From a virus (lineage: Duplodnaviria > Heunggongvirae > Uroviricota > Caudoviricetes): a DNA stretch of 40,150 bases. The notes beneath the pieces were generated by a model. It saw nothing but the letters and a program-made list of their open reading frames with translations. It was not told the DNA's origin and ran no database searches. Where the stretch lies: IMG/VR virus record IMGVR_UViG_2718218304_000002; one strand, given 5' to 3'. The position numbers were made by a program, and so were the translations under genes. Position 1 is the stretch's first letter, and every line of letters starts with the position of its first letter. Shown piece after piece: positions 1 to 40,150 of the stretch.

Positions 1-234
1 ATGAAATCAAAAGACACCCTAAAGTGGTTCCCTGCGCAGCTTCCTGAAGTAAGAATTATCCTAGGGGATGCTGTAGTGGAAGTAGCAAAACAGGGAAGAC
101 CTATCAATACCAGAACATTGCTTGATTACATTGAAGGAAACATAAAGAAAAAATCATGGCTGGATAACAAAGAATTATTACAAACAGCGATATCAGTTCT
201 TAAAGACAACCAAAATTTAAATGGTAAAATGTAA
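1..234 (+). CDS. ynaE: Small prophage protein of the YnaE/YdfK family (77 aa)
   Basis: Complete 77-aa ORF from base 1; translation matches my recollection of the Rac/Qin YnaE/YdfK paralogues; position distal to pin as in Rac. Recalled homology, not searched. Confidence 0.5.
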   Translation: MKSKDTLKWFPAQLPEVRIILGDAVVEVAKQGRPINTRTLLDYIEGNIKKKSWLDNKELLQTAISVLKDNQNLNGKM

Positions 235-550
235 TATAATAAACTTACTTTTTTATCATTTTTCCACTTTAACAACATTTTGCTCCACTTTTCCACGACC
301 AAACAACTTGAAATCTGGTTAAAATAACACGCAACACTATTCTTCTTCCTTGAGTCCGCCCGGAACTCGAAAAACAAACCGAGTTAAAGCCATTTTTCAC
401 AAAATCGATTTTGGGTCTCACCAAAATTACGGGGTTGTATACGCATTCGTTTATTTTCGAACGTGTACATACAAATATGCACAAAAATAATCATAATTAT
501 TTTCTGAGATGCATTATGATATGAACACCAATTTCGTATAGAGTCTCACT

Positions 551-1141
551 ATGTCTCGAATTTTTGCTTACTGTCGGATATCAACGCTGGATCAGACCAC
601 CGAAAATCAACGCCGGGAAATCGAAAGTGCAGGTTTTAAAATCAAACCTCAGCAAATAATCGAAGAACACATTAGCGGCTCAGCAGCAACCAGTGAGCGT
701 CCTGGTTTTAACCGGTTGCTTGCTCGCCTGAAATGTGGTGATCAATTGATTGTGACAAAACTGGATCGCCTTGGTTGTAATGCAATGGATATCAGGAAAA
801 CAGTGGAACAACTGACCGAAACAGGTATCAGAGTGCATTGCTTAGCATTGGGTGGCATTGACCTGACCAGTCCAACAGGAAAAATGATGATGCAAGTAAT
901 TTCAGCAGTCGCTGAATTTGAACGAGACCTTTTACTTGAACGCACTCATTCCGGGATAGTAAGAGCCCGCGGCGCAGGGAAACGTTTTGGTCGACCACCT
1001 GTGTTAAATGAAGAACAGAAACAGGTGGTATTCGAACGAATTAAGTCAGGTGTAAGTATAAGTGCCATTGCCCGGGAATTCAAAACCTCGCGGCAAACCA
1101 TTTTAAGAGCCAAAGCAAAACTTCAGACACCTGACATATAA
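551..1141 (+). CDS. pinR: Serine recombinase / DNA invertase (Pin/Gin/Hin family)
   Basis: 196-aa ORF with N-terminal resolvase catalytic region (YCRISTLDQ...) and C-terminal HTH; convergent with a tfa gene as in Rac pinR. Confidence 0.85.
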
Positions 1142-1238
1142 AAAATAATCTCGGTGTGAGATGCTTTACGTCTTCCAAGCCCCCTTCCTTGCCGTAAATG
1201 GAAAGATACATCTAATTATAGAATTTATATGTTTTACC

Positions 1239-1753
1239 CTACGGCAGTGCTGGCCATTCAATATCCTGTGCAGTTGACGTATCAACACGGTTCAGCAATA
1301 CCCGATACTTTTTCCATGCTTCCAGCAACGAGATTTCTTCCTCCGTTGCAATTTCCAGATCTGCAGCATCCTGAAGCGGCGCAATATGCTCACTGGCTAC
1401 CTGCATCAGGTTGTTTTTTGTTTCTTCCGCCTCCCGGATCCGGAACAGTTTTTCTGCTTCCGTATCCTTCACCCAGGCTGTGCCGTTCCACTTCTGAAAC
1501 TCCCCTTCCGGCGATAACCAGGTAACATTTTCCGGTAACGGACCGAGTTCAGAAATAAATAACGCGTTGCCGGAAGCCACGTCATAAACCGTTTTACCCC
1601 GATGATCTTCAACGAGATGCCACGATGACTCATCACTGTTGAAAACAGCCACGAAGCCAGCCGGAATATCTGGCGGTGCAATATCGGTACTGTTTGCTGG
1701 CAGACCTGTATGAGGCGGAATATATGCATCACCTTCACCAATAAATTCATTAG
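1239..1753 (-). pseudogene. Tail fibre assembly protein (Tfa), 5' end replaced by IS911 terminal sequence
   Basis: ORF 1239..1802 translation has Tfa-family core ([30 protein letters not shown]...); its first ~16 codons (1754..1802) are encoded by the IS911 terminal repeat, so the native 5' end and the upstream tail-fibre gene are missing. Confidence 0.7.
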
Positions 1754-1825
1754 TGAAGTGGTTTACTGAATTTGGCCACCTGAACAGAGGTGATATGCTC
1801 ACCTCAGAACAACACAGGTGCCATA

Positions 1826-3801
<1,976 letters not shown>

Positions 3802-3873
3802 TATGGCACCTGTGTTGTTCTGAGGTGAGCATATCACCTCTGTTCAGGTGGCCAAATTCAGTAAACCACTTCA

Positions 3874-4056
3874 GTGGCTTGTGGCTGGTTTTTTCCTCCA
3901 GGCCTGACGGCTGAATACCTCACTGATCGCTTCTTTGACTGCGCCAGCTACTGGCGCATTAATCCTTTCGAATTGCTGAATATGCCGATCAGTGAAATTC
4001 CCTTACTGGTCAGTCAGGCAAACAGGATAGAGCAGGAGAAACGCACACATGGCTGA
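3874..4056 (+). pseudogene. 3' remnant of a tail gene (possibly a tail assembly chaperone) truncated by IS911
   Basis: 60-codon ORF starts with GTG immediately at the IS911 boundary and ends 8 bp into the tape-measure gene; position suggests the gene upstream of tape measure. Family not recognised. Confidence 0.3.
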
Positions 4057-5884
4057 ATTTGAGCTTAAGGCGTTGATCACCGGTGTCGACAGGCTTTCTC
4101 CCGCGCTGTCGAAAATGCAAAAGAAAATCCGGGGATTTAAACGCCAGGCGGAAGAAGCGTCACAGGGTGGGCTGGCGCTTGGTGGCGGACTGGCAGCGGG
4201 TCTGACGCTTTCCCTGAAATCTTATGCCGATCAGGAAAACGCCGCCACCGGGCTGAAAGTCGCCATGATGGATGCGAACGGCGAGGTTGGAAAGAGCTTT
4301 CAGGACATCAATAAACTGGCTATTGGCCTGGGTAACCAGCTACCCGGTACAACGGCTGATTTCCAGAACATGATGCAGATGCTGGTGCGTCAGGGGATCC
4401 CGGCAGAAAACATTCTGGGTGGTGTGGGTAAAGCGACAGCTTATCTTGCGGTACAACTGAAAAAAACACCGGAAGCGGCTGCTGAGTTTGCTGCAAAGAT
4501 GCAGGATGCTACCGGAACGGCGTCAGAAGACATGATGGGGCTGTTCGACACTATCCAGAAGGCGTTTTATCTGGGTGTTGACGATACCAACATGTTGTCC
4601 TTCTTCACTAAAACCAGCTCTGTTCTGAAGATGGTGAACAAGGACGGTCTTCAGGCTGCACAGAGCCTTGCCCCCATCAGCGTCATGATGGATCAGATGG
4701 GGATGAACGGGGAGTCGGCAGGTAACGCCCTGCGAAAAGTTATCCAGTCCGGATTAAGCGTTAAGAAAATCAGGGACGTCAATAAAATCATGGCCCGCCA
4801 GAAACTCGGGGTACAGCTCGATTTTACTGACGGCAAAGGAAGTTTTGGCGGTCTTGATAACATGTTCAGGCAACTGGCAAAGCTGCGAAAACTGACCGAC
4901 GTTAAGCGAACAGGTGTACTTAAGGCAATATTTGGTGATGATGCCGAAACCCTTCAGGTGGTCAATGCACTAATCGATAAAGGAAAGGATGGCTACGATC
5001 AGATCCAGCAGAAGATGAATAAACAGGCCAGCCTGAATAAACGTGTTCAGGCCCAGCTTGGTACGCTGTCCAACCTGTGGGAGGCAATGACGGGGACCGC
5101 AACTAACGGCCTTGCGGCTATTGGCGGCGCATTTTCTGGTGACGCCAAAAATATCACGCAATGGCTGGGGGAGTTAGGGGAAAAATTCACGAAGTTTGCG
5201 GATGAAAATCCCCGGGTTATTCGCGGCGTCGTCGGGCTTGCTGCCGGTCTTGCGATTCTGAAACTGGGATTGATGGGCGTTGGCGGTGCCATCAGTATTG
5301 TCAGCAGGATCATGTCGATGACGCCGATTGGAATGATTGCGACGGCGATAGCCCTGGCTGCGGGATTAATTATCACTAACTGGGATGTTGTCGGACCTTA
5401 TTTCAAGAAGCTCTGGGAAACCATTGGTCCTTATTTTGAGGCTGGCTGGGAACTTCTGAAGATGGTTTTTGCCTGGTCGCCGCTGGGGATGGTAATCAAT
5501 AACTGGGGACCGGTTGTTAAGTGGTTTCAGGATATGTGGGACAAACTGAAGCCAATTATTGAGTGGTTTACCGACAGTTCCGGTGACACGGTCGATGCCA
5601 TTAACTCTGCGCAGTGGGGCGCGGGTGCTTATGATGCTTATGGGACGGGAATACCGGCACGGGGATACACACCTTATCAGGCGGTAGATCCGGCTCAGTC
5701 AAACAACGCCTCCGGTGCCACAGGCCCGAATCCCTTCATGATTAACAAAGCTTCTGCGCCAAAAGTTGATGGTGAGATCAAGGTCTCTTTTGTGAATTCG
5801 CCTCCGGGTATGCGGGTTATGGAAACGCGATCCAGCGGTTTTGATGTCAGCCATGATGTTGGCTATACGCGCTTTGGCAGGTAA
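4049..5884 (+). CDS. Phage tail tape measure protein
   Basis: 611-aa ORF, Ala/Gly-rich with coiled-coil-like N-terminal half and hydrophobic central segment; followed by Mu N-like and P-like genes. AGGAG 10 nt upstream of ATG. Confidence 0.75.
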   Translation: MAEFELKALITGVDRLSPALSKMQKKIRGFKRQAEEASQGGLALGGGLAAGLTLSLKSYADQENAATGLKVAMMDANGEVGKSFQDINKLAIGLGNQLPGTTADFQNMMQMLVRQGIPAENILGGVGKATAYLAVQLKKTPEAAAEFAAKMQDATGTASEDMMGLFDTIQKAFYLGVDDTNMLSFFTKTSSVLKMVNKDGLQAAQSLAPISVMMDQMGMNGESAGNALRKVIQSGLSVKKIRDVNKIMARQKLGVQLDFTDGKGSFGGLDNMFRQLAKLRKLTDVKRTGVLKAIFGDDAETLQVVNALIDKGKDGYDQIQQKMNKQASLNKRVQAQLGTLSNLWEAMTGTATNGLAAIGGAFSGDAKNITQWLGELGEKFTKFADENPRVIRGVVGLAAGLAILKLGLMGVGGAISIVSRIMSMTPIGMIATAIALAAGLIITNWDVVGPYFKKLWETIGPYFEAGWELLKMVFAWSPLGMVINNWGPVVKWFQDMWDKLKPIIEWFTDSSGDTVDAINSAQWGAGAYDAYGTGIPARGYTPYQAVDPAQSNNASGATGPNPFMINKASAPKVDGEIKVSFVNSPPGMRVMETRSSGFDVSHDVGYTRFGR

Positions 5885-5944
5885 TGAAAAATTAATCTGT
5901 TAATGAGTCCCACTCCGGTGGGATTTTTTATGTACGGAGTTTAT

Positions 5945-7273
5945 ATGACGTGGAAAGACAGACTTCAGGACGCGTCATTTCGCGGTGTGCCGTTTAAGGT
6001 TGAAGAAGAAAGTGCGGGAACCGGTCGTCGTGTGGAAACGCACGAATACCCGAACCGCGACAAACCCTATACCGAAGACCTGGGGAAAATCACTTTCCGC
6101 CCGTCCATCACAGCTTATGTGGTGGGAGATGACTGCTTTGACCAGCGCGATCGCCTGATTGACGCGCTGAATAAACCCGGTCCCGGCACGCTTGTCCATC
6201 CGACTTACGGTGAGCTGAAAGTCTGTGTTGACGGGGAAGTTCGGGTCAGCACATCGAAGAGTGAAGGGCGTATTGTCCGCTTTGACCTGAAGTTTGTCGA
6301 AGCGGGAGAACTCTCTTACCCCACTTCAGGTGCGGCGACGGCGCAGACGCTGATGTCATCCTGTTCTGCACTGGATGACTGCATCAGTGACAGCTTCAGT
6401 GGTTTCAGTATCGATGGCGTGGCAGATTTTGTGCAGAACGACGTCGTCGGTAATGCCAGCACAATGCTTGGGTATGTTTCTGATGCGATGAAAGTGGTGG
6501 ATTCTGCCGTATCGGATGCCGCCAGGCTGTTGCAGGGGGATATCTCGGTACTTCTGCCGCCGCCATCGTCAGGCAAAAATTTCGTTGAGCAGGTGCAGAA
6601 AATGTGGCGTACCGGGAAACGCCTTTATGGTAACGCCAGCGACCTGGTCACCATGATCAAAACGCTTTCCGGTGTCAGCCTCGGCAGCGATCTGCAACCG
6701 CGCGGCGTCTGGAAAACGGACAGTAAAACCACCGCCACGGCGACGCAGCAGCGTAACGTGGTTGCCAGCACCCTTCGTACGACCGCAATCAGCGAAGCGG
6801 CGTATGCCGTCACCCGATTGCCTGCGCCAACAATTTCTGCGGTGATGCAGAATGCCGCAGTGGGGCAGGCAACAACACCCGCGCAGAGCACTGGCTGGCC
6901 TTCCGTCACGCATCCGGCACTGAACAATGCACCGGCGGTGAAAAACACGGTTGACCTGCCGACGTGGGAAGAACTGACTGACATTCGCGACACACTGAAT
7001 ACGGCAATTGATAAGGAGTTGTCCCGTACAACCAGTGATGCGCTGTTTCTGGCGCTGCGCCGGGTGAAAGCAGATCTGAATGCGGATATCAACACGCGCC
7101 TTGAACAGTCTGCACGGATCATTCAGCGCACGCCGGATGAGGTTTTACCCGCGCTGGTGCTGGCGGCGACCTGGTTTGATAACGCGGCGCGTGACGCGGA
7201 CATTATCCGGCGTAATGCCATTACACATCCCGGCTTTGTGCCGGTGATCCCTCTGAAGGTGCCAGTGCAATGA
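5945..7273 (+). CDS. DNA circulation protein (Mu N / gp43-like)
   Basis: ORF 5903..7273; start at MTWKDRL (5945) has GGAG 5 nt upstream. Assigned by recalled similarity to the Mu N family and by position between tape measure and the P/D-like gene. Confidence 0.6.
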   Translation: MTWKDRLQDASFRGVPFKVEEESAGTGRRVETHEYPNRDKPYTEDLGKITFRPSITAYVVGDDCFDQRDRLIDALNKPGPGTLVHPTYGELKVCVDGEVRVSTSKSEGRIVRFDLKFVEAGELSYPTSGAATAQTLMSSCSALDDCISDSFSGFSIDGVADFVQNDVVGNASTMLGYVSDAMKVVDSAVSDAARLLQGDISVLLPPPSSGKNFVEQVQKMWRTGKRLYGNASDLVTMIKTLSGVSLGSDLQPRGVWKTDSKTTATATQQRNVVASTLRTTAISEAAYAVTRLPAPTISAVMQNAAVGQATTPAQSTGWPSVTHPALNNAPAVKNTVDLPTWEELTDIRDTLNTAIDKELSRTTSDALFLALRRVKADLNADINTRLEQSARIIQRTPDEVLPALVLAATWFDNAARDADIIRRNAITHPGFVPVIPLKVPVQ

Positions 7274-7705
7274 ACGACAATGTCACGCTACGGGTAAATG
7301 GCCGGGAGTGGAATGGCTGGACATCGGTGCGCATCGGTGCCGGTATTGAACGGCTGGCGCGGGATTTCAGTGTGGAGATCACCCGCCAGTGGCCGGGTGA
7401 TGAGGGTATCACCACGCTTCAGCCGCGCATTAAAAACGGTTCAAAAGTGGAAGTGCTGATTGGTGATGAGCTGGTGATCACCGGCTGGGTGGAGGCGACG
7501 CCCGTTCGTTACGATGCCCGTTCGGTCAGCACCGGTATTGCCGGACGTAGTCTGACGGCTGACCTGATTGACTGTGCAGCCGAACCGACACAGTTTAACG
7601 GACGCTCGCTGGTGCAGATTGCGCAGGCGCTTGCTGCGCCTTTCGGCATTGAGGTGGTGAACAGCGGTGCGCCGTCGGGTGTTATTCCTGATGTTCAGCC
7701 TGATC
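7270..7705 (+). pseudogene. Mu P (gp44) / P2 D-like tail protein, N-terminal ~145 codons, truncated by IS66
   Basis: Start overlaps N-like stop (ATGA). Native reading ends ...GVIPDVQPD at 7705, where the IS66 terminus GTAAGCG begins; the rest of ORF 7270..7827 is IS sequence. Confidence 0.6.
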
Positions 7706-7742
7706 GTAAGCGTGCAGCAAGAACCGTATTGACGGGGATGTG

Positions 7743-9280
7743 TTATTCAGTCGGCAGTGCTACGCGCCAGGGGAGCAGTTCGCCGACCCGGTTTATCGGC
7801 CAGTCGGCTATGACGTCAAGGACATAGCGGAGGTAGCTTTCTGGCTCCACTCCGTTCAGTTTGCACGTCCCGATCAGGCTGTACAGCAGCGCTCCCCGCT
7901 CTCCTCCATGATCCGAACCGAAGAACAGGTAGTTTTTGCGGCCCAGACTGACCATCCGCAACGCATTTTCAGCGATGTTATTGTCCGCCTCAGCCCAGCC
8001 ATCATCTGCATAGTACGTCAGCGCCGGCCACTGGTTCAGGGCGTATGCGAACGCTTTCGCCAGTTCTGAGTGTCGCGACAGGGTTTTCATCTTTTCACGC
8101 AGCCAGCTTTCCAGGGATTTCAGCAGCGGTTTCGTTTTCAACTGACGTTCGGCAAGGCGCTGCTCCGCCGTCATTCCCCTTATCTCTGCCTCGATGGCGT
8201 ACAGTTCGCCGATCCGTTTCAGCGCTTCCTCCGTCAGGGCTGACGGGGTGCGAACGTGCACATCGTGGATTTTACGGCGGGCGTGAGCCCAACAGGCGGC
8301 TTCCGTTATCCGGCCATCCCGGTACAGCTCGTTGAACCCGGCGTATGCATCCGCCTGCAGTAACCACTGAACCCCGCAAGATGGGTCTGCGGATGGATGC
8401 CTTTTCTGTCCGGGCTGTAAGCGAACCACACCGCCGGCGCCAGCGTTGACCCGGCGTTACGGTCGTCACGAACGTAGGTCCATAACCGCCCGGTCTTCGT
8501 TTTCTTATTGCCTGGCAACAGCACCGGGACAGGCGTGTCATCAGCATGGAGCTTACCGTCAGTCAGCACATAGTCCTGAAGCGCTTCTTCCAGCGGTGAC
8601 AGTAGCCGGCAGCATGCATCCACCCAGCCCGACAGCAGTGAACGACTCAGCTCCACGCCCTGGCGGCCGTACATTTCAGACTGGCGGTACAGCGGGGTGT
8701 GCTCTGCATACTTTGAGATCAGCACGCGGGCCAGCAGCCCCGGTCCTGCGATACCCCGCTCGATGGGCCGTGAAGGCGCGGGGGCCTGCACGATGGCATC
8801 GCACTGAGTACAGGCATGCTTTTCACGTACAGTCCGGATAACCCGGAAGGCGCTGCGCATCAGCTCCAGCTGTTCGGCGGCATCCTCACCCAGATAGCTC
8901 AGCGAGCCTCCACATTCCGGGCAGCATGACGCTGCCGGCAGCAGCCGTTTTTCATCGCGGGGGAGTGATTCGGGGAACGGTTTGCGGGTGCGGGTTTGAC
9001 GCAGCGGGCGCTGCACGGCCGGGTCGTCAACCCGACCGGTAAGGGTATCACTTTCTTTCTGAAGTGCCTTCAGGTCAGCTTCCATCTGTGCGATACGACG
9101 GGAGACTTTTTCCGAGCGGCTGCCGAAGTTCATCCGGCGCAGCTTATCCAGCTGTGCCTGCAGATGGTCTATTTCGCGTTCACGCTCGTTCAGCTTTTCC
9201 TGCAGGGCACGGTTCAGCGCCTCCTGTTCGGCAAGGAGACGTTTCAGTGCATTGATATCGTCAGGAAGTGAGCTGCTCAT
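7743..9280 (-). pseudogene. IS66 transposase TnpC, split by a frameshift
   Basis: N-terminal ORF 8306..9280 and C-terminal ORF 7743..8429 overlap in different frames; frames switch near 8360 (...GFSGY / LQADAYAGF...). One added base would restore a single ~510-aa ORF. Confidence 0.8.
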
Positions 9281-9328
9281 ACCGGGTATATTACCAGGCT
9301 CATTCAGCGTCGACCAGGATAAAGAGGC

Positions 9329-9676
9329 TTACAACATAGTCAGGGACGTAAGCAGTCTTTTAGGCTGCCGCCAGTCGATACCTTCCAGCAGCATCGCCAG
9401 CTGTGCCGGTGTGAGGAACACTTTGCCATCCCGGGCTGACGGCCAGGCGAAGCGGCCGCGCTCCAGCCGTTTGGTCAGCAGACACAGTCCATCGCCGGTA
9501 GACCAGAGGAGCTTTACCTGACTGCCATTACGCCCACGGAAGATAAAAACGTGACCTGACATCGGATCGTCTTTCAGCGTCGTCTGCACCTTTGCCGCCA
9601 GGCCGTTGAAGCCGTTTCTCATATCGGTGATGCCAGCGACCAGCCAGATCTTTGTCCCTGATGGTAATGGGATCAA
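9329..9676 (-). CDS. IS66 accessory protein TnpB (Orf2)
   Basis: 115-aa ORF recognised as IS66 Orf2-like; overlaps tnpA stop (ATGA). Confidence 0.8.
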   Translation of the reverse strand: MIPLPSGTKIWLVAGITDMRNGFNGLAAKVQTTLKDDPMSGHVFIFRGRNGSQVKLLWSTGDGLCLLTKRLERGRFAWPSARDGKVFLTPAQLAMLLEGIDWRQPKRLLTSLTML

Positions 9677-10077
9677 CGTTTGAGCTCCCGTATCAGCAGG
9701 TTCAGGATATTTTCGCTGATGGCACCATTCAGACGGAGTGATCCGTGCCGGAACGTCACTTCACAGCTGATATTGAGTGATTCAGGTGTCGCAGCAGCTA
9801 CAGGTTGTGACCGGGGGGAGGTTGTAGGGACAACATCTTCGGCATCAAGTGTTATCGGGAGCAGCTCAGGCACGTTGTTTTCTGTTGTTGAAGGAGGACG
9901 TAGTTTTCCTTCGCGCCAGTACTGGCGCCACTTGAACAGCAAATTATCGTTGATCCCATGCTCACGAGCGAGTTGCGCTACGGAGATCTCTGGTCGATGC
10001 GAGAGTTCAACCATTTTGATTTTGAACTCAACGGGATAATTAGGGCTTTTTTTACGCACTGCGGTTAATGATTTCAT
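9673..10077 (-). CDS. IS66 accessory protein TnpA (Orf1)
   Basis: 134-aa ORF with N-terminal HTH region, first gene of the IS66 operon. Confidence 0.75.
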   Translation of the reverse strand: MKSLTAVRKKSPNYPVEFKIKMVELSHRPEISVAQLAREHGINDNLLFKWRQYWREGKLRPPSTTENNVPELLPITLDAEDVVPTTSPRSQPVAAATPESLNISCEVTFRHGSLRLNGAISENILNLLIRELKR

Positions 10078-11261
10078 GGATTGCGTCCACCATATTTGGT
10101 GTCCACTATTCTCTCAGGGAATTTCAGGATCTGCCAGACGGTGCTGAGACGACGCTTACCCATTGTATAAAGCGGCGAGTTTTCCTGCATTCGCTCTTCA
10201 TTAGTCTGATCAACAGATTTGGTGGATGTATTTTCAGCACGCAGAAGTTTAGCGCCGGCATGACGCATCTGATTTTCCAGCTTCTCAAGTGATGTTTCGC
10301 CAGATTCTATCGCTGCGCCACTATGTTCAACATATTCGAGGCCATTTTTTGTTCTGTCCTCAAAAATCGTAGCGGTGGATGCACCAACCGTCAGTTCTTC
10401 ATTCCTGTCCAGCCCGTAGGCCACCAGCAATGGAACGCGGGCAACATGAAGAATATTGTCCTGCTCGCTCTGGCTTTGCCAGTGCTTGATATTCAGCAAG
10501 CCAAGATTAAGCAATGGCGGTGTACCACGCATAAATCCTGTTTTCTTCGTGTACAGTGTTACCAGAGGAATATCATCACGGCTGGTATTCCATGACTCAT
10601 GAAGCGTCCAGACAGATTCGCCATTAGTGCCTTCGCTACGTCGATAAATTTCAACTCGACGGGGCATAATATGGCGGATCTGCTCCACCTTCTTCTGCCC
10701 GAAATCATCACCATCAATAATGATGACCTCTTTTATACGCAAATCAGTGAGAACAACTTTCCCTTTTTCAACTTTCGATTTCCATCCAATAACCTGGCGT
10801 GGATTCAGCATCGTAACGTACGGACGACCACCGGTCGCGTTTTCATCGGCTTTTGTCCGAATCTCTTTCATATCCGTTCGTGGATAGTCCACCAGCGCAT
10901 GTGCCACACCATACTGAAATGCGAGGCTGAAAAATTGCTGCGCCCACACATCCAGTCGGCTCCCCTCCATGTCGATATTTTCTGCATATTCCCTGATTTT
11001 TGCCGGCGTTTCCTCACTCAATACTGTCGGCTCTGCAAATATGCGCCCAATATTTTGCTTGATGCTTTCTTCATACACAGGAAGTAGCGTAGCCACAGAC
11101 AGGCGTTTTTTATAAGCGTCTTCATCTTCGTTAGGCCATTTTGGGAGATAATTTTCCCCCTGCCTGCGCATTTCAAGCGTACCGCCCATCAGTGCGTCGT
11201 TAATATCCCACGCCTCCAGCATATCGTTATAGTCGAGGTTGGGTGTTGATATATCAGCCAT
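10074..11261 (-). pseudogene. Putative phage portal protein, C-terminus truncated by IS66
   Basis: ORF lies directly downstream of terminase large subunit; native sequence ends at 10160 and the last ~28 codons are IS66 terminal sequence. Portal call rests on gene order and size, not a recognised motif. Confidence 0.45.
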
Positions 11262-11263
11262 AA

Positions 11264-12574
11264 TTAAATCCGAAGTGATGTGACTCTTCCGGTCGGTTTG
11301 ACAATAGGGAATTGCTTAACGATGAAATAACCTCCGGCATCATTCGGGTGATCATTGCCAGATTTTTTATCAGGCTCCCCCTTCTCATCCCAGACCTGTT
11401 GCTCCAGAGATTCGGCATATAACGGGCAACGCTTCACATTAACTTTATAGCGACGCTCACCATTGGCATTGCAGAACATTGCATTCATTGAGTTAACGCG
11501 ATCTTTTACTGGCGGGTTCGAGCTGTTCACCACAACGTTAAAACCAGCCTGCTTAAGCTGGGCTATATCCGTCGTACTTGCGTTACTTGATTTTCTGGAA
11601 TCCCCGGAAGCATCTGGATAAATATAAATTTCCCTCACTTTCCGGTAATCATTCCCATCATACAGCCAGAAGCGTTCTTTAATGATGCGGATCATATCCG
11701 GCGTATCGTAGGCATTGATGATTTCAGTTACCGCACATGGAAGCCCCAAACGCAGCACATGGACGATTCCCGCCATCTTTCCAACGTTAAAATCCATCCC
11801 AATATAAATCGGCTCCCCTGGCTGCTCCACTTCTTCGCAATTATTCAGTTTCCGGTCAAACTGATGGTAAACAGTACCACTTGTCAGGTTAGTAAACTGT
11901 CCTCGAAGATAGGCTTTAATCAGCTCTGGAGGGTATGATTCAAGAAGCGAAGGAATGTAATCTGCTGGCAGGTTCTTTTCATTATCGAAAGTAGATGCCT
12001 GCACCAGACCATACAGTGAGGCCAGCTCTGTTTTTTCACGCACGGCTTTAACAAACTGCTCGTAGACAAATTTGAATCCTTCCGGCGTGGTTGTAACGTC
12101 AATACCGTTGCGAAGTCCATCAATCTTATAACGCATACGTGCAATTATCTTGCGCCACGCCGTTCTGGCTTTTTCCTTCGGCAAAATGTCCAGTTCATCC
12201 ACCAACGCATTACCAATTTTGAAACCGACGATCGTTTGTGGCTTCTCCATCGATCTGCAGATAGTGGTTCCCCGATACTGGCGTCCGTAATAAAAGTGAA
12301 CCTCTTTATTTCCCTCATTAATTTTTACGTTCAATCCCCAGTCAGCAGCAACTTCTTCCACTGTAGGGTAAAAAATATCGCGAATTTGGGGATACGTTGG
12401 CGCAAAATATCCCTGATTTATACCTGGATGCTCCCAAATCCCCTTGCATATGCCGCCACACCCAACCCATGTTTTGCCCGAGCCAAAACCAGCAATATAG
12501 GCTTTAAATTTATGGAGCATTGAAAGAAATCGCGCCTGAGGCACATTAAGCGTCGGAGAGATCATCTTCATCAC
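11264..12574 (-). CDS. Terminase large subunit
   Basis: 436-aa ORF with Walker A (AGFGSGKTW) near N-terminus and nuclease-like C-terminal half; follows the terminase-small candidate. Confidence 0.85.
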   Translation of the reverse strand: MMKMISPTLNVPQARFLSMLHKFKAYIAGFGSGKTWVGCGGICKGIWEHPGINQGYFAPTYPQIRDIFYPTVEEVAADWGLNVKINEGNKEVHFYYGRQYRGTTICRSMEKPQTIVGFKIGNALVDELDILPKEKARTAWRKIIARMRYKIDGLRNGIDVTTTPEGFKFVYEQFVKAVREKTELASLYGLVQASTFDNEKNLPADYIPSLLESYPPELIKAYLRGQFTNLTSGTVYHQFDRKLNNCEEVEQPGEPIYIGMDFNVGKMAGIVHVLRLGLPCAVTEIINAYDTPDMIRIIKERFWLYDGNDYRKVREIYIYPDASGDSRKSSNASTTDIAQLKQAGFNVVVNSSNPPVKDRVNSMNAMFCNANGERRYKVNVKRCPLYAESLEQQVWDEKGEPDKKSGNDHPNDAGGYFIVKQFPIVKPTGRVTSLRI

Positions 12575-13640
12575 TCCTTACTCTGGCATCAACCACATTA
12601 ATATTGATCGCCACAGGCTGGGGATGTTCATTATCTTCCACCGTTTCGATCTCTTTGCGCAGCTTCTGGTTTTCCATTCTGCGCCGTTCAATTTCCAGTT
12701 CCTGTAGCCGCTTATCTGCACATAAAGCCCCGCCAGCAGAAAACAAACGCAACAATTCACGCCGGGTGGCAGCCTTATCCTCCAGCAGGATCTCAACGCC
12801 GAATTTTCCGAATTTTGCCCCTGCATATAATTGCCGCGCATCCCCATCAAGCAGAGTGGTATCAGCCATATAAAGCTGTCCCGTTCCCTCACCGCAGCAC
12901 TTCGGGCAGTCCGGATTGGGTATGGCGTTATCAACAAAGCCGAGGCCTCCATATTCCGGTTCGGGGTTGCCATCTCTGGAAGCCTGCGCCGCTGCCTTGT
13001 CGAATTCTGCTATATCGCGCCACTGGTAGAGATGATTCTCGCCCCAGCAATAACGGCAGTTAACACGGCGAAATTGTGCAAGCTGATTGGGGTCGGCCAG
13101 GACAATAGCCATCAACTGACTCACTAGTAAATCCAGGTCTGCGGTATAGCGTTTCTGGTACTGATTGCGGAAGTAGCTGATAGCGCGAAAAACCCTGGCA
13201 TTTCTAAGCATACGACTGGCGTTGCTGTTAGCTGTCGCACCTTGCCCCTCATAACCGGCTAGTCGGTACGCCTCTGTCGGCTTTTTACCCTGAGCAACAA
13301 GCATCGCAAACTTAGCCTGCTGGTCAGAAATGCCGAATTCATCGGGACAGAACGAAAATTCCTCCGCGTCGCCCTCATTCAGGCCCGCATCGAATACTGG
13401 CTTTTTTTCCTGAGATTTCTCGTTCCGCTTTTGTGCAGTCTGCGCAGATTTTTTCTGCGCACTTTTTTGCGCAGTTTTGCACATTTCTGTCTGCGCATTT
13501 TTCGGAGTTTTTTTGATGTAACGACGGGCTGTTGCGTAATTCAGTCCCCTTGCTTCACACCATGCCACCGGAGATATACCGGAGCGGGTGTATTCAGCAA
13601 TATACTCCTGCTGCAACGCCCCCCAGTCCGGTCTGCTCAT
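12546..13640 (-). CDS. Putative terminase small subunit
   Basis: 364-aa ORF with N-terminal HTH-like segment, Lys/Gln-rich linker and C-terminal Cys-rich region; 29-nt overlap with the large-subunit start. Confidence 0.5.
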   Translation of the reverse strand: MSRPDWGALQQEYIAEYTRSGISPVAWCEARGLNYATARRYIKKTPKNAQTEMCKTAQKSAQKKSAQTAQKRNEKSQEKKPVFDAGLNEGDAEEFSFCPDEFGISDQQAKFAMLVAQGKKPTEAYRLAGYEGQGATANSNASRMLRNARVFRAISYFRNQYQKRYTADLDLLVSQLMAIVLADPNQLAQFRRVNCRYCWGENHLYQWRDIAEFDKAAAQASRDGNPEPEYGGLGFVDNAIPNPDCPKCCGEGTGQLYMADTTLLDGDARQLYAGAKFGKFGVEILLEDKAATRRELLRLFSAGGALCADKRLQELEIERRRMENQKLRKEIETVEDNEHPQPVAININVVDARVRSDEDDLSDA

Positions 13641-13643
13641 CAG

Positions 13644-13895
13644 TTAGTCCTGATTTTTATCCACCCTGAGTAGTTCGCGCAGAGCAAAGGCATCCCCTTT
13701 TCTGGCAAGCTTAAACAATGCCGCTCGTAACTCGGCTTCACCTTTCGCTCTGCCCTTACGGATGGCCGCATAAAAATCTGTCATTGCTTCCCGATTTGCT
13801 TTCAGTCGGTTCAGATCAACATCCAGAACGTCAGCGATTTGTTGTGCAGTCATCCGGCACGCTGCCAGAGACTCGACTTTCGAATACGGAATCAT
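13644..13895 (-). CDS. Small basic phage protein, function unknown
   Basis: 83-aa ORF just upstream of terminase small subunit; start uncertain (internal Met at 13853). Confidence 0.35.
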   Translation of the reverse strand: MIPYSKVESLAACRMTAQQIADVLDVDLNRLKANREAMTDFYAAIRKGRAKGEAELRAALFKLARKGDAFALRELLRVDKNQD

Positions 13896-14763
13896 TTGTC
13901 ACCCCCATTGATATGCAGGGTGTCTTCTTCCTGTATTTTTCGTGAAGGATTTTTACTGCAGCGTTGTTCCAGGTGACCTGATGGTGAATGCGTTTATGGC
14001 TGGCACCCATCAGTGAGATTTTTACGCACGACGGCGCATACATGACGGAGTAAAAACTTTTAACGTAGGTTCCGGAATCCAGATACAGCTCGGTCATTCC
14101 GCCGCTGTTTTTCTGCGTCTGTTTCTGCCCTAACTGGACAGCACCGATCGTCATAAACAATTCACCACAGCGACCGAGATTCGTGTACGTATTCACATCC
14201 TCGTTAATGCGCCCCATGAATGAGAACGGTCGATCAACCGAACAGATAAAGCTGTTCATTGCCTTGCGTTTCACCCACGAAGCATGGCCGCCATTGTCAC
14301 CAAGAAAATCCCCTCCCTGCGACATAGCGATGGAAAGAGCAGGTATTGATTCGTAGTACGCCAGCATTTCAGAAAGGATCGCATCCAGTTTCCTTATCGG
14401 AAAATAGGCCTGGTCATAGTTGCGATCCACCCGAAACTGGAACTCGTGATAATCATCATCGAGCTGAATGAAGTATTTACACCCGACCAGTTTTGCCTGG
14501 TCGAAACAGGCATTACGGGCGTAAAAAATTGAGCGGCGGTCACAGAAATTATCGGCTTCGTCAAAACGACTGGCGATATCGGCTTTGGAAAACACCAGCA
14601 CCTGTTCACCAAATTCAGCCATGTACTGATGCCGTGTCTTATCTTCATCATCAACAACGATAAAAATTTTCCCGGTATAGCCAGCACGACGCAACGTCCG
14701 GTAAGTCAGAACTTTGTCCGGTCGCCCGTGAGTCAGAATAAAGGCGCAAAAATCATCACGCAT
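13831..14763 (-). CDS. Hypothetical phage protein (YdaY-like position), possible DxD-type nucleotide-sugar transferase
   Basis: ORF 13831..14784; start MRDDFC (14763) overlaps the upstream ParB-like stop (ATGCGTGA). Acidic motifs IVVDDEDK and QLDDDYHEF suggest a GT-A-like enzyme; this is a guess. Confidence 0.5.
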   Translation of the reverse strand: MRDDFCAFILTHGRPDKVLTYRTLRRAGYTGKIFIVVDDEDKTRHQYMAEFGEQVLVFSKADIASRFDEADNFCDRRSIFYARNACFDQAKLVGCKYFIQLDDDYHEFQFRVDRNYDQAYFPIRKLDAILSEMLAYYESIPALSIAMSQGGDFLGDNGGHASWVKRKAMNSFICSVDRPFSFMGRINEDVNTYTNLGRCGELFMTIGAVQLGQKQTQKNSGGMTELYLDSGTYVKSFYSVMYAPSCVKISLMGASHKRIHHQVTWNNAAVKILHEKYRKKTPCISMGVTNDSVFESRVSGSVPDDCTTNR

Positions 14764-15547
14764 ATTCCTCCTCCTCACCACCATGCATGATCTCCACCAT
14801 GCGCTGCGTCATCCGGACAAATCCATTTTCAATAGCCTGCTGATAATCAATGATCACCAGCGCCGACTCCTCGAAAAAACACTGAATTTCAGCGGGGGCG
14901 TGAGCGTAATAGTCCGCAATTCTGCTGAAATTAAACACCGTGTGACGTTCTGCCGCACACAGGAGGAATTTCTCAATATCAGGCTCAAGGGACGCCGAAC
15001 GTATCCGGCTGATCAGCTCCTGAGTTTTCGTATCGTCGTACAGTTCACTGATATCCGGTTTACCGCCCGACGGCTCATAAACAGGCGTATCAATTTTCGT
15101 CGTATACGGCTCCTCCTCATTTCCTGTACCGGGCAAAACATCCGTCAACAGTTCATCAATTTCTGTCGGGATGAAGCCTGTCAGGGAGACATCAAAATCA
15201 GCATTGATTAGGTCCGACAGCTCCATCCGCAACAGATCTTCATCCCAGCCAGCATTCATCGGCAGGCGATTATCTGCCAGGCGGTACGCCTTTTTCTGCT
15301 CATCCGTCAGGCCAGACAGAACAATGACCGGAACAGAATCCATTTTGAGCATTTCAGCCGCCATAACACGACCGTGACCCGCAATAATTTCGCCCTTTTC
15401 GTCAATCAGCACCGGATTAGTCCAGCCGAATTGCTTAATACTTTCTACCAGTTGTGCCACCTGCTCAGTACTGTGCGTCCTGGCGTTGTGCGCATACGGT
15501 GACAATTCTTGTAATGGGCGATAGACTATCTTTAATTTCTCGCTCAT
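14756..15547 (-). CDS. ParB-like nuclease domain protein
   Basis: 263 aa; N-terminal ParB/Srx-like region (...NPVLIDEKGEIIAGHGRVMAA...), acidic C-terminus; matches the Rac ynaK position after trkG. Confidence 0.65.
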   Translation of the reverse strand: MSEKLKIVYRPLQELSPYAHNARTHSTEQVAQLVESIKQFGWTNPVLIDEKGEIIAGHGRVMAAEMLKMDSVPVIVLSGLTDEQKKAYRLADNRLPMNAGWDEDLLRMELSDLINADFDVSLTGFIPTEIDELLTDVLPGTGNEEEPYTTKIDTPVYEPSGGKPDISELYDDTKTQELISRIRSASLEPDIEKFLLCAAERHTVFNFSRIADYYAHAPAEIQCFFEESALVIIDYQQAIENGFVRMTQRMVEIMHGGEEEEYA

Positions 15548-15684
15548 ACAGCCTTGCTTTATGAATAAAACGCACCCCAGCAGCCAGTGCTACTGGGGAC
15601 GGAGGTGTTGCTGGTAAAGTTAGGTATTGGATCAATGAGTGAGTCAACATAATATTAAACTCACAATTATAAATCAGCCATATA

Positions 15685-17142
15685 TTAGGAGCGCCAAAAA
15701 AAACCTGAAAACAATATAATAACAGGATAAATTTCAAGGCGACCAAGAATCATAGCTATGCACATTAAACATTTTGCAATGTCATTAAGCACTCCGAATG
15801 ACGATGCAGTAGCCCCAAAACCTAATCCCATATTATTAATACATGCAGCCACTGTTGCAAATGATGTAAGAAAATCATATCCCATACCATTTAACACCAG
15901 TATAAAAAACACCGTGAAGAGAGTATAAAGAAAAAAGAAACTCCATACAGACCTCATTACACGATCTGTAACTATCTTCCCTCCTACATTTACACTCAAC
16001 AACGCTCTGGGATGAGAAAGCTGATTTATCTCGTGTTTGCTTTGTTTGAAAAGTATAAGAAATCGAAGTGACTTAATTCCACCACAAGTTGAACCTATAC
16101 ATCCCCCAAAGAAACTTGACAACAGCAAAAACACTATCGTGTGCGTGGGCCAACTTGCATAATCCTGCGTAGCTAAACCATTATCAGTGAGCATGGAGCT
16201 GGCAAGAAAAAACGAATGAATAAAACTTCCATGCAAGTCATACATACCTATATGCCAGACCTGGAAAGAGGTAACAATGATCACCCCTAAGGCTATTAAC
16301 AGAAAGAAACGAAGTTCAATATCTCTGATTAAAGGTTTTATCGTTTTCCTGCTAATAACAATATACCAAAGAGTGAAGTTGAAAGCCGATAGCAGGGAAA
16401 AAGAACCAGCCACCAGCTCAACCAAATAGTTATTAAAATATCCGATACTCTCGCTATGAGTTGAGAAACCACCAAGCGAAACTGTGGAAATCCCGTGACA
16501 AATAGCATCAAACAAAGGCATTCCTGCAAGTCTATAACAGACAATACAAGCAATACCTAATAAAGAATAAGTTATCCACAGTGTCCGTGACGTATCGGCC
16601 AGGCGGGGAGTGAGTTTGTCATCCTTAAATGGCCCCGGCATTTCTGACTGATAAAGCTTTGCACCACCAATACCCAATAATGGCAATACAGCAACCGCCA
16701 GAACAATAACTCCTAAACCACCTATAAAATTTAACTGTGACCGATAGTACAAATATGCCCGAGGTAATGAACTAACATCATCAATTACAGTTGCTCCTGT
16801 TGTTGTTATTCCAGAAACCCCTTCAAACAGAGCATCAATGAACGTTAAATTAAGTTCTGAGTCAATCCATAAAGGGAATGCACTAATAACAGAAAACAAA
16901 ATCCAAAACATTACAATTATAATAAACCCATCACGGGTACGTAATTGAATGCCAGATTTCTTAGTTGTATACCACGCTCCGCCACCAATGCAAAAAAATA
17001 TAACGAAAGTTATAAAGAAAACAAACAGGCTTTTTTCTTTATAAAACAATGCTACAACCATTGGTGGCAACATTGAAAGACTATAGAGCCAAACCAGGAA
17101 CCCACACATATGAGTAACAACTCTTACATGAGATGTATTCAT
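15685..17142 (-). CDS. trkG: Trk-system potassium uptake protein (TrkH/TrkG family)
   Basis: Polytopic membrane protein with repeated GxG-containing pore-loop motifs; 485 aa from MNTSHVRVV; AT-rich coding sequence; same position as trkG in Rac. Confidence 0.85.
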   Translation of the reverse strand: MNTSHVRVVTHMCGFLVWLYSLSMLPPMVVALFYKEKSLFVFFITFVIFFCIGGGAWYTTKKSGIQLRTRDGFIIIVMFWILFSVISAFPLWIDSELNLTFIDALFEGVSGITTTGATVIDDVSSLPRAYLYYRSQLNFIGGLGVIVLAVAVLPLLGIGGAKLYQSEMPGPFKDDKLTPRLADTSRTLWITYSLLGIACIVCYRLAGMPLFDAICHGISTVSLGGFSTHSESIGYFNNYLVELVAGSFSLLSAFNFTLWYIVISRKTIKPLIRDIELRFFLLIALGVIIVTSFQVWHIGMYDLHGSFIHSFFLASSMLTDNGLATQDYASWPTHTIVFLLLSSFFGGCIGSTCGGIKSLRFLILFKQSKHEINQLSHPRALLSVNVGGKIVTDRVMRSVWSFFFLYTLFTVFFILVLNGMGYDFLTSFATVAACINNMGLGFGATASSFGVLNDIAKCLMCIAMILGRLEIYPVIILFSGFFWRS

Positions 17143-17279
17143 ATCTAAATATTCTTTCAATTATAACCACCTTGCTGCAATATTATGATTATACTGTATA
17201 AAATTTAACTCCTCTTAGATCTTACTTCACTGTTCCTTATGAAACAATCATCAAAATGAATCATATTGTAGTTAAGATT

Positions 17280-17744
17280 TTACTTTAAACACTGCTCGGT
17301 TATGTATTGCTGAGCACCTTCAAGTTGGGCCTGCATCATTACCAGTCGTTCCCGGAGGGTGAAATAATCCCGTTCAGCGGTGTCTGCCAGTCGGGAGGAG
17401 GCTGCATTATCCACGCCGGAGGCGGTGGTGGCTTCACGCACTGACTGACAGACTGCTTTGATGTGCAACCGACGACGACCAGCGGCAACATCATCACGCA
17501 GAGCATCATTTTCAGCTTTCGCATCAGCTAACTCCTTCGTGTATTTTGCATCGAGCGCAGCAACATCACGCTGACGCATCTGCATGTCAGTAATTGCCGC
17601 GTTCGCCAGCTTCAGTTCTCTGGCATTTTTGTCGCGCTGGGCTTTGTAGGTAATGGCGTTATCACGGTAATGATTAACAGCCCATGACAGGCAGACGATG
17701 ATGCAGATAACCAGAGCGCAGATAATCGCGGTTACTCTGTTCAT
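17280..17744 (-). CDS. Spanin inner-membrane subunit Rz (i-spanin)
   Basis: N-terminal TM segment then coiled-coil periplasmic domain; start MNRVT overlaps endolysin stop; contains the embedded Rz1 frame. Confidence 0.8.
17339..17524 (-). CDS. Spanin outer-membrane lipoprotein Rz1 (o-spanin), embedded in Rz in +1 frame
   Basis: 61-aa ORF with lipobox (VVGC) and proline-rich mature region ([19 protein letters not shown]), wholly inside Rz. Confidence 0.8.
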
Positions 17745-18238
17745 TGCTGACCCCACAAACAGATTTCACGCTCAATCTCACGACGAGTCATGAGACCTTT
17801 CCATTGCTTACCGCCAGCATATGTCCAGCGACGTAGCTGATCACATGCGCCTTTGATATCGCCCTGGTTTATTTTGCGAAGAAGCGTCGATGTTCTGAAA
17901 TTGCCAGCACCCACGTTGTAAACGAATGAGTAAAGAGCGCCGCGCGTTGTTTCCGGTATATCGACTTTGATGTACGGGTTAATTTGTCTGGCGACCGTGG
18001 CAAGGTCTTTATTCAGGAGGGCTTTGCATTCTGCTTTGGTATACGTTTTACCGAGCATGATGTCTTTTCCTGTATGCCCGTGACATACAGTCCATACACC
18101 AACAATATCTTTGTATGGTATGTAGCTGACACCTTCCAGACCATCGTTACCACTTGGGCCAGTGATTAACACTGATGCTATAGCAATTGCTCCGCCACCA
18201 ATAGCAGCAGCAACGGCTTTTCGTAATGATGGAGGCAT
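17741..18238 (-). CDS. SAR endolysin (phage-21 R-type lysozyme)
   Basis: 165 aa with N-terminal signal-anchor-release segment ([20 protein letters not shown]) followed by a lysozyme domain; matches recalled phage 21 R. Confidence 0.85.
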
Positions 18239-18453
18239 TATTCACCTCTCGCAGCCTTGCGCTTATCTTCTTTAATCTTGAAATAAAGGTTTGTCAGGTA
18301 CGTCAGCAGGCCAAATACCAGGCTACCCAGCACACCGATTGCAGCCCACTGTGACGGAGTTACTCTATCGAGCAACTGTAAAAACCAGTAGCCAGCACTG
18401 CCTGCGGAGGTGCCGTAGGCAATGCCTGTTGAAATTTTGTCCATGGATTTCAT
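18238..18453 (-). CDS. Pinholin (phage-21 S-type, class II holin) with dual-start MKSM
   Basis: Within ORF 18238..18510 the sequence [26 protein letters not shown]... matches the S21 pinholin; two Met codons three codons apart give antiholin/holin forms. Confidence 0.85.
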
Positions 18454-18550
18454 AGCCTCACCTCCGCACGGAACGGATGGCATAGTTATTATGTGTAGGC
18501 TTTCAGACACATCAATCAGAGCCTTAATTGATATATATGCTGGAGACGAT

Positions 18551-18580
18551 GCAATATAAAAAGCTCGCCGTAGCGAGCTA
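18551..18580 (-). terminator. Rho-independent terminator candidate downstream of the TolA-like lipoprotein genes
   Basis: Hairpin AGCTCGC-CGTA-GCGAGCT (18562-18579) followed on the - strand by a T-run. Confidence 0.45.
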
Positions 18581-18704
18581 ATAAAATGTATTTCTCTGAT
18601 ATTATGTTTATTTGTATTAGCTCAGACTTGACATCACAGGTTTCGTATATAGAACATCATCAAATCTGTCAGTTTGCTATGAATGAGATATAGTAATTGA
18701 AGAG

Positions 18705-19100
18705 CTAACCTCGCATGTCAAAGCCAGATTTCTGAAAATCTCTGTAGACTTCCGGATTGTTGAAGGCCGGAAATTTGGCTTTATGAGCTGCGGACTTTAT
18801 CGCTTCGCAATAGGCTTTATCACCGTTACTGGTAGATATTTTTAACGCCGTGCCATCCTGAGAGAATTCCATATGCAACCTGCATTTTTTCCCTTTCCAG
18901 TTATGCGGCTCATCAAGTTTGGCATTAATTGCAGCTCTGATTCCCCGCGCTTGCGCCCCCCATTCATCCTGATCATCCCAGCGTCCTGAACTGCAACTAC
19001 CTGTAGCAGTAGTTTTGTGGCAATCTGAAGGGTGTAAAGGTGTGCATCCCGCAACAAAACCGACCCAAAAAGTCAACATAACGATTTTCTTTAATCCCAC
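18705..19100 (-). CDS. Lipoprotein with TolA domain-III-like C-terminal domain (paralogue 2)
   Basis: 131 aa; signal peptide with lipobox VAGC; C-terminal ~85 aa align with the recalled TolA C-terminal domain (GKKCRLHMEFSQDG / YCEAIKSAAHKAKFPAFNNPEVYRDFQKSGFD). Confidence 0.6.
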   Translation of the reverse strand: MGLKKIVMLTFWVGFVAGCTPLHPSDCHKTTATGSCSSGRWDDQDEWGAQARGIRAAINAKLDEPHNWKGKKCRLHMEFSQDGTALKISTSNGDKAYCEAIKSAAHKAKFPAFNNPEVYRDFQKSGFDMRG

Positions 19101-19250
19101 TTCTTGCTCCTCAATCCATTAAAATCTCAGCAATAGTAGTTGTTACGTCCGCCACTGGCTCAGAGCTGACTATCCGCTAAATTTAGCTCAGTGCCGTAGC
19201 TGTGTCAGAACAAACCTAAGCCGAAACCGTTTATTACAAAACAATAAATA

Positions 19251-19679
19251 TCAGGGTTTACAATCCAGCACCCCATTTTGAAATACTTTATATACTTCCG
19301 GCGAAGGGGGGGCAGGTATATCAGCATTCTTTATCGCATTCATCGCTTCACGACATAAATCGAGGTCTCCACTTTCTCTTTTAACCTCCAGTAGAAGGCC
19401 ATTCGGAGCCATATGCATTCTCAGTGTACACTCTTTTCCTGAATACTTACTCGCATCCCCGAACTGTTTTTCGATGGCGCTCTTGATTTGATGGGCATAC
19501 AGACGGATATCCTCACTAACATCAGAAGTACGTTCAGATGAACTCACATACTGTGTCTCTATTGCTTTATCGGAGTAATATGATGTACGGTCATGATAAT
19601 TTGTCGATACAGCATCAGTGCACCCGATAATAATCCCACTAATAATCAACGTAAGAATTGATGCGCTACGAAAACCCAT
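19251..19679 (-). CDS. Lipoprotein with TolA domain-III-like C-terminal domain (paralogue 1)
   Basis: 142 aa; lipobox IIGC; C-terminus YAHQIKSAIEKQFGDASKYSGKECTLRMHMAPNGLLLEVKRESGDLDLCREAMNAIKNADIPAPPSPEVYKVFQNGVLDCKP closely parallels recalled TolA domain III (YAGQIKSAIESKFYDASSYAGKTCTLRIKLAPDGMLL...IPKPPSQAVYEVFKNAPLDFKP). Confidence 0.65.
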   Translation of the reverse strand: MGFRSASILTLIISGIIIGCTDAVSTNYHDRTSYYSDKAIETQYVSSSERTSDVSEDIRLYAHQIKSAIEKQFGDASKYSGKECTLRMHMAPNGLLLEVKRESGDLDLCREAMNAIKNADIPAPPSPEVYKVFQNGVLDCKP

Positions 19680-20269
19680 TTTTCCTCACATATGTCATAT
19701 AGTAAAGGATTATATATACCGTTGTTTTGGACGCTCAAACAGCGAATCAGATCAAATAAAACGCACATTTGTTAACATTTACACAAAGTCTGCGTGGGAT
19801 ATTCTGAAAGAATATCCATAATGTGGAGAGAATCTATTGAAGTGCATGGTGCCGGGTGCCTCCCGGTGAACAAAATGTTCGTGATACCTGTCGGCGACAG
19901 AAAAGGTTAATGGTATCACCCCACCGCACAGGGGGATTCACCATGCAGGAGTTTTCTTAGCAAACTCACTGCGCGCCCGGCAACTCCCAACCACATAAAA
20001 TGCGGAGTTTGTGGTATTTATGCATATAACTCGCAGGAATTATCTTAAAAAACTGATGTCGATCCGGATTAAAAAGAAGCAGGTCATCATCAGATGACTG
20101 GAAAAAAGGAAAACAAAAAATACTCATCATACAGTTTTGATTGCAGGGATGAGCCTGCTATGCACAATATGCAGAATATAAGCAAGATAAAAATATGCAG
20201 GCATATTATTTCGGATTTTGTTATTAACACAACCTTTTTAATAATCATTTGGCATACAATAAACCAGCC

Positions 20270-20300
20270 CAAAAAGAACCGCCTAAACAGGCGGTTGGTC
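20270..20300 (-). terminator. Rho-independent terminator candidate (- strand)
   Basis: Hairpin AACCGCC-TAAACA-GGCGGTT (20277-20296), followed on the - strand by CTTTTT. Confidence 0.4.
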
Positions 20301-20613
20301 AATACAAAGGATGCTTCGTCTTTATTATAGTAATCTGAGGCGTCGGGTGTCTTGTATCAGACAACATATTGTCCCGCTAAACAGCGAATTACAAACCACC
20401 CTGCAATGATCTCTCATCTCATTTTATATGAGTTGACGACATCAGGATAACGCATCATCAGCCCCTGCCAAGAAATATCAAAACTCCCGCCAGCAATGTG
20501 TTATCACAATATTGTAAAAAAAACACAGCACCGAAACTATAACTGGTCTCTGTTATAATTTGGAGCAGAAAGACCAGTTGCCCAACTAGCAGCATTCTCC
20601 CCTGCTTTCCTGA

Positions 20614-20645
20614 CGTAAAAAAACCGCATTAAGCGGTTTTTTTAC
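20614..20645. terminator. Bidirectional Rho-independent terminator downstream of the Q-like gene (tR'-like position)
   Basis: AAAAAAA-CCGC-ATTAA-GCGG-TTTTTTT: 6-bp GC stem (20622-20627 with 20633-20638) flanked by an A7 and a T7 run, so it reads as a terminator on both strands. Confidence 0.6.
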
Positions 20646-20723
20646 GATGTCCATGTCTGCAATCCGCCTCGCGATACAGCTTTGCGAAGCATAGCAAAAT
20701 TGAAGCAGTTTATACGTAAGAAA

Positions 20724-21266
20724 TCAAGCCATTTTCTCAGCAAATGATTCACGCATGGGAATATATAGGGCATACTCAGCAACAGCTAACCAATTAGCAA
20801 TCCGTTTTTCGCATGTGCTAAAACACCACTCTGGGTGTGCATCATTTAGCAATTCAGCCATTTTGCGCTTAGTCATCCCTCGCCCTTCATAGCGTTGCCG
20901 GAGAATGCAAATCAATCCTGGATGCTCTGCCAGCACCTCACTTATGACTCGATCAATACATAACGCCTCTGCATCAGTACAATGCGCCAGCCAGCTCTTT
21001 TGCTTGCCGTTGATCATCTCTCGCAAAAACGCTTCCAGCTCAGCTTTCTCTATTCCCGCTTTTTTCATTCTGCGCAGGGCTTCATTAATGGCTGTTTTCG
21101 TCAGTTTTTTGGATGCCAACAACTGATTGAACATATTCCCTGACCTGCCACCGCCAATATACGACCAGCGCCCCCACATACGTAGTTTTCCCTGAATCCA
21201 GACACTTTCCAGCGTGGTGAGGCGAAGGTGTTCTCCGCTTTTTCCTGTATTCGTTGGGTAAATCAT
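20724..21266 (-). CDS. Hypothetical phage protein; candidate late-gene regulator (Q-like by position only)
   Basis: 180 aa with Cys pairs (HCTDAEALC, WCFSTC); last nin-region gene before a terminator and the late operon. No family recognised. Confidence 0.3.
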   Translation of the reverse strand: MIYPTNTGKSGEHLRLTTLESVWIQGKLRMWGRWSYIGGGRSGNMFNQLLASKKLTKTAINEALRRMKKAGIEKAELEAFLREMINGKQKSWLAHCTDAEALCIDRVISEVLAEHPGLICILRQRYEGRGMTKRKMAELLNDAHPEWCFSTCEKRIANWLAVAEYALYIPMRESFAEKMA

Positions 21267-21553
21267 AAATGACCTTTCTTTCTCCAGATTTCTTGTGTGC
21301 GAAAACCCCCTTCAGCATGCATCAGGCGCAATTCTTCTTTGGTGTAATCGCTGGTTTTTACCCGCCCGTCGATTAGATCGTGGCATGAGCTACAGGCTAT
21401 CGCCGCCTGCATATCGTGTGGTTTTGTCGCTGTTCCGCACGTCCCCGCCAGCCTGTAATGCGCCAGCACAGAGGTTTCGGGATTGTGATTGCAGTAGCCA
21501 GGGATTCTGATCTGGCACATCTGGCCTTTAGCCGCTTTACGTAAATTCACCAT
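21263..21553 (-). CDS. YbcO-like nin-region protein (DUF1364 family)
   Basis: 96 aa; pattern ...LRKAAKGQMCQIRIPGYCNHNPETSVLAH...IACSSCHD... parallels recalled DLP12 YbcO. Confidence 0.6.
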   Translation of the reverse strand: MVNLRKAAKGQMCQIRIPGYCNHNPETSVLAHYRLAGTCGTATKPHDMQAAIACSSCHDLIDGRVKTSDYTKEELRLMHAEGGFRTQEIWRKKGHL

Positions 21554-22152
21554 TACGCAAACTCCAGTAGTTGTGCGGCCACATTTTCAACTTCCTCCTG
21601 AGAGGAGAATTTACGGAACAGAATCCAGTTCCACAGCACATTCAGTACAGATTTATAAACCTGCTGAAACTCGACTTCGTCCATATTCGCAAAAGCGATG
21701 GATTTTGCCCGACGCCCACGGCTACCGTCCGGATAAATATGCTCGGTGTAAAATCCGGCCTGAATGGTTACCCACTCGCGGAAAGCCTCAAACGACTTTA
21801 GCAACGCCGTATCCCGGGTTCTACGAGTCGCAACGGTGTTAAGGTATTGCTCTGCGGCATCACTCAGGGCTGGCGTGTGTTCCCGACCAACTGATTCGCA
21901 CAGGTAATCAACGAAACCAGACAGCAGTTCTCGTTCGCGAGGCGTGATCGCCCCACCGACCGGAGTCCAGTAATCGAATCCCAGTTGCAGGAGTTTGAAA
22001 AAACGCTTGTGGAATGCGTAGTTACGCACACGCTTAAAGTCTGCGTGTATCCACTCACCTATTTTGATTTGATGCAGAAAATCGCAACTCTCCGGCGTCG
22101 CCGGGAGAAGTAAACCAGAAGAAGTTTGTTTGACCAGTTGTATATGCGCCAT
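21553..22152 (-). CDS. Hypothetical phage nin-region protein
   Basis: 199-aa ORF with typical coding composition, stop overlapping the ybcO-like start; family not recognised with confidence. Confidence 0.45.
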   Translation of the reverse strand: MAHIQLVKQTSSGLLLPATPESCDFLHQIKIGEWIHADFKRVRNYAFHKRFFKLLQLGFDYWTPVGGAITPRERELLSGFVDYLCESVGREHTPALSDAAEQYLNTVATRRTRDTALLKSFEAFREWVTIQAGFYTEHIYPDGSRGRRAKSIAFANMDEVEFQQVYKSVLNVLWNWILFRKFSSQEEVENVAAQLLEFA

Positions 22153-22593
22153 TTCTCAATCTCTCGATGGCGCAGTGCAGCAGATGCCAGCTGTTCAGGC
22201 TGACGTATAAAGTATAAATAAACTGGTTCCAGTGTAAAGCCCCCACCTTAATGGAATAAAAACCAAACAACAGATTGCTGGGATACAAACAACGCTTATT
22301 ATTAAAAGCGGTTAAACAAATTAAATTTTAATGTTATGCAAATTTGTCAGATCACCATAATATCTCATTTGAAAACCGCTGAAATAACAGCCCTATCAGG
22401 GTTAATCATATTAAGGTGAGTAAATATGGAAAACAACAAATCTGTACATTACGTTCCTTTTTTATCTGTAATACTTTTTGTTTTATGCTGTGCGTGGGCA
22501 TTATTTTTATAAAAATATTTACAGATGAAGTAAACCCGCCAATCAGGTTAACTGTGGCTGCGTTGAGGATGCATAATACATCAGAGGTTGCGG

Positions 22594-22603
22594 GGATTTC
22601 TCC
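22594..22603. repeat. IS186 target-site duplication, left copy (GGATTTCTCC)
   Basis: Identical 10-mer flanks both IS186 ends (22594-22603 and 23943-23952). Confidence 0.85.
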
Positions 22604-23942
22604 CATAAGCGCTAACTTAAGGGTTGTGGTATTACGCCTGATATGATTTAACGTGCCGATGAATTACTCTCACGATAACTGGTCAGCAATTCTGGCCCAT
22701 ATTGGTAAGCCCGAAGAACTGGATACTTCGGCACGTAATGCCGGGGCTCTAACCCGCCGCCGCGAAATTCGTGATGCTGCAACTCTGCTACGTCTGGGGC
22801 TGGCTTACGGCCCCGGGGGGATGTCATTACGTGAAGTCACTGCATGGGCTCAGCTCCATGACGTTGCAACATTATCTGACGTGGCTCTCCTGAAGCGGCT
22901 GCGGAATGCCGCCGACTGGTTTGGCATACTTGCCGCACAAACACTTGCTGTACGCGCCGCAGTTACGGGTTGTACAAGCGGAAAGAGATTGCGTCTTGTC
23001 GATGGAACAGCAATCAGTGCGCCCGGGGGCGGCAGCGCTGAATGGCGACTACATATGGGATATGATCCTCATACCTGTCAGTTCACTGATTTTGAGCTAA
23101 CCGACAGCAGAGACGCTGAACGGCTGGACCGATTTGCGCAAACGGCAGACGAGATACGCATTGCTGACCGGGGATTCGGTTCGCGTCCCGAATGTATCCG
23201 CTCACTTGCTTTTGGAGAAGCTGATTATATCGTCCGGGTTCACTGGCGAGGATTGCGCTGGTTAACTGCAGAAGGAATGCGCTTTGACATGATGGGTTTT
23301 CTGCGCGGGCTGGATTGCGGTAAGAACGGTGAAACCACTGTAATGATAGGCAATTCAGGTAATAAAAAAGCCGGAGCTCCCTTTCCGGCACGTCTCATTG
23401 CCGTATCACTTCCTCCCGAAAAAGCATTAATCAGTAAAACCCGACTGCTCAGCGAGAATCGTCGAAAAGGACGAGTAGTTCAGGCGGAAACGCTGGAAGC
23501 AGCGGGCCATGTGCTATTGCTAACATCATTACCGGAAGATGAATATTCAGCAGAGCAAGTGGCTGATTGTTACCGTCTGCGATGGCAAATTGAACTGGCT
23601 TTTAAGCGGCTCAAAAGTTTGCTGCACCTGGATGCTTTGCGTGCAAAGGAACCTGAACTCGCGAAAGCGTGGATATTTGCTAATCTACTCGCCGCATTTT
23701 TAATTGACGACATAATCCAGCCATCGCTGGATTTCCCCCCCAGAAGTGCCGGATCCGAAAAGAAGAACTAACTCGTTGTGGAGAATAACAAAAATGGTCA
23801 TCTGGAGCTTACAGGTGGCCATTCGTGGGACAGTATCCCTGACAGCCTACAAAACGCAATTGAAGAACGCGAGGCATCGTCTTAACGAGGCACCGAGGCG
23901 TCGCATTCTTCAGATGGTTCAACCCTTAAGTTAGCGCTTATG
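22604..23942 (+). mobile_element. IS186 (IS4 family), intact, 1,339 bp
   Basis: Terminal inverted repeats CATAAGCGCTAACTTAAGGGTTG at 22604 and its reverse complement ending 23942; single transposase ORF; flanked by a 10-bp direct repeat. Confidence 0.9.
22659..23771 (+). CDS. insL: IS186 transposase
   Basis: 370 aa from MNYSHDNWSAILAHIG..., matching recalled IS186 InsL; IS4-family signature ...YRLRWQIELAFKRLK. Confidence 0.9.
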   Translation: MNYSHDNWSAILAHIGKPEELDTSARNAGALTRRREIRDAATLLRLGLAYGPGGMSLREVTAWAQLHDVATLSDVALLKRLRNAADWFGILAAQTLAVRAAVTGCTSGKRLRLVDGTAISAPGGGSAEWRLHMGYDPHTCQFTDFELTDSRDAERLDRFAQTADEIRIADRGFGSRPECIRSLAFGEADYIVRVHWRGLRWLTAEGMRFDMMGFLRGLDCGKNGETTVMIGNSGNKKAGAPFPARLIAVSLPPEKALISKTRLLSENRRKGRVVQAETLEAAGHVLLLTSLPEDEYSAEQVADCYRLRWQIELAFKRLKSLLHLDALRAKEPELAKAWIFANLLAAFLIDDIIQPSLDFPPRSAGSEKKN

Positions 23943-23952
23943 GGATTTCTCC
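23943..23952. repeat. IS186 target-site duplication, right copy (GGATTTCTCC)
   Basis: See left copy. Removing the IS and one repeat copy reconstructs GCGGGGATTTCTCCCCGC, a GC-rich hairpin. Confidence 0.85.
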
Positions 23953-23964
23953 CCGCTGGTCCTC

Positions 23965-24120
23965 TTACTCCCCAAGTTCGTAAGCTGTGAAGACAGCGAC
24001 CTCCGTCTGGTCGGTTCGGATTCGTACCTCGCAGAGGTCTTTCCTCGTTACCAGTACCGTCACTATAACGGTTAAACAGATGACGATCAGGGTGATTAAC
24101 ATCGCCTTTTGCTGCTTCAT
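23965..24120 (-). CDS. hok: Hok/Gef-family type I toxin (51 aa), with in-frame upstream mok-like extension to 24177
   Basis: MKQQKAMLITLIVICLTVIVTVLVTRKDLCEVRIRTDQTEVAVFTAYELGE matches recalled HokD/RelF-type toxins; ORF 23965..24177 adds 19 upstream codons; the leader upstream (- strand) has a hok-type 5' hairpin (GAGGCTATCTGCC...GGCAGATAG). Confidence 0.8.
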   Translation of the reverse strand: MKQQKAMLITLIVICLTVIVTVLVTRKDLCEVRIRTDQTEVAVFTAYELGE

Positions 24121-24168
24121 AGCCCGCTTCTTCTTGCCTTTCAGCACGTAAGAGACTAACCTACGTTT

Positions 24169-24235
24169 GTAAGGCATAGATTGGGCCCCAGATTAATGTT
24201 AAGCCTCTTGCCGGATGCGTAATATCAACTGGGAC
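24169..24235 (+). ncRNA. Putative Sok-like antisense RNA (approximate ends)
   Basis: On + strand, opposite the mok start: -35 TTGCCT (24134-24139), 17-bp spacer, -10 TAACCT (24157-24162) give a start near 24169. The 3' end is not defined. Confidence 0.3.
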
Positions 24236-24694
24236 TTTTTCTATCTGCCTTTGGTTTTCATGCCCAAGGCAGATAGCCTCAAGCCCCCGCAGCCATACTA
24301 TTTAACCCCCTTTACTTCGCCAATATGAAATCAATCAGAAAGGCGATCCATAAGAACAATAGCAAGACAATAAATTGCCACCACAGCCGCAATAGCCAAC
24401 GCACACTTGAGAACCAGCACGACAACCTCCTGTATTGGACGTGCACCTGCCCTGATAAATATGAGGCTGTCTCGTCAGTGATTCAATACAACTATTGGGT
24501 ATAGTTTCTGTGATTTTGTTCTGTAGAAATGGAATACAACAACCAGTCACTACCAGCACTTCTTTAAATACGCCAAGTCCGACGGAAGCCAACATCTAGT
24601 CTGCTTTGAACGAGGAGCTAACTTTGGTGTATATAGAAACATAATCACTACAGGTAGTTCCGAAAAAATTTCTCTATCGTGATACTTGCTGGTT

Positions 24695-25744
24695 TTATTT
24701 TAATCTCTGTAATTTTTTACGCAGAGCATTAACTCGTCTCTGAACCCCTATTTTTGGATTAAAGCTCAAAGCTTTTTCATAGGCATCAAGAGCATCACTA
24801 AAGTTACCAAGTAAATCATTTGCTTCACCTTTGATGCGAAATGCGGCTGCAGCCCAGTCAGTTCGGTCTTTCGCTCCTTCATTAAGAGCCATTTCAATTG
24901 CTTTCAATGCTTTTTGAGCATTCTTCTCACTGGGATGTTCTCTTAAAAGCGCTCTCGCGGCCTCTACTTTAAGGTTGAAATTTCCTTTATATAGACAAGC
25001 ATCTTTATACGCTTCCACGTCAATGGGAATACCGATGGCAGTGTATCTGAAGTATCCAATATTTTTGCATTTCACTTTCAGCGATCTTAGCCCCCCATTT
25101 TCATCGAGATCGAAGAAATAACTATCAGCCCATCCATACTCAGGTTTAATGGAAAATATTGTTGTTTTTGACCACAGATTTATTACCTCAAGGATATTTC
25201 CATCTTTACCGGGCGCTGCGGCTGTCTGAACCGATGCGTATTTACCACAATGAGAAATTCCGATATTATAGATATTTGCTTCATAATGACGTCTAAACTT
25301 TTCATTTCCTTCAACATCAATAGCAATCAAATCAGCTTGCAGCGCAGAACCAAATCCAGCGTCATGAACAATATAATCACCTGTGTCAGCGACAGCAGCA
25401 TTAAATGGTCGGGCAATAGTTCTGAGCTTATGAAGGATACGAAAAGTTGGTTTATTAACTAAAACAACTGTTCCAAATCCACTTTCCCGGTGCCCTCCCC
25501 TTCCATTGCCATCAAAGTCACTACAGCCTACAACCCAATGTTTGTTTGCAGACAGATACGCCTGTCCAAAAAAATAAGGAGAATCAATAGTAAGCCAATC
25601 GTTTTCGATTGATATATTTCCGTTTTGTTTCTTGAGTTTAGGAGTTATGTTAGCTGTTAACTCATGCAAACTTGAAGGCGTCATTGTTTTTGCAGAAGTT
25701 ATCCTGGAGGTAAGCAAATTGAATAGTTGTGAAATAAATCCCAT
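24695..25744 (-). CDS. Hypothetical protein with C-terminal TPR-like repeats (349 aa)
   Basis: AT-rich ORF; AGGAG 9 nt upstream of ATG; C-terminal ~100 aa form TPR-like helical repeats; N-terminal ~250 aa unrecognised. Confidence 0.5.
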   Translation of the reverse strand: MGFISQLFNLLTSRITSAKTMTPSSLHELTANITPKLKKQNGNISIENDWLTIDSPYFFGQAYLSANKHWVVGCSDFDGNGRGGHRESGFGTVVLVNKPTFRILHKLRTIARPFNAAVADTGDYIVHDAGFGSALQADLIAIDVEGNEKFRRHYEANIYNIGISHCGKYASVQTAAAPGKDGNILEVINLWSKTTIFSIKPEYGWADSYFFDLDENGGLRSLKVKCKNIGYFRYTAIGIPIDVEAYKDACLYKGNFNLKVEAARALLREHPSEKNAQKALKAIEMALNEGAKDRTDWAAAAFRIKGEANDLLGNFSDALDAYEKALSFNPKIGVQRRVNALRKKLQRLK

Positions 25745-26122
25745 TTATAAATACTCCTGAGTAGCTTTTTTAAAACGTTGGCACTTATATGGCCCTCCGT
25801 GGACAAAGTGGATCCAAAAATGTCCATTCTATCTAAGGCCAGACGAACGTTCTGGTTGAAAATCTGAGTATCGCTTCGTCGCTAATTCGCCGTTAGACAT
25901 ATTTAACCACTTTTAGCAAAAATATGCACATTTTTCATCCAAGAAAACAAAAAATCGCCATCCGCAACAATCTGCTTGTTTTCGTTAAATTTTGACAATC
26001 ACGCCTTTTTCTTCTCGGCAGAGCTGAAAAATGCTAAAGTCGTATCTGGGTGGATTAATCGTATACATGGGAAAAGTAGATACGGAAGAAAGGGGAAAAG
26101 TAAAAGGTAGATGCAAAAGAAA

Positions 26123-26155
26123 GGTCCGCTTTGAGCGAGGAGCGGACTTGTTAAT
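26123..26155 (-). terminator. Rho-independent terminator candidate downstream of the GmrSD-like gene
   Basis: Hairpin GTCCGCT-(10 nt)-AGCGGAC followed on the - strand by CTTTCTTTT. Confidence 0.4.
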
Positions 26156-26271
26156 ATCGAGCCTATCTCGTAATGATATAATTGAAGACATGTTGTAGGC
26201 CTAGCAGGATATCCATGACTCATCAAACTGTCAGTAAAACATCCCACTTACGCCTATGTTTTATTGATAGA

Positions 26272-27954
26272 TTAACCAATTTTCCATACATTTACTGCTT
26301 GTTCCGACATCCATTTTTGAAAATCATTGACAGCCTCTAAATTCCATTCAGGATACTGTGTAATCTTAGCCGCTAATTTATACTTTGATTTTCCATATTC
26401 ATTTTTCTTCACTTCAAATGAAGCTCTTTTTAGATTATCTTTATCCATCAAAACCATATTTCCTAACCTATCCTTTACGTCATTAACCCCCTCCCCAAAC
26501 GAATTGCACCACCCCTTCTCTGGGTTAAATGGACAAATATGTTCGAGTGTAACTTTTTCATGATCGCAATTATTACCAAGATATTGTTCAATTTCAGCCA
26601 AGAGAAATCTAATTTTTTTGGCTGTTTGTCTACTTGGCATTCGATGAAATTCAAAAGCATTAAAGAACACGTTATCATCAGGATATAACCTCTTAAACTC
26701 CTCCCCATTTTTCACATTGCTAGCTCTCTTGTATTCCTTATTGGAGATCTTAATCGCAATTTGATTATACATGCTTTCTTGTTCACTTGGTGATAAATGA
26801 CAAATAACATTGTATCTAATTGATAAAATATATAAATAACGAGTCAGGCTGACGAACTCATCTGGATTGAATTGATTAAAAGCTGATAGCAATACTGTTA
26901 ATGGCTGTCTAATATTAAAGAGTCTAATGCCGTTCAGATAATGAATGGCCTTCTTGTATTTAGTATCTTGCTCTGCCCACCATGAATCATTCGGGTTAAT
27001 CAATGATGCATAAATAGGTGCGGAATTTATCAGTGATCTTAAATAATCGTATGCTTCTTTAGGGGTTGTAATTACTTTTCTCATTGAAGTGTATAAATTA
27101 TTTTTTGTGACCATTTTTCTATGAGAATTATGATGATACCTAATGTAATCAGAAACATTGCTTTCTCCCAACTGATCGATAATCTCCGACCATTGCTCAT
27201 CTAACTCATCTAATTCCTCATCTCCGATTTTCTCATCCTTAGTTACTATCGAAAACAAATAGTTTTTTAAGAGATCTGGCGTGGATAACTGGACTCCTCT
27301 CGCATTTAAAGTTTCAAATACTTTGTATGCATTTAAATCATCTTGAACAACTATTTTTGTAAAAACCATACTCGAAGAAAAATCGGCAATAAACTGTGCG
27401 ATCTCAGCGCCGGTATTACCGAACTCCTTCTTTTGGAAAAAATCAAAGCATTTCTTGAGTAGCTTATTTGTAGATGTAGTTCCACGAGTATTAGGAGCTT
27501 CTAAGTTTGAACAGATGCTTTGAAAATATCTTTTATTATTTCTATTTAAATCTAGCTTGCTAACCACCTTTAATGAAACGAAGTTTTTGTTACCCACAAA
27601 TGTCTTTGTTATTGCATCAAGTCGCTCTGTGTTTTGTTCAACCTCCTCTCCTTTATCTATCAAGTTTTTAATGGCTTTCATGGCTGCTAGAACTATAATC
27701 GACAAGGTTACTAATCGTTGTTGACCGTCAATGACCTCATGTTGATACTGTTCTTTTTGTTGAAGAACTATATATCCCATATAATGAAAACCTTCATCAT
27801 CAAGTGCTGTAACATCACTCCAAAGGTCCTCCCATTGTTCTACATCCCAAGCATAGTCTCGCTGGAATCTAGGAACAATGTACTTATTTGACCCTCCAAT
27901 TAATTCATTGAAGTTCTCATTTTTTGGTTCCATTAACATAAACTGTTTGGCCAT
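26272..27954 (-). CDS. GmrSD-family type IV restriction endonuclease-like protein (DUF262 + DUF1524/His-Me finger)
   Basis: 560 aa; N-terminal DUF262 motifs (YIVPRFQRDYAWD, VIDGQQRL) and C-terminal His-Me motif (TLEHICPFNPEKGW...N...N); very AT-rich coding sequence. Confidence 0.75.
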   Translation of the reverse strand: MAKQFMLMEPKNENFNELIGGSNKYIVPRFQRDYAWDVEQWEDLWSDVTALDDEGFHYMGYIVLQQKEQYQHEVIDGQQRLVTLSIIVLAAMKAIKNLIDKGEEVEQNTERLDAITKTFVGNKNFVSLKVVSKLDLNRNNKRYFQSICSNLEAPNTRGTTSTNKLLKKCFDFFQKKEFGNTGAEIAQFIADFSSSMVFTKIVVQDDLNAYKVFETLNARGVQLSTPDLLKNYLFSIVTKDEKIGDEELDELDEQWSEIIDQLGESNVSDYIRYHHNSHRKMVTKNNLYTSMRKVITTPKEAYDYLRSLINSAPIYASLINPNDSWWAEQDTKYKKAIHYLNGIRLFNIRQPLTVLLSAFNQFNPDEFVSLTRYLYILSIRYNVICHLSPSEQESMYNQIAIKISNKEYKRASNVKNGEEFKRLYPDDNVFFNAFEFHRMPSRQTAKKIRFLLAEIEQYLGNNCDHEKVTLEHICPFNPEKGWCNSFGEGVNDVKDRLGNMVLMDKDNLKRASFEVKKNEYGKSKYKLAAKITQYPEWNLEAVNDFQKWMSEQAVNVWKIG

Positions 27955-28244
27955 ATAATTGGAATCCTCTACTTTTTTAAAATTAATTTCATGCCTAAAT
28001 TAAATGGGTTCTTGCATGATATATACTGCTAATAATTATCTTGACACTTCAGGGCCACTCTTTACCACCTTTACCGATAAAATAATACAGCATTTGTTTA
28101 AGTAATGTCCGCAGCTGGCACAAAGCAGGCAACCACACTAGTTCTACCCTGTACCATAAAAATGTCAATTTACATATGAACCAATGCTATTTAAACTAAA
28201 AATACCTATAAATGCAGCATGATTCACTGATAAAATGCCAATAT

Positions 28245-28622
28245 TCACTGCATAACTTCACTCTTCAGGCACTCGCGACAGATTATGTTCAGACGCCTGT
28301 CGTAACGGCGTATTTCTCCGTCTGGTAATGACCAGATAAGGTCAGGATCAACCACAACCGGTTTCTTCACCTTTGTCCTTGATAGTTTTTTGCGGGCGTT
28401 TTGCCAGTCTTTACGCGCCTGCTCAGACGGGAATAATCCGTAGCCTGAATTGTAAACATCACCACTGGCGACTAGTTCTCTGGCGAGAGTGCTTATGTAA
28501 TACCTTGATGCACCGGTTTTAGCCTCCAGAGCCCGTAACGTCTCGCGACCGCTCAGAGGTACAAGTTCAACAACCTGTCCTTTAATTTTTTCTCGCTCTT
28601 CTGGTGTAAATACTTTTGCCAT
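28245..28622 (-). CDS. Hypothetical phage protein (125 aa)
   Basis: ORF 28245..28637; start MAKVFTPEE (28622) has GGAGG 5 nt upstream. Confidence 0.5.
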   Translation of the reverse strand: MAKVFTPEEREKIKGQVVELVPLSGRETLRALEAKTGASRYYISTLARELVASGDVYNSGYGLFPSEQARKDWQNARKKLSRTKVKKPVVVDPDLIWSLPDGEIRRYDRRLNIICRECLKSEVMQ

Positions 28623-28637
28623 AGGTGCCTCCGGCAA

Positions 28638-29399
28638 TCACTTTTCCGATGCAACATGGCGGGAAGAATCAGTAATCTGTCGTACAATATCCCTGTGCTT
28701 GTTCAACTCACGCAGCGCGGCGCAGACACGCTCCCACTTCTGGACATGATTTTTCGCCCGACGCAGTTCGCGGTTTGCCATATGCAGTGATGGTAAAACC
28801 AGGTCATCCGCTCGCGTTTCAGTAAACGATGGCAGCGACTGCACAATGTCCGCCACAGTTTCTGTTTTAATATCTTCCTGTGTTGCAGCCTCCTGTACTG
28901 GTAACGCAACACCTGCGGTCTGAGGAAAGGCCTTACCATCAGTTTCCGCTACCGATGCTGCTTTCGGCTCTGCTGGTAAATTATCGCCCGGTATGCAGTA
29001 ACGAAATTTATCGCCCTGATTTACGCGAATCAGACGACCTTTGCTGATTGCCATTGCCAGCGTTGAAGCCACTTTGCGTGATGTGGTACCAAACAATGTA
29101 GCCAGCTCATCAGCCGTTTGTGGTCCTCGTTGTTCAATCGTCGCGGTTAAATCGCACTCTGAGATTTTCGCTACTGTTGCTGTGGTGATTTCTTCCGGCA
29201 GTTCTGCCTGCGCTGGCTGTTCCTGCTGAACATTGTTATCAGCCACACGCCAGGTGTACGCGCTTTTATCAACAAAACCAGCCTTTTTCAGTTCCCATAG
29301 TTCGTTCAGCACTTCTTCACGACTGATATCAAGTCGCGCAGCAAGTTCTATGGATGTGGCTTTTCCCATTGCTTTCAGTGCGTCAAAAACAGTCTCCAT
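28638..29399 (-). CDS. Hypothetical phage replication-region protein with N-terminal winged-helix-like segment
   Basis: ORF 28638..29450; start METVFDAL (29399) has GGGAGA 8 nt upstream and avoids overlap with the DnaC-like gene. Confidence 0.5.
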
Positions 29400-29421
29400 T
29401 AAATTTTTCTCCCGGTAAAAA

Positions 29422-30168
29422 TTACTTCGCAATTCCTGGCTGGACGACATTCGGACGCCAGCTCTCCCAGTTAAAATTCACCCATCGCCCGCCGTTCATG
29501 GTCATGCGATCCATAATCCGCTCGCCGAGCAATGTTTTCATGGCCTCATAGTTCAGGTTTGTCAGCATCCCCACGCTGCGCATCGACGCTGTCCGGCGAT
29601 CAACAATCTGGTGCAGTACCACCTGCTCGTTTTTCGTCTCGCGCTGAATGCCAATTTCATCAAGAACCAGCAGATCCACTTCGCACAGTTCCCGCAAAAA
29701 TTTTTCGCCTGACTGCCCATCGTCATAGCTGGCGTGCAGGGCACTCATAACATCAGCCACGGTAACCACAATCACTGTCTGACCGTCTTTCAGCAGGCGA
29801 TTCCCGATAGCTGCCGCTAAGTGGTTCTTCCCGGTACCAGGTTTTCCGCTGAACGCAAAATTTGTACACCCGGTCATCAGTTCATCAGCGATGGATTTCG
29901 CCTGACTCAACGCGTATCGCTGCCCTTCGTTCTGCACCTGGTAATTCGAAAACGAGCATTTGCGGTGCAATGGCTGGATGCCAGAGCGATTCAGAATTTT
30001 TTCCACCCGCAACTGACGATTCTGACGGTTGATCTCCTCACAACGTTTCTGGCCTTCGGAAAGTTGCCACTCGCGCCACTCCGCTACCGTCTTGAATGGC
30101 GCGGTTACATGTGACGGGGCCAGTCTGCGGATACGTTCAAGAACATCGCCTGTCGCAATATTTTTCAT
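29422..30168 (-). CDS. ydaV: DnaC-like replication protein (AAA+ ATPase)
   Basis: 248 aa with Walker A ([15 protein letters not shown]) and Walker B (LLVLDEIG); matches recalled Rac YdaV. Confidence 0.8.
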
Positions 30169-30174
30169 GGTCAG

Positions 30175-31032
30175 TTACCCCCTGAAGCCTGGCGGGATCG
30201 CACTATCCGGTAACGAGACGGTGTTAACCTGTCGGAGTAACGTCTCAGGTCGAACACCTTTCGGCGCGAACAAGCCCTGGTATTCATTGGCGATGCTGTG
30301 TCGAATCACCTGCTCAGGTGAAAAACCCTGCTGGCGGAATTTTTCCAGCTCCCGTATCGCCCCGTTAGCGCCCTGCTCCGTTCGAATCGGTTTTCGCAAT
30401 GCCTGGCGAAATTCAACCCACTCACGCCAAAGCGAGACAGAAATCCAGTTCGGCAAAGTAATATCCAGAGGGTCAAACTTTTTGACACCTCGATTCCCCC
30501 GGGGGGGATTTAGGGGGGGATCTGTTTTTAGATCTTTATCTGTATCTTTATTAGTTGCCTTTGTGTTGACATCATGTTCAAACACCACTTCAACATCTGT
30601 TTGAACACCTGTTAAATTTCTCTCTTGTTTTGTTTGAACATCTGCTTCCTTTCTGCTTCTTCTGGCCTGAACAGATGCTTTTCCTGCGGCTGATTTTTTG
30701 GTTAATTTTTCCCTGACTGATGCCAGATCTTCCTCAATCCGAAGATGCACCCATTCCTCGCCGTTATCGCAAAAAAACTCCTGCAAGGATGGTTCAACAT
30801 CAGCCCATCGCTCGTTAGTCAGACGGGCAATTTTTGCCAGCCTGTTTTTAGGTATTGGCTTTCCTGTTTGCCAGTAATTGAACATCAGCAACAAATACGC
30901 ACCATGCTCCTCTGCTGACAAATGCATGGTGTCAGCCAGGTAATCAGCTATGTACAGTTGCATGTATGGTAATGCGGCCATAATTGCCCCGTATGATGCT
31001 GCCCGGTGGCTTAGAATAAGCACAAACAGCAT
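30175..31032 (-). CDS. ydaU: YdaU-like replication-region protein (DUF1376 family)
   Basis: 285-aa ORF upstream of the DnaC-like gene; start uncertain (alternative ATG at 30981). Confidence 0.55.
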   Translation of the reverse strand: MLFVLILSHRAASYGAIMAALPYMQLYIADYLADTMHLSAEEHGAYLLLMFNYWQTGKPIPKNRLAKIARLTNERWADVEPSLQEFFCDNGEEWVHLRIEEDLASVREKLTKKSAAGKASVQARRSRKEADVQTKQERNLTGVQTDVEVVFEHDVNTKATNKDTDKDLKTDPPLNPPRGNRGVKKFDPLDITLPNWISVSLWREWVEFRQALRKPIRTEQGANGAIRELEKFRQQGFSPEQVIRHSIANEYQGLFAPKGVRPETLLRQVNTVSLPDSAIPPGFRG

Positions 31033-31044
31033 GGAAACTTTTGC

Positions 31045-31466
31045 TTAATGAACAATGACAGAATCGTCGGAAGAACCGCCGCCGCTGAAATGCGCTTTCC
31101 GGTAAACGGCTTGGACTGCATCATCATGCGCATCAATTGCCGTACTTAACGCTTCCTGCGCCGCCAGTAATGCACGGCGTTCCAGGGTATCGAAGATGCA
31201 GAGTCGGTGACGCAGCTCGCGCGGAAGGATTGCCAGAATTGCTGGGATCAGCTTCTGAATTTTTTCTCTTTGCGTTTTCGTTTCACCTTTCAACCAACGG
31301 TGATAGATATTCTGCTGATTGTTCCAGTCCTTGCCTGGAACCAGGGGCAATTCGCCGCCCCCTGGCGCAGATATTCTTCAGTAATTGCATTGGCTACCCA
31401 TGCCTGCCCTTTTTCGGCTGCTAGGGCAAACAACACTGATTCGATGTGCTCATGCTTGATTTTCAT
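31045..31466 (-). pseudogene. YdaT-like protein, reading frame broken at a homopolymer
   Basis: An N-terminal segment from ATG 31466 (MKIKHEHIESVLFALAAEKGQAWVANAITEEYLRQ...) and ORF 31045..31350 are in different frames; adding one base in the C5 run at 31358-31362 fuses them into a continuous 140-codon ORF. Confidence 0.6.
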
Positions 31467-31488
31467 GAATCATTTGCCTCTTGATGTT

Positions 31489-31785
31489 TCAGGTATGATC
31501 AAATGAGGATTTGTTACTGTCATTTAGTTGCTTCACTGACATATTCTGCGAACAACATGCCGAACGTCGTAAATATGACCAGTCAATATCAGGACGAAGT
31601 TCTTCGCACAGAACCTCACCTCTTGTTGCACGTTCAATTGCTGGACATCTCTCGGCAGGCAATTGACGTACCCCTTTGATCCATTGATTTACGCTTGGAG
31701 GTGATACACCTAAAAGCCTAGCCATTGCTGATTGCCCACCGACAACAGCACAAGCTTGCTTGAATGAATAGTTCTCTTTTTTCAT
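31489..31785 (-). CDS. ydaS: Cro-like HTH regulator
   Basis: 98 aa with HTH (...QSAMARLLGVSPPSVNQWIKGVRQLP...); divergent from the repressor gene; GGAG upstream. Confidence 0.7.
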   Translation of the reverse strand: MKKENYSFKQACAVVGGQSAMARLLGVSPPSVNQWIKGVRQLPAERCPAIERATRGEVLCEELRPDIDWSYLRRSACCSQNMSVKQLNDSNKSSFDHT

Positions 31786-31811
31786 CGAATGAACTCCAAA
31801 AACACACAGAA

Positions 31812-31854
31812 ATATTAGGCGACGCCTAACGCAATTGTCAATAGGCTGTGCCTA
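31812..31854. promoter_or_regulatory. Immunity-switch operator/promoter region between racR and ydaS
   Basis: Palindromes TAGGCGACGCCTA (31816-31828) and TAGGCTGTGCCTA (31842-31854); on the - strand TTGACA (complement of 31836-31841), 18-bp spacer, TAATAT (complement of 31812-31817) upstream of ydaS. Confidence 0.5.
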
Positions 31855-31908
31855 ATGCAGTAAGGGTAGGGATTGCCTAATGTAATGCGCATAGGAGAAT
31901 ATTAAGCA

Positions 31909-32385
31909 ATGCTTAGTGGTAAAGACTTAGGCCGAGCGATAGAGCAGGCCATTAACAAAAAAATCGCATCGGGATCCGTCAAATCAAAGGCGGAGGTCGC
32001 ACGCCACTTTAAAGTCCAACCACCATCAATTTATGACTGGATTAAGAAAGGCTCTATAAGTAAAGATAAACTTCCAGAATTATGGCGTTTCTTTTCTGAT
32101 GTTGTTGGTCCAGAGCATTGGGGGCTTAACGAATACCCCATACCAACCCCCACCAATTCAGATACAAAAAGTGAACTTTTAGATATAAACAACCTTTATC
32201 AAGCAGCCTCTGATGAAATAAGAGCGATTGTAGCTTTCCTGTTATCTGGAAATGCTACAGAACCAGATTGGGTTGACCACGATGTTCGCGCCTACATAGC
32301 AGCGATGGAAATGAAAGTGGGTAAGTATCTGAAAGCTCTTGAATCTGAACGGAAAAGCCAGAACATCACAAAAACTGGAACTTAA
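31909..32385 (+). CDS. racR: CI-like prophage repressor
   Basis: 158 aa with N-terminal HTH; divergent from the cro-like gene; matches recalled RacR. Confidence 0.75.
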   Translation: MLSGKDLGRAIEQAINKKIASGSVKSKAEVARHFKVQPPSIYDWIKKGSISKDKLPELWRFFSDVVGPEHWGLNEYPIPTPTNSDTKSELLDINNLYQAASDEIRAIVAFLLSGNATEPDWVDHDVRAYIAAMEMKVGKYLKALESERKSQNITKTGT

Positions 32386-32482
32386 ACTTATATGGTCTGA
32401 CGGAAAACTCCTGGATTCCGTTATTTAACCCCCCCATCACTTTCTGCTGTCGCCATCACCTATTAGGTTACGCTCAAAACAT

Positions 32483-32524
32483 TAGGCATAGCCTATTGAC
32501 AATCAATTAGGCATTACCTATAGT
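32483..32524 (+). promoter_or_regulatory. Candidate repressor-controlled promoter (TTGACA-17-TATAGT) with operator palindromes
   Basis: TAGGCATAGCCTA (32483-32495) abuts -35 TTGACA (32496-32501); spacer holds near-palindrome TAGGCATTACCTA (32508-32520); -10 TATAGT (32519-32524). The block TAGGCA(T/C)AGCCTATTGACAAT also occurs at the ydaS promoter. Confidence 0.5.
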
Positions 32525-32693
32525 TCCAGCATACCACCCACCCCGCCCCACAGAACGCCGGGCAATACTTCGAGTTACCAGGCAGTGGTAAGGGGTTAAG
32601 TAGCCAGCCCGAGGCGTATGAACATGACGGCGGGATTCAAATTTTGCAGTGCAGCAGTTAGTTCCGCCACCCGGCGTTAAGGGGAGAGATAAG

Positions 32694-32828
32694 ATGGTGC
32701 ATTACGAAGTAGTTCAGTATTTGATGGATTGTTGCGGTATCACTTACAACCAGGCTGTGCAGGCTTTACGCAGCAACGACTGGGATCTCTGGCAGGCAGA
32801 AGTCGCTATACGTAGCAACAAGATGTGA
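32694..32828 (+). CDS. Small prophage protein (44 aa), YdaG-like
   Basis: Below the ORF-track cutoff; ATG at 32694 preceded by GGGGAGAG; MVHYEVVQYLMDCCGITYNQAVQALRSNDWDLWQAEVAIRSNKM. Confidence 0.4.
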   Translation: MVHYEVVQYLMDCCGITYNQAVQALRSNDWDLWQAEVAIRSNKM

Positions 32829-32838
32829 GATTCGCAAA

Positions 32839-32994
32839 ATGCAAAAAATCGACCTCGGCAACAACGAATCCCTGGTGTGCGGCGTGTTCCCCAACCAGGA
32901 TGGAACGTTCACTGCCATGACGTATACCAAAAGCAAAACATTTAAAACCGAAACTGGTGCGCGCCGATGGTTGGAGAAGCACACAGTAAGCTAA
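32839..32994 (+). CDS. Small prophage protein (51 aa), YdaF-like
   Basis: Below the ORF-track cutoff; MQKIDLGNNESLVCGVFPNQDGTFTAMTYTKSKTFKTETGARRWLEKHTVS; stop overlaps the convergent sieB stop. Confidence 0.4.
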   Translation: MQKIDLGNNESLVCGVFPNQDGTFTAMTYTKSKTFKTETGARRWLEKHTVS

Positions 32995-33479
32995 CGATTA
33001 AAACGTCTACTCCTGCTGTTCCAGAATAACTTCATAAAATGGGAGTATTTTTCGGTGACGAGATAATAAGAACAGTTTGCGCTATCACTCTGATGTTGAA
33101 TGATGCCCTTCCGTTCTAATTTTTTCATAACCGGGTTACGGCAAGGAGAAGTGATAATAAGATTTCCTGTTTTAAGGAAATCTTTAAATACAGCGATTTC
33201 TTTCTCAGATAAACGAAGCAATACTCGTTGCTCTGGTAGTAATGAATAATGCTTTTGAATATGTGCTCGCAATCTTGAGAAGGAAATGGCGACCACGAAA
33301 GAAAAGGCAAAAACGATAATCTGAAAGAGCCAAGGTATTTCAGTATAAGCATTGAATGCGACAGTAAACTCTTTCGGTATCAGCCAGAGAGTGAGACCAA
33401 AAATGATAATCGTATACATAAGTCTTTCGAGTGGCTCGTTAGCAAAAAGTTTCAACAATGGAGTAAATACATCCAACAT
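32991..33479 (-). CDS. sieB: Superinfection exclusion protein B
   Basis: Within ORF 32991..33602, start MLDVFTPLLK (33479) gives 162 aa with two hydrophobic segments; matches recalled SieB. Confidence 0.65.
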   Translation of the reverse strand: MLDVFTPLLKLFANEPLERLMYTIIIFGLTLWLIPKEFTVAFNAYTEIPWLFQIIVFAFSFVVAISFSRLRAHIQKHYSLLPEQRVLLRLSEKEIAVFKDFLKTGNLIITSPCRNPVMKKLERKGIIQHQSDSANCSYYLVTEKYSHFMKLFWNSRSRRFNR

Positions 33480-33920
33480 ATCAATAACTCTCAACTGTAA
33501 GGGTATTGAAATGTTAACACAAGCTCTCGCTGTAGGGGTATAGCCGAGACCACCGAAGCCCGGAGGTGGTGAAATAAAACCGGGCACAACACGAAGGCGC
33601 ATTTCCGATATCCATAAAGAGTCGGTCTTGTCTGTTAAATTTAAATGGTGGGAGTGCGCCTCCGGTTGTAAATAACGACATTGCTGTGTGTAGTCCTGGC
33701 GGCATCAGTTTTTTTCTTGAAGTTCGGCTGATGTCCGCCCTTTTTAAAGTGAATTTTGTGATGCGGTGAATGCGGCTAAGCGCACGTGGCACAGTTAAAA
33801 GTCATGTTAGTCCTTATTGGTTTGGGTGGGAAAGCCGACTGTAATTGTTAACTGGTTGCAGTCACCTGGAGGCACCAGACACCGCATCAACAAAGTTCAT
33901 TTGTAAAAATGGAGATAATT

Positions 33921-34142
33921 ATGATTGCACATCACTTCGGAACTGATGAAATACCACGTCAGTGTGTGACTCCTGGCGATTATGTTCTTCATGAAGGCCG
34001 GACATATATTGCCTCGGCAAACAATATTAAAAAGCGAAAACTATATATTCGTAACCTGACCACAAAAACATGCATTACTGACCGCATGATTAAAGTCTTC
34101 CTCGGTCGTGATGGTTTACCTGTAAAGGCGGAGTCATGGTGA
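33921..34142 (+). CDS. kilR: KilR-like killing protein (FtsZ inhibitor)
   Basis: 73 aa from [14 protein letters not shown]... within ORF 33909..34142; first gene of the leftward early operon. Confidence 0.7.
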
Positions 34143-34312
34143 TGACTAAGAAAATAAAATGTGCTTACCACCTTTGCAAAAAAGACGTTGAAGAAAGCAA
34201 AGCTATTGAAAGAATGCTTCACTTCATGCACGGGATTTTATCAAAAGACGAACCGAGAAAATATTGCAGTGAAGCTTGTGCCGAAAAAGACCAGATGGCA
34301 CATGAACTTTAA
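34142..34312 (+). CDS. Small Cys-rich protein (56 aa), YdaE-like
   Basis: Below the ORF-track cutoff; [56 protein letters not shown]; start overlaps the kilR stop. Confidence 0.45.
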   Translation: MTKKIKCAYHLCKKDVEESKAIERMLHFMHGILSKDEPRKYCSEACAEKDQMAHEL

Positions 34313-34386
34313 TTAATTAACTATTCGAAACTGAATTTATGCCAGAAATGGCAGGTATTCGCTCAACCTTAATTAAGGAGAAAAAC

Positions 34387-34662
34387 ATGATTACCAATTA
34401 TGAAGCCACTGTTGTAACTACCGATGACATTGTTCACGAGGTGAATCTGGAAGGAAAGCGCATTGGCTACGTAATTAAAACAGAAAATAAAGAAACCCCA
34501 TTCACTGTGGTTGATATCGATGGTCCATCAGGCAACGTAAAAACACTTGATGAAGGTGTCAAAAAAATGTGCCTGGTGCATATCGGAAAGAATCTGCCCG
34601 CAGAAAAAAAAGCCGAATTTCTGGCAACTCTAATTGCAATGAAATTAAAAGGTGAAATCTGA
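34387..34662 (+). CDS. racC: RacC-like protein (91 aa)
   Basis: From MITNYEATVVTTDD... within ORF 34339..34662; lies immediately upstream of recE. Confidence 0.6.
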   Translation: MITNYEATVVTTDDIVHEVNLEGKRIGYVIKTENKETPFTVVDIDGPSGNVKTLDEGVKKMCLVHIGKNLPAEKKAEFLATLIAMKLKGEI

Positions 34663-34763
34663 AAGAAATAGCCTGCGTATGGCACAGGCTATGAACAGTG
34701 TGTATCCGGCAAGATCATTCACTGAACAAAACGAATTTTAATCTGAGTTGAGGTTAAAAAACA

Positions 34764-37364
34764 ATGAGCACAAAACCACTCTTCCTGTTACGGAAAGCGA
34801 AAAAATCATCCGGTGAACCTGACGTCGTCCTGTGGGCAAGCAACGATTTTGAATCGACCTGTGCCACTCTGGACTACCTGATCGTTAAGTCAGGTAAAAA
34901 ACTGAGCAGCTATTTTAAAGCTGTTGCCACGAATTTTCCTGTCGTTAATGACCTGCCCGCTGAAGGTGAGATCGATTTTACCTGGAGTGAACGCTATCAA
35001 CTCAGCAAAGACTCCATGACATGGGAACTAAAACCGGGAGCAGCACCAGACAACGCTCACTATCAAGGCAATACCAACGTCAACGGCGAAGACATGACTG
35101 AGATTGAGGAGAATATGCTACTCCCAATTTCTGGCCAGGAACTGCCCATTCGTTGGCTTGCTCAACACGGCAGCGAAAAACCGGTAACGCACGTTTCACG
35201 CGACGGACTCCAGGCATTACACATTGCTCGGGCTGAAGAACTACCGGCTGTTACTGCCCTGGCTGTTTCCCACAAAACCAGCCTGCTCGACCCGCTGGAA
35301 ATTCGCGAACTCCACAAACTGGTTCGTGACACTGACAAAGTTTTCCCTAATCCTGGTAATTCAAACCTGGGACTGATAACTGCTTTTTTCGAAGCATACC
35401 TGAACGCTGACTACACCGATCGAGGACTGCTGACAAAAGAGTGGATGAAGGGTAATCGTGTTTCACACATCACTTGCACGGCTTCCGGTGCTAATGCTGG
35501 CGGCGGAAACCTCACCGATCGCGGCGAAGGTTTCGTACACGATCTGACGTCACTGGCGCGCGACGTAGCCACTGGCGTACTGGCCCGTTCAATGGATCTG
35601 GACATCTATAACCTTCATCCGGCACACGCTAAACGCATTGAGGAAATTATCGCTGAAAATAAACCGCCCTTTTCTGTTTTCCGCGACAAATTCATCACCA
35701 TGCCTGGCGGGCTGGATTATTCCCGCGCCATCGTGGTTGCGTCCGTAAAAGAAGCACCAATTGGGATCGAGGTCATCCCCGCGCACGTCACTGAATATCT
35801 GAACAAAGTACTGACTGAAACCGATCATGCCAACCCTGATCCGGAAATCGTGGATATTGCCTGCGGTCGCTCCTCTGCCCCGATGCCGCAGCGAGTAACA
35901 GAAGAAGGAAAACAGGATGATGAAGAAAAACCGCAACCATCTGGAACAACGGCAGTTGAACAGGGAGAGGCTGAAACAATGGAACCGGACGCAACTGAAC
36001 ATCATCAGGACACGCAGCCGCTGGATGCTCAGTCACAGGTAAATTCTGTTGATGCGAAATATCAGGAACTGCGGGCAGAACTCCATGAAGCCCGGAAAAA
36101 CATTCCATCAAAAAATCCTGTCGATGCCGATAAATTGCTTGCTGCATCACGTGGTGAATTTGTTGACGGAATTAGCGACCCGAACGATCCGAAATGGGTA
36201 AAGGGGATCCAGACTCGCGATTGTGTGTACCAGAACCAGCCAGAAACGGAAAAAACCAGCCCAGATATGAATCAACCTGAGCCAGTAGTGCAACAGGAAC
36301 CGGAAATAGCCTGCAATGCCTGCGGCCAGACTGGCGGGGATAACTGCCCTGACTGTGGTGCGGTGATGGGCGACGCAACATACCAGGAAACATTCGATGA
36401 AGAGAGTCAGGTTGAAGCTAAGGAAAATGATCCGGAGGAAATGGAAGGCGCTGAACATCCGCACAATGAGAATGCTGGCAGCGATCCGCATCGCGATTGC
36501 AGTGATGAAACTGGCGAAGTCGCAGATCCCGTAATCGTAGAAGACATAGAGCCAGGTATTTATTACGGAATTTCGAATGAGAATTACCACGCGGGTCCCG
36601 GTATCAGTAAGTCTCAGCTCGATGACATTGCTGATACTCCGGCACTATATTTGTGGCGTAAAAATGCCCCCGTGGACACCACAAAGACAAAAACGCTCGA
36701 TTTAGGAACTGCTTTCCACTGCCGGGTACTTGAACCGGAAGAATTCAGTAACCGCTTTATCGTAGCACCTGAATTTAACCGCCGTACAAACGCCGGAAAA
36801 GAAGAAGAGAAAGCGTTTCTGATGGAATGCGCAAGCACAGGAAAAACGGTTATCACTGCGGAAGAAGGCCGGAAAATTGAACTCATGTATCAAAGCGTTA
36901 TGGCTTTGCCGCTGGGGCAATGGCTTGTTGAAAGCGCCGGACACGCTGAATCATCAATTTACTGGGAAGATCCTGAAACAGGAATTTTGTGTCGGTGCCG
37001 TCCGGACAAAATTATCCCTGAATTTCACTGGATCATGGACGTGAAAACTACGGCGGATATTCAACGATTCAAAACCGCTTATTACGACTACCGCTATCAC
37101 GTTCAGGATGCATTCTACAGTGACGGTTATGAAGCACAGTTTGGAGTGCAGCCAACTTTCGTTTTTCTGGTTGCCAGCACAACTATTGAATGCGGACGTT
37201 ATCCGGTTGAAATTTTCATGATGGGCGAAGAAGCAAAACTGGCAGGTCAACAGGAATATCACCGCAATCTGCGAACCCTGTCTGACTGCCTGAATACCGA
37301 TGAATGGCCAGCTATTAAGACATTATCACTGCCCCGCTGGGCTAAGGAATATGCAAATGACTAA
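34764..37364 (+). CDS. recE: Exodeoxyribonuclease VIII (RecE)
   Basis: 866 aa; C-terminal nuclease domain; followed by recT with an 8-nt overlap; matches recalled RecE. Confidence 0.9.
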
Positions 37365-38166
37365 GCAACCACCAATCGCAAAAGCCGATCTGCAAAAAAC
37401 TCAGGGAAACCGTGCACCAGCAGCAGTTAAAAATAGCGACGTGATTAGTTTTATTAACCAGCCATCAATGAAAGAGCAACTGGCAGCAGCTCTTCCACGC
37501 CATATGACGGCTGAACGTATGATCCGTATCGCCACCACAGAAATTCGTAAAGTTCCGGCGTTAGGAAACTGTGACACTATGAGTTTTGTCAGTGCGATCG
37601 TACAGTGTTCACAGCTCGGACTTGAGCCAGGTAGCGCCCTCGGTCATGCATATTTACTGCCTTTTGGTAATAAAAACGAAAAGAGCGGTAAAAAGAACGT
37701 TCAGCTAATCATTGGCTATCGCGGCATGATTGATCTGGCTCGCCGTTCTGGTCAAATCGCCAGCCTGTCAGCCCGTGTTGTCCGTGAAGGTGACGAGTTT
37801 AGCTTCGAATTTGGCCTTGATGAAAAGTTAATACACCGCCCGGGAGAAAACGAAGATGCCCCGGTTACCCACGTCTATGCTGTCGCAAGACTGAAAGACG
37901 GAGGTACTCAGTTTGAAGTTATGACGCGCAAACAGATTGAGCTGGTGCGCAGCCTGAGTAAAGCTGGTAATAACGGGCCGTGGGTAACTCACTGGGAAGA
38001 AATGGCAAAGAAAACGGCTATTCGTCGCCTGTTCAAATATCTGCCCGTATCAATTGAGATCCAGCGTGCAGTATCAATGGATGAAAAGGAACCACTGACA
38101 ATCGATCCTGCAGATTCCTCTGTATTAACCGGGGAATACAGTGTAATCGATAATTCAGAGGAATAA
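37357..38166 (+). CDS. recT: Recombinase RecT (single-strand annealing protein)
   Basis: 269 aa from [13 protein letters not shown]...; translationally coupled to recE (ATGA overlap). Confidence 0.9.
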
Positions 38167-38222
38167 TTCAGCCTGGCGGTGTAATGCACCGCCAACTTGA
38201 AATATTTTTTATGAGAAAAATT

Positions 38223-38417
38223 ATGAGATATGACAATGTTAAACCATGTCCATTTTGTGGTTGTCCATCAGTAACGGTGAAAGCCATTTCAGGATATTAC
38301 CGAGCGAAGTGTAACGGATGCGAATCCCGAACCGGTTATGGTGGAAGTGAAAAAGAAGCACTCGAAAGATGGAATAAACGAACCACTGGAAATAATAATG
38401 GAGGTGTTCATGTATAA
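38223..38417 (+). CDS. ralR: Restriction alleviation protein RalR/Lar
   Basis: 64 aa from MRYDNVKPCPFCGCPSVTVKA... within ORF 38184..38417; Cys-rich zinc-ribbon-like. Confidence 0.7.
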   Translation: MRYDNVKPCPFCGCPSVTVKAISGYYRAKCNGCESRTGYGGSEKEALERWNKRTTGNNNGGVHV

Positions 38418-38619
38418 AATTACCGCTACTATTGAAAAGGAAGGTGGCACTCCTACTAACTGGACAAGATATTCAAAATCTAAACTAACGAAATCAGAAT
38501 GCGAAAAAATGCTCTCAGGTAAAAAAGAAGCAGGCGTTTCCAGAGAGCAGAAAGTAAAACTGATAAATTTTAATTGCGAGAAACTTCAGTCCTCGAGAAT
38601 TGCATTGTATTCAAATTAA
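38410..38619 (+). CDS. Small prophage protein (69 aa), YdaC-like
   Basis: From MYKITATIEKEGG... within ORF 38338..38619; start overlaps the ralR stop. Confidence 0.45.
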   Translation: MYKITATIEKEGGTPTNWTRYSKSKLTKSECEKMLSGKKEAGVSREQKVKLINFNCEKLQSSRIALYSN

Positions 38620-38697
38620 AACTTCATAGCTGATTATTAATAATCAACATCGGGCGTCAATTTCAGTCTAACATTGGCGCCTGCCAGAGGTGATGCG

Positions 38698-38913
38698 ATG
38701 GCACAAGTAATCTTTAATGAAGAGTGGATGGTTGAATACGGCCTGATGCTTCGCACTGGTCTGGGGGCCAGACAAATTGAAGCATACCGCCAGAACTGTT
38801 GGGTGGAGGGCTTCCACTTCAAACGAGTATCTCCTTTAGGTAAGCCAGACAGCAAACGAGGGATTATCTGGTACAACTATCCAAAGATAAATCAGTTTAT
38901 CAAAGACTCATGA
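38698..38913 (+). CDS. xisR: Excisionase-like protein (71 aa)
   Basis: From [14 protein letters not shown]... within ORF 38674..38913; immediately upstream of the integrase gene. Confidence 0.6.
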
Positions 38914-38914
38914 T

Positions 38915-40150
38915 ATGTCTAAATTACCAACAGGTGTCGAGATTAGAGGTAGATACATTCGCATCTGGTTCATGTTTCGAGGAAAACGATGTCGGGAAAC
39001 ATTAAAAGGCTGGGAGATTACAAACAGTAATATTAAAAAGGCCGGAAATTTAAGAGCGCTGATAGTTCATGAAATAAACTCCGGTGAATTTGAGTATTTA
39101 AGACGTTTTCCCCAGTCCAGCACTGGGGCAAAAATGGTGACAACGAGAGTCATAAAAACGTTCGGAGAGCTTTGTGATATCTGGACAAAAATTAAAGAGA
39201 CAGAGTTAACAACAAACACAATGAAGAAAACGAAATCACAATTAAAAACACTCAGAATAATAATTTGTGAAAGTACCCCGATATCACATATTCGTTATAG
39301 CGATATCTTAAACTACCGGAATGAACTGCTGCATGGAGAAACGCTTTACCTGGATAATCCAAGATCCAACAAAAAAGGAAGAACCGTGCGCACAGTTGAT
39401 AACTATATCGCCCTGCTCTGTTCGCTGTTGCGTTTTGCGTATCAGTCGGGATTTATATCAACCAAACCATTTGAAGGAGTAAAAAAATTACAGCGAAACA
39501 GAATAAAGCCTGATCCGTTATCTAAAACAGAATTCAATGCATTAATGGAAAGTGAAAAAGGACAGAGCCAGAACTTGTGGAAATTTGCCGTTTACTCAGG
39601 ACTTCGTCACGGGGAACTGGCAGCTCTGGCGTGGGAGGATGTGGATCTCGAAAAGGGAATAGTGAATGTCAGAAGAAACCTGACGATACTTGATATGTTC
39701 GGTCCCCCAAAAACAAATGCCGGGATCCGAACAGTAACACTACTGCAGCCTGCTCTTGAAGCACTGAAGGAGCAATACAAACTGACCGGGCATCATCGCA
39801 AAAGCGAAATCACCTTTTATCATCGGGAGTACGGCAGAACCGAAAAGCAAAAACTGCATTTTGTTTTCATGCCCAGGGTGTGTAACGGAAAACAAAAACC
39901 TTATTACTCGGTAAGCAGTTTGGGGGCAAGGTGGAATGCAGCAGTAAAACGTGCTGGTATTCGCCGCCGTAATCCGTACCATACGCGGCATACTTTTGCC
40001 TGCTGGCTGTTGACGGCAGGAGCGAACCCGGCATTTATAGCCAGCCAAATGGGGCATGAAACTGCGCAGATGGTGTATGAAATTTACGGTATGTGGATTG
40101 ATGACATGAACGACGAACAGATAGCCATGTTGAATGCGCGCTTATCGTAG
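38915..40150 (+). CDS. intR: Prophage integrase (tyrosine recombinase)
   Basis: 411 aa; C-terminal catalytic region with R...HxxR...Y pattern (...NPYHTRHTFACWLL...EIYGMW...); stop codon TAG is the last triplet of the window. Confidence 0.9.
   Translation: MSKLPTGVEIRGRYIRIWFMFRGKRCRETLKGWEITNSNIKKAGNLRALIVHEINSGEFEYLRRFPQSSTGAKMVTTRVIKTFGELCDIWTKIKETELTTNTMKKTKSQLKTLRIIICESTPISHIRYSDILNYRNELLHGETLYLDNPRSNKKGRTVRTVDNYIALLCSLLRFAYQSGFISTKPFEGVKKLQRNRIKPDPLSKTEFNALMESEKGQSQNLWKFAVYSGLRHGELAALAWEDVDLEKGIVNVRRNLTILDMFGPPKTNAGIRTVTLLQPALEALKEQYKLTGHHRKSEITFYHREYGRTEKQKLHFVFMPRVCNGKQKPYYSVSSLGARWNAAVKRAGIRRRNPYHTRHTFACWLLTAGANPAFIASQMGHETAQMVYEIYGMWIDDMNDEQIAMLNARLS

Follow-up and report, generated by a model that had tools for sequence, protein, structure and literature searches.

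Known and probable RacR operator palindromes on both sides of racR and a putative leftward early promoter in the immunity region of the Rac prophage

Introduction

The immunity region of Rac, a cryptic prophage, as it emerges from the comparison reported here, shares with that of phage lambda a repressor gene that reads towards the leftward promoter (a predicted one in Rac) and has a divergent cro-type gene on its other side, a single palindrome present in multiple copies about 24–26 bp apart over both early promoters, and a repressor that regulates itself by way of those sites that lie closest to its gene. The lambda operators OR1 and OR2 are spaced by 24 bp, and the centre-to-centre spacings in Rac are close to this value. 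Further likenesses to lambda come from published work: three racR promoters have been mapped, the strongest of which yields a leaderless transcript (PMC9638921), and in solution RacR forms an octamer (PMC11014345). The two regions also differ in several respects. The operator is 17 bp long in lambda, in contrast to 13–15 bp with a 3-bp central spacer in Rac; lambda has three operators on each side, whereas Rac has four on the right and two clear ones on the left; and the distance between OL and OR is 2.4 kb in lambda but about 0.65 kb in Rac, where rexAB is missing from the interval. Unlike the lambda repressor, RacR has no peptidase S24 domain, and YdaS, again in contrast to lambda, reportedly does not repress racR (PMC9638921). 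Finally, the left promoter of Rac would be followed not by an N gene but by a leader of 163 nt, which is conserved, and by two tiny ORFs.

Prophage CP-933P of E. coli O157:H7 has the same order as Rac, i.e., ydaT-ydaS, repressor gene and PL, and its repressor PaaR2 is likewise an octamer without an S24 domain. GFP fusions to its PL-type promoter, PL933P, demonstrated about 100-fold repression by PaaR2 and also by YdaS (PMC8630535). CP-933P differs from Rac in the specificity of its repressor, with operator repeats of the GTTTAGTAA type, in the paaA2-parE2 toxin-antitoxin pair that lies between the repressor gene and PL, and in the three OL operators (OL1–3) that have been proposed for it.

Few transcription factors are essential in E. 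coli K-12. RacR is among them, and its loss releases the toxic prophage genes ydaS/ydaT and kilR as well as the RecET recombination system. The racR-ydaS side, which forms the right half of the region, is already known. Three GCCTAA/TTAGGC repeats were noted in the 123-bp intergenic region (Krishnamurthi, 2017), and binding of RacR to this region was detected by EMSA, thermal shift and ChIP-qPCR (PMC5700373). Subsequently, a single ydaS start was mapped by primer extension, with TTGACA as the -35 and TAATAT as the -10 element, and mutation of the -10 abolished the promoter; DNase I footprints of RacR gave the half-site ATTAGGC and the consensus (T/A)TAGGC-n3-GCCTA(T/A), the ydaS promoter was protected at the lowest concentration tested, and one operator was found to span the racR ATG (Wisniewska, 2022; PMC9638921). 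In published work racR is autoregulated via operators over its own promoters, and the same group later described four inverted repeats and assigned the RacR octamer to these four intergenic repeats (PMC11014345). Current models of the Rac switch are confined to the racR-ydaS intergenic region. Here we analysed a window of 40,150 nucleotides (the whole stretch of DNA under study; IMG/VR virus record IMGVR_UViG_2718218304_000002) and describe a pair of palindromes downstream of racR that, judged from sequence comparison, would mark a so far undescribed, although expected, "leftward" early promoter of the lambda style.

Results

The stretch from 31400 to 33000 matches E. coli K-12 derivatives at 100%; the locus is the Rac immunity region and runs in reverse to the usual K-12 map. 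According to the RefSeq annotation of the matching stretch, ydaT, ydaS and then sieB are encoded on the minus strand, and racR, ydaG, ydaF, kilR, ydaE, racC and recE on the plus strand. The repressor gene racR (31909–32385, plus strand; 158 aa) is identified by the ORF list, by RefSeq and by the NCBIfam RacR equivalog. The gene ydaS (31489–31785, minus strand; ORF list and RefSeq) is the first gene of the rightward (PR-like) operon and codes for a Cro-type regulator, which in Pfam matches YdaS_toxin with 107.7 bits and P22_Cro with 36.8 bits (cut-off 30.2). The two genes are divergent and separated by 123 bp that hold four copies of the palindrome described below, and racR and ydaS thus show the lambdoid arrangement of a repressor gene divergent from a cro-type gene with a common multi-operator region. 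On the other side of racR, ydaG (32694–32828) and ydaF (32839–32994), which are supported by ORFs, RefSeq and Pfam and together span 32694–32994 on the plus strand, are the first genes of the leftward operon, which runs on to kilR, ydaE, racC and recE; in RefSeq, ydaG is annotated as a 44-aa "phage protein".

A sequence-only reading of this DNA had pointed to a 13-bp palindrome, TAGGC-N3-GCCTA, at 31816–31828, 31842–31854 and 32483–32495 and to a near-copy at 32508–32520. The three exact copies lie precisely at these positions, and the near-copy is real, with one mismatch. Three exact copies compare with 0.03 expected in the 40-kb window, and none of 100 shuffles reached three; when up to one mismatch is allowed, the window contains six matches as opposed to about 0.85 expected by chance. 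A motif scan of the whole window revealed further copies at 31867–31879 (one mismatch) and 31903–31915 (two mismatches) and a lone match at 18416. The sites named earlier stood, and the list was incomplete, since the rightward operator comprises four sites rather than two. The half-site ATTAGGC is present five times in 40 kb, which is the number expected by chance, yet all five copies fall inside the two clusters.

In the right cluster, OR site 1 (TAGGCGACGCCTA, exact; 31816–31828) is situated within the spacer of the ydaS promoter and overlaps 2 nt of the -10 element; its half-sites are retained, and its N3 spacer varies, in three of the RacR loci compared below (L002, L007 and L090). OR site 2 (TAGGCTGTGCCTA, exact; 31842–31854) adjoins the -35 element of the same promoter. 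OR site 3 (TAGGGATTGCCTA, one mismatch; 31867–31879) lies over the racR promoters and is kept in all RacR loci, and OR site 4 (TAAGCAATGCTTA, two mismatches; 31903–31915) has the racR ATG as its N3 spacer; in Mixta, Morganella and Klebsiella this site reads TAGGCAATGCTTA and has one mismatch. The right cluster agrees in sequences, consensus and ydaS promoter with the published O1–O3/O4 operators (Krishnamurthi, 2017; Wisniewska, 2022); those studies covered the intergenic region and the racR start, whereas the pair downstream of racR is added here. In this left pair, the OL distal site (TAGGCATAGCCTA, exact; 32483–32495) adjoins the -35 element of the predicted leftward promoter, and the OL proximal site (TAGGCATTACCTA, one mismatch; 32508–32520) occupies the spacer and reaches 2 nt into the -10 element. 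None of the Escherichia loci has a perfect OL proximal site (it reads ACCTA or TCCTA), so that its affinity there may be low, and the same position is occupied by an exact palindrome in Proteus, Achromobacter and Pigmentiphaga. The site centres are at 31822, 31848, 31873 and 31909 in the right cluster, i.e., 26, 25 and 36 bp apart, and at 32489 and 32514 in the left pair, i.e., 25 bp apart.

Both TTGACA promoters that had been proposed on either side of racR were recovered in a consensus scan. The ydaS promoter (31812–31841, minus strand) consists of a -35 TTGACA at 31841–31836, an 18-nt spacer and a -10 TAATAT at 31817–31812 and scores 10/12. The proposed PL-like promoter (32496–32524, plus strand) consists of a -35 TTGACA at 32496–32501, a 17-nt spacer and a -10 TATAGT at 32519–32524 and scores 11/12. 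Nothing else in the window scores 11/12; since chance would give 0.73 matches of this quality in 40 kb, the score by itself is not significant. The geometry described in the sequence-only reading was borne out as well: at both promoters, one palindrome abuts the upstream edge of the -35 element and another fills the spacer together with the first 2 nt of the -10 element. Likewise, the 21-bp block that had been called nearly identical at the two promoters, TAGGCACAGCCTATTGACAAT (minus strand, 31854–31834) and TAGGCATAGCCTATTGACAAT (32483–32503), differs by a single base.

Three kinds of additional matches were set aside. A candidate degenerate third left site (32464–32476) is weak: its left half, ATTAGGT, is invariant in the Escherichia loci, its right half is highly variable with three mismatches in K-12, and we reduced this candidate from a third operator to a conserved half-site. 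The near-copy at 18416 was rejected as an operator and treated as a chance match; it is a lone 1-mismatch site with no partner and is located within a minus-strand ORF, where it encodes G-I-A-Y. Terminator-like scan matches at 31830–31814 and 32495–32483 are the palindromes read on the minus strand, and they were rejected since the half-sites are invariant, show no compensatory changes and lie within promoters.

To place the downstream pair in a wider context, we used 90 RacR-encoding loci from two collections, for the most part E. coli prophages that are nearly identical to one another. In 87 of the 90 loci, the DNA downstream of the gene contains two sites that are 25 bp apart and have no more than one mismatch each, a count whose independent weight is that of about nine distinct lineages and not of 87. 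Two further loci have a second downstream site with two mismatches, and in a Klebsiella locus (L010) the 2.4 kb downstream of the gene contain no such pair. In a diverged E. coli racR locus with 86.7% nucleotide identity (L002), all half-sites are kept on both sides, and the central triplets and the DNA between the sites drift. The same is seen at larger distances: Mixta, Morganella, Proteus, Achromobacter and Pigmentiphaga carry the cassette [TAGGC-N3-GCCTA]-TTGAC(A/T)-N6-[TAGGC-N3-GCCTA], in which the last two bases of the second palindrome open the -10 element, and this cassette is kept across genera, the differences lying in the N3 spacers, in the 6-nt gap and in the flanking DNA. All ten specified positions of the upstream (OL distal) palindrome are invariant in nine representative cassettes from six genera; among 35 distinct cassette sequences, it reads TAGGT in one E. 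coli-type locus. The leftward -35 element is retained in eight of the nine diverse cassettes, and four genera have TAATAT as the -10 element, the same hexamer as at the mapped ydaS promoter. The distance from the cassette to the stop codon of the repressor gene ranges from tens of bp (74 bp in Achromobacter, about 100 bp in Rac) up to about 1.2 kb. The repressors of the other genera are 57–62% identical to RacR overall, or 74–75% over the N-terminal domain, and the DNA-binding domain, with the recognition-helix region PPSI[Y/H]DWI[K/N]KGSISK[D/E]KLPELW, is near-invariant among RacR-type proteins. On this comparison, the left pair and its predicted promoter are conserved together with the DNA-binding domain of RacR across six genera. 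At the level of sequence, the locus thus has the second lambdoid feature, a second cluster of the same operator over a leftward promoter, with TTGACA-17-TATAGT in register.

The third such feature is immunity specificity that behaves as a module, in which the operators on both sides change with the repressor, and this was found among heteroimmune relatives. Strain ECONIH4 carries a Rac-type prophage (L003) with identical ydaT and ydaG-ydaF-sieB-kilR flanks and with another repressor and another cro-type gene. TAGGC-N3-GCCTA is absent from both operator positions of this prophage, which has a half-site of its own, AGTACAT, in four copies (0.32 expected): two copies 24 bp apart are located between the divergent genes (OR), and two surround the promoter that follows the repressor gene (OL). 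Homology with Rac resumes about 5 nt past the -10 element. We also sampled 80 more loci by a conserved word of the downstream leader, and their upstream sequences formed 25 clusters, although in a few clusters the junction is not homologous. A palindrome beside the -35 element, a related palindrome over the spacer and -10 element and then the common leader make up the plan of at least 15 immunity types, including one with GTTTAGT repeats as in CP-933P. The operators on both sides thus travel with the repressor. In phage Evi, repeats of the CP-933P type directly precede the common leader, and we therefore took PL933P, for which repression has been measured, to occupy the equivalent position.

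Judged from where homology begins, the left boundary of the immunity module would coincide with the predicted start of the leftward transcript. Homology among heteroimmune loci starts within about 5 nt of 32531, the first position of the predicted 163-nt 5' leader of this transcript (32531–32693, plus strand), and we infer that +1 is A32531, which lies in a CAT 7 nt after the -10 element. The leader (about 160 nt) is common to many heteroimmune lambdoid prophages. Rfam gave no match to the operator region or the leader, either with the whole window at gathering thresholds or with 32440–32860 at E ≤ 10. The fold of the single leader sequence is not better than that of shuffles (z = -1.6), and RNAalifold on 56 variants showed almost no covariation. 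No second copy of the leader is present in the window, which speaks against a pair of the nutL/nutR or putL/putR style.

Discussion

We conclude, with a probability of roughly 0.85, that the palindromes are operators for RacR dimers arranged in two clusters that flank racR, and that the left pair covers a promoter reading into ydaG-recET. The proposal that a repressor controls both a rightward and a leftward early promoter is thus supported, on the right by published experiments and on the left by comparison and by published derepression. In the arrangement we propose, a RacR dimer would sit at each (T/A)TAGGC-N3-GCCTA(T/A) palindrome. The four sites of the right cluster would cover the divergent ydaS promoter and the racR promoters, and the left pair would cover a predicted strong sigma-70 promoter at 32496–32524, which in the orientation used here reads rightward into ydaG-ydaF and kilR-ydaE-racC-recET. 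At either early promoter, one dimer would be placed against the upstream edge of the -35 element and a second over the spacer and the start of the -10 element, and RNA polymerase would thereby be excluded; the two remaining right-hand sites, over the racR promoters, would serve autoregulation. We expect direct binding of RacR at 32483–32520 and cooperative binding to the pair. By analogy with its CP-933P counterpart, YdaS probably binds the same palindromes.

The expression data that bear on the left side are published. When the expression of racR is lowered by C protein, the increase is about 40-fold for ydaF, ydaG, ydaE and racC and exceeds 70-fold for kilR (PMC6765115). Cascade directed to +3 or +58 of racR reduces racR RNA 11- to 20-fold, and racC, recE, recT, kilR, ydaE and ydaG then follow the pattern of ydaS and ydaT, two genes that are induced more than 100-fold (bioRxiv 10.64898/2026.09.06.749655). 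Since transcription of racR is blocked by Cascade under these conditions, the induction of ydaG-recET is not read-through from racR, and we take its occurrence in spite of the block to imply a separate RacR-controlled promoter beyond +58. YdaS or YdaT, or else excision and replication of Rac, could account indirectly for part of the derepression seen by RNA-seq. Zygotic induction of the Rac recombination functions is a matter of classical genetics (cited in PMC5917428). In the literature we searched, which included a 2025 paper on YdaT and the 2026 CRISPRi preprint, we found no RacR site or promoter downstream of racR, no description of a Rac OL or PL, no RacR ChIP-seq, and no binding assay, footprint or start mapping for 32483–32524.

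Three other explanations of the downstream pair deserve weighing. The pair could mainly be an auxiliary site that contacts the right cluster by looping and so tightens repression of ydaS and autoregulation of racR, with the local promoter secondary or absent. This reading, which we hold to be tenable without favouring it, draws on the octameric state of RacR (PMC11014345), to which two OL dimers and two OR dimers would add up, on centre-to-centre distances between OL and OR of 641 and 692 bp, and on the precedents of lambda and CP-933P (cited in PMC8630535). However, a pure looping site needs no promoter, and in every lineage the pair keeps a fixed register to -35 and -10 elements that are close to consensus; moreover, the downstream genes are derepressed on loss of RacR while racR transcription is blocked. 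Looping is compatible with control of the promoter and may well be an addition to it more than a rival, in which case the RacR octamer would hold OL and OR together in a loop.

Alternatively, RacR bound to the downstream palindromes might stop polymerases leaving racR and, together with the Rho-dependent terminator t_rac, insulate kilR, the promoter match being incidental. In favour of such a roadblock, kil is silenced by a Rho-dependent terminator that lies in or after racR (PMC4150792), the plus strand between racR and the palindromes has no predicted intrinsic terminator, and the 3' region of racR, like the start of the leader, is rich in C and poor in G. It nevertheless leaves unexplained the conservation of TTGACA and the -10 element in fixed register across genera, the identical layout at the ydaS promoter and the induction of ydaG-recET when racR is blocked, and we consider it improbable as the main role of the pair, whereas a roadblock as an extra function of the pair is possible. 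A version in which the palindrome itself acts as a hairpin terminator conflicts with half-sites that are invariant and lack compensatory changes, and no run of T follows on the plus strand. That the repeats arose by chance or recombination and have no regulatory role downstream is effectively refuted, given three exact copies where 0.03 are expected, a cassette conserved in six genera while its surroundings diverge, and coordinated replacement in heteroimmune relatives.

A left pair that controls a promoter as proposed above might do more than repress PL. We entertain, as a rather doubtful extension, that a RacR octamer on this pair also bridges to the right cluster about 650 bp away, in the manner of lambda CI across 2.4 kb, and blocks polymerases coming from racR for Rho; if true, it would chiefly be this pair that shields the lethal kilR from constitutive transcription of racR. 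The left site was not considered when the octamer was assigned to the intergenic repeats, and the left pair suggests a different reading of the octamer. A leftward promoter with its operators would explain the silencing of kilR and recET and their co-induction with ydaST. Such biology is the expected lambda pattern; it completes a known circuit and holds no surprise, and the location of the candidate leftward operators shows where footprinting, reporter fusions and tests of looping can be directed.

RacR itself had been called a CI-like repressor, which describes its function and the layout of the locus correctly; membership in that sequence family was not upheld. RacR is a full-length member of NCBIfam NF049929 (244.6 bits, cut-off 200). 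A Pfam search gave no Peptidase_S24 match, so that RecA-stimulated self-cleavage is not expected; the sole Pfam match was HTH_17 with 18.7 bits, below its cut-off of 27, and no HTH family scored above cut-off. No sequence relative was found in the PDB at E ≤ 1. The N-terminal domain is predicted in published work to be CI-like, with five helices and a recognition helix at residues 38–47 (PMC11014345), and enterobacterial RacR proteins have a different C-terminal domain. In Achromobacter (L012) and Pigmentiphaga (L013), the RacR N-terminal domain is fused to Peptidase_S24 (51.2 and 56.1 bits, respectively, as compared to a cut-off of 23.3). These repressors adjoin a gene of the YdaS/P22_Cro family and have the same operators in the same layout, indicating that the DNA-binding domain of RacR and its operators also occur with classical self-cleaving repressors.

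A predicted 5′ leader shared by heteroimmune lambdoid phages and prophages

The predicted 5′ leader of the leftward transcript, upstream of ydaG, lies within a shared sequence of ~160 nt (32528-32693, + strand) that begins where transcription from the leftward promoter is predicted to start. We found this sequence in at least 15 heteroimmune types of lambdoid phage and prophage, that is, relatives carrying another repressor and other operators, at 76-99% identity; of 5,426 complete genomes of E. coli, ~3,800 contained matches, which were mostly unannotated. An Rfam search of the window, including the leader region, returned no family for the leader, and RNAalifold analysis of 56 leader variants revealed almost no covariation. 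Conservation of the leader is at the level of the primary sequence. An E. coli-type leader (76% identity) was also observed in vB_Apl-pPE4 (L097), a phage whose recorded host is Actinobacillus and which in addition carries ydaT, kil and exodeoxyribonuclease VIII genes in the Rac order; this points either to a broad range of hosts for this type of module or to a doubtful host assignment.

Candidate roles of the leader

The first ~25 nt of the leader contain ~50% C and 12% G, a rut-like composition, and the ydaG ribosome-binding site includes a GGGG able to pair with a CCCC near the 5′ end of the leader. The leader might act as a Rho attenuator, as an antitermination site or as a 5′ UTR control element, or might be a recombination linker at the module boundary. 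Within the leader there is also an 18-codon ORF (MTAGFKFCSAAVSSATRR; 32625-32681, + strand), which stops just short of the ydaG ribosome-binding site. The context of its ATG is invariant across the 56 variants; this ORF is probably not coding, because indels whose length is not a multiple of three occur inside it among the variants.

A C-rich stretch was likewise seen 3′ of racR, where the untranslated sequence (32386-32460, + strand) contains ~40% C and 10% G, and scanning of the window predicted no intrinsic terminator between racR and the left operators. This arrangement fits the published Rho-dependent terminator t_rac, which silences kilR, the lethal gene of the leftward operon (PMC4150792).

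RacR-type repressors with a Peptidase_S24 domain

Prophage repressors of Achromobacter (L012, 2501-3598) and Pigmentiphaga (L013, 2501-3406) combine the N-terminal DNA-binding domain of RacR (~75% identity over residues 1-77) with a self-cleaving Peptidase_S24 domain. Since both loci retain the operator sequence and layout of Rac on both sides, this fusion implies that repressors of one specificity, SOS-cleavable and non-cleavable, have exchanged their C-terminal domain. On a 5.2-kb contig binned as 'Candidatus Nanosynbacter' (JARKOR010000130.1), almost certainly an E. coli contaminant of that metagenome bin, we found a gene for a RacR that shares 100% identity with the E. coli K-12 protein.

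Other features of the window

The only near-copy of the TAGGC-N3-GCCTA palindrome outside the immunity region of the window lies in a minus-strand ORF (18250-18453) that is preceded by a GGAGGTGAGG ribosome-binding site, is absent from the annotation of the RefSeq record examined, and resembles a phage-21-type holin. Rfam matches at the gathering threshold, all on the minus strand, were obtained for IS009, STnc100, sok antitoxin and RalA (1273-1471, 19790-19976, 24115-24288 and 38416-38594).
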